Of a stretch of DNA of 64,000 bases, positions 1 through 64,000 are shown piece by piece (positions within the stretch are counted from its first letter, which is position 1; each line of letters begins with the position of its first letter). The stretch lies in assembly GCA_964636285.1 (NCBI GenBank), contig CAZWQF010000004.1, positions 3,666 through 67,665 of the forward strand, in the 5' to 3' direction. The notes under the pieces were generated by a model that made no database searches, was not told the origin of the DNA, and saw only the letters and a list, made by a program, of their open reading frames with translations. The stretch is from an uncultured Candidatus Saccharibacteria bacterium (lineage in GTDB: Bacteria > Patescibacteriota > WWE3 > UBA101185 > 2-01-FULL-41-18). The position numbers and the translations under genes were made by a program.

Positions 1-159
1 GATCTTGAGGCTCTCTATTGTTGATTGTGACTTTTGGAGGATTCTTTTTTATCTCAATCTCAAATCCTCTTTTTCCAAAGTAGTACCCACCGTAAAAAGT
101 CCAGGCACCAACTAAAATAAGGGTAAAAATATAACCAAAAATTTTACCGGCATTCTTCA
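1..159 (-). CDS. Partial ORF running off the window start; N-terminal hydrophobic segment (MKNAGKIFGYIFTLILVGAWTFYGGYYFGKRG...), membrane protein, function unknown
   Basis: Reverse-complement translation of bases 1-159 begins with ATG followed by a predicted TM helix; lies downstream in the same minus-strand gene string as 170..1168. Confidence 0.3.
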
Positions 160-169
160 TAATTAGGAA

Positions 170-1168
170 TTAGAATCCAAGGGATAGAAGGTTTGTAGGC
201 ATTACAGTAATAACTTCAACGCCGTTCAAAAGCCTGACTGAGATCTTTTGCTCATCAAAACTTTCAACTACACCCATCCAACCAAAATAAGGTCTTTCAA
301 GGATCTGAACGATCATATCATTTTTTAATTCTACAAAGAAGTCTTTTTTGGACTTTGCTTGCTGGTCTTGAAACGGGGTTTCGGAAGGCACATAGATCTC
401 TCCTGACTTCCCTCTTAAAAACACATATCTGTTTGAAACACTGCTGAATAGATCATATATAGAAACAGGAGTTGGAATTCTTCCATAACCACTGATAGAC
501 ATCAATGCAAAATTATTTTTCTTTGCGTAATCTAAACTGACCTTATCACACCCTCCTGCAATTATACCTTTAACCCCAAGCTCAATCGCTCTTTTTAAGT
601 TCTCAAGTTTAATAAAGTAACCACTGTAAATTATTTTTCCTGCTACCTCTTTTGTGAAGTTATTAAAATAAGGATCCTCTAAAAGCTCCGAGGGATTTGG
701 AAGCACCACAAGTTCCCCTTCGGTATCAAAAGGAGAAGAGACTGCGCAGTAAATTATTGTACAAGGAGCCATCACAAGAACTGCTTTATTTTCAACTACC
801 TCTTGAACCTCTCCCCACACCCCAGACAAAAGCGTGTAGTTCTGCTTTTCCTGCTCAAAAAGATAAGTTCCATCCCCCACACTTCTTATAAACCCATTGT
901 ACGGTGCAATATATTTTTTCTTTTTAAACGAACCAAGCTTGACCTCTCCTATCTCTACCCCTTTTGCAATAAAGCTGTTCACCGATTTTGTCAGGCTTAC
1001 TTGCGGGTCAATTTTTTGAAGATAATGCGAAATCTTTGTTTCCCCTACCCTGCTAAATGGCTCAAGTTTGTCTCCTTTTTGTACAAAAATGGAGCCAATG
1101 TCTGGAAGCACCCTCTCCACATAAAACTTATTTGTGTTATTTATTTTTTGGGCAACAGGTATTCTCAT
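170..1168 (-). CDS. Hypothetical protein, 332 aa
   Basis: Long ORF in low-GC core context; no family motif recognised by eye. Confidence 0.5.
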   Translation of the reverse strand: MRIPVAQKINNTNKFYVERVLPDIGSIFVQKGDKLEPFSRVGETKISHYLQKIDPQVSLTKSVNSFIAKGVEIGEVKLGSFKKKKYIAPYNGFIRSVGDGTYLFEQEKQNYTLLSGVWGEVQEVVENKAVLVMAPCTIIYCAVSSPFDTEGELVVLPNPSELLEDPYFNNFTKEVAGKIIYSGYFIKLENLKRAIELGVKGIIAGGCDKVSLDYAKKNNFALMSISGYGRIPTPVSIYDLFSSVSNRYVFLRGKSGEIYVPSETPFQDQQAKSKKDFFVELKNDMIVQILERPYFGWMGVVESFDEQKISVRLLNGVEVITVMPTNLLSLGF

Positions 1169-1170
1169 AT

Positions 1171-2244
1171 CTATAAATTCTTATATCCTACTAATAAGAT
1201 ATCTTCCCAACTTCTAACCAGACTTTTCTTTTGTTCAAGTGTTGAAGCTCTTGCGTCATTTTTATCCCTAGTATCAATAATTATCCCAAAAGCCCCTCCC
1301 GTCATAACTTTACTCAAATTACCGTATTTTTTGGATCTTATTGTAAGGTTTACGCGGTCATTTGATAAAACAGGAAGCGTAAAAACCTGTCCTTTTTCAA
1401 GACTAAGGTCTTCCTTTGCTCCATTTTCTGCTTCAAAAGTAATCTCAAGGTCATCAAAAAAGCTCACAAGACTTCCGAGTGGAACAAAATCTGGCACCTC
1501 AAGCCTTTGAAAAGTAGGTGAATCAACAAGGCTAATAGCTGACGCTGCTCCTAAAAAGTTTGAGAAATCTAGCCTAAAATAATAGAAGCCATCTGAGCAC
1601 ATAGAATCCACACAAAGAAGCATGAACCTGCACATGGCGTTTTCACTAGCCAAATCTCTAGTTGTAGAACAAATTATTCCTTTAGTTTCTAAATAATTTC
1701 CTGAAGGATTTGATACTACTTTGCATGTATTCCTGGCTATCTGTCTTAGATAAGCAATTTCTTCATACTGATCTCTATCCGAACTTGGAAGTGTATATGG
1801 GTAAAGATCAAGATTTCCAAAATAGTTTTCAATAGTCTCCTCTTTTTCATCAAAGAAGATGTCTTTTAGTAGTCTAGAGTAATCTATGTCCCCTGAATAA
1901 ACTCCAGTATTATCTCCAACATGTAAATGGCTGAAGTACAAAAAGTCCATTGGGTACAAGGACTTGAAAGCCTCATTTTTATTTAGAAAAATAACATTTG
2001 GGAGCTTAAATTTTAGATCAAAAAGCGAATTAACATAAACCTTTGTAGTATCTGATATTTTTACCTTCAAATCTTTTTCAACTTGAGCTACTACATTGTA
2101 ATAAACCTCCTCATCAGAAGGTTTATTAAAATAGTTTATTTTTGGTGAGACTACAGGTACCCTTGTCAGTTTATATGTGAGGTTTTCGTTTAATAAGAGT
2201 GCAGTTGCGTAACCGCTGGAATAATCTAGTGCAAGGACAGGCAT
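1171..2244 (-). CDS. Hypothetical protein, 357 aa, possibly actin-like ATPase fold (FtsA/PilM/MreB superfamily-like N-terminus LALDYSSGYATALLL)
   Basis: N-terminal phosphate-1-like motif resembles actin-fold ATPases; the downstream gene is not FtsZ, so not called FtsA. Confidence 0.35.
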   Translation of the reverse strand: MPVLALDYSSGYATALLLNENLTYKLTRVPVVSPKINYFNKPSDEEVYYNVVAQVEKDLKVKISDTTKVYVNSLFDLKFKLPNVIFLNKNEAFKSLYPMDFLYFSHLHVGDNTGVYSGDIDYSRLLKDIFFDEKEETIENYFGNLDLYPYTLPSSDRDQYEEIAYLRQIARNTCKVVSNPSGNYLETKGIICSTTRDLASENAMCRFMLLCVDSMCSDGFYYFRLDFSNFLGAASAISLVDSPTFQRLEVPDFVPLGSLVSFFDDLEITFEAENGAKEDLSLEKGQVFTLPVLSNDRVNLTIRSKKYGNLSKVMTGGAFGIIIDTRDKNDARASTLEQKKSLVRSWEDILLVGYKNL

Positions 2245-2289
2245 ACAAAAATTTTACATTAGAAAACCAAATCCTAAAAGGATCAGCTT

Positions 2290-2562
2290 TTATAGAGCGT
2301 GTCTTTCAGTGTAAGGAAGGAGAGCAAGGAACCTTGCTTTCTTTATCTCATTAGCAACTTTTCTCTGACATGATGAGCAAAGTCCTGTTCTGTTTTTTGC
2401 AATGAGCTTACCTCTATCAGAGATAAACCTTCTGAGCTTCAAAACATCCTTATAATCAGGAACTTCCTTTGTTTTGCAGTAGAAACACTCTAAAACCTGC
2501 TTCTCCGCTCTTGGTCTTTTATTTGTCTTTTTCTTTGTGTCTTTTCTTTCCATAAAGCTCAT
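2290..2562 (-). CDS. rpsR: 30S ribosomal protein S18
   Basis: CxxC...DYKDV..LRRF...GKI..R..TGLC..CQR...[12 protein letters not shown] signature; rpsF-ssb-rpsR operon context. Confidence 0.9.
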
Positions 2563-2577
2563 AATTTTTATTTCCTA

Positions 2578-3051
2578 TTAAAAAGGAATCTCATCCGAAT
2601 CAATAAACTCCTCTTTAGCTGATTTCTTACCTTTTTTATCTCCGCCTGACTTTGAATCCTCTGAAGCTCCTGCAAAATCTGGCTCTTTAACAAAATCCTC
2701 ACCTGTTCCTGTACCTTCTCTTCTAGAACCAAGAACAATCATATCCTCTGCAACAATCTCGGTTCTGTAGTGCTTTGTTCCTTTTTCATCAGTCCAGTCT
2801 CTTGTCTGAATTCTACCTTCAATGTAAACCTTTGTTCCTTTTTTAAGGAGCTGGCTACAAAGCTCAGCGAGTTTATTCCAACAAACTACTGTATGAAATT
2901 CTGTCTCTTCTCTCTTTTCGCCTTCAACCTTCCAGTCTCTGTTTGTAGCAATTCCAATAGTTGTGACAGCGTGGCCCTGTGGTGTGTATCTCATCTCTGG
3001 GTCTCTTGTGAGGTTCCCGATTAAAATTGCCTTGTTTAGACTTCTGGACAT
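2578..3051 (-). CDS. ssb: Single-stranded DNA-binding protein
   Basis: OB-fold SSB N-terminus (ILIGNLTRDPEMRYTPQG), acidic C-terminal tail ending DEIPF; between rpsF and rpsR. Confidence 0.9.
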   Translation of the reverse strand: MSRSLNKAILIGNLTRDPEMRYTPQGHAVTTIGIATNRDWKVEGEKREETEFHTVVCWNKLAELCSQLLKKGTKVYIEGRIQTRDWTDEKGTKHYRTEIVAEDMIVLGSRREGTGTGEDFVKEPDFAGASEDSKSGGDKKGKKSAKEEFIDSDEIPF

Positions 3052-3069
3052 AGTACTTCTTTCTGGAGG

Positions 3070-3354
3070 TTATTTAACCTTTTTTGTTACTAAATACCTA
3101 ACTACTTCTTCATTTAAATTAAGCTTTTGTGAAAGCTTCTTGACGCTATCAGCATCCGCAGAAAAATCTACTTGAGCATAGTAGGCATCCTGAAAAGAAC
3201 CTATCTCATAGGCTAATCTTTTTTTGCCCCACATATCCTCTTTTACATTTTTTGCTTCAAGGGATTTTAATACTTCAAGTACAACAGAAAGAGACTTTTT
3301 TGATTGCTCTTCCGATAAAGTTGGTTTGATCATTAATACTAACTCGTAATTCAT
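3070..3354 (-). CDS. rpsF: 30S ribosomal protein S6
   Basis: MNYELVLMIKP...RLAYEI pattern typical of S6; operon position. Confidence 0.85.
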   Translation of the reverse strand: MNYELVLMIKPTLSEEQSKKSLSVVLEVLKSLEAKNVKEDMWGKKRLAYEIGSFQDAYYAQVDFSADADSVKKLSQKLNLNEEVVRYLVTKKVK

Positions 3355-3506
3355 ATTCTAATCTGCATTGTACAATTTATCCGTTTTACTGTCAATGACT
3401 TTGCTATGTTACAACAAAACAAATCTTTGTTCAACTGGCCGTTATTTTCGCGCAAAAAGGTTTTTATGGCAAGTGGAAGCCAAGAACAATTCAAAGAACT
3501 GTATTT

Positions 3507-4619
3507 TTAAACATTAAATCTGAATTCAACAACGTCCCCGTCCTTCATCACGTACTCTTTTCCTTCGAGTCTCATTTTACCCTGCTCCTTTGCCTTTAAA
3601 AACGAGCCTAAAGTGGTTAAATCTTCATAACCCACAATCTCTGCTGCAATAAACCCTCTTTCAAAGTCCGAATGGATAACTCCAGCAGCCTGAGGCGCTT
3701 TAAAGCCCTTCTTAATTGTCCAAGCCCTCACTTCTTTTGGCCCTGCTGTAAGGTAAGTTTGAAGACCTAGAGTTTCAAATCCCTTTTTAATTACCCTATC
3801 AAGTCCAGATTCTTTGAGTCCGTATTCGCTCATAAACATCTCTTGATCTTCACTTGAGAGAACTGAAAGTTCAGCCTCAATCTTGGCTGAAATTAAAACG
3901 TAATCCCCAAAGTCTTTAAATTTTGAGGCTAGTTCTTTTTGCTTTGCGTCAGATACATCAGTTTCCGAAACATTAAAGCAGTAAATTACAGGTTTAAAAG
4001 TGAGCAAAGTTAGGTTCTTAACTGCAAATAACTCTTCCTCTGATAAATCTACGTCTCTAGCTGGTATCCCCTTGTTTAGCTCCTCTTTCAATTTTTTAAC
4101 TGCGGAGACTCTTACCTCCTCTTCTCTCTCCACCTTTCCTTTTATCTCTGTTCTTTGCTTATCAAGAGTCTGTAGATCCGATAAGATTAGCTCAGTTTTA
4201 ATAACTTCAATGTCAGATTTTGGATCGGTTGAGCCCGCTCTGATAACATTATCATCTTCAAAAGCCCTTACTACCTGAATAATTGCGTCCACTTCTCTTA
4301 TATGCGAAAGGAACTGGTTTCCAAGCCCTTCGCCTTTATGAGCACCTGCCACAAGTCCCGCTATATCAACAAATTTAACTGTAGCGTAAGTCATTTTTTC
4401 TGGAATTTCTCTATCCCCTACTTTGTTTCCATGTTCGTTTCGGACAACTTTTGCAAGCTCTTCAAGTCTAAAATCTGGAACTTCAACTACTCCTATATTA
4501 GGTTCAATTGTTGCGAATGGGTAATTGGCAGCAAGAGCTACCTGACGCTTTAAAAGCGCATTAAAAAGTGTGGATTTACCCACGTTTGGAAGACCTACAA
4601 TTCCTATTGATAATGACAT
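3507..4619 (-). CDS. ychF: Ribosome-binding ATPase YchF (Obg-family GTPase)
   Basis: GIVGLPNVGKSTLFNAL P-loop, TGS/C-terminal domain, about 370 aa. Confidence 0.9.
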   Translation of the reverse strand: MSLSIGIVGLPNVGKSTLFNALLKRQVALAANYPFATIEPNIGVVEVPDFRLEELAKVVRNEHGNKVGDREIPEKMTYATVKFVDIAGLVAGAHKGEGLGNQFLSHIREVDAIIQVVRAFEDDNVIRAGSTDPKSDIEVIKTELILSDLQTLDKQRTEIKGKVEREEEVRVSAVKKLKEELNKGIPARDVDLSEEELFAVKNLTLLTFKPVIYCFNVSETDVSDAKQKELASKFKDFGDYVLISAKIEAELSVLSSEDQEMFMSEYGLKESGLDRVIKKGFETLGLQTYLTAGPKEVRAWTIKKGFKAPQAAGVIHSDFERGFIAAEIVGYEDLTTLGSFLKAKEQGKMRLEGKEYVMKDGDVVEFRFNV

Positions 4620-4725
4620 GTGAGGATTCTATCACGAAAAAGATATGGGTAGGCACGCAGTACAGTCATTATGAGATGATCTGTAACTGCACTGCGTGCC
4701 TGTATGAACGGGTCTCGTTGAACCT

Positions 4726-5478
4726 CTACCTCTTGACCTTGAATGGGCGGACAACATCCAGAAACTTGCCGTCTACATACACATTCACAGGCCTTTGCCA
4801 CCTATCTGCAATAGGTGAAGCATCATGAAGTGGGTTTCCAGTTAGATCATGCTCGTACATGCCATAATGCAAGTACCGCTCCAAAGTGCACCTTGGAGAG
4901 TGCCCATCGTGCACCCAAGTTTCATGCCCAATAACCTCCATCTCAATGGGCTTTTCCTTGGAGCCTGCAGGCTTTGGGCCTTGTGGTTCAGCTTGCATGG
5001 GCTTTTTCGGCCTACGCTCCTCCGATGACCAGCCCCATTGCTCCGGAGTATACCTACCTTGACATTCGGCCATAGAAGAATGGACTACTTTAGCTGCCCT
5101 ACTAGAAAGAAGCTGAGCTTTTGACCTTGAAATACCTGGAGGAAGCAGGTGTTCCGCCAAGATCGCGTGAGAGCTTCTCAAAAATCGCTCATAGGGCATA
5201 CTCTTCCAGGTACCACGATGAAAAAAAGTCACAGTTGGACCGTGCAGGTTGTCAAGGTAGACAATGTCTATTTCCCGCACAACAGGACGTTCAGCTGGAC
5301 TTGCAATTGGCTCCTCATCAACAGTACCTTCGTTTTGTACAGAGTGCACAGACGTAGTAACACTCTTTGACTTACCCTTCCGGTTCTTGGGTCTATTACC
5401 AAACATGAGAAAAGCAAGTACAAGGACTCCCAAGCACATCACCGGAGTGATGAGAATCGAGTCAAATGGAAGTTCCAT
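4726..5478 (-). CDS. Membrane-anchored hypothetical protein in GC-rich islet (start taken at internal ATG with SD CAAGGAGC)
   Basis: SD 6 nt upstream of ATG at 5478 (MELPFDSILITPVMCLGVLVLAFLMF, single N-terminal TM), then a His/Trp-rich C-terminal domain; GC about 52%, unlike flanking core. Confidence 0.5.
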   Translation of the reverse strand: MELPFDSILITPVMCLGVLVLAFLMFGNRPKNRKGKSKSVTTSVHSVQNEGTVDEEPIASPAERPVVREIDIVYLDNLHGPTVTFFHRGTWKSMPYERFLRSSHAILAEHLLPPGISRSKAQLLSSRAAKVVHSSMAECQGRYTPEQWGWSSEERRPKKPMQAEPQGPKPAGSKEKPIEMEVIGHETWVHDGHSPRCTLERYLHYGMYEHDLTGNPLHDASPIADRWQRPVNVYVDGKFLDVVRPFKVKR

Positions 5479-5591
5479 TTTTGAGCTCCTTGAGATTTTG
5501 GCATATGATTTCATGCCAGTTTTGTACTATAGGTCTGATTGCAGAAGTGTAACATTTCTCACACATTTCATCAAAAGAGCTACAAATTGGT

Positions 5592-6214
5592 TTGCTTAGC
5601 CAGCAATTTCAAAGTAATATTTTACAACAACTAAAACAGAAGGAGGCATGTATGTCTCACTATGATCAACTAATCCAAGCAGGTGTTGTGGCGCGAGAAA
5701 AAGGCGATTTTAAAACTGCAGAAATAGAATTTAGAAACGCTGAAAATTTGGCTGATGCTGCAAACGACCTTAGTAGGCACTCAATGGCATTGGGGCATTG
5801 GGGCATTTGGGGTTAACTTTAGTTAGGATGGAAAGGTGGTTAGAAGCAGAAGAATGCTTTGTGAAATGCCTTACCACTGCAGAAAAATCAGGCAAACCTG
5901 CAAGACTTACAGAGGCAAAAAGGCACATGGCCTTATGCAAACTTCACAACGGAGACTTTTCTGGGGCATATACTAGCTTTGAGGAAGCTCGAAACGAAGC
6001 TTTAGCGGCTAGGCGTGCTGATTTGCCTTGGTTCACGCATGGTCTCGTCTTGTCAGCGTTTAAATTAAAAAAGACTTGGCTGTTTCTTCTCCATCTTGTG
6101 TGGACTGAAACTTGGGAATTAATGTCAGTCAGAAACAAGGAGAAAAACGAGTTAGCCAAGAAAGCCTGGCTAAGGTCACTTCTATCAGACTGGGCAAAAC
6201 TGTTTGGTCTGTAG
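5592..6214 (+). pseudogene. TPR-like repeat protein split by a frameshift inside a GCATTGGG tandem repeat (ORFs 5592..5816 and 5798..6214)
   Basis: Two overlapping ORFs in different frames joined at GGCATTGGGGCATTGGGGCATTTGGGG (5787-5813); the downstream frame continues TPR-like helices (LGLTLVRMERWLEAEECFVKCL...). Confidence 0.45.
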
Positions 6215-6221
6215 AAAAGCA

Positions 6222-6275
6222 CAAAGCGCCGAGGGCGGTAACAATATCAAACCACCTTCGGCGCTTTTTTTTCTT
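6222..6275 (+). terminator. Rho-independent terminator between convergent genes (GCGCCGAGGG...CCTTCGGCGC then T9)
   Basis: Inverted repeat GCGCCGAGGGCGG / CCACCTTCGGCGC followed by TTTTTTTTTCTTC directly after the stop of the TPR ORF. Confidence 0.5.
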
Positions 6276-6565
6276 CAAATCTCCAGTTCGTACGCTACAG
6301 AGTTGATTGGGAGGGCGGGAATGTACCCTGCTTCTCTCAGATCCATCGTCAGGGTAACAACAAGCTCCCAGTTTGTAGGTTCACTCATCAGCTCAAAGCT
6401 AATTGTTGTTGTGTCATACGACACTTGAAGAACAGCGCTTAGATCACAGATATGGTGCCCGCATTCCCTTTCGTATTTGTACACAGCCATTGAAAGGTCA
6501 TGCCTAAACATGTCTACGGGGCTAATTGCCACGCTGTAGTCCTTGCTCTTCAAAAACCTGTACAA
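6275..6565 (-). CDS. Hypothetical small protein (start uncertain; TTG at 6565 or internal ATG)
   Basis: ORF in GC-rich islet; no canonical SD seen. Confidence 0.3.
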   Translation of the reverse strand: MYRFLKSKDYSVAISPVDMFRHDLSMAVYKYERECGHHICDLSAVLQVSYDTTTISFELMSEPTNWELVVTLTMDLREAGYIPALPINSVAYELEI

Positions 6566-6761
6566 AGCAACGAACTCAAAGAAACCTATTTTTTGTGCCT
6601 GTTGGTGTTACCAGCGACTTTGGATGCTGGATAAGGGTTGGGGAAGATCACGGGTAAAGTCAGCCATTCGTACCTCCTGTGGTGTTTCTAGCTACCGGCT
6701 TGCTTCCGGGCTATTTTGGCTTGTTCGGATTATACCAGACTATAGGTTTAGTGCAAGCTAC

Positions 6762-8024
6762 CTAACCGAGCCTGACCTCCCCTTGCTTTGCCGCAGATCC
6801 AGCAAGTGGAAGCGTGAAGTAAAATTTTGTGCCCTTGTTTTCTTCGCTTTCAAACCAAATGCGTCCCCCACTCTCTTCAACAATGGATTTAACCAAGTAA
6901 AGCCCCAAACCGTTCCCATCAGTCTCCACCATCACAGCATTATTTGCTCTAAAAAACTTTTCAAAAACTTTAGTCTGCTGAGACTGCGGAATTCCCATAC
7001 CAGAATCCTGAATCATTGAAACCACTTCCCCACCAATTGCTCCTTTTCCTACCAAATCCGCCTTCTTTGAAAGCTCAGAACCTTCCTCCAAAACTTTGAC
7101 CTCAATATAAACTTTTCCTCCCTTTGGTGTGTACTTAATTGCATTTGTCAGCAAGTTCATATACACATTTCGAACAAGTTTTGGATCTATGTTTAATTGT
7201 GGCAAATCCTTAGCAACACTCACCTCTAGGTAGTGCTGTTTTTCTTCTATTTTTGCTTTTACATCAAAAACTACACCAGAAATCACATCAGATAATGCTG
7301 ATGGCTTAGGTTCAACAATAAGCCTTCCTGATTCGATTCTGGAGATGTTTAATAGCGAATTAACAAGGGCTACCATTCTCTCTGTAGAGCCGTACATGTT
7401 GGAAACCATTTCTTTTTGTTCAGGAGATAACTCACCTGCCCCTCCTGAAATTAAAAGCTCCCCAAACCACTTAATAGAAGTTAAAGGCGTTCTCAATTGG
7501 TGGGCAGCAAGAGAGATAAATTCGGTTTTCATTCGATCTACCTCTTTTTCATAAGTGATTTCTCTTACAACTGCGTACATCACATTTCCTTTTGTTGAAG
7601 CATCTTTAATGGATGTCGCTTTCCAAGAAAGCCACTTAAAAGATCCGTCCGCGCACCTAAATCTATTTTCAAAACTCACTTGCTGTTCCCCTATTGCAAT
7701 ATTTCTAAGCTGTTTTGCAGTTTCAACAAGGTCATCCTTATGCACAAAATCAGTGAAAGGTCTAAGCATGAGTTCGTACCTTTTGTATCCAAGTGTTTTT
7801 TCAAAAGCGGGATTTATTCGCCTAAAAAAGCCTGCTGTATCAGCAATACAAAGCATGTCAAAAGAAAGATTAAAGAATGGAATTAGTTCCCTCTCTGCAA
7901 CAGTAGCCTGCCTATTTCCCGAAGAAGGTACAGGCGCAGGTGTAAATTCTGGAATTGCATTTTTGGCTCCGGACAGTGGGAACTCCATACGTATGAATCG
8001 TAGCATAGACAACGAATCGCGCAA
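6762..8024 (-). CDS. Sensor histidine kinase (PAS domain + HisKA + HATPase_c)
   Basis: H-box HQLRTPLTSIKWFGELL, N/G1/G2 boxes (NLLTNAIKYT, DSGMGIP, GNGLGL); PAS-like N-terminal region. Confidence 0.85.
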   Translation of the reverse strand: MRDSLSMLRFIRMEFPLSGAKNAIPEFTPAPVPSSGNRQATVAERELIPFFNLSFDMLCIADTAGFFRRINPAFEKTLGYKRYELMLRPFTDFVHKDDLVETAKQLRNIAIGEQQVSFENRFRCADGSFKWLSWKATSIKDASTKGNVMYAVVREITYEKEVDRMKTEFISLAAHQLRTPLTSIKWFGELLISGGAGELSPEQKEMVSNMYGSTERMVALVNSLLNISRIESGRLIVEPKPSALSDVISGVVFDVKAKIEEKQHYLEVSVAKDLPQLNIDPKLVRNVYMNLLTNAIKYTPKGGKVYIEVKVLEEGSELSKKADLVGKGAIGGEVVSMIQDSGMGIPQSQQTKVFEKFFRANNAVMVETDGNGLGLYLVKSIVEESGGRIWFESEENKGTKFYFTLPLAGSAAKQGEVRLG

Positions 8025-8067
8025 AGAAAAAGTTGTGACTGCAACACAAAAAGGTTAGAATTTTGAT

Positions 8068-8448
8068 ATGAACAAAATTGACAAAAAAATTCTTGCTGTA
8101 GAGGATGACCAAGCTATTCAAAAGGCGTTAACAGATAAACTCAGGTTTGAAGGATTTGCTGTATTTACAGCATCAGACGGAAAAAAGGCACTTGAACTTG
8201 CCAAATCAGAAAACCCAGACATGATTCTTCTTGATCTTATTTTGCCCGAAAAAGATGGGCTTGCTGTTCTTGAGGAACTTAAGTGGGATGGCGCTACAAA
8301 GGATATTCCGGTGATTGTCCTCTCAAATGTCTCAAACGAAAAAGTAGAAGAACAAGCAAGAAACAGAGGCGTGGTTGACTTTATGGTCAAAACCGACTGG
8401 AGACTTGATCAAATTGTTGAGAAGATTAAGCACACGCTGGGTATTTAA
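8068..8448 (+). CDS. Stand-alone response regulator receiver (CheY-like)
   Basis: ILAVEDD...ILLDLILPEKDG...VIVLSN motifs (phospho-acceptor Asp in LLDL); divergent from the kinase. Confidence 0.85.
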   Translation: MNKIDKKILAVEDDQAIQKALTDKLRFEGFAVFTASDGKKALELAKSENPDMILLDLILPEKDGLAVLEELKWDGATKDIPVIVLSNVSNEKVEEQARNRGVVDFMVKTDWRLDQIVEKIKHTLGI

Positions 8449-8459
8449 TTTTTATTCGT

Positions 8460-8978
8460 TTATTCAAACCTCACCGGAAGCTCAACGCTCTTATCGTTTT
8501 CAGGTAAGCCTGAAGGATTGCTGGCCAAAATAACCAATTTTCCGGTACCCATACTAGGAGTTTCAAAAACAAGCTTTCCCTCAAACGGTACAAAACCTTC
8601 AGTCATAGCGTCTCCTACGGCTGTAACGCTTCCTGAAGCAACTAACTTCCCATTCGAATCTAAAAGCTTAACAGGCAAAACGCCTTCAAAAAACCAGGGT
8701 CCTTTTGCAATACCCTTGATTTCAAGCGGAGAATAAACAAGGCCGTCTTTTACAGGAGAATTTATTACAACATCAGATTCAAGGCCAGCTTGGACAGGAT
8801 TTGTGGTGTTACCTGTTTGTTGTTGAGGAGATTGACTACTTTCTTTAATAGCCCCTTTTGGATTTTCGCCTATATAAAGTGTCTTAACACCAAGATGTTT
8901 GAAATAAAATACAAGCCCTATTGCAAAAATTACTCCAACAATAATTCCTAAAATTCCTGTGTAATGATGTTTTTCCAT
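8460..8978 (-). CDS. Membrane-anchored Gmad2/immunoglobulin-like domain protein
   Basis: N-terminal TM, Gln/Thr-rich linker, C-terminal beta-rich domain (GPWFFEGVLPVKLLDSNGK...) resembling Gmad2-type domains. Confidence 0.45.
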   Translation of the reverse strand: MEKHHYTGILGIIVGVIFAIGLVFYFKHLGVKTLYIGENPKGAIKESSQSPQQQTGNTTNPVQAGLESDVVINSPVKDGLVYSPLEIKGIAKGPWFFEGVLPVKLLDSNGKLVASGSVTAVGDAMTEGFVPFEGKLVFETPSMGTGKLVILASNPSGLPENDKSVELPVRFE

Positions 8979-8999
8979 AATAAAATTATACGCTAGGCG

Positions 9000-9599
9000 T
9001 TATTTGCTATCTAGCTCTTTCCATAAAACTAACGACGCGTAAGTTCTGTAAGGACTCCATTTTTTTGTGATGTGCTCAAGCATTCTCTTATCTGGCATTT
9101 CTTTTAAGTTGTATAGTTTTTTAATGGCTTTTCTAAGGCCCAAGTCACTGTGAGAAAACACGTCCTCCCTACCAAGTGAAAACATCATAAACATTTCAAC
9201 CGTCCAGTCCCCTATCCCTTTAACCTTTTTTAAAGCTGACCGGACAATGTCATCCTCAAGTTTTTCCAGCTCTTCAAGAACAATCTCCTCCGATAAAACC
9301 TTTGTGGATAAGTCTTTTATGAACATAGCTTTTGATTTTGAGAGCCCACACTCGCGCATCTTTTCAATTGGAATTTCATGAACTTTTTGTGGCGTGATTA
9401 TGCCTCTAGAAAACTGCTCTTTAAATCTACCAAAAATGGTTCTTGCAGCTTTAACCGAAAGCTGCTGACCTATTATGGTCTCGCATAAATCAGAAAAATA
9501 AGCATTGGATTTTTTGACTAGGATAGGATCCTTTCCATGAAACGCTTTGTATAAAATAGGATCGTGTTTTTTGAAATGCGAAAGGGCGTGGGCAAACAT
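9000..9599 (-). CDS. HhH-GPD DNA glycosylase (3-methyladenine DNA glycosylase II, AlkA-like)
   Basis: IIGQQLSVKAARTIFGRF and helix-hairpin-helix region VKGIGDWTVEMF with catalytic Asp context. Confidence 0.7.
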   Translation of the reverse strand: MFAHALSHFKKHDPILYKAFHGKDPILVKKSNAYFSDLCETIIGQQLSVKAARTIFGRFKEQFSRGIITPQKVHEIPIEKMRECGLSKSKAMFIKDLSTKVLSEEIVLEELEKLEDDIVRSALKKVKGIGDWTVEMFMMFSLGREDVFSHSDLGLRKAIKKLYNLKEMPDKRMLEHITKKWSPYRTYASLVLWKELDSK

Positions 9600-9626
9600 A
9601 TAAATATTCTACACTAAAAATTTTTC

Positions 9627-10232
9627 CTAAACTGTGATTCCCCACCTCTCAAGATCGTTTGTAAATAAAGCAAAATCTGTGAATGCAATGCAGTTTATAC
9701 CAAGTTTTTTAGCTTCTTCTAAAATTACAGGATCGTCATCTGCCATTAATATTTCCTCCGGCTTAACGCCTGAGCGCTTGATAAGTTCTTTGTAAATCTC
9801 AGCACTTGGCTTTACTGCCCCAACCTGATATGAAAACACAGTTGCATCAAAATCCCTCAAAAAGTGGAATCTTTCATCTAGCCCAAGTACACGCGCGGGA
9901 AAGTTATTTGAACAGACAAGCGCTATATACCCTACTTTTCTTGCCGACCTAACATACTCCACTGCCTCCTCATTAATTTCATAGCCTGAGATTAAAAGTT
10001 CGGTGATTTCTTTGACGGTTTTTTTGAGTTTCCATTCGTGAAGTGCCCAAGTCCAAAATGCTATGTCTGAGATTTTTCCTGTTTTGTACTCTTTATTCAT
10101 TTTGTCCGAATGGAGAAAGACTCTTTTTGATTCGGATTCAGGAATTCCAAGGTCCATGAGATTAAAGATAAAGTTGGATTTTCCGTTTTTAAAATAAACA
10201 CCGTCAAGATCAAATGAAATCGCTCTTATCAC
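9627..10232 (-). CDS. HAD-superfamily hydrolase
   Basis: Motif I FDLDGV at the N-terminus, C-terminal DD motif (MADDDP). Confidence 0.75.
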   Translation of the reverse strand: MIRAISFDLDGVYFKNGKSNFIFNLMDLGIPESESKRVFLHSDKMNKEYKTGKISDIAFWTWALHEWKLKKTVKEITELLISGYEINEEAVEYVRSARKVGYIALVCSNNFPARVLGLDERFHFLRDFDATVFSYQVGAVKPSAEIYKELIKRSGVKPEEILMADDDPVILEEAKKLGINCIAFTDFALFTNDLERWGITV

Positions 10233-10377
10233 AAAGGAGATTTTAACAAAGAATATGTATAAGAGAAATAAAATTGGAGACTAAGATATAGGATAAAAGT
10301 AAGTGCCAGGCGTAGCGTTATCTTCAGAGTGCTTATTGTTTGCACACTCAAGTTAAACGCATACGCCTGGATATTGC

Positions 10378-10695
10378 CTAGAACTCTGGGGTCTCTCTTG
10401 ACAGCATGGAGCCCCTTGCTGCCGAACCCCAGGCGAGCCCGATGAGCATGGGGATCAGAGCAACGGCAAAAGCCACCACCCCCTGCGCATACGCAGGTGC
10501 CTGGACCATTCTTATGACCAGGAGCCCACTCTCAGATGCCCATGCCACGGCAAATCCCAGGGAAATGGGAATCAGGACAATAAAGATCGTCCTGAAAGCA
10601 TATCCCTTCACCCCAACGTGGACTGCTACAAGCGTGCAGGTAGCGGCGAGCATGGCACACAGCCCTATGAACTCCCACCATGTGTGGATCTCCAT
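10378..10695 (-). CDS. Small multi-TM membrane protein in GC-rich islet
   Basis: Strong SD (CAGGAGGT 5 nt before ATG); three hydrophobic helices; GC about 58%. Confidence 0.5.
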   Translation of the reverse strand: MEIHTWWEFIGLCAMLAATCTLVAVHVGVKGYAFRTIFIVLIPISLGFAVAWASESGLLVIRMVQAPAYAQGVVAFAVALIPMLIGLAWGSAARGSMLSRETPEF

Positions 10696-10785
10696 TCAGA
10701 CCTCCTGAGATTTTTAAGTTTTGTGAGACATTTTATCACAATTCAAAATACCTGTAACCTATAGTTAAAAGATGAGAGGTGACTG

Positions 10786-12165
10786 CTACTTCACTAGAGT
10801 ACCTTCTTTTGTGTCTTCTACCTGATACCCAAGCTTAACAATTTGACCACGAACAGTATCAGCCTCAAGAAATTTCTTCTCTTTTCTAAGCTCGTCTCTT
10901 TTTTTTGCAAGGCCTAGTGCTTCATCTGAAACTTTTCTTTCAATTTTTTTGAAACTTGAAAGCTGTAGACCTAGAACTTTATCCATCTTTTCAATTGTTT
11001 CAAAAGAAATATTTGAATCTTTCAAGGCTTCCCAAAAAACCGCTAGTGCCTTTGGAATATTTAAATCTTCGTTTAATGCGATCTTGAAATCCTCTAGTAC
11101 CTTTACATCGCCTGCTGTAAGTTGGTCTGCTGTTTTTTCTTTTTTCTCCAAATATAGCTTTCTAATATTATTCAGCGAATTTTGGGCACCGTCCAAAGCC
11201 TCCCATGTGAAATTAAGTTTCTGTCTGTAATGAGCGCTCAAAAACAGATATCGTAGCGCCAAAGGCTCAAACCCCCTCTTTTTTACGTCATCAACAGTAT
11301 AAAAATTCTGAAGGGATTTACTCATCTTCATTCCGTCCACAGCCAAAAATTCATGGTGCATCCAAATCTGCACAAACTTTTTGCCTGTAGCGGCCTCAGA
11401 CTGGGCTATTTCATTTTCATGATGTACTGGAATATGATCAACGCCACCTGTATGAATATCAAGCTGCGAGCCCAAATACTCCATAGACATTGCAGAACAC
11501 TCAATGTGCCAACCAGGAAAACCGTCTCCCCAAGGTGAGTCCCAGTGCATCATATGATCCTTGAAATGCCCAACAGTTTTAAACCATAGAGCAAAATCAG
11601 CAGGATTTCTCTTTTCCGAATCAACTACAACCTCATCCCTGACGCCGTGCAACTTGTCTTCTAAACTTTGTCCAGACAGCTTTCCGTAATCCTTAAACTT
11701 TGCTATATCAAAGTAAACTGCTTGAGTGGTGTCATAAGTAAATCCTTTTTTCTCAAGCTCCTGTATCAACTTTATCTGCGAAGGGATGTGCTCAGTTGCC
11801 CTACACACTACTTCCGGCTTTTCAACGCCAACCTGATCCATAGAGTAGTCAAAGTATTTTTCAAATTCACGCGCTACATCCCAAACAGATTTGCCCTCTC
11901 TTTTTGCGCCTTTTTCGAGTTTGTCTTCGCCCTCATCAGCATCCGAAACCAAATGCCCAACGTCCGTCACATTTCTAACAAGCTTTACTTTGTAACCAAA
12001 AAACTCAAGCGCTCGCCTTAAAAGATCGTCGCCAACATATTTTTTTAGGTGTCCAATGTGGGTAAAATCGTAAACTGTGGGACCACAGGTATAAATAGCT
12101 ACCTCTTTTGGATTGAGAGGCTTAAGCTCTTCTATTTTCTTTGAATAAGTGTTGTAAAGATTCAT
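10786..12165 (-). CDS. cysS: Cysteinyl-tRNA synthetase
   Basis: CGPTVYD, HIGH (HIGHL) and KMSKS motifs. Confidence 0.92.
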
Positions 12166-12558
12166 TTAGTTTCCGCAGACAACAGTGATCACAAAATTCT
12201 TGTTTACAAAAAGACCAACTATTTTGACCTCTAGGTTCCATGATTTTACTACACTTACTGCTTTTTTAATTTGTCTGTGGTGGGTTTCAACATCAACTGG
12301 ATCCCCCGCACAGTCCTGATGACCTGTGATTACAACAAGATGCGAACCATGCTCCTTAACTGAAATGGTGACGTAATTTTTAAGTTCCTCAATATCTTGA
12401 ACTGACCCTTCGGAAAGAACTTTATCAATCCCAGGTTTTGTGACCATGTCTACATAATCAACGGTATATTCAGACCTAATCCATTCGGTAACAGGTTTTT
12501 GAACTCTTCCGTCCATGCAGTTTAAAGCTGTAGCAAATTTTGCAGGTTCAATGTTCAT
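12166..12558 (-). CDS. Small protein with beta-carbonic-anhydrase-like zinc-ligand motifs (CMDGR ... GHQDCAG)
   Basis: CxDxR and HxxC motifs spaced as in beta-CA, but only 130 aa. Confidence 0.4.
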   Translation of the reverse strand: MNIEPAKFATALNCMDGRVQKPVTEWIRSEYTVDYVDMVTKPGIDKVLSEGSVQDIEELKNYVTISVKEHGSHLVVITGHQDCAGDPVDVETHHRQIKKAVSVVKSWNLEVKIVGLFVNKNFVITVVCGN

Positions 12559-12603
12559 AGGTAATTAGAGTATGCACACGCCAAAATAAAAATTCAAGAA
12601 GTA

Positions 12604-13275
12604 TTAGTACCCTGCCCGGCCTTCTAACGCTCTCTTGAGGGTTATGTCGTCAGCGTATTCAATGTCACCGCCAACAGGAAGCCCTCTTGCAATTCGTGAT
12701 ATTTTTATTTCTCCAATATCGTTTTTTGCCTCAAGAATGAGCTTAGAAATAAACATTGAGGTGGACTCCCCTTCCATATTCGTGTTTGTAGCTAAAATAA
12801 TTTCTGAAACTGATTCGTTTATACTGGTTGTAACTAGATCACTTTGAACATACATGTATGGATTATCTTTTAATTTGGCTGTTTTTAGTCTTTTCATAAG
12901 ATCAAAAATATAAATATCGTCAGGACCAATGTTGTTTAATGGGCTGATAACGCCGTGAAGAACATGGTAAAGTCCCTTAAAACCTGCTCGCTCGAATGCA
13001 AGTACATCCAATGGGGACTCAACCACGGCTAGAATAGATCGATCTCTTTTTGTGTCTGTGCAAATTTCACATGGATTTCCCTCGCCAATGTTTTTGCAAT
13101 TGTCGCAAGTTTGAGTTTTTGATTTAAGCTCTGAAACTGCCTTTGAAAAAAGGCCTAGCTCTTCTTCCGGTACCCTAAGCATGTAGAAAGCAAGTCTCTG
13201 CGCTGTTTTAGGACCTATCCCAGGAAGCCTCTCAAACGCTTCCATTAAATTTTGAATGGACTTTGGTATTTTCAT
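12604..13275 (-). CDS. recR: Recombination protein RecR
   Basis: HhH N-terminus (LPGIGPKTAQRLAF), C4 zinc finger CDNCKN...CEIC, Toprim domain. Confidence 0.9.
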   Translation of the reverse strand: MKIPKSIQNLMEAFERLPGIGPKTAQRLAFYMLRVPEEELGLFSKAVSELKSKTQTCDNCKNIGEGNPCEICTDTKRDRSILAVVESPLDVLAFERAGFKGLYHVLHGVISPLNNIGPDDIYIFDLMKRLKTAKLKDNPYMYVQSDLVTTSINESVSEIILATNTNMEGESTSMFISKLILEAKNDIGEIKISRIARGLPVGGDIEYADDITLKRALEGRAGY

Positions 13276-13282
13276 AGATTCT

Positions 13283-13331
13283 GCCCGGGAGACTAAAACC
13301 CAAGCACCGCGCAGGTTTTAGTCTCCCGGGC
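13283..13331. repeat. Palindromic dispersed repeat, type A complete copy (GCCCGGGAGACTAAAACCC - 12 nt - GGTTTTAGTCTCCCGGGC)
   Basis: Perfect 18-19 bp inverted arms in the recR-dnaX intergenic spacer; same motif recurs at 16615, 21167, 43036, 43133 and 63473. Confidence 0.8.
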
Positions 13332-13332
13332 A

Positions 13333-14991
13333 CTACAATTCGATATTACCGTCAAACACATCCATAGCACTCTTTGTCACTTTTTTAACCGTTTCCTCTG
13401 CTGGGATTTCTATATTTCTGTCAGTCAAACTCTCCCCTGCTTTGGACTTTAATTCACATTTAAGCCTAAGCTTTGCCCCAAACATATCAAGTAATGCCTT
13501 CTCCAAAATCTCCCTACTCTTTTTTGACTCCAACCTGTCTTTATGGAACGCATATGCCACCTCCAGTGTAAGCCAACCGTCAGCAACATCCTTAGGTCTG
13601 CAGGACCTTAATAACGCTTCAACCGAATGGTTAAATGGTTTAACCGCCTTTAAAATTTCACTCCACGAATCAAGCACAGACTGAAGCGTAACTACTGTAA
13701 GTGACACTGATTCTGTGTCTCCCAAATCAAGGGAGTCTTCAACCTTACTTTTCTTCTTTTTTCCATCAAGCCCATCAAGCTCATCAAAGTCAGAGAAATC
13801 CCCATTCGCCCCACTACCCTCAACTAAATCTTCATCTTCGGCATTACTACCTCCACTACCGCCACCTCTCTTACCGCCTCTCCCACTATCCCCAGAAGGC
13901 TCAAAATTGCCCTTCTTATTGGTTTTTTTGTCCAAGATAGCTTCACATGAAGCCACAATTGCAAGTTCAACTGGAAGCTGATGTATGGCTGAAGTCTTGA
14001 TCTCTACAGTAGCCTTCATAAATTTTTCTATGATCATCACAAGCTCCATAGGTTCTAATTTTTGTGCTTGATCTTCCATCAGAGCATAAATATCTTCAGG
14101 CATGTCGCTTATCCCTTTTGAGTACCCAGCCTGAACATATAAGAGGTCCCTTAAGTATCTGACATATTCATTTGTCCAGTTAACAAGGTCCACCCCATCG
14201 TCAAATAATTTGTTAATAATGCTCAAAGCTCCTTGAGATTTTGCTTCAATAATTGATCTTGTTAGCTTAACGTAAGTTTCAAGAGCATTTGATCCAAGTA
14301 GAGACTCAACATTTAGCCCTCCATCAAGAACCTGCTCAAGGATTGTGTCTGCATCCCTAAACCCTCCATAAGCTGCAACTGCAACCTTCTGTAGATCTTC
14401 TTTTGAAAGCTCCTTTTTCTCTTTTTCCAAAATGTATTCAAGCCTTGCAACAATTTGTTTGACAGTTGGCCTTTTAAACTTAAAAACTTGGCATCTTGAT
14501 TTAATTGTTTCAGGAACTTTGTGACTTTCCGTTGTACATAAAATAAACACAGCATGCTTTGGCGGCTCTTCCAAAGTTTTTAGGAGCGCATTGAAAGCTT
14601 CGATTGTAAGCATGTGAACCTCATCAATTATGTAGATTTTGTATTTTGATGAGAATGGCGATAGGCCAATAGAATCTTTTAGGGCCCTGATATCATCAAT
14701 TCCTCTGTTACTTGCCGCGTCTATTTCGATTAAATCAATATATTTTCCTACTGAGATTGCTTTGCAAGTGGCGCACTTATCACAGGGATCGCCGTTTTTT
14801 TCAGGCGATTTGCAATTTAAGGCTTTGGCAAAAATCCTTGCTGTGGTTGTTTTACCTGTTCCTCTTGGCCCAATAAAAAGATAAGAATGTGCAATCTTAT
14901 CTTCTGCAATTTGAGACGAAAGGGCAAGCGCCGTATCATTCGGTTTTAAGACCTCCGAAAAGACCTGAGGCCTATATTTCTGATAGAACAT
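13333..14991 (-). CDS. dnaX: DNA polymerase III subunit gamma/tau
   Basis: Walker A GPRGTGKTT, zinc module CxxC...C, clamp-loader boxes; Gly/Asp-rich low-complexity insert. Confidence 0.9.
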   Translation of the reverse strand: MFYQKYRPQVFSEVLKPNDTALALSSQIAEDKIAHSYLFIGPRGTGKTTTARIFAKALNCKSPEKNGDPCDKCATCKAISVGKYIDLIEIDAASNRGIDDIRALKDSIGLSPFSSKYKIYIIDEVHMLTIEAFNALLKTLEEPPKHAVFILCTTESHKVPETIKSRCQVFKFKRPTVKQIVARLEYILEKEKKELSKEDLQKVAVAAYGGFRDADTILEQVLDGGLNVESLLGSNALETYVKLTRSIIEAKSQGALSIINKLFDDGVDLVNWTNEYVRYLRDLLYVQAGYSKGISDMPEDIYALMEDQAQKLEPMELVMIIEKFMKATVEIKTSAIHQLPVELAIVASCEAILDKKTNKKGNFEPSGDSGRGGKRGGGSGGSNAEDEDLVEGSGANGDFSDFDELDGLDGKKKKSKVEDSLDLGDTESVSLTVVTLQSVLDSWSEILKAVKPFNHSVEALLRSCRPKDVADGWLTLEVAYAFHKDRLESKKSREILEKALLDMFGAKLRLKCELKSKAGESLTDRNIEIPAEETVKKVTKSAMDVFDGNIEL

Positions 14992-15147
14992 AAATATTCA
15001 CCTGACGAATTTACCTGGCGGAATTGATTCGCGATAAAAGTATAGAATTTTAATAGATCAAATACAACGAATTTAAATGAGAGTGTATGAATCCGCCGCT
15101 AGCCTAAAGCCCTCACGGCGGATCAAGACTGGAACCCAGATTTCCCA

Positions 15148-15411
15148 TCAGGGCACCCAATTGAAATGCGAATTGAGTGTGAACACAAGGTGAACAACAA
15201 TTGCGGTCCCAATAAATATGTAAAGCCTGGCCCAGTGTTTTGGGATTCTATATTCCTGCTCATGCTGCTTCACAAGGAAGAAAAGCCAACCAGCTGCAAG
15301 AAAATGCGCAAATATGTACAGGTCAAAATGAGTGAGGTGAACAAGCCACCACTCAAATCGTGCCCCTGCTTCATTTAGGGCGTCCAGGAAAATCTTCAGA
15401 AAATCAGGCAT
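15148..15411 (-). CDS. Small membrane protein in GC-rich islet
   Basis: Two hydrophobic helices; downstream hairpin ATCCGCCG...CGGCGGAT at 15075-15106. Confidence 0.4.
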   Translation of the reverse strand: MPDFLKIFLDALNEAGARFEWWLVHLTHFDLYIFAHFLAAGWLFFLVKQHEQEYRIPKHWARLYIFIGTAIVVHLVFTLNSHFNWVP

Positions 15412-15474
15412 TGCGCCCTCCCTCTTTGTTGCCCCTTTCGGGACGGATTGATTAACGAATGATATAGGCGATTC

Positions 15475-16020
15475 TTAAAAAGCGCAAAAGGTGTTTAGTT
15501 TCTCTTTTAGTGATGAGGAATAAAGGTTCTTCAAGACAGTAAGCTCTTCTTCAGAAAACTTTTGTAGAACATAATCTTCAACTTGGAATTTGTTGTTTTC
15601 AGGCCTTCCAACCCCTATTCGCATTCTCCAAAACTCTGAAGAACCGGTCTTTGAGATTATGTCTTCAACGCCGTGATGTCCTGCTGCCTGACTCCCCTTT
15701 TTGACTTTAAAGTCGCCAAATTTAATGTCCACATCATCGTGCAGAACTAAAAGGTCATTGTGATCAACATGGTAATAGCTCATAAGCTTACTTACAGCTT
15801 CGCCACTTTTATTCATAAAAGTTAAGGGCTCAACAAAAAGGCAGTCTGCAATTTTAATAATCTGAGAGTTGAATTTGCTTTCTTCAAGCCACACAACAGA
15901 GTTGTTAAGCTTTTCAGACACAAACTGATTAAGCACCATAAATCCAGCATTATGCCTAGTGTATTCGTATTTTTCGCCTGGATTACCAAGCCCCACAATT
16001 AATTTCATAAATTTTTCCAA
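15475..16020 (-). CDS. pth: Peptidyl-tRNA hydrolase
   Basis: LIVGLGNPG...YxxTRHNAGF signature. Confidence 0.88.
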   Translation of the reverse strand: MEKFMKLIVGLGNPGEKYEYTRHNAGFMVLNQFVSEKLNNSVVWLEESKFNSQIIKIADCLFVEPLTFMNKSGEAVSKLMSYYHVDHNDLLVLHDDVDIKFGDFKVKKGSQAAGHHGVEDIISKTGSSEFWRMRIGVGRPENNKFQVEDYVLQKFSEEELTVLKNLYSSSLKEKLNTFCAF

Positions 16021-16577
16021 ACAAAGTATGTGCTCCTCTTAGGCTCCACTTCTACATACCCAAGCTCATTATAAAACTCTTTCTTCAAATTAACTTGGTA
16101 GACATAAAAAACATATTTAGTTTTTAGCCCGGGATGATAAGGAGATTCTTTTTCCTCCTGCAACTCATTTGTAAATTCGTAAGTGTAGCCTTCTGGAGGG
16201 ATGTTTAACTCTTCCTGAATCCCTCTTTTTAGCGCCAATTCTGGCTCTTCACCCATCTTTATTTTTTCAGCAAGGTACTCAAAACCTCTAACCAACTCTC
16301 TTTGAGCCCCGCTAATATCAGTAAAAATCTGTTTATCTTCAACTAGTTTTTTCTTTTGTAAGCCTTCTGAGTAATAAATGTGAGCGTTGATACCATTGAG
16401 GTATCTGATCAGACCACCTTCTTCTTCAGCAAGGTAAAATTCCTTGTTGTTTAAATCAATTACAAATTTCTGAGAGATTTCAGGGTAAATAGACTCCCAC
16501 TTAGACATATCTACTCCATGCTTAAGAAGAAAGGTCTGTAATGACTCCAGGTTTTGAGGAATTGGTAGAATATACAT
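16005..16577 (-). CDS. Putative NUDIX-family hydrolase
   Basis: NUDIX-box-like EEPELALKRGIQEELNI; overlaps pth start by 16 nt. Confidence 0.45.
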   Translation of the reverse strand: MYILPIPQNLESLQTFLLKHGVDMSKWESIYPEISQKFVIDLNNKEFYLAEEEGGLIRYLNGINAHIYYSEGLQKKKLVEDKQIFTDISGAQRELVRGFEYLAEKIKMGEEPELALKRGIQEELNIPPEGYTYEFTNELQEEKESPYHPGLKTKYVFYVYQVNLKKEFYNELGYVEVEPKRSTYFVWKNL

Positions 16578-16614
16578 AAAGTTACTCTAAGGACTGAAAA
16601 CTAGGCACTGCACA

Positions 16615-16632
16615 GGTTTTAGTCTCCCGGGC
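16615..16632. repeat. Solo right arm of type A dispersed repeat (GGTTTTAGTCTCCCGGGC)
   Basis: Exact match to the right arm at 13314-13331. Confidence 0.7.
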
Positions 16633-16646
16633 AGAGGTTATGTCCA

Positions 16647-16970
16647 CTAGTGGTCATCGCCATCGTGGTGCACCCCTTGCAAATGGAGCATTCCGTGAGC
16701 TACAAGCTCTGCCACTTCGTGCTCAAAATCGTTACCGTAATCCCCTGCTTGCTTTTTAACCCTATCCACATTCACCACAATATCCCCAAGGTGAAACTTT
16801 CCGTCAGCCTCCTCCTCATCATAATTAAACGAAAGGACATCCGTTGGATAATCCTTTTGCCTATACTGCAAATTAAGCTTTTGCATCTCCTCATTATTAA
16901 CAAACGAAACATTTACGTATGAACCTGCCTTAAGAGCTTTTACACTTTTGGGATCAACAGTATTTGTCAT
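16647..16970 (-). CDS. ybeY: Endoribonuclease YbeY (rRNA maturation), short form
   Basis: DVLSF and HGMLHLQGVHHDGDDH (H3 zinc site) motifs. Confidence 0.8.
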   Translation of the reverse strand: MTNTVDPKSVKALKAGSYVNVSFVNNEEMQKLNLQYRQKDYPTDVLSFNYDEEEADGKFHLGDIVVNVDRVKKQAGDYGNDFEHEVAELVAHGMLHLQGVHHDGDDH

Positions 16971-17014
16971 AAGCTAAGAATATCAGGAGATGAAAAATAA
17001 GTCTAAATGGGAAT

Positions 17015-17305
17015 TTACTTGAAGATCAGGGACACAAGGACTTGTGGTAGCTGACATGCAAGAAAAATAAGCCCAGAGAGCTTTGCATAGGTCATGACCT
17101 TTTGTTTGTCATGTTCGGAATCCCATTGTTTTTTATTTGCAAAGAAAAAAAGGCCACCAGCCCCTAGTAAAAACAAGAATCCAAACTTTGAAATTGCACC
17201 AGCTATTATTTGAAATGCACTTGTTGCATCAACTGCCATACAAAAATTATGGCATACGCAATTTAAAAAGTCATCAGTTTTAAGTTTGAGTAATAACCAA
17301 AGCAA
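17015..17305 (-). CDS. Small membrane protein (start uncertain)
   Basis: Hydrophobic ORF between ybeY and the YqeY-like gene. Confidence 0.3.
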   Translation of the reverse strand: MLWLLLKLKTDDFLNCVCHNFCMAVDATSAFQIIAGAISKFGFLFLLGAGGLFFFANKKQWDSEHDKQKVMTYAKLSGLIFLACQLPQVLVSLIFK

Positions 17306-17317
17306 AGGTTTTAGGGT

Positions 17318-17776
17318 TTATGAGAGTTTTTCTTTTACTAGCCTGCTGACAAGTGCTCCGTCAGCTTTACCTTTGGTTTTAGGAACAAGAATGGCCATAA
17401 CTTTACCCATATCAGACGCCATTTTTGCGCCAGATTCAGCAACAGCACTATCAACCAATACCTTAACCTCTTCTTCAGTCATTTGCTGAGGGAGGTAAGC
17501 TTCAAGAATCTTAAGCTCTGCCTGCTCTTTATCAGCCAAATCTTTTCTACCACCCTTTTCAAACTCAGCTATAGATTCTTTTCTTTGTTTAATTTGCTTT
17601 GAAATAAGGGCAATAACCTCATCATCGTCAAGCTCTTTATTTAAAGGCCTAAGCTCAATGATTCGGTTTTTGATAGCCGAAATCAAATACCTTAAAGTGG
17701 AGGCTTTTAATTCCTCCTTAGCTTTAAGGGATTCGATTAAATTACTTTGAAGTTTTTCAAACAACAGCGATGACAT
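17318..17776 (-). CDS. GatB/YqeY domain protein
   Basis: N-terminal LKASTLRYLISAIKNR pattern typical of the YqeY family; adjacent to rpsU as in many bacteria. Confidence 0.8.
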   Translation of the reverse strand: MSSLLFEKLQSNLIESLKAKEELKASTLRYLISAIKNRIIELRPLNKELDDDEVIALISKQIKQRKESIAEFEKGGRKDLADKEQAELKILEAYLPQQMTEEEVKVLVDSAVAESGAKMASDMGKVMAILVPKTKGKADGALVSRLVKEKLS

Positions 17777-17788
17777 GTTTCTTAAGAA

Positions 17789-17989
17789 TTACGGAGTTCT
17801 GCCATAAAATCTTTCGTTGTATATTTTTTTGGCTTTTTCCTCAGTTCTTCTTTTCTTTATGAGACTCGGCTTTTCATAGTATTCTCTCTTTTTTACTTCC
17901 TGAAGGATACCGTCTTTTTGCACTTCCCTCTGGAATCTTCTCAGCGCCTGCTCAAGAGACTCGTCATGCCTGACTTTAATTTTTGCCAT
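17789..17989 (-). CDS. rpsU: 30S ribosomal protein S21
   Basis: MAKIKVRHDESLEQALRRFQR... canonical S21. Confidence 0.85.
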   Translation of the reverse strand: MAKIKVRHDESLEQALRRFQREVQKDGILQEVKKREYYEKPSLIKKRRTEEKAKKIYNERFYGRTP

Positions 17990-18180
17990 GATTTAAAAAA
18001 ACACCTCCACTCCAATACAAAATATTAATTCCAATTTATGGTTTTCTTAATTTTAACCAATGTGATTCTAAAATAAATAGACAAATTACACAAACAGAAG
18101 AATCTGGCTCAGCTAAAGCAAAATTCATGTGTGCTGTGCCTAAATTCTACATAAAACTAAGAAAATGGTAAGAATGCATA

Positions 18181-18576
18181 TCAGCTTTCGCCGCCAGGTT
18201 CAGTTTTTGACCCTCCCATAATGTGTAAATGTTGATGCTCAAAATGGTTGTAACCAGCGCCGTTATTCACTATTTTATAACCGGTTTTATCAAGCCCAAG
18301 CCTAACAATCCCCTGCCACGCGGCGTCCATAATTTTAGTCCAATATTCGCTTTTTGAAAGCTTTCCACTCATAGTGTCCTCTTTTTGATTGTGTTCCTTA
18401 TCTAAAACCAGAACATGAACCGGAGCTTTTGGGAATTTGTTTTTAATAATGATGAAATCTTCAAGTTCAAGAACTTTTGATGAAGGCTCATTCCCTTCAA
18501 CAATTTTGCAGAAAAGACAGTTTGGGTCGTGTTTTTTAGTTGCCATGGCTTGATAATAAGGATGAATAGAAAGCAA
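18181..18576 (-). CDS. HIT-family (histidine triad) protein
   Basis: HQHLHIMGG histidine triad; CLFCKI N-terminal motif. Confidence 0.8.
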   Translation of the reverse strand: MLSIHPYYQAMATKKHDPNCLFCKIVEGNEPSSKVLELEDFIIIKNKFPKAPVHVLVLDKEHNQKEDTMSGKLSKSEYWTKIMDAAWQGIVRLGLDKTGYKIVNNGAGYNHFEHQHLHIMGGSKTEPGGES

Positions 18577-18646
18577 GTCAATAAAACTGAATTGCCTAAC
18601 GAGCCTGAATGGTAAGTTCTGGCGCGCTAGGCAACTTATGCAGACA

Positions 18647-19165
18647 TCAAATCTTACTAAAAAATTTCAGCAAGATTGTGGATACAGCCCATGAAAGCAT
18701 CACTGCAACGTGCAATGCGGGCAATATCAGGAGCTCAGGTAAAGTCAGGTACGCTGCTGCACTTTGAACCTGCCAAACCTGATAAAAGGAGATGCACCCG
18801 CATATGGACAGTGCTAGAGCCTCGGCTTGGAACACCAGATTGTATCCGGTATTGGAATCCAAGAGCAGTGCTAATGCCCCTATGAAAAGCATCAATCCAA
18901 TCGCTACCAATACTATAGTGCCAAAGGCTCTGAAGTACTCAATAGGGAGGGAACCCAAAAGCACAAGCTGTAAGGGCAACAGCAGATAGAGCAGGTAAAA
19001 CAAAAGGAAGGCCTTAAACGTCCTGCTACTTATTTCCTCGGCCCACTTGTTCACCTGCCATTCTGATGGAAACTTCTCTGAGGCTGGAGGGTCATATATA
19101 GGTCTTGCGCCCTTCGGTTTTATTCTCCTTCTAAAACTAAGCACCAACCTGTAAATCCAGTCAAG
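18647..19165 (-). CDS. Multi-TM membrane protein (GC-rich islet), translationally coupled to the upstream gene
   Basis: SD AGAAGGGAAG before ATG at 19165; start overlaps the stop of 19161..19583 by 4 nt. Confidence 0.45.
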   Translation of the reverse strand, partial: LDWIYRLVLSFRRRIKPKGARPIYDPPASEKFPSEWQVNKWAEEISSRTFKAFLLFYLLYLLLPLQLVLLGSLPIEYFRAFGTIVLVAIGLMLFIGALALLLDSNTGYNLVFQAEALALSICGCISFYQVWQVQSAAAYLTLPELLILPALHVAVMLSWAVSTILLKFFSKI

Positions 19166-19583
19166 CATTGCTACTTCCCTTCTCTCCAAGCCAGAATCTC
19201 ACACCAATACCAAAAAACAGGTATTGAAGCGCGGGGACCAAAAACAACCAGAAATCCGGAAATAACCCCCTCCAAAGCCATAGGTATGCAGCAGAACTTA
19301 CTGACAGCATTAGGCACCCCACAACTGCAAGCACTACCATAGAAAATGCCTTAGCACGCCTTCTATTTACAAAAAGTAGCACTCCAACCAACACGATAAG
19401 CAGAATAAGAGACTGAAATGTTTGAGCCCACTTTCCAAAGGTGGCATCAAAGCCCCCAGAAAAGATGAAACGCCCGAGCACAGCCCCTAGCGCCCAGAGC
19501 CCAAAAACCCCCCAAAGGAGCACGGACAATATGCCTGCCAACTCACACAACACCTCAATTTGGTTTTGTCTTGACTGCATGAT
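19161..19583 (-). CDS. Multi-TM membrane protein (GC-rich islet)
   Basis: SD AGAGAGGGAAAATC before ATG at 19583; start chosen so as not to overlap proS. Confidence 0.45.
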   Translation of the reverse strand: MMQSRQNQIEVLCELAGILSVLLWGVFGLWALGAVLGRFIFSGGFDATFGKWAQTFQSLILLIVLVGVLLFVNRRRAKAFSMVVLAVVGCLMLSVSSAAYLWLWRGLFPDFWLFLVPALQYLFFGIGVRFWLGEKGSSNA

Positions 19584-19632
19584 TTTCCCTCTCTTTCTGT
19601 GATTTGTTTGAGTTTGACAAATTATACTTTGA

Positions 19633-21123
19633 TTAATAGGACTGAGCAAAAAGCCATTTGTGGGTTGCTGGCTTTCCGCAGTGCACACAAACATTTACGG
19701 ATTCTGCTATAGAAGTTGCTTCCGAACTTGAATTTATAGGGCTCAATTCAACTCTGTTCCGGCTCTCGTCTTCAACAGGCAAACATCTTGTTGTTGCCTT
19801 TGTTTTTTCTTTGATTTGGGCTTCGCAGTCTCTGTCCTCACACCAATATGCGCTGATAAATCCCCTTTTTGTGTCCATAATCTTTTTAAATTCTTCAAAC
19901 GAATGGGCTTCGGACATTAATTCGCTTTGCTTTCTTTTTGCTTCGTTAAAAAGATTTTCCTGAATTTCTTCTAAAAGCTTCTTTGAAAAAGTAGGTAAAT
20001 CTTTTTGTGCGCATTTTAATTTTTCTAAGGTATCTCTTCTTGCCACAACATACGAATCGGATTCAATGTCCCGAGCCCCTACTTCGATTCTTAAAGGAGC
20101 TCCCCTGACTTCCCATTTGTTAATTCTAAAACCAAGGCTCTCACCGTCTCGGGAATCAACCTCGGCTCTAATTCCGTCTTCAACAAGCCCACTACAAAGC
20201 TCTTTTGCTTTTGTAACTAACGCATCGTCATCAGATTTAACAGGCAAGACAATAACTTGAACTGGTGCAATTTTTGGAGGAAGTTTTAGGCCTTTGTCAT
20301 CGCCATGCATCATGATGAGCCCGCCAATTGACCTAGTAGAAAACCCCCACGAAGTCTGCCATGCGTACTGCTTCTCCTTATTTTTGTCTTGAAAACTGAT
20401 TTCAAAGGCTTTGCTAAAGTTTTGGCCAAGATCGTGAGAAGTGCAGCTCTGAAGAGCTTTTCCATCCGGCATAATAGCTTCAAAAGTCATGGTCATGTTT
20501 GCGCCGGCAAACTTTTCGGATTCAGATTTTTTACCGATAAAGCCTGGAAGTGCGTAATATTCTCTGTAAACCTTAGCGTACATTCTGATTGCCCAATCAA
20601 CCATTTCAAGGGATTCCTCATGCGTTGCGTGAGCTGTGTGACCTTCTTGCCATAAAAATTCGGTTGTTCGCAAAAATAGATACGAACGCTTTTCCCATCT
20701 GACTACGTTGTTCCATTGGTTAATGAGGATTGGAAGATCGCGCCAGGACTGGACCCATTTGCTATATGCATCGTACATTATTGTTTCTGAGGTAGGTCTT
20801 ACTGCTAAAGGCTCTGTGAGCTCTTCCCCACCTCCAACTGTGACAACTGCAAGTTCAGGCGAAAAGCCTTCGACATGATTTGCCTCTTTTTTAAGAAAGC
20901 TCATTGGGATAAAAAGCGGAAAGTAAGCATTTTTAACACCTTTTGCTTTTATGAGAGGATCCATGGCTTTTTGGAGCTCTTCCCAAATACCATAGCCGTA
21001 GGGCTTGATGATCATGGTGCCTTTTGCAGGACCGTATTCAGCAAGACCTGCTCTGAGGATGATGTCGTTGTACCATTCGGAAAGATTTTCAGTTATTTTT
21101 TTCTTTTGCGCTGTATCGTACAT
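19633..21123 (-). CDS. proS: Prolyl-tRNA synthetase (archaeal/eukaryote-like class II form)
   Basis: Class II motifs, C-terminal zinc-binding extension, about 496 aa without the bacterial INS domain. Confidence 0.9.
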   Translation of the reverse strand: MYDTAQKKKITENLSEWYNDIILRAGLAEYGPAKGTMIIKPYGYGIWEELQKAMDPLIKAKGVKNAYFPLFIPMSFLKKEANHVEGFSPELAVVTVGGGEELTEPLAVRPTSETIMYDAYSKWVQSWRDLPILINQWNNVVRWEKRSYLFLRTTEFLWQEGHTAHATHEESLEMVDWAIRMYAKVYREYYALPGFIGKKSESEKFAGANMTMTFEAIMPDGKALQSCTSHDLGQNFSKAFEISFQDKNKEKQYAWQTSWGFSTRSIGGLIMMHGDDKGLKLPPKIAPVQVIVLPVKSDDDALVTKAKELCSGLVEDGIRAEVDSRDGESLGFRINKWEVRGAPLRIEVGARDIESDSYVVARRDTLEKLKCAQKDLPTFSKKLLEEIQENLFNEAKRKQSELMSEAHSFEEFKKIMDTKRGFISAYWCEDRDCEAQIKEKTKATTRCLPVEDESRNRVELSPINSSSEATSIAESVNVCVHCGKPATHKWLFAQSY

Positions 21124-21352
21124 ATTCTGGACGGGTAACGAAAACCCGTGTGTTTAGTGCATTTCTGTCCGGGAGACTAAAACCCACTGCTCATCACATT
21201 TCTTAGTTTGGGTTTTGATTTGGATGGTAGCTCTCAGCTTGCTTTATCTTACATTTTTTATTCGTGAAACAAAAGGGGCTTGAAAAGTTTAGTTAATAAG
21301 ATTTAGAATCACCAAAACCGAAAGTCCTTTTTTGCTTAAGGAGAAAGCAATA

Positions 21353-21520
21353 ATGAGACCAGGCGTGAAAAAGCAAACAAAAGATGTTCCACAGGAAAAT
21401 GGAGGCGGAAAGGCACGACCAGGAAAGGGTTCAAGGCCACTACCACAGAGAGTTCGTGTAAGCCCGCCGCCTGAACCACCAGCACAGAGCAGGCAGTCAC
21501 CTGGAAACGGTACCAAATAA
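21353..21520 (+). CDS. Tiny basic, Pro/Gly-rich low-complexity protein (55 aa) inside the TIR element
   Basis: SD AAGGAGAAAG 6 nt upstream of ATG. Confidence 0.35.
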   Translation: MRPGVKKQTKDVPQENGGGKARPGKGSRPLPQRVRVSPPPEPPAQSRQSPGNGTK

Positions 21521-21691
21521 TGGGACGATAGGAGATAAGTGGCTGCTAGTCAATCGAATCTTGGAATTATCAAGCACTGAAAGTGGGACTGCTATTTGCA
21601 CTAACCCCTGTTAGTGTTATATAGTTTGAGTCCAAAACCCAACCGGTATCGGAATTTTAATACCGGCATTCATGCCTTTTGGAGGGCAAGC

Positions 21692-21811
21692 ATGGCAAAG
21701 AAGCCGACGAACGAGCCGAAGACCAGCTCTGGTCCAGGTGGAAGCAAGGACAAATGTGGTCCCAAGTCGGACGCTCAGGAGACCGCCAAGAAACTGGAAA
21801 AGGCTAAGTAG
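21692..21811 (+). CDS. Tiny basic Lys-rich peptide (39 aa) inside the TIR element
   Basis: SD GGAGGG 6 nt upstream of ATG; followed by a terminator. Confidence 0.3.
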   Translation: MAKKPTNEPKTSSGPGGSKDKCGPKSDAQETAKKLEKAK

Positions 21812-21834
21812 CCTCTGACCAAGCCCGCACAAAA

Positions 21835-21912
21835 AAGCCCCGAGATCGCACGAGAATTTCTGACACTATCAGATAACATCAAACTCGCGGATCTCGGGGC
21901 TTTCCATTTTTT
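21835..21912 (+). terminator. Hairpin terminator (GCCCCGAGATCGC ... GCGGATCTCGGGGC followed by TTTCCATTTTTTC)
   Basis: 13-bp imperfect stem and T-run directly after the 39-aa ORF. Confidence 0.45.
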
Positions 21913-21949
21913 CTTATAAACAGTGGGTTTTCGTTACCCGTCCAGACTA

Positions 21950-23119
21950 TTAACCAATCAGGTTTTTCACATCCTTAAATGTCACTAGCACCATCAAGGC
22001 TAGTAAAATTGCCATTCCAATCTTATGCACTAACGCCTCTTTAACCGGATCGGGTTTATGCTTTGTGATCATTTCAAAAACCACAAAAACTAGCCTTCCC
22101 CCATCGAGCGCAGGAATAGGAAGCAAATTCATGAGCCCAAGTGACAGTGACAACAGCGCCACCAAATCCAAAAGCGCTATAACAGTATCTTTCCCGCCAT
22201 GTGTCAGAATTGCCCCAACAATAGAAAACACACCAACAGGTCCTGAAATCCCGGTAGATACCGGCTCAAAAGTCTTTTTTTCAAACGAATAGCTCACGAG
22301 CTCCTTAAACACCGCTCCAGTGTAATCAAGCATGTTAAATGCGTGCAATGGCCCAGCCAAAAGCACCACCCCCGAATAATCTATCTGCACTACAGGCCCT
22401 AAAACTATTCCAATCTTTCCCCTCTTCTCCCCGTCCGTACTCTCCAAAAGTTCAGGTGTGGCCATTACCACCCTCTTTGCCTGTGCAGAGTCCTTTACGT
22501 CCATGAGCAAAATTTTTGCCTCCCTACCCGTAGACAAATTCATGAGGTCTCTAACATCTTTAAGTGTGTAAACAGGGGTATCGTTGATTTCTATCACTGC
22601 TTCGCCAAATTTTATTCCGGCCTTTTCCGCTGCAGAGCCAGGCTCAACACCAGACACAACCGTCTGAATTACTTTTTCATGACCGAATTTGAAATGGTGA
22701 TCAACATAAAGTGGCAAAACCTGCGATTTAAACCCGTTCAATCCAAGCACAAAGTAGTACAAAATAAAAGCGCCTAAAAGGTTCATTAAAATCCCTGCTA
22801 CCAAAATAAAAGCCCTTGCATAAGTGCTTTTTGATAAAAAGTTTTCAGGATCGGCCATTGCTCTTTTTATTGCGTCAGGAGAGTCGTCATCCTCACCAGT
22901 CAACTTCACAAATCCACCAAACGGTAAGAGATTAAGTGTGTAAGTTGTTTCGCCAACTTTTTTGCCCCAGATTTTTGGAGGCAAGCCAAGTCCAAACTCT
23001 TCAACTCTGACGCCAGATCTTCTAGCAGCCATAAAGTGTCCAAGTTCGTGAATAAACACTAAAAACGAAAGGATTAACGCAAAAACAATAAAAGTTAACA
23101 TACTGTGTAAGGATAACAT
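21950..23119 (-). CDS. rseP: RIP site-2 metalloprotease RseP
   Basis: HELGHFMAAR zinc motif, PDZ domain, LDGG motif. Confidence 0.85.
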   Translation of the reverse strand: MLSLHSMLTFIVFALILSFLVFIHELGHFMAARRSGVRVEEFGLGLPPKIWGKKVGETTYTLNLLPFGGFVKLTGEDDDSPDAIKRAMADPENFLSKSTYARAFILVAGILMNLLGAFILYYFVLGLNGFKSQVLPLYVDHHFKFGHEKVIQTVVSGVEPGSAAEKAGIKFGEAVIEINDTPVYTLKDVRDLMNLSTGREAKILLMDVKDSAQAKRVVMATPELLESTDGEKRGKIGIVLGPVVQIDYSGVVLLAGPLHAFNMLDYTGAVFKELVSYSFEKKTFEPVSTGISGPVGVFSIVGAILTHGGKDTVIALLDLVALLSLSLGLMNLLPIPALDGGRLVFVVFEMITKHKPDPVKEALVHKIGMAILLALMVLVTFKDVKNLIG

Positions 23120-23167
23120 CTGGCTACTTGGAAGTGTAGGGGTAGGGAATAAATTAATAAAGCCTTA

Positions 23168-24913
23168 CTATTCAGAGGTTTTTAAATAGGGTGGGACATA
23201 TACCTCGATTACTGAGCTGATTCCGTTACTAAGCGAGCCCTGGGATAAACACTGCCCCTGTACGATAACAGGCAATTGTTCGCCAGATTCAGATGCTGGT
23301 GCACCTGAAAAAGCATCTGCAGATTTATAAACCATGTCTTGAAGAGGAGTATCTTCATGCTGCTCAACTAAAGCAAGGAACTCTTTTGGCATTGCTCTCA
23401 CGCTACCTACAACTGCCCTAACATACCTCTCTCTATCTTCCTCTGCAATTCTGGAGGAGAAGAACTTTAACATGAACTCAAACCTCTCAACTGAACTATG
23501 AAACAACACAGTTGGGGATCTCATATACATTGCTGCACTTTCGCACAAGTCCTCTCTAGCGCTCAGCCCTTCACCAGCATTAGCAAGTGTACGTCTAACA
23601 TATTCGGTGACTGATTTTCTCTCACCATTACTATTATGTGTATTTTGAACAATGCTTTCCCAGTCCAACATCTCAGCTTGGCTCATACCTACTCGAGCAT
23701 GTTCAAAAATTTCATGGCTTAAAACACTATGTATTGTGGCATTGTTGATGAGCCTTGACATACCTTCAAATGCTACTGGACTTTCAGCTATAGAAGCTGC
23801 TCTTGGATCCGGCTTGAATCTTATTGCTTTTATGCCTCGTAACATAGATGGAGGAATGTAGGTTGATGGATTCCCAGCTTCTATTAGGGCTCCAAGATTT
23901 GAGTATAAGTAGACCTGCATATGCTCAGCACTAAAGGTTTCAAAATGCCCATCGGGTGTGGTAGATAAACCTTCGATTGTGATAGGAGGACTTTCTACTC
24001 CAAATAGTATTTCTGGATCACCATTCCTTACCCTAGATACCCACTTCTCATAGTCACCTAAGCATTTAACCAAGGCAGCAGCTATCTTTGGATGAGAGGT
24101 TGCAAACGAATAGCCAATAGAATCCTCATAAGATTCGGCAACAAACGAGAGCACTTCATTATAGGGAATCTGAACAGATGCATCTCCCCCACCTCTGAAC
24201 TGGTATGAAAGTTTGTTATGTCCCATCACTTCCTTGAGTAAGTTTTTTGCTCTGAGAGAAATGTCAGCATTAACTGTACCTATTTCCTGGCCTCTCAATT
24301 TAGAGTCCACAGGAATCCCTTCGCTTGTGCTAAAGGCATAACCAGAAAACTCTTTATTAATCTCACCAATTGCCCAAATTCTGTATCTTAACGAGTATTC
24401 AGGCTCTCCCGCTGCAATCTTTCCAAGTAAAGTAAATGTGTGTTCCAAGCCTATTTTTGACTGATTAAGCTTGCTTGGCGAATCAAAAGCGGAAAAATAA
24501 CAATCAAAGTCTGTGCAATCTAGAGTAGTCAAAAAGTCTTGTTGAAGGTCCTCCTCAAGCTTATTCCTTTGGCGGTCAAGGCTAGTGGTAGACTCCCTAA
24601 GCTCCTGTATAAAACCATCTTTATTTAATTCCTCAAAAATTTTAAGAAAATCTGGCCTTCTGGCTTCTATCTCAACAATGTTAGTGTCTAAATCTGGAGA
24701 TTCAGCTCCAAAATAAACCCTCAAGTCTTTCAACAGCCCGCCCTCAAGGGGCTCACTCGTTGGAAAGTACGGTAATAGTTTTTCAAATAGTTCAGATCGG
24801 GCACTCGAAAGCCTCTCTTCTTCAGCTTCTAATGCAGCGTACCTTGTTTCAAGGCTTTCTGAACTGGGTTTTTCCAAGGCATTGGAATGTTGTGGCATTG
24901 TGAGATTAAACAC
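23168..24913 (-). CDS. Large hypothetical protein (581 aa), coiled-coil N-terminus
   Basis: Sits where uppS-cdsA-dxr usually lie between frr and rseP; no recognised motif. Confidence 0.5.
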   Translation of the reverse strand: MFNLTMPQHSNALEKPSSESLETRYAALEAEEERLSSARSELFEKLLPYFPTSEPLEGGLLKDLRVYFGAESPDLDTNIVEIEARRPDFLKIFEELNKDGFIQELRESTTSLDRQRNKLEEDLQQDFLTTLDCTDFDCYFSAFDSPSKLNQSKIGLEHTFTLLGKIAAGEPEYSLRYRIWAIGEINKEFSGYAFSTSEGIPVDSKLRGQEIGTVNADISLRAKNLLKEVMGHNKLSYQFRGGGDASVQIPYNEVLSFVAESYEDSIGYSFATSHPKIAAALVKCLGDYEKWVSRVRNGDPEILFGVESPPITIEGLSTTPDGHFETFSAEHMQVYLYSNLGALIEAGNPSTYIPPSMLRGIKAIRFKPDPRAASIAESPVAFEGMSRLINNATIHSVLSHEIFEHARVGMSQAEMLDWESIVQNTHNSNGERKSVTEYVRRTLANAGEGLSAREDLCESAAMYMRSPTVLFHSSVERFEFMLKFFSSRIAEEDRERYVRAVVGSVRAMPKEFLALVEQHEDTPLQDMVYKSADAFSGAPASESGEQLPVIVQGQCLSQGSLSNGISSVIEVYVPPYLKTSE

Positions 24914-25454
24914 TCATCAAATCTTTTTTCTTTGTCTCAAGGAGTTCTTCGATTTTGGCCGTGAATTCTTTTACAACCTTTTCTATATCCTCTTTTTGAG
25001 AGAATTTTTCATCCTCAGTAAGAGTTTTTTCCGAAAACTTTTTGTCTATTTCTTTCATTGCATCTTGCCTAACATTTCTAATTGCGTTCTTTGCTGTTTC
25101 GGCTTTTTCGGATGCTAATTTTGAGAATTCTTTTCTTCTTTCTTCTGTTAAAGGCGGTACCGGTACTTTAACGCTAATGCTGTCTGGAACCGGATTTAAA
25201 CCCATTCCTGCGTCTCTAATTGCAGAATCAATGTCTTTAACAAGCGATTTATCCCAAGGCGAAATCACAATCATTTGAGCGTCAGGTACAGTAATTGAAC
25301 CCACCTCAACCATTTTCATTTTGCCACCATAAGCTTCAACTTCAATGTTTTCAACGAGTGTTGTTGTTGCCCTGCCTACTCTAATTCCAGCAAGCTCCCC
25401 TTTAAAATGCTCCACAGAAGAAGTAAGTTTTGTTTTAAGTTCTGAAATATTCAT
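24906..25454 (-). CDS. frr: Ribosome recycling factor
   Basis: Canonical RRF sequence (HFKGELAGIRVGRATTTLVENIEV...). Confidence 0.9.
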   Translation of the reverse strand: MNISELKTKLTSSVEHFKGELAGIRVGRATTTLVENIEVEAYGGKMKMVEVGSITVPDAQMIVISPWDKSLVKDIDSAIRDAGMGLNPVPDSISVKVPVPPLTEERRKEFSKLASEKAETAKNAIRNVRQDAMKEIDKKFSEKTLTEDEKFSQKEDIEKVVKEFTAKIEELLETKKKDLMSV

Positions 25455-25485
25455 ACAATGGGATTATAACATTTTTAATAAGTAG

Positions 25486-26289
25486 TTAAGCAGGAACCGC
25501 GTGGTTTAGAACAAATTTTATACCGTTAGTATCGTCATCTTTTGCTCGTGCTGATTCAGAAAAAGATTTTTTAATATCAACTCCTCCTACATTTATATCC
25601 ACATCTCCAGGCCGCATACCCATACGTTCTAGTATCACATCAAACATTTCCTGAGCAAAAACTTTTCGTTCAGGAGTTGTGTATCTTGAATTTAAATCTA
25701 TGTCTATTGCTCTTGATGACGATGATATGGATGAAATTGATATGAAATTGACCCTGCCGTCTACTCCTACTGATGTGAATATCCTTGTACCGCCCGAATA
25801 AGCGTCTATTTTTAGTAATTCTATTCCATCAGAAGTAATTTGATATTCCATAGACAGAGTGTCTTTAGGATCTTCATTATCTCTAATAGTTAATTCAACA
25901 CTTGATGCGGCTGGTGATCCTTCTGGAAACAGTCCAACTTGAGCAGCAATTAACGACTTGTTTAATGGCCCACCTTCAGCATCTACCTCCCTCAAATAAT
26001 AGTTATAGTACAATGCTGGTGATCCCATAGCTAGCTTAGTTCCCAAAAGCACCTTTAAATCAGCTAGGCCTAACTCTTCAAGCACTTGGGATAAAGCCTC
26101 CTCTGCTCTGGGCTCATTTTTCATCAGCTCTATCTGAGGTCTATTTCTTCTTGCAAAATCTTGCTCCTCAACGGCTGCTTCAATAGCGTTTTCATGAGAT
26201 TGTTCAGATAGTGGATTGAGCGCCTGTGCACGCTGATGTGTATCAACTCGGTCTCCTGTTGGAAGGTAATCCCAACCTTTATTTAGCAT
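25486..26289 (-). CDS. Hypothetical protein (267 aa) occupying the usual pyrH position
   Basis: Between tsf and frr; lacks UMP-kinase motifs; Ser-rich low-complexity segment. Confidence 0.45.
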   Translation of the reverse strand: MLNKGWDYLPTGDRVDTHQRAQALNPLSEQSHENAIEAAVEEQDFARRNRPQIELMKNEPRAEEALSQVLEELGLADLKVLLGTKLAMGSPALYYNYYLREVDAEGGPLNKSLIAAQVGLFPEGSPAASSVELTIRDNEDPKDTLSMEYQITSDGIELLKIDAYSGGTRIFTSVGVDGRVNFISISSISSSSRAIDIDLNSRYTTPERKVFAQEMFDVILERMGMRPGDVDINVGGVDIKKSFSESARAKDDDTNGIKFVLNHAVPA

Positions 26290-26371
26290 AATTAAAGCGT
26301 AGCAGAGTTGGTAAGGATTTTAAAGTCCCTATCACTTTTTGCTACGCTTTAACTTTCTTAGTAATTCGCTT

Positions 26372-26824
26372 TTATTCCCCTACCTTGAATCTTGCAAACC
26401 TAGCCACTTTAATATTTTCTCCAACCTTTGCAATAGTCTCAGTTACAAGATCAGAAATCTTTTTTGACCCATCTCTTATATATGCCTGTGCCAAAAGTTC
26501 TTCAACATTTTCTGCAGGCATTGCACATGCTTGCATTGCTACTTCGTTACAAAGTTTTTTAAAGTCCTCAGTCTTTGCTACAAAGTCTGTTTCACAGTTG
26601 ATTTCAACTAACGAAGCTACCTTTCCTGTAGAGTGAATGTAGCTAACTACCAGCCCATCAGCTGCATTTCTATCAGCTTTCTTTGCAGCTTTTGCTGCGC
26701 CAGCTGCCATTAGTACAGCCTTGGCTTTCTCAAAAGAGCCGTGCTCTTCTAGAGCCTTTTTAGCATCCATTACTCCAGCTCCAGTTTCTTCTCTGAGCTT
26801 TTTAATATCATCCATTTGTGACAT
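26372..26824 (-). CDS. tsf: Elongation factor Ts (short form)
   Basis: UBA-like N-terminus LREETGAGVMDAKKAL, TDFVAK core; 150 aa, as in reduced genomes. Confidence 0.85.
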   Translation of the reverse strand: MSQMDDIKKLREETGAGVMDAKKALEEHGSFEKAKAVLMAAGAAKAAKKADRNAADGLVVSYIHSTGKVASLVEINCETDFVAKTEDFKKLCNEVAMQACAMPAENVEELLAQAYIRDGSKKISDLVTETIAKVGENIKVARFARFKVGE

Positions 26825-26882
26825 TTTTTCCTTTCTCTTGGACGCAACTTAGCGCCCAGGGCAAACTTTTATCCGTTAAAAA

Positions 26883-27956
26883 TTATTCAGACTTCTTTGA
26901 TTTTGCCTTTTTTGCTGATCCGGCCTTGTCAGCACCAGCTTTTGCTTCTTTTTTTGCTCCGGTTTTTTTGGTTTCAGTCTTTTCAACTTTGGCTTTTTCT
27001 GACTTTACCTCTTTAACTTCAACCTTTTTTTCTGATTTTGTGTCTTCCTTTGCTTCAACTTTCTTCTCGGTTTTAACTTCTGGTTTTACTTCTGGTTTTG
27101 CCTCAACTTTAACTGCGCTCTTAGCTGCTTCTGCTTTTGCCGCTTCTACCTTGACAGCCTCTGCTTTTACTGCTTTAGCCTTTTCAACTTCTGCAGATTC
27201 TTTTGCTTCAGCTTGAACTTTTGCAAATTCAACATACCCTGCTTCAACCGAATCAGCCACAGCCTTAACAATAATTGCAATCGACCTAATTGCATCATCG
27301 TTTCCTGGGATTGGGAATGTAAGGCCTGTTGGATTTGTGTTTGTATCAACAAGAGCTACAACAGGAATTCCAAGCTTTTGTGCTTCTCTCACTGCAGTTT
27401 TCTCTTTTTTTGCGTCAACAACAAAAATTGCTTCAGGTCTTTGGGTCATCAAAAGAATACCTCCAACCGTAAGGTTCAATTTTCCGATTTCCCTATCGAT
27501 CATGAGTCTTTCTTTTTTTGTGTAATGGCCAAGCTCATTGTTTTCTCTTTTCTTTGTGAGGTCTTTGAGCTTATCAATCGTCTTTTTAATAGTTGTGAAG
27601 TTTGTAAGCGCGCCTCCAACCCATCTTGAAGCCATGTACATTGCTCCGCTTCTTTTACCTTCGAGCTCTATAATTTCTTTTGCCTGCTTTTTTGTTCCTA
27701 CAAAAACAACTTTTCCGCCTTTTGCTGTTATTTCATAGAGAAAGTTACAAGCTGTCTGGAGAGTTTCGTGGGTTTTGAATAAATCTATAATGTGGATGTT
27801 CTGCTTTTTATCAAAGATGAAATCCTGCATTTTTGGGTGCCATCTTCTTGCTTGGTGACCAAAATGTACTCCTGCTTGAAGGAGCTCGTCTACTGTGGGT
27901 ATTTTTACCGAAGGGGTTTTTGTTTGTGCTTCTGTTTTGTTGTCTTTTTCAGACAT
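26883..27956 (-). CDS. rpsB: 30S ribosomal protein S2 with long Lys/Ala/Glu-rich C-terminal extension
   Basis: VHFGHQ S2 signature; about 110 aa repetitive KAEAVKVEAAK tail. Confidence 0.9.
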   Translation of the reverse strand: MSEKDNKTEAQTKTPSVKIPTVDELLQAGVHFGHQARRWHPKMQDFIFDKKQNIHIIDLFKTHETLQTACNFLYEITAKGGKVVFVGTKKQAKEIIELEGKRSGAMYMASRWVGGALTNFTTIKKTIDKLKDLTKKRENNELGHYTKKERLMIDREIGKLNLTVGGILLMTQRPEAIFVVDAKKEKTAVREAQKLGIPVVALVDTNTNPTGLTFPIPGNDDAIRSIAIIVKAVADSVEAGYVEFAKVQAEAKESAEVEKAKAVKAEAVKVEAAKAEAAKSAVKVEAKPEVKPEVKTEKKVEAKEDTKSEKKVEVKEVKSEKAKVEKTETKKTGAKKEAKAGADKAGSAKKAKSKKSE

Positions 27957-28139
27957 AAAAAATCCTTCGGAACACGAAGGAAATTAATACTTTACCAGCT
28001 TTATTAATGCAAAATTAAGTAGAGCCAGTGAATTTTTATTCGCGTTCCTCTTTTAAACTAATGTTCTGAGCCCTTTAAAAAAGGGAGAGAAACCAGAACA
28101 CGCTTAACATGGAAGAGTTTACTATGGTAAGTGGATTGT

Positions 28140-28205
28140 GGCAAGAGAAGATAAAAAGTGTTTGGTTGCCCGTCCTGATAGTTCTAGATGAAGGGACGGG
28201 CAACC
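28140..28205 (-). terminator. Rho-independent terminator of the small GC-islet gene (GGTTGCCCGTCC ... GGGACGGGCAACC, T-run on the minus strand)
   Basis: 12-bp perfect stem 9 nt after the stop of 28214..28474, followed on the minus strand by AAACACTTTTTATCTTC. Confidence 0.45.
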
Positions 28206-28213
28206 AAAGTGGG

Positions 28214-28474
28214 TCAGGAAAGCAGCTGAATTGAAGGGTCCCTCTGGGACAGAGCCGCGGCAGCCTTGCCCTTGTCAGGAAAAGCAAGAGCGTCCTTAGG
28301 AAACCAAGTCCATTTGCGAGTGGGTTCCTTTGGCATAAAGTCTGCCCGGTTGAGGAGCCATGCATCATCAGACCGCTTAACTGACCAACCACCCGTTCCG
28401 TTAGGATTGGGTACGATTCGTGCAGTAGATGCGGACGATCTGTCCGGATCCCTTCCCAGCAACATTCTGAACAT
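28214..28474 (-). CDS. Small hypothetical protein (86 aa) in GC-rich islet
   Basis: Strong SD AAGGAGGG 5 nt before ATG; own terminator; overlaps a spurious longer ORF (28075..28527). Confidence 0.5.
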   Translation of the reverse strand: MFRMLLGRDPDRSSASTARIVPNPNGTGGWSVKRSDDAWLLNRADFMPKEPTRKWTWFPKDALAFPDKGKAAAALSQRDPSIQLLS

Positions 28475-29091
28475 ATGCCCTCCTTGATTGATACAGGAAT
28501 CTTAACATAGTGACCTATAGAGTACAAATGAGAGTTTTAACACGTTTTTAGTGAGATTTGTTACAACTGAAGTTTAAAAAGAAATGGGGGGGGACACCGG
28601 GAGGGGGCACGAATCAGCGAATGCTAATTGTGTTTATCCCTCCAGGTGCCCATGCCGGCGCGTCAGGTCACTTGTGAGATCGTGCGCAAGCGGCCGCTGC
28701 CTCCGCGCTCCAGTGAAGCTTCCCACATAACGCACACGCCACGAAATGGGAGATTCGACGAACGATATTAAGCATTTCACACCTCCTTAGGTGTTGGCTT
28801 CTCTGCCCTGTGATTTGCAGGAGAGAGAAATGAAAAAGAATCAATTGCGCCCGTTTTGAAAATTATTCTATAATTTCCAAGACCAGCTCATTTAATCTTT
28901 ACTATAGGTCTAATTATAAACCTCCCCAATTCAACCGTCAATAGGTAATTTGCCTTTAGGCATAGCCTAAACCCACTGTTGATGCGGGTACTATACTCTA
29001 ATAAATTGTAAGAAGCAACACAGAAATTATGTGAAAATAATCACAAATTAGAAGCCTGCAGAATTATTGTTTTCGCTGACTTTGGACTTTT

Positions 29092-31581
29092 TCACCGCCC
29101 TACCTTTCCCTTAGCTTTAGCCTCTTCTGGATCCCACTTAAACTTCATCGGATCTTTATTTGTCACAAAGTCACAATCCGGATACCTACTGCACCCATAA
29201 AATATTCTCTTAAATCTACCGCCTCTTTTAATCACAGCCTCTCCCTCACCGCATTTTGGACACTTCATCCCCACTTTTTCCAGATACGGCTTGGTAAATT
29301 TGCACTTTGGGTAATTTCCGCATGCAACAAATTTTCCGTATCTACCTTCGCGCAAATTCAGATCCCCATCCTTACAATCAGGACATTTTCCAAGCTGAGT
29401 TTCATCTATCACAAACGCGTTTGGATCCCCATTCGCACCCCCACTTACAACAGCCGAACCTCCCCCACCCACTCCAGCAAGTGGCCTTGCGTACTTACAC
29501 TCAGGAAACCCCGAACAGCTCAAAAACCTCCCATACTTCCCAAGCTTCACATTCAAAACTTTTCCACACTCCGGGCACTTCTCTTCCGTCACTTCAAGTA
29601 GCGTAAAATCAGCCTTATTAAGCTTTTCATCCTTCCTCTCAACTTCAGCAATAAATGGCTCGTAAAACTTTCTTAAAACTGGAACCCATTCCTCTTCCCC
29701 ATTCGCAATCCTATCAAGGCTTTCCTCCATATTTGCAGTAAATCCATAATCAACAATATTTGGAAAGTGTGCGTTCAAAAGCTTATTTACTACCACCGCA
29801 ACGTCATTTGGGTAAAAAGATTTTCCATCTTTTGCAATGTAACCTCTATCCTGAATTGTAGAAATTGTAGGCGCATAAGTTGAAGGCCTTCCAATCCCAT
29901 CCTCCTCCAAAGCCTTAATGAGTGAAGCCTCGGTATACCTTGCAGGTGGCTGAGTAAAATGTTGTTCCGGCTTTAAATCAAGCAAATTTACCTTTTGCCC
30001 CTCCTTCAAATCAGGAAGCTCGATTAACGCATCAGGATTGAATAAGTCAGCATCATTTGTTCCTTCTGCATCTACTCCTTGGTCAACAACCTCAACCCCA
30101 TCAGCTTCTGTAACCTCAATTTCTTTCTCTTCCTTTTCTTTTTTCTCGTAAACCTTCATCCACCCATCAAATTTTATTACCGAACCTGTAGCTTTGAACG
30201 TAAACCCACCATCAGGTGAGTCAATTAAACATGCGGTGTTGTCGTATATTTGAGGAAGCATCTGTGAAGATAACGCTCTCTGCCAAATAAGCCTGTAAAG
30301 CCTTTTTTCATCTGCACTCATTTCAATTGAATTAACGAAAGGGACAGCCGGGTTTGTTGGCCTCACTGCCTCATGAGCCTCCTGTGCATTTCTTGATTTG
30401 TTTTTGTAAAAATTTGGTTTTTCAGGCAAAAAATTTGCTCCATATGTCTTTGAGATAAAGCTTCTTGCACTATTTAAAAAATCCTCAGAAAGATTAAGCG
30501 AATCAGTTCTGTGGTATGTAATAAGACCGTCTTCAAATAGTTTCTGTGCCGCAGACATTGTTCTTTTGGCTGAAAATCCAAGCCTATTGCTTGCTGCCTG
30601 TTGCATTGTTGAGGTTGTAAATGGTGGGTATGGATTTCTTTTTTTCTCTGATTTTTCTACAGATCTAACTGTAAACTGCTGAAAGGGTTTTAAACCTGCA
30701 AGCACAGAATCCATCTGATCTTTACTTTTTATATCGGCCTTTTTTGAAGCAACTTCAAAAAGTGAAGCAAGAAAACCTGCTTTTTCAGCCTCTACTGCAT
30801 TCTGGTTCTCACTAAAAACACCATCAAGACTCCAGTATTCTTCTGGCTTAAAGTTTTTTCTTTCATCTTCCCTATCTACAACAAGTCTAACCGCAACGCT
30901 CTGAACTCTTCCTGCAGAAAGCCCGTACCTAACCTTTTTCCAAAGGAGCGGGGACAATTTATACCCCACCATTCGATCAAGAACTCTTCTAGCTTGCTGG
31001 GCATCCACAAGGTTCATATCAAGCTCTCTTGAGTGATTGAATGCGTCCTTTACTGCTGGTTCGGTGATTTCATGAAAAACTACTCTTTTAACTGTTTTAC
31101 CTTTAAGTGCGCTGAGATCAACGCTTTCTATTATTTCTTCTTCGGGTTCGTCTTTTTTACCTTTTCTTGTTTTTTTGGTTTTGGCTTTTTTGCTGTCGGA
31201 AGCACTTGTACTGGCTGACAATGCATCCGTACTTGAATCTAGATCGGAGGCATCCACTCCTTCGTTTTTTTTCTTCTTACCTTTTTTTGCTGTTATTACG
31301 CTCAAAACATGCCATGAAATTGCTTCTCCTTCTCTATCAGGGTCTGTTGCCAAATAAATTTCATCTGCTTCTTCGGCTTTTTTCTTTAATATATCAATTA
31401 CTTTTTTTGCTCTTGGGGACTGAACGTACTTTGGAAAAAAATCGTTATCAACATCAACACCAAGTTCTTTTTTTGGAAGGTCTCTAACATGACCCATTGA
31501 AGCAACAACTTCATACCCTCTTCCCAAAAATCTGGAAAGCGTCTTTGCCTTTGTTGGGGACTCTACTATTACAAGCTTCAT
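29092..31581 (-). CDS. topA: DNA topoisomerase I with C-terminal zinc-ribbon repeats
   Basis: Toprim N-terminus MKLVIVESPTKAKT, multiple CxxC...CxxC zinc ribbons, Ser/Thr/Lys-rich linker insert. Confidence 0.92.
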   Translation of the reverse strand: MKLVIVESPTKAKTLSRFLGRGYEVVASMGHVRDLPKKELGVDVDNDFFPKYVQSPRAKKVIDILKKKAEEADEIYLATDPDREGEAISWHVLSVITAKKGKKKKNEGVDASDLDSSTDALSASTSASDSKKAKTKKTRKGKKDEPEEEIIESVDLSALKGKTVKRVVFHEITEPAVKDAFNHSRELDMNLVDAQQARRVLDRMVGYKLSPLLWKKVRYGLSAGRVQSVAVRLVVDREDERKNFKPEEYWSLDGVFSENQNAVEAEKAGFLASLFEVASKKADIKSKDQMDSVLAGLKPFQQFTVRSVEKSEKKRNPYPPFTTSTMQQAASNRLGFSAKRTMSAAQKLFEDGLITYHRTDSLNLSEDFLNSARSFISKTYGANFLPEKPNFYKNKSRNAQEAHEAVRPTNPAVPFVNSIEMSADEKRLYRLIWQRALSSQMLPQIYDNTACLIDSPDGGFTFKATGSVIKFDGWMKVYEKKEKEEKEIEVTEADGVEVVDQGVDAEGTNDADLFNPDALIELPDLKEGQKVNLLDLKPEQHFTQPPARYTEASLIKALEEDGIGRPSTYAPTISTIQDRGYIAKDGKSFYPNDVAVVVNKLLNAHFPNIVDYGFTANMEESLDRIANGEEEWVPVLRKFYEPFIAEVERKDEKLNKADFTLLEVTEEKCPECGKVLNVKLGKYGRFLSCSGFPECKYARPLAGVGGGGSAVVSGGANGDPNAFVIDETQLGKCPDCKDGDLNLREGRYGKFVACGNYPKCKFTKPYLEKVGMKCPKCGEGEAVIKRGGRFKRIFYGCSRYPDCDFVTNKDPMKFKWDPEEAKAKGKVGR

Positions 31582-31612
31582 ATTCGTAAACCTCTTAAAA
31601 TTACCACACTTG

Positions 31613-32524
31613 TCAACGACTCACCATATTTCCGTTGATTTTGGCCAGTCCTTTGAGTTCTAGTTCTGTGACAACCACTAAAAACTGCGAGATTGCCATT
31701 TTTTCCTTAGTTGCAAGCTCGTTTATTGATGCTGGGTAGTCACTTAATGCTCCAAAAACCTTTATTTCAAGCTGAGTAAGAGTTTTTATCATTAGTGCTT
31801 TTTGTGCTTCTACTACGGACTTTGAGCCTTTCTCTATAAAAGCAAACTCAGGCAACTCAGGACGGGAATCTAACAGCTTATCACCAAGTTCGTCAAATAT
31901 GTCCTGTGCACATGTTACAGGAACCGCACCTTCTTTGATGTATTTGTTTGTGCCTTCACTTTGAGGACTAAATATGCTTCCTGGCACGCAAAAAACCGTT
32001 TTTCCAAACTCTAGCGCAGCTTCAACGGTGTGTGCTGTACCGGAACTGGCGCCTGCTTCTATAACCAGCACTGCCTGTGAAATTCCTGCCATAAGCCTGT
32101 CTCTTTTTATAAAGTTCCATTTTAATCCTTGTGTGTTTGGTTCAAACTGACTAACTATGACACCGTAATTCCCGTCTATTATTCGTTTTGCCAAAGTCTC
32201 ATTGGACTTTGGTGCAATCGAATGGAGACCCGAACCAAGAACCGCCACCGTTCTACCTCCAACCAAAAGGCATGCCTCATGAGCCATTGCGTCAATTCCA
32301 AACGCAAGCCCTGAAAGAATCACCACCCCGCACGAGGCAAGATCGGAAACAATAGTTTTCACAGCTGCTTCCCCATAGTTTGTTGGGTTTCTTGTTCCAA
32401 CTACAGCAATGGAAAGGTAGTCTCTGTTTATGAGTTCGCCTGTGGAGTACAAAAATTCCACCCCCGCCATTTTTACAGCGTCGGGGAGGGAATGTAGTTT
32501 TTTATATTTTATTTGCTGGAACAT
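31613..32524 (-). CDS. dprA: DNA processing protein DprA (Smf)
   Basis: Rossmann-like DprA core (GLAFGIDAMAHEACL, GSGT); topA-dprA adjacency is common. Confidence 0.85.
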   Translation of the reverse strand: MFQQIKYKKLHSLPDAVKMAGVEFLYSTGELINRDYLSIAVVGTRNPTNYGEAAVKTIVSDLASCGVVILSGLAFGIDAMAHEACLLVGGRTVAVLGSGLHSIAPKSNETLAKRIIDGNYGVIVSQFEPNTQGLKWNFIKRDRLMAGISQAVLVIEAGASSGTAHTVEAALEFGKTVFCVPGSIFSPQSEGTNKYIKEGAVPVTCAQDIFDELGDKLLDSRPELPEFAFIEKGSKSVVEAQKALMIKTLTQLEIKVFGALSDYPASINELATKEKMAISQFLVVVTELELKGLAKINGNMVSR

Positions 32525-32587
32525 AATACACTAATATGTATTGTTATAACAGATGTTGGTGATAGATGCAAGGTTTTGAGGGCATTT

Positions 32588-32640
32588 CTGGACGGGTAAT
32601 GAAAACCCAGCTACAGTGCGGGTTTTCATTACCCGTCCAC
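32588..32640. repeat. Palindromic dispersed repeat, type B complete copy (CTGGACGGGTAATGAAAACCC - 11 nt - GGGTTTTCATTACCCGTCCAC) preceded by GCATTTCTG
   Basis: Perfect 21-bp arms; equivalent to the TIRs of the 21127-21945 element with no cargo. Confidence 0.8.
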
Positions 32641-32641
32641 A

Positions 32642-34600
32642 TCATTTGGAGAACCACTGGTCCAACACTTTTTTGGCAATCGGGGCGGCGTCATCTGAAC
32701 CTCCCCCACCCTCCTCCAGCAAAACAGTCACCACAATGCTCGGCTTTTCAATTGGTCCAAAAACCGTGAACCACGCGTGCGTCTTTAAACTCCCACCTTC
32801 TACTGCATTTCCAAACTCCGCCGTCCCTGTCTTTCCTGCAAGCTCTACACCAGGATGTCTGGTTGCAAAATCAAACAATGGCCAAGCAGTCCCTCCCGGC
32901 GTCACTGCTTGGTGCATGCCCTGAATGATGGCTTCCATGTACCCAGAGTCCACTACCCTCTCAACTTTCACCTGAGGTACAAATTCTTTGACTCCCTCTA
33001 TAGACTTTACTATCTGAGGTTTATAAATTTTTCCCCTATTTGCAAAAAACGAAGTATAAGATGCAATTTGCATTGGCGTTGACAAAATATTCCCCTGCCC
33101 AATTGATGTAATATAGGTATCTCCCAAATACCACTGCTCGTTTAAATTGTTTGTTTTCCAGTCAGGATCAGGAAAAACACCAGCAGATTCGCCGTCAACA
33201 TCTACTCCTGTTCGATTACCAAATCCAATCTCCTTTGCCAGTCTTGATAAAGCCTCAATCCCCATACCTTTTTGCCCACCGTACCCACCAGACACTGTGT
33301 AAAAAAATGTGTCACACGATACCTGCAAAGCTCTTTTAACATCAATTGGACCTCTTCCACCTGCATACCAGTCCCTGAACACAAAAGCCCCTACATTTAT
33401 GGACGAAGGGCAGTTAACAAGCGAATTTGACCCAATTACTTTTTCTTCCAACGCTGCCAATGAAGTGAGCATTTTAAATGTTGAGCCAGGTGGATAAGTT
33501 GCGCTTATAGCTCTATTAAAAAACGGGTTATTTGGGTTATCCAAAATCTCTTTATACTGAGCCTGGGTAATCCCTGCAGCAAATAAATTAGGATCAAACG
33601 AAGGAAGACTTACCATTGCCAAAATGCCACCTGTGTTTGGATCCATTGCAACAACGGCACCGCCCTTAGCTTTTTTTCGTTTTGAAGATGTCAAATCCGA
33701 GTCTTCCTCCTCAGATTTCTCATTCTCTGATTTATTACCAGTACCTGATATTTTTGGCTCAAGCACCACCTCTTTTAACGCCTTGTACGCCGCCTCCTGA
33801 AGCTCCTTATCCATATACAAAGTTATGTTTTTCCCTGGTACAGGCTCTTTTCTGGCTACTTGAGTAAAGTTTGTCCCATAGGAATCCACCTGAATTATCC
33901 GGCTTCCAAGTTCGCCTTTTAAATAAAAATCGTAGTATTTTTCAACACCTAATTTTCCTTCTTTTTCAGAAGTTTTACCCTCGCCAATGTACCCAATGAT
34001 GTGTGCAAGGCTTTCTGATCCAATATATTCTCTAACAGGGTCCACTTGCGTTGAGACTCCAGGCAAATCCCCAAGCCTTGACTCAACTTTAATCACTTCA
34101 TCTCTTATAAGTCCAAGCGCCAGTGTAATCTGTGGAAGTCTCTGACCAAGCTGCTCCCTAACTTTTTCAATGTCAACCGAAACAATTCTTGAGACCTCGG
34201 AAGCAACCTTTGAGCATTCGCTACCACATTCCTTTGTGGATAACTCTACACTGAACCCGGGTCTGTTTCTTGTAACCACTTCTCCATCTTTGTCGTAAAT
34301 AACGCCCCTCTCTGCTCTCAAAAGTGAGCCTCTCAAACTGTTTTTCTCGGATAGTGCAAGATTTCTAGAACCTTCAATAATCTGAACAAAGAATGCGGAT
34401 ATTACCAGCGAAGATACAACAAAAATTAGCACAAGGTATAAAGGAAGTACTCGCCATGAAATTGTTGAAAAATCACCCCTGGATAGAGGCTCTCTACTCT
34501 TCTGTGAGCTTTTTTTGATTGGAGTGATTTTAGAAATTTCTTCGAATCCCAGATGTTTTAAAGATTTCATAAATAGTATAACTAAAAGGGAACAAGACAA
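32642..34600 (-). CDS. mrdA: Penicillin-binding protein 2 / peptidoglycan D,D-transpeptidase
   Basis: STFK (SxxK), SCD and KTGT motifs; N-terminal TM; downstream of mreBCD. Confidence 0.85.
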   Translation of the reverse strand: MSCSLLVILFMKSLKHLGFEEISKITPIKKSSQKSREPLSRGDFSTISWRVLPLYLVLIFVVSSLVISAFFVQIIEGSRNLALSEKNSLRGSLLRAERGVIYDKDGEVVTRNRPGFSVELSTKECGSECSKVASEVSRIVSVDIEKVREQLGQRLPQITLALGLIRDEVIKVESRLGDLPGVSTQVDPVREYIGSESLAHIIGYIGEGKTSEKEGKLGVEKYYDFYLKGELGSRIIQVDSYGTNFTQVARKEPVPGKNITLYMDKELQEAAYKALKEVVLEPKISGTGNKSENEKSEEEDSDLTSSKRKKAKGGAVVAMDPNTGGILAMVSLPSFDPNLFAAGITQAQYKEILDNPNNPFFNRAISATYPPGSTFKMLTSLAALEEKVIGSNSLVNCPSSINVGAFVFRDWYAGGRGPIDVKRALQVSCDTFFYTVSGGYGGQKGMGIEALSRLAKEIGFGNRTGVDVDGESAGVFPDPDWKTNNLNEQWYLGDTYITSIGQGNILSTPMQIASYTSFFANRGKIYKPQIVKSIEGVKEFVPQVKVERVVDSGYMEAIIQGMHQAVTPGGTAWPLFDFATRHPGVELAGKTGTAEFGNAVEGGSLKTHAWFTVFGPIEKPSIVVTVLLEEGGGGSDDAAPIAKKVLDQWFSK

Positions 34601-34982
34601 TCATAAACAAAAAGTTTTTGAAAACAATAGGAATTAAGTCTTCTAGAACAGGGCTGATTGAAAAATTTATTATCGAATGGAAAATAATGATTGATACAAC
34701 AACCTGCAAAGCATAAAAGAGTACATTTCTTGGAAAGAACCTTCTGATTACCATACAAACAAAAATTGACAAAGCACAACCCAAAGTTGCAGATCCAAAG
34801 TGTGCTGAGAGGAGCAAGTCAGACATAATGCCTCCAAAAAATGCTGTTTTAATAGAAAGTTCAAAATTTCCAAGAAACATCAATACCAGCGCAAACATTA
34901 AAATCACTGCAATTGCAGGAAAAACGCTTTGTAGCAACGAAAGAGCTGTGAGTGTAAGTGCCAAAATCAAGTATTTTTTCAT
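34530..34982 (-). CDS. mreD: Rod-shape determining protein MreD (polytopic membrane protein)
   Basis: Hydrophobic, about 150 aa, located between mreC and mrdA. Confidence 0.5.
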   Translation of the reverse strand: MKKYLILALTLTALSLLQSVFPAIAVILMFALVLMFLGNFELSIKTAFFGGIMSDLLLSAHFGSATLGCALSIFVCMVIRRFFPRNVLFYALQVVVSIIIFHSIINFSISPVLEDLIPIVFKNFLFMIVLFPFSYTIYEIFKTSGIRRNF

Positions 34983-35782
34983 TACTTTACTTTCCCTGAA
35001 TCAAGATCGATAAAAACTACTTCAAGCTTGTTTAAATCTACCAACGTCTCAAGTTTTGCTTTTTTGATAGGCTCCGTGGGAGCTGTTGTAACCTCCACAA
35101 CTTTTCCTGCAATTAATCCTGGCTTAAAAACGCCGTCTTGACCGCTCGTAACTATGATATCCCCCTGAACAACTTCCTCATCCAGTAGCACCTTATCCAT
35201 TATAATGGCGGTTCCAAAGCTTCCGGTTGTTATGCCTTTTGCCCTACCCTCTTTGCTTTGATCCAGAACAGCAACATTCAACTTTGGAGAGGTGACAAAA
35301 ACTACTGTTGCTCTGTGTGCAAACACATCAACAATTGATCCAACAAGAAAATTCTTAAATAAAACTGTTTGACCTGTTTTTAAGCCGTCTTCAGATCCTT
35401 TATCTATCAAAACTTCTGAATTCTGGTTACTAAAAGGAATCCCTATAACTCTAGCTAATAATAGATTTTGGGCGGAATTTTCGTTTTTGACTCCGGCTTG
35501 TTCTCTTAATGTTTTGTTCTCAAATTCAAGCTCTTTTAGCTTTGCAATTTTTGACTCTAAGTCATAAGTTTTTTCAAGGAGTTCAAGATTTTGGTTTCTG
35601 AGGCTTTTTAAATTCGTAAAAAAAGAAAGAGTATTTTCTGCGTTACCTTTAATTTGGAAAAGCCCGTATTGAAAAGGATTGGCAAGGTATTGAGTAAAAT
35701 CCTGAAGCACGCTAAAAACACCGGTATATCCGATTACAAAAATGATAATGGCTGCAAGAAGGTACTTAAACGAAAGCCTCAC
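34982..35782 (-). CDS. mreC: Rod-shape determining protein MreC
   Basis: N-terminal TM, coiled coil (LESKIAKLKELEFENKTLREQ), C-terminal beta domain. Confidence 0.8.
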   Translation of the reverse strand: MRLSFKYLLAAIIIFVIGYTGVFSVLQDFTQYLANPFQYGLFQIKGNAENTLSFFTNLKSLRNQNLELLEKTYDLESKIAKLKELEFENKTLREQAGVKNENSAQNLLLARVIGIPFSNQNSEVLIDKGSEDGLKTGQTVLFKNFLVGSIVDVFAHRATVVFVTSPKLNVAVLDQSKEGRAKGITTGSFGTAIIMDKVLLDEEVVQGDIIVTSGQDGVFKPGLIAGKVVEVTTAPTEPIKKAKLETLVDLNKLEVVFIDLDSGKVK

Positions 35783-35909
35783 TCCATACTTTTATATCAA
35801 TTAAGACCTGAAGTAAACCCTAAGGTAGTTTGGTAAGCTAGTTTGCTTTTTTTGTGGAGAGCTTTAAAATCGATAAACCAATCCAGTCTTACAAAGGAGA
35901 CATAGAGAA

Positions 35910-36344
35910 ATGAGCGGACAAATGGACGTGCAGGAACTTAAGAGGATTATTGAGAAGAAGTGTCTTGGTCCTGTTCAAGATGCTCTTTACCATCTTGATG
36001 GATCCAAGAACAACCCTGCAACGGTAGGTCTTGCACAAAGGTTGGCCCTGGCAATTAATGCAGATCCATCTGATGACGATCGAGAGTCTGATCAGGTAAA
36101 GGAAACGCGCAGGCTAATCTTGGTAACACTCAAAAACGTTGTCTCATGGCTTGAGAGTGCAGAACAGACCATCAAGCAGAATGGTGCCTGGAAGGAACTA
36201 TCCGAATGGGTTCGGGAACTTGCAAGGCAGCACCTTGCTGTGATTCGGTCTTTCCGGGAAGACTTCTATTTGAGGACCCAGGCTCGAACAGAGCTTGACA
36301 ACTTGGTTTCCAAGCTTGAGAAGTTAGCCACTTCCAAGAAGTAG
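35910..36344 (+). CDS. Hypothetical helical protein (144 aa), first gene of four-gene insert
   Basis: SD AAAGGAGACA upstream; GC-rich; no TM. Confidence 0.5.
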   Translation: MSGQMDVQELKRIIEKKCLGPVQDALYHLDGSKNNPATVGLAQRLALAINADPSDDDRESDQVKETRRLILVTLKNVVSWLESAEQTIKQNGAWKELSEWVRELARQHLAVIRSFREDFYLRTQARTELDNLVSKLEKLATSKK

Positions 36345-36362
36345 AAACCCACCCCATTCGCC

Positions 36363-36740
36363 TTGCCCCAATCAGATATGGAGGATGAAATGGCTTTACC
36401 CAAGGCTGAGGAGAAAAAGAAACTTGATGCTCTGAAACAGCTTGCAGAGGCATCGAGCAAAGTTCTCAATAAAGTGACCCAACGGCTCGCTCAAATCAGA
36501 GAGGACCGTGCAAACGGAATTCTTCAAGTCAAGGGTGTTGGGGGAGTTACCCATAACCTTCGAGACCTTCAGACCCAGTTAGCCAGCCATATTGCGTCAC
36601 TTGTGGCAACCGTGGCTGAAGACGACTCACTGGAAGTGGTGAGAACAAGAAATTCGAGGCTTGGACTTCTGAGGGCAGCAAACGGCCTGATTGACGAGAC
36701 CATCAAGGAGCTCAAGTCATCGCCAGTTAGGTCTACTTAA
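36363..36740 (+). CDS. Hypothetical helical protein (about 120 aa; alternative start at 36378)
   Basis: Follows gene 1 within 20 nt; terminator hairpin at 36777-36823. Confidence 0.45.
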   Translation: MPQSDMEDEMALPKAEEKKKLDALKQLAEASSKVLNKVTQRLAQIREDRANGILQVKGVGGVTHNLRDLQTQLASHIASLVATVAEDDSLEVVRTRNSRLGLLRAANGLIDETIKELKSSPVRST

Positions 36741-36776
36741 GCTTAGCTCCTTATATCCCCCTGCCCCACTACCGGC

Positions 36777-36823
36777 CTCCGGACTTGTACCCAATATGAG
36801 TCTGGAGGTCTTTTTCATTTTCA
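36777..36823 (+). terminator. Terminator hairpin CCTCCGGA-CTTGTACCCAATATGAG-TCTGGAGG then TCTTTTTCATTTTC
   Basis: Stem-loop plus T-run; the loop sequence recurs at 37841-37875. Confidence 0.5.
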
Positions 36824-36893
36824 AAAATAGTACTTTGCTTGCTAAATTTGTTAAAAATATTACAATCTTAAAAAAACAAAGGAGTGCAAACCA

Positions 36894-37334
36894 ATGTCAA
36901 AACAAACTTTTTTGCAACTCATAGAAGAAGCAAGAAATACTCTTCTAGGTTTGAATGTTTCAGCTTTTGGCCAAAAGTCCGTTGTAAGAAATCATGGTTT
37001 AGTAGTAACTGTTTTGAACGCACGGAAATACAGGAAAACAGACGCTGACCACACACTTGATGTTGAACGTCAGGTTATTACTTCGCTGAAGCAACTTCAT
37101 AAGCAAATTGAAGCAGTACTAGAAGCTTCTACAACTGCGCAAGAAGCCTCAAGCGCTTATCAAATTGTAGAGGCTACTATTAGGTTTGTGGTGAATCCTC
37201 TACAGGAAGGTGTAGATAAAAGATACAAGCTTTGGCCTGAATTTGAGAATCAAAAGCAGATGTATCAGGCACTCTTAGCTCAGGCAAAGAACAAAAGCGT
37301 GTCTCTTCCACTCACAGATTCTGACCTTGATTAA
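36894..37334 (+). CDS. Hypothetical helical protein (146 aa)
   Basis: SD AAAGGAGTG upstream. Confidence 0.5.
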   Translation: MSKQTFLQLIEEARNTLLGLNVSAFGQKSVVRNHGLVVTVLNARKYRKTDADHTLDVERQVITSLKQLHKQIEAVLEASTTAQEASSAYQIVEATIRFVVNPLQEGVDKRYKLWPEFENQKQMYQALLAQAKNKSVSLPLTDSDLD

Positions 37335-37343
37335 GGAGTTAAC

Positions 37344-37733
37344 ATGCCACTTCATCCAGAAGCACTCTTGTGCCGTAGACAAATGGAAGTTTGTCTAAAA
37401 AGGTTCTCAGTCAATTGGAATTACGTCATAGATTATTCAAGTAGGGATGGGAAAAGCAACGCAAACCGAGCAGAAACAGTCAACAGAATGCTGTCGGAGG
37501 CAACCCAGAACTTAAATCAAGCAATTCAGCATTTTAAACTGTTGTTAGGCTCTGCTGCAGTTTCCCACTCTGATATTAAATGGGTCTGGGAACACGGTTT
37601 AAAGCCTACCTTCCAAACCGTATTGGGGAGTAAGGCCAAAATTGTGGTGCAGGAGGAGAATAAAGCTAAGTTCGACGAGCTTGTAAGTCTTTGCAGCGCC
37701 CGCCTGAACTTCCGTATTCGACAATTGGAATAG
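37344..37733 (+). CDS. Hypothetical helical protein (129 aa)
   Basis: SD TAAGGAG upstream; 9-nt spacing from the previous gene. Confidence 0.5.
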   Translation: MPLHPEALLCRRQMEVCLKRFSVNWNYVIDYSSRDGKSNANRAETVNRMLSEATQNLNQAIQHFKLLLGSAAVSHSDIKWVWEHGLKPTFQTVLGSKAKIVVQEENKAKFDELVSLCSARLNFRIRQLE

Positions 37734-37840
37734 GATGTAGGGTCAAAGATGTGGTGATCAGAGAATTGAAAACATTCAAATAGCAAATGCAAAGTGCCTC
37801 CCCTCAAGGCATCAGCCCGTTCGGTAAACCAAATATATCA

Positions 37841-37875
37841 GCCTCAGGACTTGTACCCAATATGAGTTCGGAGGC
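37841..37875. repeat. Second copy of the CTTGTACCCAATATGAGT hairpin (GCCTCAGGA...TTCGGAGGC), between convergent genes
   Basis: Same 17-nt loop as 36785-36801 flanked by complementary arms. Confidence 0.5.
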
Positions 37876-37909
37876 TGGTACTACAACAGCCTTGGTCAAT
37901 AATATGAGT

Positions 37910-38980
37910 TTATGAAGAACCAGCCTTTACCCTCTTTAACAAATCCAAATCTTCTAAAACAATAGAGCAACCTCTTACCACGCAGGTCAGTGGATCCCTT
38001 GCTATTACAACCGGCATCCCAGTCTCTTTTGCCATGAGTACATCAAGACCTCTAATCAAGGATGTTCCCCCAGCAAGAGTAATTCCACTTTTCAAAATAT
38101 CAGCAACCAATTCTGGAGGTGTCTCCTCTATTGCATCCTTCACAGCATTAATAATTATGTAAACAGGGTTTCTTATTGCTTCCCTAATCTCCGCGGCATT
38201 AACTTCAATGGATTTTGGAAGCCCAGTTTTTAAATCCCTCCCCCTTAACATTGCAGTCACACCTTGGTCATTTTCAAAAGGATACGCGTTTCCAAGTAAA
38301 ATCTTAATTTCCTCAGCTGTCCTATCCCCAACCAGCATGTGGTACCTCACCCTAGCGTAGTTGATGATTTCCTGGTCAATCTCATCCCCTGCCACCCTCA
38401 CGGATTTGTTAGTTACAATTCCTCCAAGCGAAATCACTGCAATCTCACTTGTACCGCCTCCCATATCCACAATCATGCTTCCAATAGGCTCAGAAATAGG
38501 AAGCCCAGAGCCGATTGCCGCGGCCATAGGCTCTTCGATCAAATAAGCCATTCTTGCCCCCGCGCTCAAAGAAGCATCCATGACTGCTTTCCTCTCCACT
38601 TCAGTGATACCAGAAGGTACACCCAAAACAACCCTTGGCCTTGGAATTTTTGGAAATCCTGAAGGAGTCTCATGCACCTTTTTAATAAAATAGGAGAGCA
38701 TTTTTTCAACCGAATAAAAATCGGAAATTACGCCATCTCTAAGAGGTCTAATTGCAGAAATAAAAGAAGGGGTTTTGCCGAGCATTCGTTTTGCTTCTAT
38801 GCCAACTGCGTGAATCTCTTTTGTCTTTTTGTGGATAGCTACAACGGTTGGTTCCCTAATGAGTATGCCTTTACCCCGCACAGAAACGAGCGTGTTTGCA
38901 GTACCCAAATCAATACCCATGTCATGGGAAAACATTGAAAAAAATTTGTCGAGCATGTTCATTAGCGAGTCTATCATCAC
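37910..38980 (-). CDS. mreB: Rod-shape determining actin homolog MreB
   Basis: GIDLGTANT phosphate-1 motif, DMGGGTSEIAVISLGG phosphate-2. Confidence 0.9.
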   Translation of the reverse strand: MMIDSLMNMLDKFFSMFSHDMGIDLGTANTLVSVRGKGILIREPTVVAIHKKTKEIHAVGIEAKRMLGKTPSFISAIRPLRDGVISDFYSVEKMLSYFIKKVHETPSGFPKIPRPRVVLGVPSGITEVERKAVMDASLSAGARMAYLIEEPMAAAIGSGLPISEPIGSMIVDMGGGTSEIAVISLGGIVTNKSVRVAGDEIDQEIINYARVRYHMLVGDRTAEEIKILLGNAYPFENDQGVTAMLRGRDLKTGLPKSIEVNAAEIREAIRNPVYIIINAVKDAIEETPPELVADILKSGITLAGGTSLIRGLDVLMAKETGMPVVIARDPLTCVVRGCSIVLEDLDLLKRVKAGSS

Positions 38981-38997
38981 AGTGTTAAAATTACTAC

Positions 38998-39531
38998 ATG
39001 GCTATACAGGATATTGTTAAAGTTCCAAGCTCAGTTTTAACCGCCAAATCAACTAATGCAAAGATAGACGATGAAACAAAAAAGCTAGCGCAAGACTTGA
39101 TTGAAACGGTAGATGCACAAACAAATCCAAAAGGCGCAGGGCTTGCAGCTCCTCAAATAGGAGTTAATAAAAGAGTGTGTGTTGTTAAAAAATTTACGCC
39201 TGACCCTGGCAACCCTGAAAACGAACTTGAAACAAACTTTATCCTCATAAACCCTGAAATTATTAGCGCATCAGAAGCCAAGGGACTTGGCTGGGAAGGG
39301 TGCCTAAGTATTCCTGACACTTATGGAGAGGTATTAAGATCCAAAAGAGTTAAGGTTAGATCGCTTGATTTGAATGGTGGCGAGTTTGTGCTCAAAGCTG
39401 AAGGATTCTTTGCTAGAGTCATACAACACGAGGTTGACCACTTGGATGGAATTCTATTCACATCAAAAGTAGTTGGAAAAACATATACTGAAAAAGAACT
39501 TGATGAGATGGATAGATTGGAGGAAGAATGA
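38998..39531 (+). CDS. def: Peptide deformylase
   Basis: GxGxAAxQ (GAGLAAPQIG), EGCLS and QHEVDHLDG motifs. Confidence 0.9.
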   Translation: MAIQDIVKVPSSVLTAKSTNAKIDDETKKLAQDLIETVDAQTNPKGAGLAAPQIGVNKRVCVVKKFTPDPGNPENELETNFILINPEIISASEAKGLGWEGCLSIPDTYGEVLRSKRVKVRSLDLNGGEFVLKAEGFFARVIQHEVDHLDGILFTSKVVGKTYTEKELDEMDRLEEE

Positions 39532-40466
39532 CAAAAGACAAACCAGTAGAATTTGTATATTTTGGGACTTCAAACCATTCGGTAATATTACTTGAGGAAA
39601 TTAAAAGGTCTCAAAACCTAAAGCTTAGACTTGTTGTCACAAAGCCAGATAAGCCAGTTGGTAGGAAAAAAGAAATTCTCCCCTCCCCTGTTAAAAAATG
39701 GTGTATTGAGAACAATGTTCCCTTTATCACACCTGCAAGCCTTAAAAAAGAGTCAAAAGAGGTTTTAGAAGCCCTAAATAACCATAAGACAAAAGTTGCT
39801 GTAGTTGCCGATTACGGGCTGATGATTCCAAAAGAATTAATAGAATTCTACGAACTTGGGATCATAAATATTCATTTTTCGTTATTGCCAAAATATAGGG
39901 GCGCAACACCTGTTGCCTACTCTCTGTTAAAAGGCGAAAAGGTCACAGGGGTAACCTATTTACTCACAACAGTTGAAATGGATAAAGGAGATATTATAAG
40001 GCAAATTCCTTTTGAAATATCTGAAAGAGAAACTGACGAATCCTTATACAGAAAGCTCTTTGTGCTTGCTGGACAATACCTTGAGTATGTACTCAACAAC
40101 TACTCTAAAGGCTATTCAACGCTAAAAAAACAGCAAGAGGATTTGGCAACTTACTGCACACCTAGCGGAAAATTGGATAGAACTACCCTACTCACAAAAG
40201 ACGACGCAAGAATTGAATTTTCAAAATCTCCTGAAGAAATCGAAAGAGCTGTTCGAGCATTTTATCCTTGGCCAGTAGCCTGGACAACAATGGGAGAGCT
40301 TATAAGCTACCTAAAAGTTAGCCTTAGAAACCTTGATGACATCACATTAAGAGTCAAAATACATGAAAGCCACCTTGAACAAGGCGAACTAATTGTGGAT
40401 AAACTCCAACCTGAAGGTAAAAGGGTGATGACTTTTGACGAATTTAAAAATGGATATTTAGCTTAA
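39528..40466 (+). CDS. fmt: Methionyl-tRNA formyltransferase
   Basis: Formyl-transferase N-domain and SLLPKYRGATP motif; overlaps the def stop (def-fmt operon). Confidence 0.88.
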   Translation: MTKDKPVEFVYFGTSNHSVILLEEIKRSQNLKLRLVVTKPDKPVGRKKEILPSPVKKWCIENNVPFITPASLKKESKEVLEALNNHKTKVAVVADYGLMIPKELIEFYELGIINIHFSLLPKYRGATPVAYSLLKGEKVTGVTYLLTTVEMDKGDIIRQIPFEISERETDESLYRKLFVLAGQYLEYVLNNYSKGYSTLKKQQEDLATYCTPSGKLDRTTLLTKDDARIEFSKSPEEIERAVRAFYPWPVAWTTMGELISYLKVSLRNLDDITLRVKIHESHLEQGELIVDKLQPEGKRVMTFDEFKNGYLA

Positions 40467-40467
40467 A

Positions 40468-40704
40468 TTAAGCTTCTACGGTCTTTGATGCGTCTAGCTC
40501 TGCTGCAGCTACTTCTGCTCTTCCAGCCTTTTTGATAGCGCTAAGGCAGCCTGTGCAAATGCTAAGTTTGGTACTTCTACCATTGATACTTACTTTAACG
40601 GATCTGATATTTGGGTATGATCTTTTAATAGACTTTTTGTTTGAGAAACAAACAATATTGCCTTTTTGATAACCTTTTCCGCACATTTCACAAACTTTTG
40701 CCAT
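40468..40704 (-). CDS. rpmB: 50S ribosomal protein L28
   Basis: MAKVCEMCGKGYQKGN...CTGCL zinc-ribbon L28. Confidence 0.85.
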   Translation of the reverse strand: MAKVCEMCGKGYQKGNIVCFSNKKSIKRSYPNIRSVKVSINGRSTKLSICTGCLSAIKKAGRAEVAAAELDASKTVEA

Positions 40705-40822
40705 AACGAAGACAATTTAACCACGAGTCAAAAAAATACGCAAGCACGGAGAAAAATCCCCAGCCCGCTTTTTTGAATCAGAAGCGGGATGGGGACGGCA
40801 CTGCCAGAATAAAGCTCATTGC

Positions 40823-41152
40823 TCAGGCAAAACCTACATCAAACTTATCCAGACCCACGTACTCATCACCTGCTATCCGGACCTGAGAATAGGTCCCATC
40901 AGGCATTTTACATGGGTTTGAGGTAATGAAGCTGTCCGCAACCTTGGTGATTGGTACAAGAGAAAATGCCCCTTTGGCCTTCTCAGCAGGTGTTTGCACA
41001 ACTACATAGGAACCCTTACCACCATGTGCTCTGGGAAGCTTTGCAGGTGCAAAGAATAGCAAACCCATTCTTTTTGCCTGTGCCAGAGTTACGGTACTGG
41101 AAGCAGTAACTGGCTCTATATACAGACTGATTCCTGTTCGGTTTTTTGTCAT
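40823..41152 (-). CDS. Small hypothetical protein, paralog 1 (109 aa) in GC-rich islet
   Basis: SD GAAAGAGGG; shares VTLAQAKRMGLLFFAP / VTLQFAQKAGFTFFKP with the neighbour. Confidence 0.5.
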   Translation of the reverse strand: MTKNRTGISLYIEPVTASSTVTLAQAKRMGLLFFAPAKLPRAHGGKGSYVVVQTPAEKAKGAFSLVPITKVADSFITSNPCKMPDGTYSQVRIAGDEYVGLDKFDVGFA

Positions 41153-41287
41153 GCCCTCTTTCTCTCTTTCATTAGTAGTGTTAAAAAATGTATAGCACAG
41201 GAATAAAGTTTTGTGAATTTAAATAACAAAGTGCCCCCATTTTCAGTCGAAAACAGGGGCACCGTCAGTGTTTGATCAAGCCTGGCT

Positions 41288-41593
41288 CTACTTCAAGGTG
41301 GGCAGAGCAGCAAGCTCAGCTTCACTGAATCGAACATTATATTGGTAGCCGTTCGGAAACCGAATGGAGCGTTCCGTAAACCTAGTGGGTTCTTCCCATC
41401 CGTACTTCTTGAGCAAGCCAATAGCGGACGGGAGACTGCCCAGAAAACCCGGAGATGTATACGCAAGAGTATCTGGAATCGCCTCCTTTGCCATGCCACT
41501 TGGCTTGAAAAACGTGAACCCGGCCTTCTGTGCAAACTGCAATGTGACCTCTCCTGGTTGCCCGGATTCAATGGTGCTTGCCGTTTTTTTCAT
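41288..41593 (-). CDS. Small hypothetical protein, paralog 2 (about 101 aa; start at the SD-preceded ATG)
   Basis: SD AACAGGAGGAAGC before ATG at 41593; G8 homopolymer in the leader. Confidence 0.5.
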   Translation of the reverse strand: MKKTASTIESGQPGEVTLQFAQKAGFTFFKPSGMAKEAIPDTLAYTSPGFLGSLPSAIGLLKKYGWEEPTRFTERSIRFPNGYQYNVRFSEAELAALPTLK

Positions 41594-41712
41594 GCTTCCT
41601 CCTGTTTGAAGCTTATGAATGGGGGGGGTTGGTTTTGTGTATGGTTTATAACACAAATATTGATTGTAATAAAACCTACAAGGGTTGGAACCAGAATGGT
41701 AAACGTTAGAAA

Positions 41713-43029
41713 TTAAATGTGGTCGAATCCGTGTTTTTGAAGTAGCTCCTCAGAAATACCGTTTTCCTTGCAAATCTGAGCAAAAGCGTGAGCACTAGGC
41801 CTTACATTTCTTTGAAGATTGTTGTTCCTATCAACCTCTACAAGCCCAAACTTCCATTTGTACCCTTCGGCCCACTCAAAGTTGTCAAGAAGTGACCAGT
41901 GCATATATCCCCTAACGTCGCAACCTTCCTGAATTGCTTTGTTAAGCCACGCCAGATGCCCCACAATGAACTTTTCGCGCTTACTGTCGTCTGCATTGGC
42001 AAGGCCGTTTTCGGTAATATAAATGGGCTTTTTATAGCGATTGCTAATGTCTTTGACCACGTTATATAAACCCTTTGGATATATAAGCCAACCCCAGTCA
42101 CTTGTGTCATTTTCTCTTTGGCCAAAGTTTCCGAATGCAAGTTGCGAAAACCTCTCAAAAAACTTTGCAACTCCAAACCATTCGTGAAAATAATAATTGA
42201 TGCCAATAAAATCAGTATGATTTTTAAGAGCATCAAGAAAGACTTTATATTGATACAGCCTTCTTAACTCACAAATTGCTTTGTCAAAGATACTTTTACT
42301 TGTAGGTTCAATATCCATCAAGTTCTCTACAACACCAACCTGTGCATTTGGATTTATCTCTTTTATGGCTTTGTAGGCGGCCTTATGCATTCTAACCATT
42401 CCAAGCCAGCTATCAATAAAATAAAAATAGTTTGAATTAATGTTTGGAACCCACCATTTGAGGACGTGTCTTAACGTGGCGTAAACAATAGGCTCATTTA
42501 AAGTGACATAGTAATCAATATCTTGGCCAAGTGTCTCAACAATAAGCTTTGAGTATCGTGCAAAAAAGTATGGTGTGTGGATATTTCCAATTCCTTTCTC
42601 CCCTCTTAGCCAGTTTGGAAGCGTAAAATGCCATAGAGTAACAAATGTAACCATTCCATTGTTTTTAACTGATTGTAGGACTTTTCTGTAGTGCTCAATC
42701 TCATCAAGATTGAATTTTCCTTCTTCAGGTTCGATTCGGGCCCATTCGATTGAAAGTCTGTGAGTGTTGTTATTTAAGGCTTTTGCAATTTTGAAGTCCT
42801 CTTCATATCTGTTATACGAATCGCAAGCGATTCCAGATGCTTCCTTAGGGCCATTCTCTTTTCCGGCAAATTCCTGTTCCCAAGCCCACCAGTCCGAATT
42901 GATATTGTTACCTTCTACTTGGTGTGCAGATGTAGCAGTCCCCCATAAAAAGTTGTCAGGAAATTTTAGGCTGGTGTTTTGGTTTGGGCTTTCATTCACG
43001 AATATAGGATAACATAAGGTCCGAACCAA
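41713..43029 (-). CDS. Glycoside hydrolase family 1 beta-glucosidase
   Basis: GH1 catalytic motifs TLNEP (acid/base) and YITENG (nucleophile), NINSDWWAWEQ region. Confidence 0.88.
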   Translation of the reverse strand: MVRTLCYPIFVNESPNQNTSLKFPDNFLWGTATSAHQVEGNNINSDWWAWEQEFAGKENGPKEASGIACDSYNRYEEDFKIAKALNNNTHRLSIEWARIEPEEGKFNLDEIEHYRKVLQSVKNNGMVTFVTLWHFTLPNWLRGEKGIGNIHTPYFFARYSKLIVETLGQDIDYYVTLNEPIVYATLRHVLKWWVPNINSNYFYFIDSWLGMVRMHKAAYKAIKEINPNAQVGVVENLMDIEPTSKSIFDKAICELRRLYQYKVFLDALKNHTDFIGINYYFHEWFGVAKFFERFSQLAFGNFGQRENDTSDWGWLIYPKGLYNVVKDISNRYKKPIYITENGLANADDSKREKFIVGHLAWLNKAIQEGCDVRGYMHWSLLDNFEWAEGYKWKFGLVEVDRNNNLQRNVRPSAHAFAQICKENGISEELLQKHGFDHI

Positions 43030-43035
43030 TTAACA

Positions 43036-43151
43036 GCCCGGGAGACTAAAACCCGCACCACTACTAAATTATCAATTTCTGGTTCTGCTCTGCGGGTTTT
43101 CATTACCCGCCCCCCCCCACCTTATGCCTATTGGGTTTTAGTCTCCCGGAC
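43036..43151. repeat. Composite dispersed-repeat locus: type A left arm (43036-43054) ... type B right arm (43092-43111) + C9 tract ... type A right arm (43133-43151)
   Basis: Exact matches to the arms at 13283/13314 and 32620; nested arrangement in the GH1 to tRNA-Thr spacer. Confidence 0.75.
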
Positions 43152-43225
43152 AGAAATTCTTAATTCCATTTATATTTGCAGTTTGCTAGAATAACGCAGG
43201 AACTTTAGAAACATTGAAAACATTG

Positions 43226-43301
43226 GCCCAGATAGCTCAGATGGTAGAGCACATCCATGGTAAGGATGGGGTCCCGAGTTCGATTCTCGGTCTGGGCTCC
43301 A
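43226..43301 (+). tRNA. tRNA-Thr (anticodon GGT), CCA encoded
   Basis: Cloverleaf folds by hand: acceptor GCCCAGA/TCTGGGC, D-arm GCTC/GAGC, anticodon stem CATCC/GGATG with loop ATGGTAA, T-arm CCGAG-TTCGATT-CTCGG. Confidence 0.85.
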
Positions 43302-43306
43302 GAACA

Positions 43307-44020
43307 ATGGCTAAAACTAAGCTTTTCATTTTTGACCTTGATGACACTTTAATTGCAACAAACTCTATTTTTAAACGAAAAATGCACGAGGCATCTTCCC
43401 TACTTTCGACCAAACTGAACGAGCCAGAATCTTCAATTTTTTCTCAAATCGAACAAGGACTCTCAAATGCAAGGCCAACTCAAAAGGTCAATCCAATAAA
43501 ACTTTGGGCACATGCACTTGATTCGCTCCAAAATTCGTTTCCAAAAATTTCTTTTGACGATAGAAAGCGAATGGAAAACCTCCTCTTTCAGATCTATAAA
43601 GAGGTGCCAGATGTGTTTGAAGGGGCGTTTGAACTCCTCCAAAAGATCAAAGAGGAAAAAATACAAACGGCCATTTTATCGCACGCAGAAACCGAATGGA
43701 CACACTTTAAGCTCAAATCTACTGGTCTTTCTAAATACTTTGATTCAGTTCACACAGCTAATGTGGACCAAGAAAAGACAAGTGCTAATTGGCAAAGTGT
43801 TGTTGATAACTCGGGATTTTCCAATAATGAATGTGCAGTAATTGGAGACAACATTACAGGAGACATCATCTCTGCCAGCAAAATAGGGATTAAAAAACTA
43901 GTTTGGTTTGATAATAAAGATAATTGGAGCGTGCACAGACATGGAGATTTGCCTGAGGGGACAATAATTGTAAAGGATTTGAAAGAAGTTACTTCCCTCC
44001 TTGATTGTGGACAATTATGA
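43307..44020 (+). CDS. HAD-superfamily hydrolase
   Basis: Motif I FDLDDTL at the N-terminus, C-terminal GD motif; start placed after the tRNA (the ORF-track start overlaps the tRNA). Confidence 0.75.
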   Translation: MAKTKLFIFDLDDTLIATNSIFKRKMHEASSLLSTKLNEPESSIFSQIEQGLSNARPTQKVNPIKLWAHALDSLQNSFPKISFDDRKRMENLLFQIYKEVPDVFEGAFELLQKIKEEKIQTAILSHAETEWTHFKLKSTGLSKYFDSVHTANVDQEKTSANWQSVVDNSGFSNNECAVIGDNITGDIISASKIGIKKLVWFDNKDNWSVHRHGDLPEGTIIVKDLKEVTSLLDCGQL

Positions 44021-44069
44021 TATGTTATAGAATCTTAGTCGCGCACAGCACAAAGTGCGTTGATGTTGT

Positions 44070-44154
44070 GCCAGGTTCGGATAGTGGCAATTCCAAGTGA
44101 CTGTAAATCACTTGCCTTCGGGCTTCGCTGGTTCGAGTCCAGCACCTGGCACCA
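44070..44154 (+). tRNA. tRNA-Tyr (anticodon GTA), long variable arm, CCA encoded
   Basis: Acceptor GCCAGGT/ACCTGGC, anticodon stem AGTGA/TCACT with loop CTGTAAA, variable hairpin GCCTTCGGGC, T-arm GCTGG-TTCGAGT-CCAGC. Confidence 0.85.
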
Positions 44155-44244
44155 AAAATCAAATAATTGTAATTCTCATTTTGACATTCACATTGTTTCA
44201 CTATAGGATATGGCAACCACCATCGATCGAGTAAAGGAGAGGAC

Positions 44245-44538
44245 ATGAATACTCATAGAAACCCACCAAGTGGGCTAGGGTTAATAGCCCTGGCAAGTGG
44301 CTCTTCATTCAGCTTCATTGTATGCGGGCTAATGGAAGCTCTCGGCAAATCAGGCACGCCTCTTGCAATAGGAATCCAACTTCTGTTGCTAGGAATTAGT
44401 GTGGTTCTGATTTGGGCTGTAACCAAGCTCAAGCTTGAAGGTACATTCAGAGCAGCGCTTGCGCTGGGAACGCTGATTGCTGCTCTGATCGGACTGGCTG
44501 TACAGTTGCTTTTGCTAAACATGGCACTTGCTATGTAA
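44245..44538 (+). CDS. Small membrane protein (97 aa)
   Basis: SD AAGGAGAGG upstream; 3 hydrophobic segments; downstream hairpin CCCCGGTTT...AAACCGGGG. Confidence 0.5.
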   Translation: MNTHRNPPSGLGLIALASGSSFSFIVCGLMEALGKSGTPLAIGIQLLLLGISVVLIWAVTKLKLEGTFRAALALGTLIAALIGLAVQLLLLNMALAM

Positions 44539-44879
44539 ACAGCAGTCGCCACAGTATCCCCGGTTTAAAACTGCGCCACCAAATTGTGCAAGCATTTCAA
44601 ACCGGGGAAACTCTTTTGACCCTGTTTGAATTTGAAAATAAGATACAAAAACCATTTAAGGAGAACAGCATGAATCCACTCACACACAAAAACAAGTTAA
44701 AACTTGTTGCTTTTTGGTTGGCGCCGCTATTGGCATGTGGTGGATGACTTCCAAGATCACATGGAGCTTGCCCTCAAATCAGATTAATATAACAGCGGGA
44801 AACGCACTCTACATTGGGTGCTGCGTAGTTACCTCTGTACAAATTTGAATTATTTTTGATACACTTGCGAATGGAATTT

Positions 44880-44953
44880 GCCCCTATAGCTTAGTGATAA
44901 AGCAGCGGTTTTGTAAACCGCGGACAGTAGTTTGATTCTACTTGGGGGCTCCA
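44880..44953 (+). tRNA. tRNA-Thr (anticodon TGT), CCA encoded
   Basis: Acceptor GCCCCTA/TGGGGGC (one G-U), D-arm GCTT/AAGC, anticodon stem GCGGT/ACCGC with loop TTTGTAA, T-loop TTTGATT. Confidence 0.85.
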
Positions 44954-45584
44954 AGAAAAAACAAGAAATTTAAAAGCAAAAAGGAATTCGACAAAGACCC
45001 ATGCACCCGCCAAATAAGGCGGTTTTTGTTACCCAATAAGCAAAATGTATTAATAGACCTATAGTTTACAAATTGAGTATACTAAAGTATAATCCGTACC
45101 ACAAAGGAATTCCTCCTTTATCCCTTAACTAATTAGAGTTATGGGTTATCACATTGCCGAGATGGCAATTGAAAGGATGGACGAGATGTCCACGTATCGT
45201 AAAGTTTTGAAGAGCGAAGGTGGTCATTGACCAATTGGATCAACAAAGGTGTTGAAAATGGATTGATCACGCAAACAGAGGCTCTACAGTTCAAGGGCGA
45301 CTTGGCCAAGTACGTGTAGAGGTCCTCTAAACCACAGGTCAATTCTCCCCGCCTGTTCCCCGCCCATAGACACGGTTCATCGCTATACGCGCTGAAGCCA
45401 AGCCAAACCCCAAAAGGATTTGGTCCGTGTCTCCCCTAAGTAAATCAAAAAATTTGGTTTGTTTAGGAGAAGAAACGACCTAGAAATAGGTCGTTTTTTG
45501 TGCTCTCCCCGCTCCCCCTTCGATTTTCAAATATTTGTCTTTAGAGTTAAAATCTCCCTCAACAATCAAAAGAAAGGCGTGCGA

Positions 45585-46178
45585 ATGGCAAAAACATTCG
45601 GGATCTTGGGTACATCGCTCTTTGCGCTCTGCATGACCGTTATTGCAGGTGTGGCATTTTTCAAAGAGTGGATGTTTGAACACCCAGATTTGACGTTCAC
45701 AATGGTCACTACGTGTCTCACACTCTCGATTGTGGGCATGGCGATGATGTTTGGTGGATTCCATCTTCATAACAGGACTTCCAAAAAACCCTTCGCCCCA
45801 AACGAGAAGCTCATGAAGGAAGCATTCCAGAGATGGAATGAAATCCTTGTTGAGAGTGGGTTCTTTGTACTTGAATCGAATCAGGGCAAAGGGCCAAACG
45901 GTGACTACAACGCGTACTTTAGGTACGTGGTAGGAAGAGAACCCTTTCATGTAACCCTGACGGTTGGCTCAGTACTGGCAAACGGTTACTATGCAAGGAA
46001 CGTGGCGCTAAGCCCTGCACTAACACAGCTGATCAAGGAGATGAAGCGTTTCAATTTTTACGATGAACAAATTGCCATCGTGAAAGTTGGTGACAGAATG
46101 GTCCGCATGTACGACTTTTTTGTGGATCGGTTTGTGACAGGTTTCACGGTGGTTGTTCGATTTCAGATTGGAAATTAA
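45585..46178 (+). CDS. Island cassette protein A: N-terminal 2-TM anchor + C-terminal domain of about 120 aa (198 aa)
   Basis: SD AAAGAAAGG before ATG; two hydrophobic helices; hairpin terminator after the stop. Confidence 0.55.
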   Translation: MAKTFGILGTSLFALCMTVIAGVAFFKEWMFEHPDLTFTMVTTCLTLSIVGMAMMFGGFHLHNRTSKKPFAPNEKLMKEAFQRWNEILVESGFFVLESNQGKGPNGDYNAYFRYVVGREPFHVTLTVGSVLANGYYARNVALSPALTQLIKEMKRFNFYDEQIAIVKVGDRMVRMYDFFVDRFVTGFTVVVRFQIGN

Positions 46179-46321
46179 GCCCATAATCCCCCCCCCGCTT
46201 GAGAGTGTGCATTTGCCAGAAGCCTTAAGATAATGTCATAGGCAAAGCAAGTGCACACTTTTTCATAAATTGATATAAAATATTTCACACCAAAAGAAAG
46301 CATTCAAAAGAGAGGTAACAA

Positions 46322-46519
46322 ATGAACGCAAGATCTTTGTTGAAGGTTGCTGGAACCTTGAGCATGCTGCTTGGGGTAATAGGCTTTTGCATTGTTCTGT
46401 GGGTGTCATCAAAATCTGGCGTGGGTCCAGGGGCAGCTCTGGAACTAGTCGTTTGCATTGTGATGGTTGGGGTTGGCTACGTTGCATTCACAGAAGATAC
46501 CGAGGTCAGGCGTAATTAG
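46322..46519 (+). CDS. Island small 2-TM protein B (65 aa)
   Basis: SD AAGAGAGG before ATG; two hydrophobic helices. Confidence 0.45.
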   Translation: MNARSLLKVAGTLSMLLGVIGFCIVLWVSSKSGVGPGAALELVVCIVMVGVGYVAFTEDTEVRRN

Positions 46520-46738
46520 TCTTGAGCTAGCGCTTGTCCTGACAACATCTGCTCATCAACTACGGGGAAGGCCAAAAGCCTTGGGCGTAAGCCTGACAGC
46601 CCAGATTCGCAAAATAAATCTAGGCTGTCCCCCTCTCTCACTTTTCCCCAAAGCACTTTGTATTTGACTACCACTATTTAACTTATTGCTATAAAATACC
46701 CGCAACAAATAAACCTAAAAACCTTAAGTGGAGGTGTC
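46520..46738 (+). promoter_or_regulatory. Island intergenic module copy 1 (GGGGAAGGCCAAAAGCCTTGGGC, hairpin GACAGCCCAGATT...AATCTAGGCTGTC, GTCCCCC, TTGACT...TGCTATAAAAT promoter-like box)
   Basis: Shares its 5-prime half with the copies at 47745, 49007, 51326 and 51967. Confidence 0.5.
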
Positions 46739-46984
46739 ATGCGAACCGGATACCATAGAGGTACTTTTCACCTTAAGTATGGGTGGTCAGAAGAGCTAGG
46801 CAGAACATTTATTGAGGTCCACGATCACGTACCGCCATCTGAGGTACTGATTCTGGCACTCCAGCTTGGGATAGCTCAATACCCAGATGACCCAGACGAT
46901 CCGATTTTGGCTGTGAAGCTGCCAAAAAAGGAAAAGCCGGAACTTATCAGATTCTCAGCTCTAAAGAAACGACTGAGGATCTAG
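46739..46984 (+). CDS. Island small soluble protein C (81 aa), family 4
   Basis: SD GGAGGTG; C-terminal ILAVKLPKKEKPELIRFSALKKRL matches LLFVQLPGSDKPEFLSAAQIRDRM of 51110..51325. Confidence 0.5.
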   Translation: MRTGYHRGTFHLKYGWSEELGRTFIEVHDHVPPSEVLILALQLGIAQYPDDPDDPILAVKLPKKEKPELIRFSALKKRLRI

Positions 46985-47144
46985 GGAGGTACTGAATGCG
47001 CAAAAAGTCCATGGCATAGCGTATGGTTGGAATGACGAATGGAAAGCCTTAATCCAACAGCTTAACCAGCTATCTGGAGTTGAGGTGGTACACTATGTCC
47101 CATCAAACGAGCCCAACAAGGCTTAGTAAAAAGGAAAAAGGCAG

Positions 47145-47744
47145 ATGGACACCAAATTGTGGAACCGACTTCTAGGCGTCTTTGGCGTTTTGTTTGGGGT
47201 TGTTATTCTGATCACAACGCTTCAGCTCACTGAGACAATAGGCGTTGGAGCAGTGTGGGTTCTGATGCTCTTGCTTGGGGTGGCTTGCGTATGGATGGGC
47301 ATCACTGGACTTAGATACAAACCCAAGGTGCTTGTGGAACCGAGTGACAAAGTCCAAGCACTTCATAGGCTTGGAGTTGCACGGATCAAAAGCGCAGGAG
47401 TGGGAGCGAATGTGCTTGGAGATAGGACAAGGTGGTGGTTTGGCCAAATCCTTACCCCAGTCCATTTTCAAGTTCACGGGCGCAATTTGACCCTCACTCT
47501 CTCGGCTGGCCCCAATGCACTTGGAGAGCACAGGGTTTTTGATAACACTGAAGCACTTCCTGCCGATGTTGTGAGTGCCGCCAATCAACTGAGACACGTG
47601 TTCCCAAACCCCAAGTTCATTGTGGAGAGGTCAGGACAAAGGCTCAGACTGAAGGTAATACTCCACTCCGATCAAGAATGCATGCTCTATCTAGAGGATG
47701 AATTCTTCCACGAACAGTATGGGGCAAACTTCTCGCTGTTCTAG
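47145..47744 (+). CDS. Island 2-TM membrane protein D (199 aa), family 1 (LGEH ... RLKVILHSD ... MLYLED domain)
   Basis: SD AAAAGGAAAAAGG; two N-terminal TM helices; C-domain alignable to 50488..51096. Confidence 0.55.
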   Translation: MDTKLWNRLLGVFGVLFGVVILITTLQLTETIGVGAVWVLMLLLGVACVWMGITGLRYKPKVLVEPSDKVQALHRLGVARIKSAGVGANVLGDRTRWWFGQILTPVHFQVHGRNLTLTLSAGPNALGEHRVFDNTEALPADVVSAANQLRHVFPNPKFIVERSGQRLRLKVILHSDQECMLYLEDEFFHEQYGANFSLF

Positions 47745-47947
47745 ACCCCAAACTTAGCACCCAGACTGCGCCGTAAACAAATTGTGGGAGGATAGAAATA
47801 TCTTGAGCATAAGCTCGGCAACCCAGATTCATAAAAAAAATCTAGGCTGTCCCCCACTACTACCTTCTAAATGATTTTGTTCATTTTCATTTTCTTATTT
47901 TTAGAATTACAATCCGTATTAACAAGACCTAGTTTGTGGAGGAAACC
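47745..47947 (+). promoter_or_regulatory. Island intergenic module copy 2 (hairpin CAACCCAGATTC...AATCTAGGCTGTCCCCC, then TTTTCATTTTCTTATTTTTAGAATTACAATCCGTATTAACAA leader)
   Basis: Conserved with the modules at 49007, 51326 and 51967; TACAAT -10-like element. Confidence 0.5.
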
Positions 47948-48523
47948 ATGAAACGACTATTTGGTGTGTGTGAATTTCTGTTGGGGTTAGGAATCGTCAT
48001 CTATCTGATCCTGTTACCAAACAGGGAAAGCATAGACCCTCTACTCCAAGTCTTCACTCTTGTAGTAGGAATGACACTCGTTGTAGTAGGTTCAATCTAC
48101 CTCTTCATCCCTGAGTCAAACAACCCGCTCAGACAGCATGAGCTAAGCATCCAGAACCTGATTGCAACAGGCCTTTACAAGTTTGTGGATCAGTCTGTGC
48201 AAGATAGGGATGGGAATTGGCACAGCCTCGTCCAATTCAACAGTGGATTAACGAGCCTTCTTGGAGCAGTAGCAACCAAAAAGCAACAGCTGCGCAGACG
48301 ATTAATACAGGGAAATATCAGCCTGCTTCCAAGCGACATGCTTGCCATCGCGGAGCAAACATCAAAGCATTGGCCAGCATGGATTTCCATGGAAAAAGGA
48401 ACCTGGGGAAATGTCTACTACCTGGAGTTTGTGATCGCAAAAGGCAAGCTCTGGGAAACAGTACTTGTGTTCCCCATCAGGGGTGCGGACTACAGCGCAC
48501 TGCTTAAGCACATCGAAGGATGA
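47948..48523 (+). CDS. Island 2-TM membrane protein E (191 aa), family 2 (YLILLP N-terminus)
   Basis: SD GGAGGAAACC before ATG at 47948; paralog of 49202..49849. Confidence 0.55.
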   Translation: MKRLFGVCEFLLGLGIVIYLILLPNRESIDPLLQVFTLVVGMTLVVVGSIYLFIPESNNPLRQHELSIQNLIATGLYKFVDQSVQDRDGNWHSLVQFNSGLTSLLGAVATKKQQLRRRLIQGNISLLPSDMLAIAEQTSKHWPAWISMEKGTWGNVYYLEFVIAKGKLWETVLVFPIRGADYSALLKHIEG

Positions 48524-48529
48524 CGCCTA

Positions 48530-64000: not shown

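What the first reader, a model, noticed from the sequence alone, without database searches (positions are those of the whole stretch)
21127..21945. 819-bp GC-rich insert with perfect 21-bp terminal inverted repeats between rseP and proS
CTGGACGGGTAACGAAAACCC (21127-21147) and GGGTTTTCGTTACCCGTCCAG (21925-21945) are exact reverse complements and are type B family members. The same arms placed back-to-back with only an 11-nt spacer occur at 32588-32640, that is, an empty version of this element. The interior is about 55% GC against about 38% for the flanks. It holds a TTGAAA-17-TTAGAAT promoter-like box, two SD-preceded ORFs encoding tiny, very basic low-complexity peptides (55 aa Pro/Gly/Arg-rich; 39 aa Lys-rich) and a strong hairpin terminator. 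This is the clearest evidence that the dispersed palindromes mobilise cargo, in a MITE-like, non-autonomous way. The cargo peptides could be nucleic-acid-binding, or the cargo could really be a structured RNA.
Basis: seen in the sequence. Interest (0 to 1): 0.65.

Follow-up and report, generated by a model that had tools for sequence, protein, structure and literature searches.

The report
Repeat-bracketed mini-gene insert at rseP–proS junction
Between two housekeeping genes of an uncultured CPR bacterium lies a 0.8-kb lineage-specific stretch with two orphan micro-ORFs, bracketed by two inverted copies of a genome-specific hairpin repeat; it looks like DNA lodged between the halves of a REP-like palindrome, and nothing shows that the repeats moved it.

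Summary
The sequence facts hold. The two arms (21127-21147 and 21925-21945) are exact 21-nt reverse complements. They belong to a dispersed repeat family with two unit types (A and B) at six intergenic loci in the window. An intact B palindrome with an 11-nt loop sits at 32588-32640. The interior carries a promoter-like box, two SD-led basic micro-ORFs and a long hairpin terminator.

The GC contrast is overstated: 46% (50% in the core) against 42%, and ORF1's excess GC lies in codon positions 1 and 2, not position 3.

The host is a CPR/Patescibacteria genome whose nearest ProRS is 65% identical. One distant relative has rseP and proS 6 nt apart. Two others carry unrelated 2.5-2.9 kb inserts at the same junction, without inverted repeats. 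So the interior is lineage-specific DNA at a recurrent gain site.

Nothing shows that the arms mobilised it:
- there is no second copy of the cargo;
- there is no convincing target-site duplication;
- no transposase was seen in the window;
- the left arm is part of an A+B doublet module that recurs at 63473-63533 without cargo.

Nesting at 43034-43153 shows that these hairpins accumulate insertions between their arms. Best reading: a REP/REPIN-like dimer with DNA inserted between the partners. This is a new member of a known kind, of modest interest.

The parts
19633..21123 (-). proS (archaeal-type ProRS). Its ATG lies 3 nt from the left arm and has no SD.
   Evidence: Pfam tRNA-synt_2b, HGTP_anticodon and ProRS-C_1. 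The N-terminus aligns with relatives.
21127..21147 (+). Left arm: a B-type repeat unit (the 'long' arm; the repeat extends to TTCTG at 21125).
   Evidence: Exact match.
21165..21185 (+). Orphan A-type repeat unit just inside the left arm. Its inner flank CCCACTG is complementary to CAGTGGG next to the right arm.
   Evidence: (D4, I4, I7).
21125..21184 (+). [B]-13 nt-[A] doublet module, copied at 63533-63473 without cargo.
   Evidence: blastn gives 80% over 61 nt, E = 1e-6. I2.
21280..21309 (+). Promoter-like TTGAAA-18-TAGAAT. TAGAAT is the usual -10 hexamer in this genome.
21353..21520 (+). ORF1: 55 aa, Pro/Gly/Arg/Lys-rich, pI 11.7, AGGAG 9 nt upstream. An orphan with native-like codon usage.
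   Evidence: (0.294 bits per codon against 0.316 for real genes; GC3 0.345).
21692..21811 (+). ORF2: 39 aa, Lys-rich, pI 9.7, GGAGG 6 nt upstream. An orphan with ambiguous coding signal (GC3 0.667).
21831..21906 (.). Long hairpin with a roughly 15-bp outer stem, flanked by an A-run and a T-run. It works as a bidirectional terminator, and the uninterrupted T6 tract is on the minus (rseP) strand.
21925..21945 (-). Right arm: a B-type unit, 4 nt after the rseP stop codon. Its inner flank ACAGTG resembles the loop end of the intact B palindrome (ACAGTGC).
21950..23119 (-). RseP-like M50 site-2 protease with a PDZ domain.
   Evidence: Called as 383 aa in the Logan contig.
32588..32640 (.). Intact B palindrome with an 11-nt loop, between two minus-strand genes. 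This is the 'empty' form.
13281..13333 (.). Intact A palindrome that fills the gap from one gene's stop codon to the next gene's ATG.
43034..43153 (.). Nested site: A arms 78 nt apart enclose a partly deleted B palindrome.
63473..63531 (-). A-like unit plus B unit doublet without partner arms or cargo.

Best explanation
The 819 bp are the two partners of one B-type REP/REPIN-like hairpin element, held apart by about 770 bp of lineage-specific DNA that lodged between them.

In this CPR genome, 53-nt palindromes (21-nt arms, 11-12-nt loop) fill the few-nucleotide gaps between co-directional genes. All lie in the same orientation relative to transcription. One such element occupied the ancestrally tight rseP|proS junction. 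Its inter-arm space then accumulated further DNA: an A-type unit, and a self-contained opposite-strand transcription unit (native-type promoter, two SD-led orphan micro-ORFs, hairpin terminator).

The hairpin terminator now also ends the rseP transcript. proS is left behind a 5' region that carries the A and B units.

The arms are brackets or targets, not demonstrated transposon ends.

Shown: the repeat anatomy, the insertion relative to other lineages, the orphan status of the cargo, and the nesting elsewhere in the window. Inferred: the order of events, transcription and translation of the micro-ORFs, and the terminator function.
For: - The arms sit where the arms of intact palindromes sit. 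The short arm lies just after the upstream stop codon and the long arm (...CAGAAT) lies 0-4 nt before the next ATG, in the same orientation as sites 1, 2 and 4.
- Removing the element leaves TAA-TAGT/AAT-ATG, a 7-nt gap. The gap in relative L023 is 6 nt.
- The right arm keeps ACAGTG, the loop end of the intact B palindrome (ACAGTGC).
- Site 43034-43153 is an A palindrome with a B palindrome remnant between its arms, so inter-arm insertion happens in this family.
- The cargo is native-looking, not freshly foreign. ORF1 has GC3 0.345 against the genome's 0.362, its codon score equals that of real genes, and the -10 is TAGAAT as in many genes here.
- The interior is unique: no homologue in 1.84 billion protein representatives, phages, plasmids, Rfam or relatives' junctions.
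Against: - Only one genome and one sample carry this locus, so no empty or intermediate allele was seen and the order of events is inferred.
- The left arm is part of an A+B doublet that also occurs alone, so it may not be the original partner of the right arm.
- Two relatives have extra genes at this junction without any inverted repeats. The interior could therefore predate the repeats.
- Identity of the arms is weak evidence, because B units differ by only 1-2 nt in general.
- Only 64 kb of the genome could be examined.
Confidence: 0.45

Rival explanations
1. Mobile insertion cassette (MIC) or large MITE. The two B units are terminal inverted repeats recognised in trans by an unidentified transposase, and the whole 819 bp moved into the rseP|proS gap as one unit.
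For: - Perfect 21-nt inverted ends that share a variant (AACGAAAA) not seen in the other four B units of the window.
- The element precisely fills a gap that is 6 nt in a relative.
- The cargo is a complete transcription unit without a transposase, which is the MIC layout (MICs are named in PMC3129680).
- A possible TA on both sides.
Against: - The cargo is single-copy in the window and absent from all collections.
- There is no significant target-site duplication. A TA is expected by chance in AT-rich flanks.
- No transposase or integrase family was found among the window's ORFs.
- The left end is a doublet module that also exists without cargo.
- An extra orphan A unit lies inside, which a simple TIR-cargo-TIR element does not need.
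- ORF1's codon usage is native.
Confidence: 0.2
2. An older intergenic island with later, independent repeat arrivals. The micro-ORF unit, or its remnant, already lay between rseP and proS, as other genes do in WWE3 relatives. A B singlet and an A+B doublet settled separately at its two gene-proximal ends.
For: - Relatives L001 and L020 hold 2.5-2.9 kb of unrelated genes, mostly on the opposite strand, at this junction and without bracketing inverted repeats.
- The A+B doublet is a module in its own right.
- Singlet units exist (site 6).
- B units are so alike that exact identity of two independent copies is not improbable.
Against: - It needs two events that happen to give inverted, identical units in the canonical short-arm/long-arm orientation.
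- The right arm retains a piece of the palindrome loop (ACAGTG), as expected for half of a former hairpin.
- In REPIN biology, singlets are usually decayed doublets (PMC3733652 section 14).
Confidence: 0.25
3. Invertible promoter segment (inverton). A site-specific recombinase flips the DNA between the 21-nt inverted repeats to switch expression.
For: Perfect inverted repeats 777 nt apart enclose a promoter-like site.
Against: - The repeats are members of a dispersed palindrome family.
- No recombinase was found in the window.
- Two independent assemblies show the same orientation.
- In either orientation the internal terminator lies between the promoter and the outside genes.
Confidence: 0.03
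4. The cargo is a structured non-coding RNA rather than protein genes.
For: Local hairpins at 21598-21617 and 21642-21667. The whole 606-nt transcript folds with z = -4.6.
Against: - The z-score is carried by the terminator hairpin. The inter-ORF 171 nt have z = -1.6.
- No Rfam family matches, even at E up to 10, apart from hits to the terminator stem.
- Both ORFs are the best-scoring of the six frames and have SDs at the right spacing.
Confidence: 0.07

Closest known systems
REP dimers, BIMEs and REPINs (Di Nocera et al. 2013, PMC3733652; Bertels & Rainey 2011, PMC3116915)
   Same: - Short units dispersed in extragenic space, mostly between co-directional genes and just downstream of coding regions.
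- Units pair in inverted orientation into long hairpins.
- Several unit types occur in one genome, with hybrid dimers, clusters and nesting.
- DNA is occasionally inserted between dimer partners.
   Different: - There is no unpaired GTAG or CGTC tag common to the units.
- No RAYT was seen.
- The host is a CPR bacterium.
- The arms are 21 nt with an 11-nt loop, so the element is only 53 nt.
- The inter-partner distance here is 777 nt and contains a transcription unit.
Mobile insertion cassettes (MICs) and MITEs
   Same: Terminal inverted repeats flank passenger DNA with no transposase. 'Empty' short versions of the same ends occur elsewhere in the genome.
   Different: - No target-site duplication was found.
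- No cognate IS with the same ends was found.
- There is no second copy.
- The ends belong to a palindrome family, not to recognisable IS ends.
IS elements that target REP sequences (e.g. the IS110-family ISPpu9, PMC12288879 abstract)
   Same: REP-type palindromes act as landing sites for other DNA, sometimes with a small extra gene.
   Different: No transposase gene or IS remnant is detectable in the interior.
Invertons (invertible promoters flanked by inverted repeats). The comparison rests on my own knowledge of the class.
   Same: Inverted repeats flank a promoter-bearing segment a few hundred bp long.
   Different: There is no invertase, a single orientation was observed, and the internal terminator blocks read-out.

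Membership tests
REP (tagged palindromic repeats, PMC3733652) | Short (20-40 bp) repeated unit that is itself a small stem-loop | tested here: inconclusive
   The B unit can form ACGGGT-7 nt-ACCCGT when its flank allows. The A unit has only a 3-bp GGG/CCC stem. The strong structure is the dimer, not the unit.
REP (tagged palindromic repeats, PMC3733652) | Unpaired GTAG or CGTC motif at one end of the unit | tested here: not met
   No GTAG in A or B. CGTC occurs in B (ACCCGTCCAG) but overlaps the stem, and it is absent from A.
REP (tagged palindromic repeats, PMC3733652) | Many dispersed extragenic copies, mainly between unidirectional or convergent genes | tested here: met
   Thirteen units at 6 intergenic loci in 64 kb, four of them between co-directional genes. 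The rest of the genome was not available.
REPIN (PMC3116915) | Two inverted units plus a spacer that form one hairpin | tested here: met
   Sites 13281-13333 and 32588-32640 fold at -23 to -25 kcal/mol, z about -9 to -10.
REPIN (PMC3116915) | Cognate RAYT (IS200/IS605-like tyrosine transposase) in the genome, flanked by the repeats | tested here: inconclusive
   No transposase family appears among the Pfam families listed for 73 window ORFs (11 weak families of set A2 were not displayed).
MITE / MIC | Terminal inverted repeats | tested here: met
   21 of 21 nt.
MITE / MIC | Target-site duplication flanking the ends | tested here: not met
   The flanks are ...ACATA|TT and AC|TATTAA. At most a TA is shared. 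No consistent duplication exists at sites 1 and 4 either.
MITE / MIC | Multiple copies, or a cognate IS with the same ends supplying the transposase | tested here: not met
   The interior is unique in the window and in the phage, plasmid and protein collections. No IS was found in the window. The remainder of the genome is untested.
Inverton | Both orientations present in the population, and an invertase | tested here: not met
   The MAG and the Logan assembly have the same orientation. No recombinase family was found in the window.

The most novel reading that the evidence does not exclude
The A/B hairpins are the ends of a CPR-specific, trans-mobilised cassette system that shuttles promoter-equipped micro-protein genes into the few-nucleotide gaps between operon genes. 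No known transposase family would be involved. As a side effect, the hairpins would define processing sites that release SD-less downstream cistrons as leaderless mRNAs.
Probability: 0.1. Interest if true: 0.6.

Novelty: new member of a known kind. Interest (0 to 1): 0.3.

Why it matters
If the bracket were a true cargo-carrying element, it would be a rare example of gene mobilisation in the streamlined, transposase-poor genomes of CPR bacteria. It would also be a route for the birth of micro-protein genes.

As the evidence stands, the locus mainly documents two things. First, a CPR genome carries its own REP/REPIN-like hairpin family. The searches made here found no description of such repeats in CPR. 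Second, such hairpins, and the rseP|proS junction, are places where new DNA accumulates.

Tried and rejected
- **Rfam.** Searched at gathering score over the window and at E up to 10 over 21050-22000. Only tRNAs elsewhere and spurious matches to the terminator stem.
- **blastn of 21100-21970** against phages and plasmids: no match.
- **Pfam on ORF1 and ORF2:** nothing.
- **HMMER of ORF1** against 1.84 billion representatives: only itself plus one low-complexity 2484-aa protein.
- **ORF2:** no homologue.
- **A single disrupted gene?** ORF1 and ORF2 share a frame, but four stops lie between them. Rejected.
- **B-arm pattern in 185,579 species genomes:** 14 single hits in unrelated phyla, about the chance number. 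The source genome is not in that collection.
- **B-arm pattern in metagenomes:** 4 single hits, of which the three examined lie inside coding sequence.
- **Viral contigs:** none for B, two chance 16-mers for A.
- **tblastx and blastn of the interior** against relatives' junctions: nothing.
- **Inverted repeats bracketing the inserts of relatives L001 and L020:** none.
- **Exact-protein look-ups** of ProRS, ORF1, RseP and the neighbouring 177-aa gene: only Logan contigs from one run, SRR12762304, 100% identical. No population variant was found.
- **Logan contig start at 21097.** This is exactly 30 nt outside the left arm and looked like a k=31 graph branch at an empty-site boundary. However, it falls in a T7 run, the contig is not broken at the right arm, and other Logan breaks (15197, 20320, 26512) are not at repeats. 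Treated as coincidence.
- **Integron attC reading.** The arm has GTTACCC, which does not fit my recollection of the GTTRRRY core. Rejected from the sequence alone.

Full report
**Observation**

The window holds CTGGACGGGTAACGAAAACCC at 21127-21147 and its exact reverse complement at 21925-21945. Allowing up to 3 mismatches, the 21-mer has five matches in the window against none in 100 dinucleotide-preserving shuffles.

The flanking genes are a ProRS (19633-21123, minus strand) and an M50/PDZ RseP-like protease (21950-23119, minus strand). The left arm starts 3 nt from the proS ATG. The right arm ends 4 nt from the rseP stop codon.

An independent Logan assembly of run SRR12762304 is 100% identical over 21097-26512 and spans both arms. 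The arrangement is therefore not an assembly artefact.

The composition claim is overstated:
- The 819 bp are 46.3% GC and the core 21340-21830 is 50.3%.
- The window is 41.8%, proS 42.0% and rseP 42.6%.
- The left 200 bp of the interior are AT-rich.

**The repeat family**

Two related unit types occur: B (CTGGACGGGTAAYRAAAACCC) and A (CTGYCCGGGAGACTAAAACCC). All six loci in the window are intergenic:
- An intact A palindrome at 13281-13333.
- A degenerate A palindrome at 16592-16634.
- The locus in question, with B+ at 21127, A+ at 21165 and B- at 21925.
- An intact B palindrome at 32588-32640.
- A nested site at 43034-43153.
- An A-like plus B doublet at 63473-63531.

The intact palindromes fold into hairpins with stems of about 19-22 bp, at -23 to -25 kcal/mol as DNA, z about -9 to -10.

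Between co-directional minus-strand genes the palindromes fill the whole gap, always in the same orientation. A 'short' arm lies directly after the upstream stop codon. A 'long' arm ending in CAGAAT lies 0-4 nt before the next ATG. The two arms at 21127 and 21945 sit in exactly these positions and orientation.

Three details complicate a simple TIR reading:
- The left arm with the A unit beside it (21125-21184) is an 80% copy of 63533-63473, where no partner arms or cargo exist. [A]-13 nt-[B] is therefore a module of its own.
- The A unit at 21165 has no A partner. Its inner flank (CCCACTG) is complementary to the inner flank of the right arm (CAGTGGG), giving a second, 31-nt, 77% complementary pairing (I7).
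- B units differ from each other by only 1-2 of 21 positions, so exact identity of two of them is weak evidence for a special relationship.

At 43034-43153, A arms 78 nt apart enclose a partly deleted B palindrome. This shows that DNA does accumulate between the arms of these hairpins.

**The interior**

The interior carries the following features:
- A promoter-like TTGAAA-18-TAGAAT at 21280-21309. TAGAAT is the typical -10 hexamer of this genome.
- ORF1, 55 aa, pI 11.7.
- ORF2, 39 aa, pI 9.7.
- AGGAG and GGAGG at proper spacing before the two ORFs.
- A long hairpin at 21831-21906.

The hairpin has an A-run on one side and a T-run on the other. The uninterrupted T6 tract follows it on the minus strand. 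It is therefore at least as good a terminator for rseP as for the micro-ORFs.

ORF1 looks like a native coding sequence:
- GC1/2/3 is 0.655/0.600/0.345 against the genome's 0.511/0.364/0.362.
- Its codon log-likelihood is 0.294 bits per codon. Real genes average 0.316, and the maximum of off-frame windows is 0.235.
- Its higher GC therefore comes from Pro, Gly, Arg and Ala codons, not from foreign base composition.

ORF2 is ambiguous (GC3 0.667; 0.225 bits per codon), though its frame is the best of six.

Both ORFs are orphans. ORF1 matches only itself among 1.84 billion representatives, and ORF2 has no homologue. Neither has a Pfam hit.

The 171 nt between the ORFs are not unusually structured (z = -1.6), and Rfam finds nothing. 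The interior is single-copy in the window and absent from phage and plasmid records.

**Comparative context**

The nearest ProRS anywhere is 65% identical. It comes from candidate division WWE3, and the other top hits are CPR/Patescibacteria. No close relative exists in the collections.

The source genome itself is not in the GTDB-representative set. The organism was found in a single run.

The synteny frr–rseP–proS–HIT is old:
- In L023, rseP and proS are 6 nt apart (TAA-CGCACT-ATG).
- In the WWE3 genome L001, 2.5 kb with adk and three small ORFs lie between them, mostly on the opposite strand.
- In L020, 2.9 kb lie between them, with a short-chain dehydrogenase, two small ORFs and a tRNA-binding protein.

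These inserts share nothing with the present interior and have no bracketing inverted repeats. The junction is thus a recurrent site of gene gain, and the interior here is lineage-specific. Removing the 819 bp leaves a 7-nt gap.

The B-arm pattern occurs elsewhere only as chance-level single hits, and the three examined lie in coding sequence. The repeat family is confined to this lineage.

**Interpretation**

The locus is an insertion relative to the ancestral operon, bracketed by family members.

What is not shown is that the brackets moved the cargo:
- There is no second copy.
- There is no target-site duplication beyond a possible TA.
- No transposase or integrase appears among the Pfam families seen for 73 window ORFs.
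- The left end belongs to a module that exists without cargo.

[quoted passage not shown] A B-type hairpin that filled the rseP|proS gap had further DNA lodged between its arms, namely an A unit and the micro-ORF transcription unit. The retained loop fragment next to the right arm (ACAGTG against ACAGTGC in the intact copy) and the nested site at 43 kb support this.

I give this reading about 0.45. The rivals are:
- An older island with independent arrival of the units at both gene ends: about 0.25. It is supported by the unbracketed inserts in relatives.
- A true MIC-like cassette: about 0.2.
- An inverton or a structured-RNA cargo: a few percent each.

**Comparison with known families**

The family works like REP/BIME/REPIN elements, but it fails the tag criterion (no unpaired GTAG or CGTC shared by the units) and no RAYT was found. 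I do not file it as a member of those families.

It fails two of the three MITE/MIC criteria tested (target-site duplication, and multiple copies or a cognate IS).

A paper search found no description of such repeats in CPR genomes. This is a limited search, not proof of absence.

**Verdict**

The feature is real and its anatomy was correctly described apart from the GC contrast. It is best seen as a new member of a known kind: a palindromic-repeat dimer with DNA inserted between the partners, carrying two orphan micro-ORFs. Interest is modest.

The decisive data are read-level evidence from SRR12762304, a whole-MAG census of the repeats, and closer relatives. None of these were reachable with the tools available.

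Noticed in passing
window-wide, e.g. ATG at 4619(-), 8978(-), 9599(-), 8068(+), 25454(-), 38998(+), 2244(-): Many genes have a -10-like hexamer (TAGAAT, TATAAT or TAAAAT) about 6 nt before the ATG and no Shine-Dalgarno. Only 20 of 57 long ORFs have an SD-like 4-mer. Leaderless mRNAs appear common in this CPR genome, while the 35-58 kb part uses SDs.
   Followed up: partly
window 13281-13333, 16592-16634, 21125-21190, 43034-43054: The 'long' arm of the palindromes ends (…CAGAAT) 0-4 nt before the ATG of SD-less downstream genes, always in the same orientation relative to transcription. Cleavage at the hairpin base could release leaderless cistrons. This is an untested idea.
   Followed up: no
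window 45400-52700: A run of about 190-215-aa ORFs on the + strand, each preceded by a conserved 40-76-nt upstream repeat and a second repeated block (families D1-D3). None has a Pfam family. It is a tandem paralogous gene family of unknown function.
   Followed up: no
window 63476-63496: TTTAGAGTCC-G-GGACTCTAAA is a perfect dyad that looks like two A-unit outer halves joined tail-to-tail. This differs from the usual head-to-head palindromes.
   Followed up: no
window 23168-24913 (-): A 581-aa ORF between frr and rseP has no Pfam family. Relatives L001 and L023 have frr directly followed by rseP, so this is a second lineage-specific gene in the same operon.
   Followed up: no
L024 (Logan SRR12762304_385528), start = window 21097: The independent contig begins exactly 30 nt outside the left arm, as a k=31 graph branch at the arm boundary would. 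However, it lies in a T7 run, and the other contig ends (15197, 20320, 26512) are not at repeats. Probably coincidence. Worth checking against the reads.
   Followed up: partly
window 21946-21952: rseP ends with tandem stop codons TAA-TAG on the minus strand, and the TAG abuts the right arm. At 13333 the upstream gene's TAG stop likewise abuts or overlaps the short arm.
   Followed up: no

Follow-up and report, generated by a model that had tools for sequence, protein, structure and literature searches.

A probable accessory gene block with a repeated hairpin at the mreB–mreC junction of an uncultured WWE3 bacterium

A block of 2.1 kb separates mreB from mreC in an uncultured WWE3 (Katanobacteria) bacterium and in its sister species. 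In the window (the whole 64-kb stretch of DNA that was analysed), this candidate-division WWE3 genome carries four plus-strand genes between mreC and mreB, here called g1–g4. The block is real, and is probably an ordinary lineage-specific accessory insert rather than a new system. We give about an even chance to the fuller reading, that it is a lineage-restricted, fast-evolving accessory gene cluster arranged in two transcription units. A link of the cluster to MreB or MreC is possible but unproven, and a literature search on WWE3 and mreB found nothing relevant.

The insert lies on the strand opposite its two flanking genes, mreC (34982..35782, minus strand; Pfam MreC, 1.8e-30), which now stands apart from mreB, and mreB itself (37910..38980, minus strand; Pfam MreB_Mbl, 8.8e-133). 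Positions 35910–37733 are filled by four non-overlapping ORFs, each with a Shine–Dalgarno sequence. An earlier sequence-only reading of the window had proposed that an opposite-strand insert splits a normally contiguous pair of genes, and the corresponding junctions in relatives bear this out: mreB and mreC are contiguous, no more than ~110 nt apart, in 17 of 20 WWE3-like loci, among them those of the two closest GTDB representatives. The contiguous loci include L002 (MreB 81%) and L021 (77%), and the gene order of the otherwise contiguous locus is def|mreB-mreC-mreD-pbp2. The mreB of the window is 81% identical to that of the closest GTDB WWE3 representative and 95–96% identical to those of sister-species contigs. 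The block was inserted into the mre locus, and one WWE3 genome (L017) has a different insert at the same mreB/mreC junction. The arrangement is identical in a 132,681-bp contig (from NCBI and Logan sources, with all four genes recorded in the protein collection) and in an independent Logan assembly (L001, a separate 7.8-kb contig). No mobility gene, flanking repeat or target duplication accounting for the arrival of the block was found.

The products of g1–g4 are small, soluble and neutral to basic (pI 7.8–9.8), and GC content by codon position follows GC1 > GC3 > GC2 in the insert ORFs. The insert had been described as GC-rich, which is true of g1 and g2 (48–49%, against 41.8% for the window) and not of g3 (39.5%) or g4 (44%). 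Codon usage is atypical in g1, g2 and g4, resembling that of another orphan island within the window, and core-like in g3. As anticipated from the sequence, none of the four genes encodes a recognisable domain (no significant match in Pfam, NCBIfam, PADLOC or PHROG) or a transmembrane segment (maximum Kyte–Doolittle 19-residue mean below 0.75). The further expectation of all-helical proteins agrees with AF2 models of g1 (pLDDT 60) and g2 (pLDDT 86), both helical bundles; the models cover these two products. Searches of Pfam, NCBIfam, PADLOC, PHROGs and, by sequence, the PDB placed none of the four in a family and gave only sub-threshold helical or coiled-coil noise, including syntaxin Habc (E = 0.007), designed repeat proteins and Bles03, the only Pfam hit of g4 (19.3 bits against a threshold of 23.1). 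Pfam, NCBIfam and PADLOC contained no toxin or antitoxin family that matched at or near threshold. None of g1, g2, g3 or g4 has a relative on IMG/VR contigs, a BFVD fold search with g2 was non-significant, and PADLOC, PHROGs, IMG/VR and BFVD, all negative, gave no positive evidence for a phage- or defence-derived origin. As no known family is matched, no catalytic domain is recognisable, and the products therefore most probably act by binding macromolecules.

Only g2 (36390..36740, plus strand; 116 aa, pI 9.8) has a clear homologue, P0007, encoded on a contig of the sister species; it is 50% identical (E = 4.9e-23) and the single one among 1.84 billion representatives. The start of g2 had been placed at a TTG at 36363; we place it instead at the ATG at 36390, which has GGAGG 6 nt upstream, gives the exact 116-aa product held in the protein collection, and yields an N-terminus that aligns with that of the homologue (MALPKAEEK and MAISKAEEK, respectively). 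The coding status of the ORFs had been seen as a matter for codon-substitution analysis, and for g2 the result is a coding pattern: identity to P0007 by codon position is 0.61/0.68/0.36, with dN 0.47 and dS saturated, showing g2 to be a genuine coding sequence.

The AF2 model of g2 is a confident antiparallel three-helix bundle (pLDDT 85.9, pTM 0.74). Foldseek against the PDB gave non-significant neighbours (best E 0.089, all E > 0.08), with BAG domains, syntaxin Habc, spectrin repeats and designed bundles alike as the nearest folds (TM 0.6–0.7). The three-helix bundle is a generic fold, and membership of the BAG, spectrin-like or Habc families cannot be claimed for g2. We also rejected the JGI name of P0007, ‘EzrA’, as its match to PF06160 is sub-threshold (15.2 bits against a cut-off of 39.6). 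EzrA is a protein of ~560 aa with an N-terminal transmembrane anchor and several spectrin-like repeats, whereas g2 and P0007 have only 116 and 114 aa, and g2 has neither an EzrA match nor a transmembrane segment.

All four genes are singletons, and the three apart from g2 are orphans. g1 (35910..36344, plus strand; 144 aa, an ORF with a Shine–Dalgarno sequence) encodes a soluble protein with a predicted five-helix, all-helical fold and finds only itself among 5.8 billion proteins, and g3 (36894..37334, plus strand; 146 aa) and g4 (37344..37733, plus strand; 129 aa, basic) have no homologue in the same collection. g4 begins 9 nt after g3 and is probably translationally coupled to it. A duplicated two-gene module, one of the origins suggested from the sequence, finds no support, since g1/g3 and g2/g4 are without similarity by BLASTP (E > 0.04), by hhalign (probability 12% and 0.2%) and by shuffling (z 0.25 and 1.50). 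The two proposed two-gene units survive as putative transcription units in the window, g2 being followed by a hairpin and T-run and g3 preceded by a promoter-like site, and not as evolutionary modules.

The only related cassette found is on a truncated 1.5-kb contig, L103, with the order mreC | g2-like | g3-like; the last two genes are separated by a 12-nt spacer, and there is no g1 and no hairpin. We tentatively assigned L103 to the same sister species as L104–L107 from a sample shared by L103 and L106 and from identity levels; its MreC is 74% identical to that of the window over 163 aa. The gene 3′ of the g2 homologue, X3, aligns colinearly with g3 at about 22% identity (BLASTP E = 0.005; shuffle z 5.07, 0 of 1000), and on these alignments we read X3 as a diverged g3 homologue, orthologous in place in the sister species. 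Synteny of g2 and g3 is thus present in the sister species. Since the two genes are adjacent on L103 without g1 or a hairpin, the conserved unit is g2–g3, which runs across the proposed modules. Identity to contigs assigned to the sister species is 50% for g2 and about 22% for g3, against 74% for MreC, 81–85% for Def, at least 90% for Fmt (in the same 90%-identity cluster) and 95–96% for MreB; the insert genes evolve at least threefold faster than mreC. An account in which g1 and the hairpin were gained or lost is one drawn from two genomes.

Two other contigs bear on the junction. On L104 (MreB 95%) the stop codon of mreB is precisely where homology to the window ends. The 99 nt beyond it contain another hairpin, different from that of the window, but no start of mreC, which suggests an insert on L104 as well, in a stretch too short to use. 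L106 has a VapE-like gene inside mreB, which we rejected as a mobile element because base composition jumps to high GC right at the junction; the contig was therefore treated as chimeric and not as evidence.

The repeated hairpin of the insert has a 21-nt identical core, GGACTTGTACCCAATATGAGT, present in exactly two copies, at 36781 and 37847 (0.00 expected from 100 shuffles), in direct orientation and 1066 nt apart. The sequence-only reading had recognised the repeat; what it took for a 17-nt loop is mostly stem, and the real loop is the 5-nt CCCAA. Nor do the hairpins bracket the insert: they follow g2 and g4, and therefore flank g3–g4. Copy 1 (36774..36810, plus strand) has a 16-bp stem and the CCCAA loop, then TTTTTCATTTTC; copy 2 (37837..37879, plus strand) lies between the convergent g4 and mreB and shares the apical 19 nt, with pair-preserving changes in the lower stem. 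RNAfold folds both copies into 16 bp, four of them G·U pairs, with energies of −24.8 and −25.3 kcal/mol for copies 1 and 2 (z −5.5 and −4.2) on the plus strand, with z about 0 on the minus strand; the hairpin is strand-specific, stable on the plus strand only. A comparison of the two copies shows pairing preserved in 31 of 32 cells and one double compensatory change. All six within-helix differences fall among the 18 positions of the lower stem, leaving the 19 apical positions unchanged, a clustering for which our own estimate of chance is (18/37)^6, about 0.013. Within the identical apical 19 nt lie the CCCAA loop and two wobble pairs next to each other (U·G, G·U).

Directly 3′ of copy 1 stands a T-run, TTTTTCATTT, and from its stem-loop and U-run this copy would be an intrinsic terminator of the g1–g2 unit. 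Copy 2 is followed by GGTACTACAAC, which has no U-run, and it may also terminate transcription, a role that is unproven. The conserved apical sequence hints at a sequence-specific reader beyond plain termination. A covariance model scored copies 1 and 2 at 67.3 and 66.9 bits and found no further copy in the 64-kb window and none in 26 related loci. Rfam held no match even at E up to 10, and IMG/VR no exact match. The hairpin was rejected as a widespread element, as its 21 matches in JGI metagenomes, none of which has the flanking stem, are what chance could produce for a 17-mer. The window has other local repeat families of terminator hairpins, at 13279/16592/21163/32586/43032, at 46580/47802/49036 and at 60718/61484.

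The divergent mreC–g1 intergenic region (35783..35909) is, by alignment, partly conserved with the spacer between mreC and the g2-like gene of L103, the conserved blocks including CTTTTATATCAA, which adjoins mreC. A TAAAAT box (35865–35870, plus strand) precedes g1 in the window, and on L103 such a box precedes the g2 homologue. On the mreC side, TTGATATAAAAG (35789..35800, minus strand) is a candidate extended −10 element (TGnTATAAA) that ends 8 nt before the mreC GTG, so that transcription from it would give a near-leaderless mreC mRNA. This 12-mer is identical, with the same spacing, in the window and L103; L002, in which mreB is immediately followed by mreC, lacks it upstream of mreC. A promoter-like site, TTGCTA-16-TACAAT (36839..36866, plus strand; nine of 12 matches), lies 28 nt upstream of g3, and is a candidate only, because the region has just as many such sites as chance alone predicts. 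On the minus strand, a small GC hairpin with a T-rich tail (TGCCTTGAGGGGAGGCA CTTTGCATTT; 37795..37811) is a candidate terminator of mreB.

Under the accessory-cluster reading, insertion at the mreB|mreC junction would have taken place in an ancestor shared by this WWE3 species and its sister, and the gene content of the cluster would have turned over since. Two sigma-70-type units would run on the strand opposite the mre genes. The g1–g2 unit would be transcribed from the divergent mreC/g1 spacer and end at hairpin 1, in the manner of a canonical intrinsic terminator with a U-run, and the g3–g4 unit would start from the promoter-like site in the 153-nt g2–g3 spacer and end at hairpin 2. The latter, having no U-run, would most likely be a 3′-end or termination structure that spares mreB antisense transcription from the cassette. 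The insertion would have uncoupled mreB from mreC-mreD-pbp2, and mreC appears to have acquired its own extended −10 promoter, and with it a near-leaderless mRNA. The promoters and termination roles in this scheme, the binding mode of the products and their lack of a core Mre role are what we infer. The very rapid divergence and patchy distribution would be more in keeping with accessory genes of a weakly constrained or conflict type than with a core role in cell shape; as a counterpoint, the adjacency of g2–g3 to mreC in two species and the shared divergent spacer could reflect coupling to the elongasome.

Taken further, that counterpoint would make the proteins lineage-specific elongasome modulators, small helical adaptors for MreB, MreC, MreD or PBP2 whose expression would be tied to that of mreC by the divergent promoter region they share, and in one form of the idea the three-helix bundle of g2 would dock on the actin-fold ATPase MreB as BAG does on the Hsp70 nucleotide-binding domain. 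We consider this unlikely. Homologues of g2 and g3 do occupy the same position next to mreC in a sister species, with the divergent spacer partly conserved, but simple vertical inheritance of the insertion would also leave them adjacent in two sister species. Purifying selection on g2 and its best Foldseek neighbours (BAG, syntaxin Habc and spectrin) speak for the idea, yet the latter are non-significant hits to a generic bundle; so do the EzrA match and JGI name of P0007, but the score of that match is far below the cut-off and g2 itself has no such match. Moreover, no other WWE3 locus examined has the genes, not even those of the closest GTDB representatives, and they outpace mreC at least threefold. 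The most specific version is a long shot: a g2–g3 core, with g1 and g4 as add-ons, of clade-specific WWE3 elongasome regulators that bind MreB (BAG/Hsp70-like) or MreC, divergently co-regulated with a leaderless mreC, the apical hairpin serving as a binding site for self-control of the cassette transcripts. A selfish or conflict module, that is, one or more toxin–antitoxin pairs or a phage-defence or anti-defence cassette in a permissive site under arms-race evolution, seems doubtful to us. It would suit the tight pairs of small genes (9 nt between g3 and g4, 12 nt between the g2- and g3-like genes X2 and X3 of L103) with their own promoter and terminator, the extreme divergence between sister species, the atypical composition of g1, g2 and g4, the patchy distribution and the presence of other such modules in the genome, for example a PIN toxin at 59631–60011. 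It sits poorly with the empty searches for toxin, antitoxin or defence families (PADLOC, Pfam, NCBIfam and PHROG) and for relatives on IMG/VR contigs or in BFVD, with pI values that leave no acidic antitoxin-like partner, and with the lack of a recognised DNA-binding or nuclease motif.

The flanking of g3–g4 by two direct hairpin copies raises the idea that the hairpins are recombination sites (integron attC-like or IS200/IS605/REP-like) and g3–g4 a mobilisable cassette. The strand-specific fold, the conserved apical part above a lower stem that varies pair-preservingly, and the absence from the sister contig of the g2–g3 spacer that bears copy 1 would all agree with this. However, we hold it very improbable: g3 has an orthologue at the corresponding position in the sister species (shuffle z 5.07), and is therefore not a recently moved cassette; the hairpin occurs only twice in 64 kb, with none in the 26 related loci or IMG/VR and with JGI matches that are chance-level and context-free; Pfam found no integrase, Y1 transposase or RAYT among the insert, the two flanking genes and 20 ORFs at 41.7–62.6 kb; copy 1 has a classic terminator U-run; and the stem relies on G·U pairs, which stabilise RNA rather than single-stranded DNA. 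That the block is an assembly artefact, or non-coding DNA with chance ORFs, is hardly credible. The genome is a MAG and the related contig L106 is clearly chimeric inside mreB, but the arrangement is the same in the 132,681-bp and 7.8-kb contigs, the adjacency of mreC to a g2-like gene recurs in another sample, four consecutive ORFs preceded by Shine–Dalgarno sequences occupy one strand, and both the GC1 > GC3 > GC2 order and the substitution pattern of g2 are those of coding DNA.

If the accessory-cluster reading is true, the locus is a clean case of orphan genes accreting at a permissive junction in reduced CPR genomes. It would show that mreBCD-pbp2, a housekeeping operon, can be broken up and rewired by a new promoter at mreC, and that orphans can diverge to 22–50% identity while their neighbours stay at 74–96%. 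The importance of the finding would rise only if the proteins were found to work on MreB or MreC; we know of no cell-shape regulators in uncultured ultra-small CPR bacteria, and the confident three-helix-bundle model would then make g2 a tractable candidate.

Comparison with known systems places the insert near several of them. Like intrinsic terminators, the hairpins are GC-rich RNA stem-loops that would end a transcription unit, copy 1 with a direct U-run, and the window has repeated hairpin families; unlike these or REP-like families, copy 2 has no U-run, the apical 19 nt are fixed while the lower stem has changed pair-preservingly, and there are two copies only. Integron cassettes have an attC hairpin at each cassette 3′ end and an intI integrase and attI nearby. 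The insert hairpins likewise follow gene groups, but no integrase is present among the proteins scanned and the stem uses G·U pairs. IS200/IS605-type or REP/RAYT elements have many dispersed copies and a Y1 transposase, whereas the insert hairpin occurs just twice in 64 kb and nowhere in 26 related loci, with no transposase among the proteins scanned. With type II toxin–antitoxin systems the insert shares close pairs of small genes, a putative promoter of its own, patchy distribution and fast evolution, and differs in having no similarity to a toxin or antitoxin family, neutral to basic partners on both sides and no recognised DNA-binding domain. The predicted antiparallel three-helix bundle of g2 (~110 residues), encoded beside mreC and mreB, recalls the spectrin-like repeats of EzrA, as well as ZapA/ZapB, GpsB, DivIVA and BAG-domain binders of actin-fold ATPases, although g2 has no significant match to them (Foldseek E > 0.08), has no transmembrane anchor and is not conserved across WWE3. 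The ‘morons’ of phages, a concept of Hendrix and co-workers, are reportedly autonomous promoter–gene–terminator units between genes that are adjacent in relatives. The insert is unlike them in lying in a CPR chromosome within a housekeeping operon, in comprising four genes in two units, and in having no viral relatives; it is like them in being extra DNA between otherwise adjacent genes, with promoter-like sites and terminator hairpins of its own, a GC content that is deviant in part, and no evident role for the adjacent genes.

The window derives from a candidate-division WWE3 genome (Katanobacteria, CPR), the closest MreB sequences among GTDB species representatives belonging to WWE3 MAGs (81% and 77% identity). 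Between mreC (34982-35782, - strand) and mreB (37910-38980, - strand) lie four non-overlapping + strand open reading frames, each with an upstream SD sequence: g1 (35910-36344, 144 aa), g2 (ATG at 36390, 116 aa), g3 (36894-37334, 146 aa) and g4 (37344-37733, 129 aa). These are the four genes described by the sequence-only reading; an independent Logan assembly (L001) has them in the same order, and we regard an artefact as scarcely credible. The start of g2 had been placed at TTG 36363. We assign it to ATG 36390, because GGAGG lies 6 nt upstream of this codon, the 116-aa form is the product recorded in the protein collection, and its N-terminus lines up with that of its sole homologue. The description of the insert as GC-rich holds for g1 and g2 (48-49%, against 41.8% for the window), but not for g3 (39.5%) or g4 (44%). 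Codon usage of g3 is core-gene-like, while g1, g2 and g4 tend towards a second orphan-gene block at 45.4-53.5 kb.

That second island (45400-53600) comprises about 10 + strand orphan genes of 135-239 aa with raised GC3 (0.43-0.61) and no Pfam matches; several of them bear an N-terminal TM helix and look paralogous. These genes are preceded by a repeat of up to 76 nt, complete at 47875, 49118 and 51416, with additional copies of its 40-nt core at 45525 and 52073. The island also has a 57-nt hairpin repeat (46580, 47802 and 49036) that is stable on the - strand.

The mreC-mreB junction was compared across 20 WWE3-like loci carrying both genes. In 17 of these, no more than about 110 nt separate mreB from the mreC that follows it; among them are the closest representatives, L002 and L021 (gaps of 25-28 nt). 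In none of the 20 did tblastn find relatives of g1-g4. The two genes are normally contiguous, as had been stated, and the g1-g4 block is an insertion between them. In L003 (WWE3 MAG MEVN01000004, 4322-6280) mreC is inverted, with mreC-mreD-pbp2 divergent from mreB and 121 nt apart, and in L019 mreB and mreC are separated by 7.6 kb. The WWE3-like locus L017 (CAZPYT010000027.1, 3566-5144) bears a different 1.6-kb insert, consisting of three co-oriented small paralogues with N-terminal TM helices (membrane-anchored), so the mreB/mreC junction seems repeatedly open to insertion.

Each of g1-g4 is a singleton at 90% identity, and searches of 5.8 billion proteins with g1, g3 and g4 returned self-matches only. 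For g2, an exhaustive HMMER search of 1.84 billion representatives gave one real homologue, P0007 (114 aa, 50% identity, E = 4.9e-23). It is encoded on L103, a 1.5-kb JGI contig that reads, in order, mreC (- strand; MreC 74% identical to that of the window), a 158-nt spacer, P0007 (+ strand), a 12-nt spacer and X3, which extends for 145+ aa and runs off the contig end. The alignment of X3 with g3 is colinear (BLASTP E = 0.005), and its score was reached in 0 of 1000 shuffles (z = 5.07). Other short contigs, whose housekeeping-gene DNA is about 81% identical to the window, were assigned to a sister species (MreB 95-96%, Def 81-85%, Fmt at least 90%, in the same 90%-identity cluster). From the identity levels and the JGI sample that L103 shares with one of them, L106, we infer that L103 belongs to this species. 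The mreC-adjacent g2-g3 pair is common to both genomes and so predates the species split; g1 and the 153-nt hairpin/promoter spacer occur in the window genome only.

In the comparison with L103, the cassette proteins of the window have changed much more quickly than the products of neighbouring genes, with identities of 50% (g2) and about 22% (g3). By codon position, g2 and P0007 are 0.61/0.68/0.36 identical, with a dN of 0.47 (0.17 for the N-terminal part of mreC) and saturated dS. This substitution pattern bears the expected coding signature and indicates that g2 is a protein-coding gene under purifying selection.

Three other features were seen in the sister-species contigs. In L104 (MreB 95% identical) homology ends exactly at the mreB stop codon, and the following 99 nt (1508-1606) hold a different perfect 14-bp hairpin, with the mreC start absent. 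In L106 (JGI Ga0490039_005137, 1-1995) mreB breaks off around residue 197, where high-GC DNA encoding a VapE-like protein begins; the contig is most likely chimeric, rather than evidence of an insertion. Window 43181-44155, a HAD hydrolase gene between two tRNA genes, is 98% identical over 975 nt to L105 4984-5941, with flanks at 79-81%, perhaps as a result of recent recombination or of strong conservation.

There are exactly two copies of the core GGACTTGTACCCAATATGAGT of the repeated hairpin, at 36781 and 37847, where chance predicts none. Instead of the 17-nt loop described earlier, RNAfold gives a 5-nt loop, CCCAA, on a 16-bp stem in which four pairs are G·U (-24.8 and -25.3 kcal/mol for copies 1 and 2; z = -5.5 and -4.2). 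The opposite (-) strand folds no more stably than its shuffled controls; as it is stable on the + strand only, the hairpin is an RNA-level structure in the sense orientation of g1-g4. Pairing is kept between copies in 31 of 32 cells; one G-C pair is replaced by A-U through a double compensatory change, and three pairs switch between G·U and G-C. All six helix substitutions fall in the 18 lower-stem positions and none in the 19 apical positions (probability about 0.013 under uniform mutation, by our own estimate). A T-run directly follows copy 1, which scores as an intrinsic terminator; copy 2 has no such run and sits between the convergent g4 and mreB, where a small - strand hairpin (37811-37795) whose tail is T-rich could be the mreB terminator.

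The hairpins do not bracket the insert, as was first thought, but stand after g2 and after g4. There was no match in Rfam, a covariance model from the two copies picked up no others across the window and 26 related loci, and the 17-mer was absent from IMG/VR and had 21 matches in JGI metagenomes, all without the stem. We give very little credence to a hairpin-mediated mobile cassette. The window holds other local terminator-like hairpin families, so repeated terminators are commonplace in this genome rather than peculiar to the insert. Dispersed long perfect palindromes, CCCGGGAGACTAAAACC...GGTTTTAGTCTCCCGGG, which look like REP-like elements or bidirectional terminators, lie at the ends of housekeeping operons (13279-13332, 16592-16633, 21125-21186, 32586-32639 and 43032-43055), one directly 3' of pbp2. 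A near-identical terminator pair, CTCCCCGGTA..TTTTTGCCGGGGAG with a T-run, lies at 60718-60753 and 61484-61519, 766 nt apart.

The window and L103 share parts of the mreC-side spacer. In both, TTGATATAAAAG on the mreC strand ends 8 nt ahead of the GTG start and fits an extended -10 element (TGnTATAAT); it is absent from L002, where mreC directly follows mreB. This candidate promoter element would yield a near-leaderless mreC mRNA, and the mre operon has probably been rewired. A TAAAAT box on the + strand is conserved upstream of g1 in the window and of the g2 homologue in L103. Upstream of g3 is a promoter-like TTGCTA-16-TACAAT, a type of site no more frequent in the region than by chance.

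The proteins are hydrophilic (pI 7.8-9.8) and, as predicted, have no TM segments and no recognisable domains (nothing at threshold in Pfam, NCBIfam, PADLOC, PHROGs or PDB sequence searches); they are new families. The all-helical prediction is upheld by two AF2 models, that of g2, an antiparallel three-helix bundle (pLDDT 85.9, pTM 0.74), and, at low confidence, that of g1, with five helices (pLDDT 60). Foldseek against PDB and BFVD retrieved only generic three-helix bundles (BAG domains, syntaxin Habc, spectrin repeats and designed proteins), none with E < 0.08. The JGI name of P0007, 'EzrA', was set aside (15.2 bits against a 39.6-bit cut-off), and g2 itself has no EzrA match.

A duplicated two-gene module, as first proposed, is ruled out by the dissimilarity of g1 to g3 and g2 to g4 (no significant BLASTP similarity; hhalign probabilities 12% and 0.2%; shuffle z 0.25 and 1.50) together with the adjacency of the g2 and g3 homologues in L103. 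The block in the window genome appears instead to be transcriptionally split in two. The most economical reading, to which we give even odds, is that a lineage-restricted, rapidly evolving accessory cluster landed in the mreB/mreC junction and would be expressed as two hairpin-terminated units, its products being putative small helical proteins of binding type without a demonstrable cell-shape role.

Conserved adjacency and the generic fold are what speak for elongasome modulators, which we think unlikely; a clade-specific family of MreB/MreC regulators is more doubtful still. Architecture and evolutionary rate would also suit a toxin-antitoxin or defence-type module, but no family match accompanies them; we rate this level with the modulators. 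Relatives of g1-g4 were not found on viral contigs. Bona fide toxin-antitoxin-type genes do exist elsewhere in the window, given a PIN-domain (VapC-like) toxin gene at 59631-60011 (Pfam PIN, 1.3e-15). As an accreted accessory cluster, the insert exemplifies a familiar phenomenon, in which orphan genes that bring their own promoter and terminator are lodged between genes found side by side in relatives.
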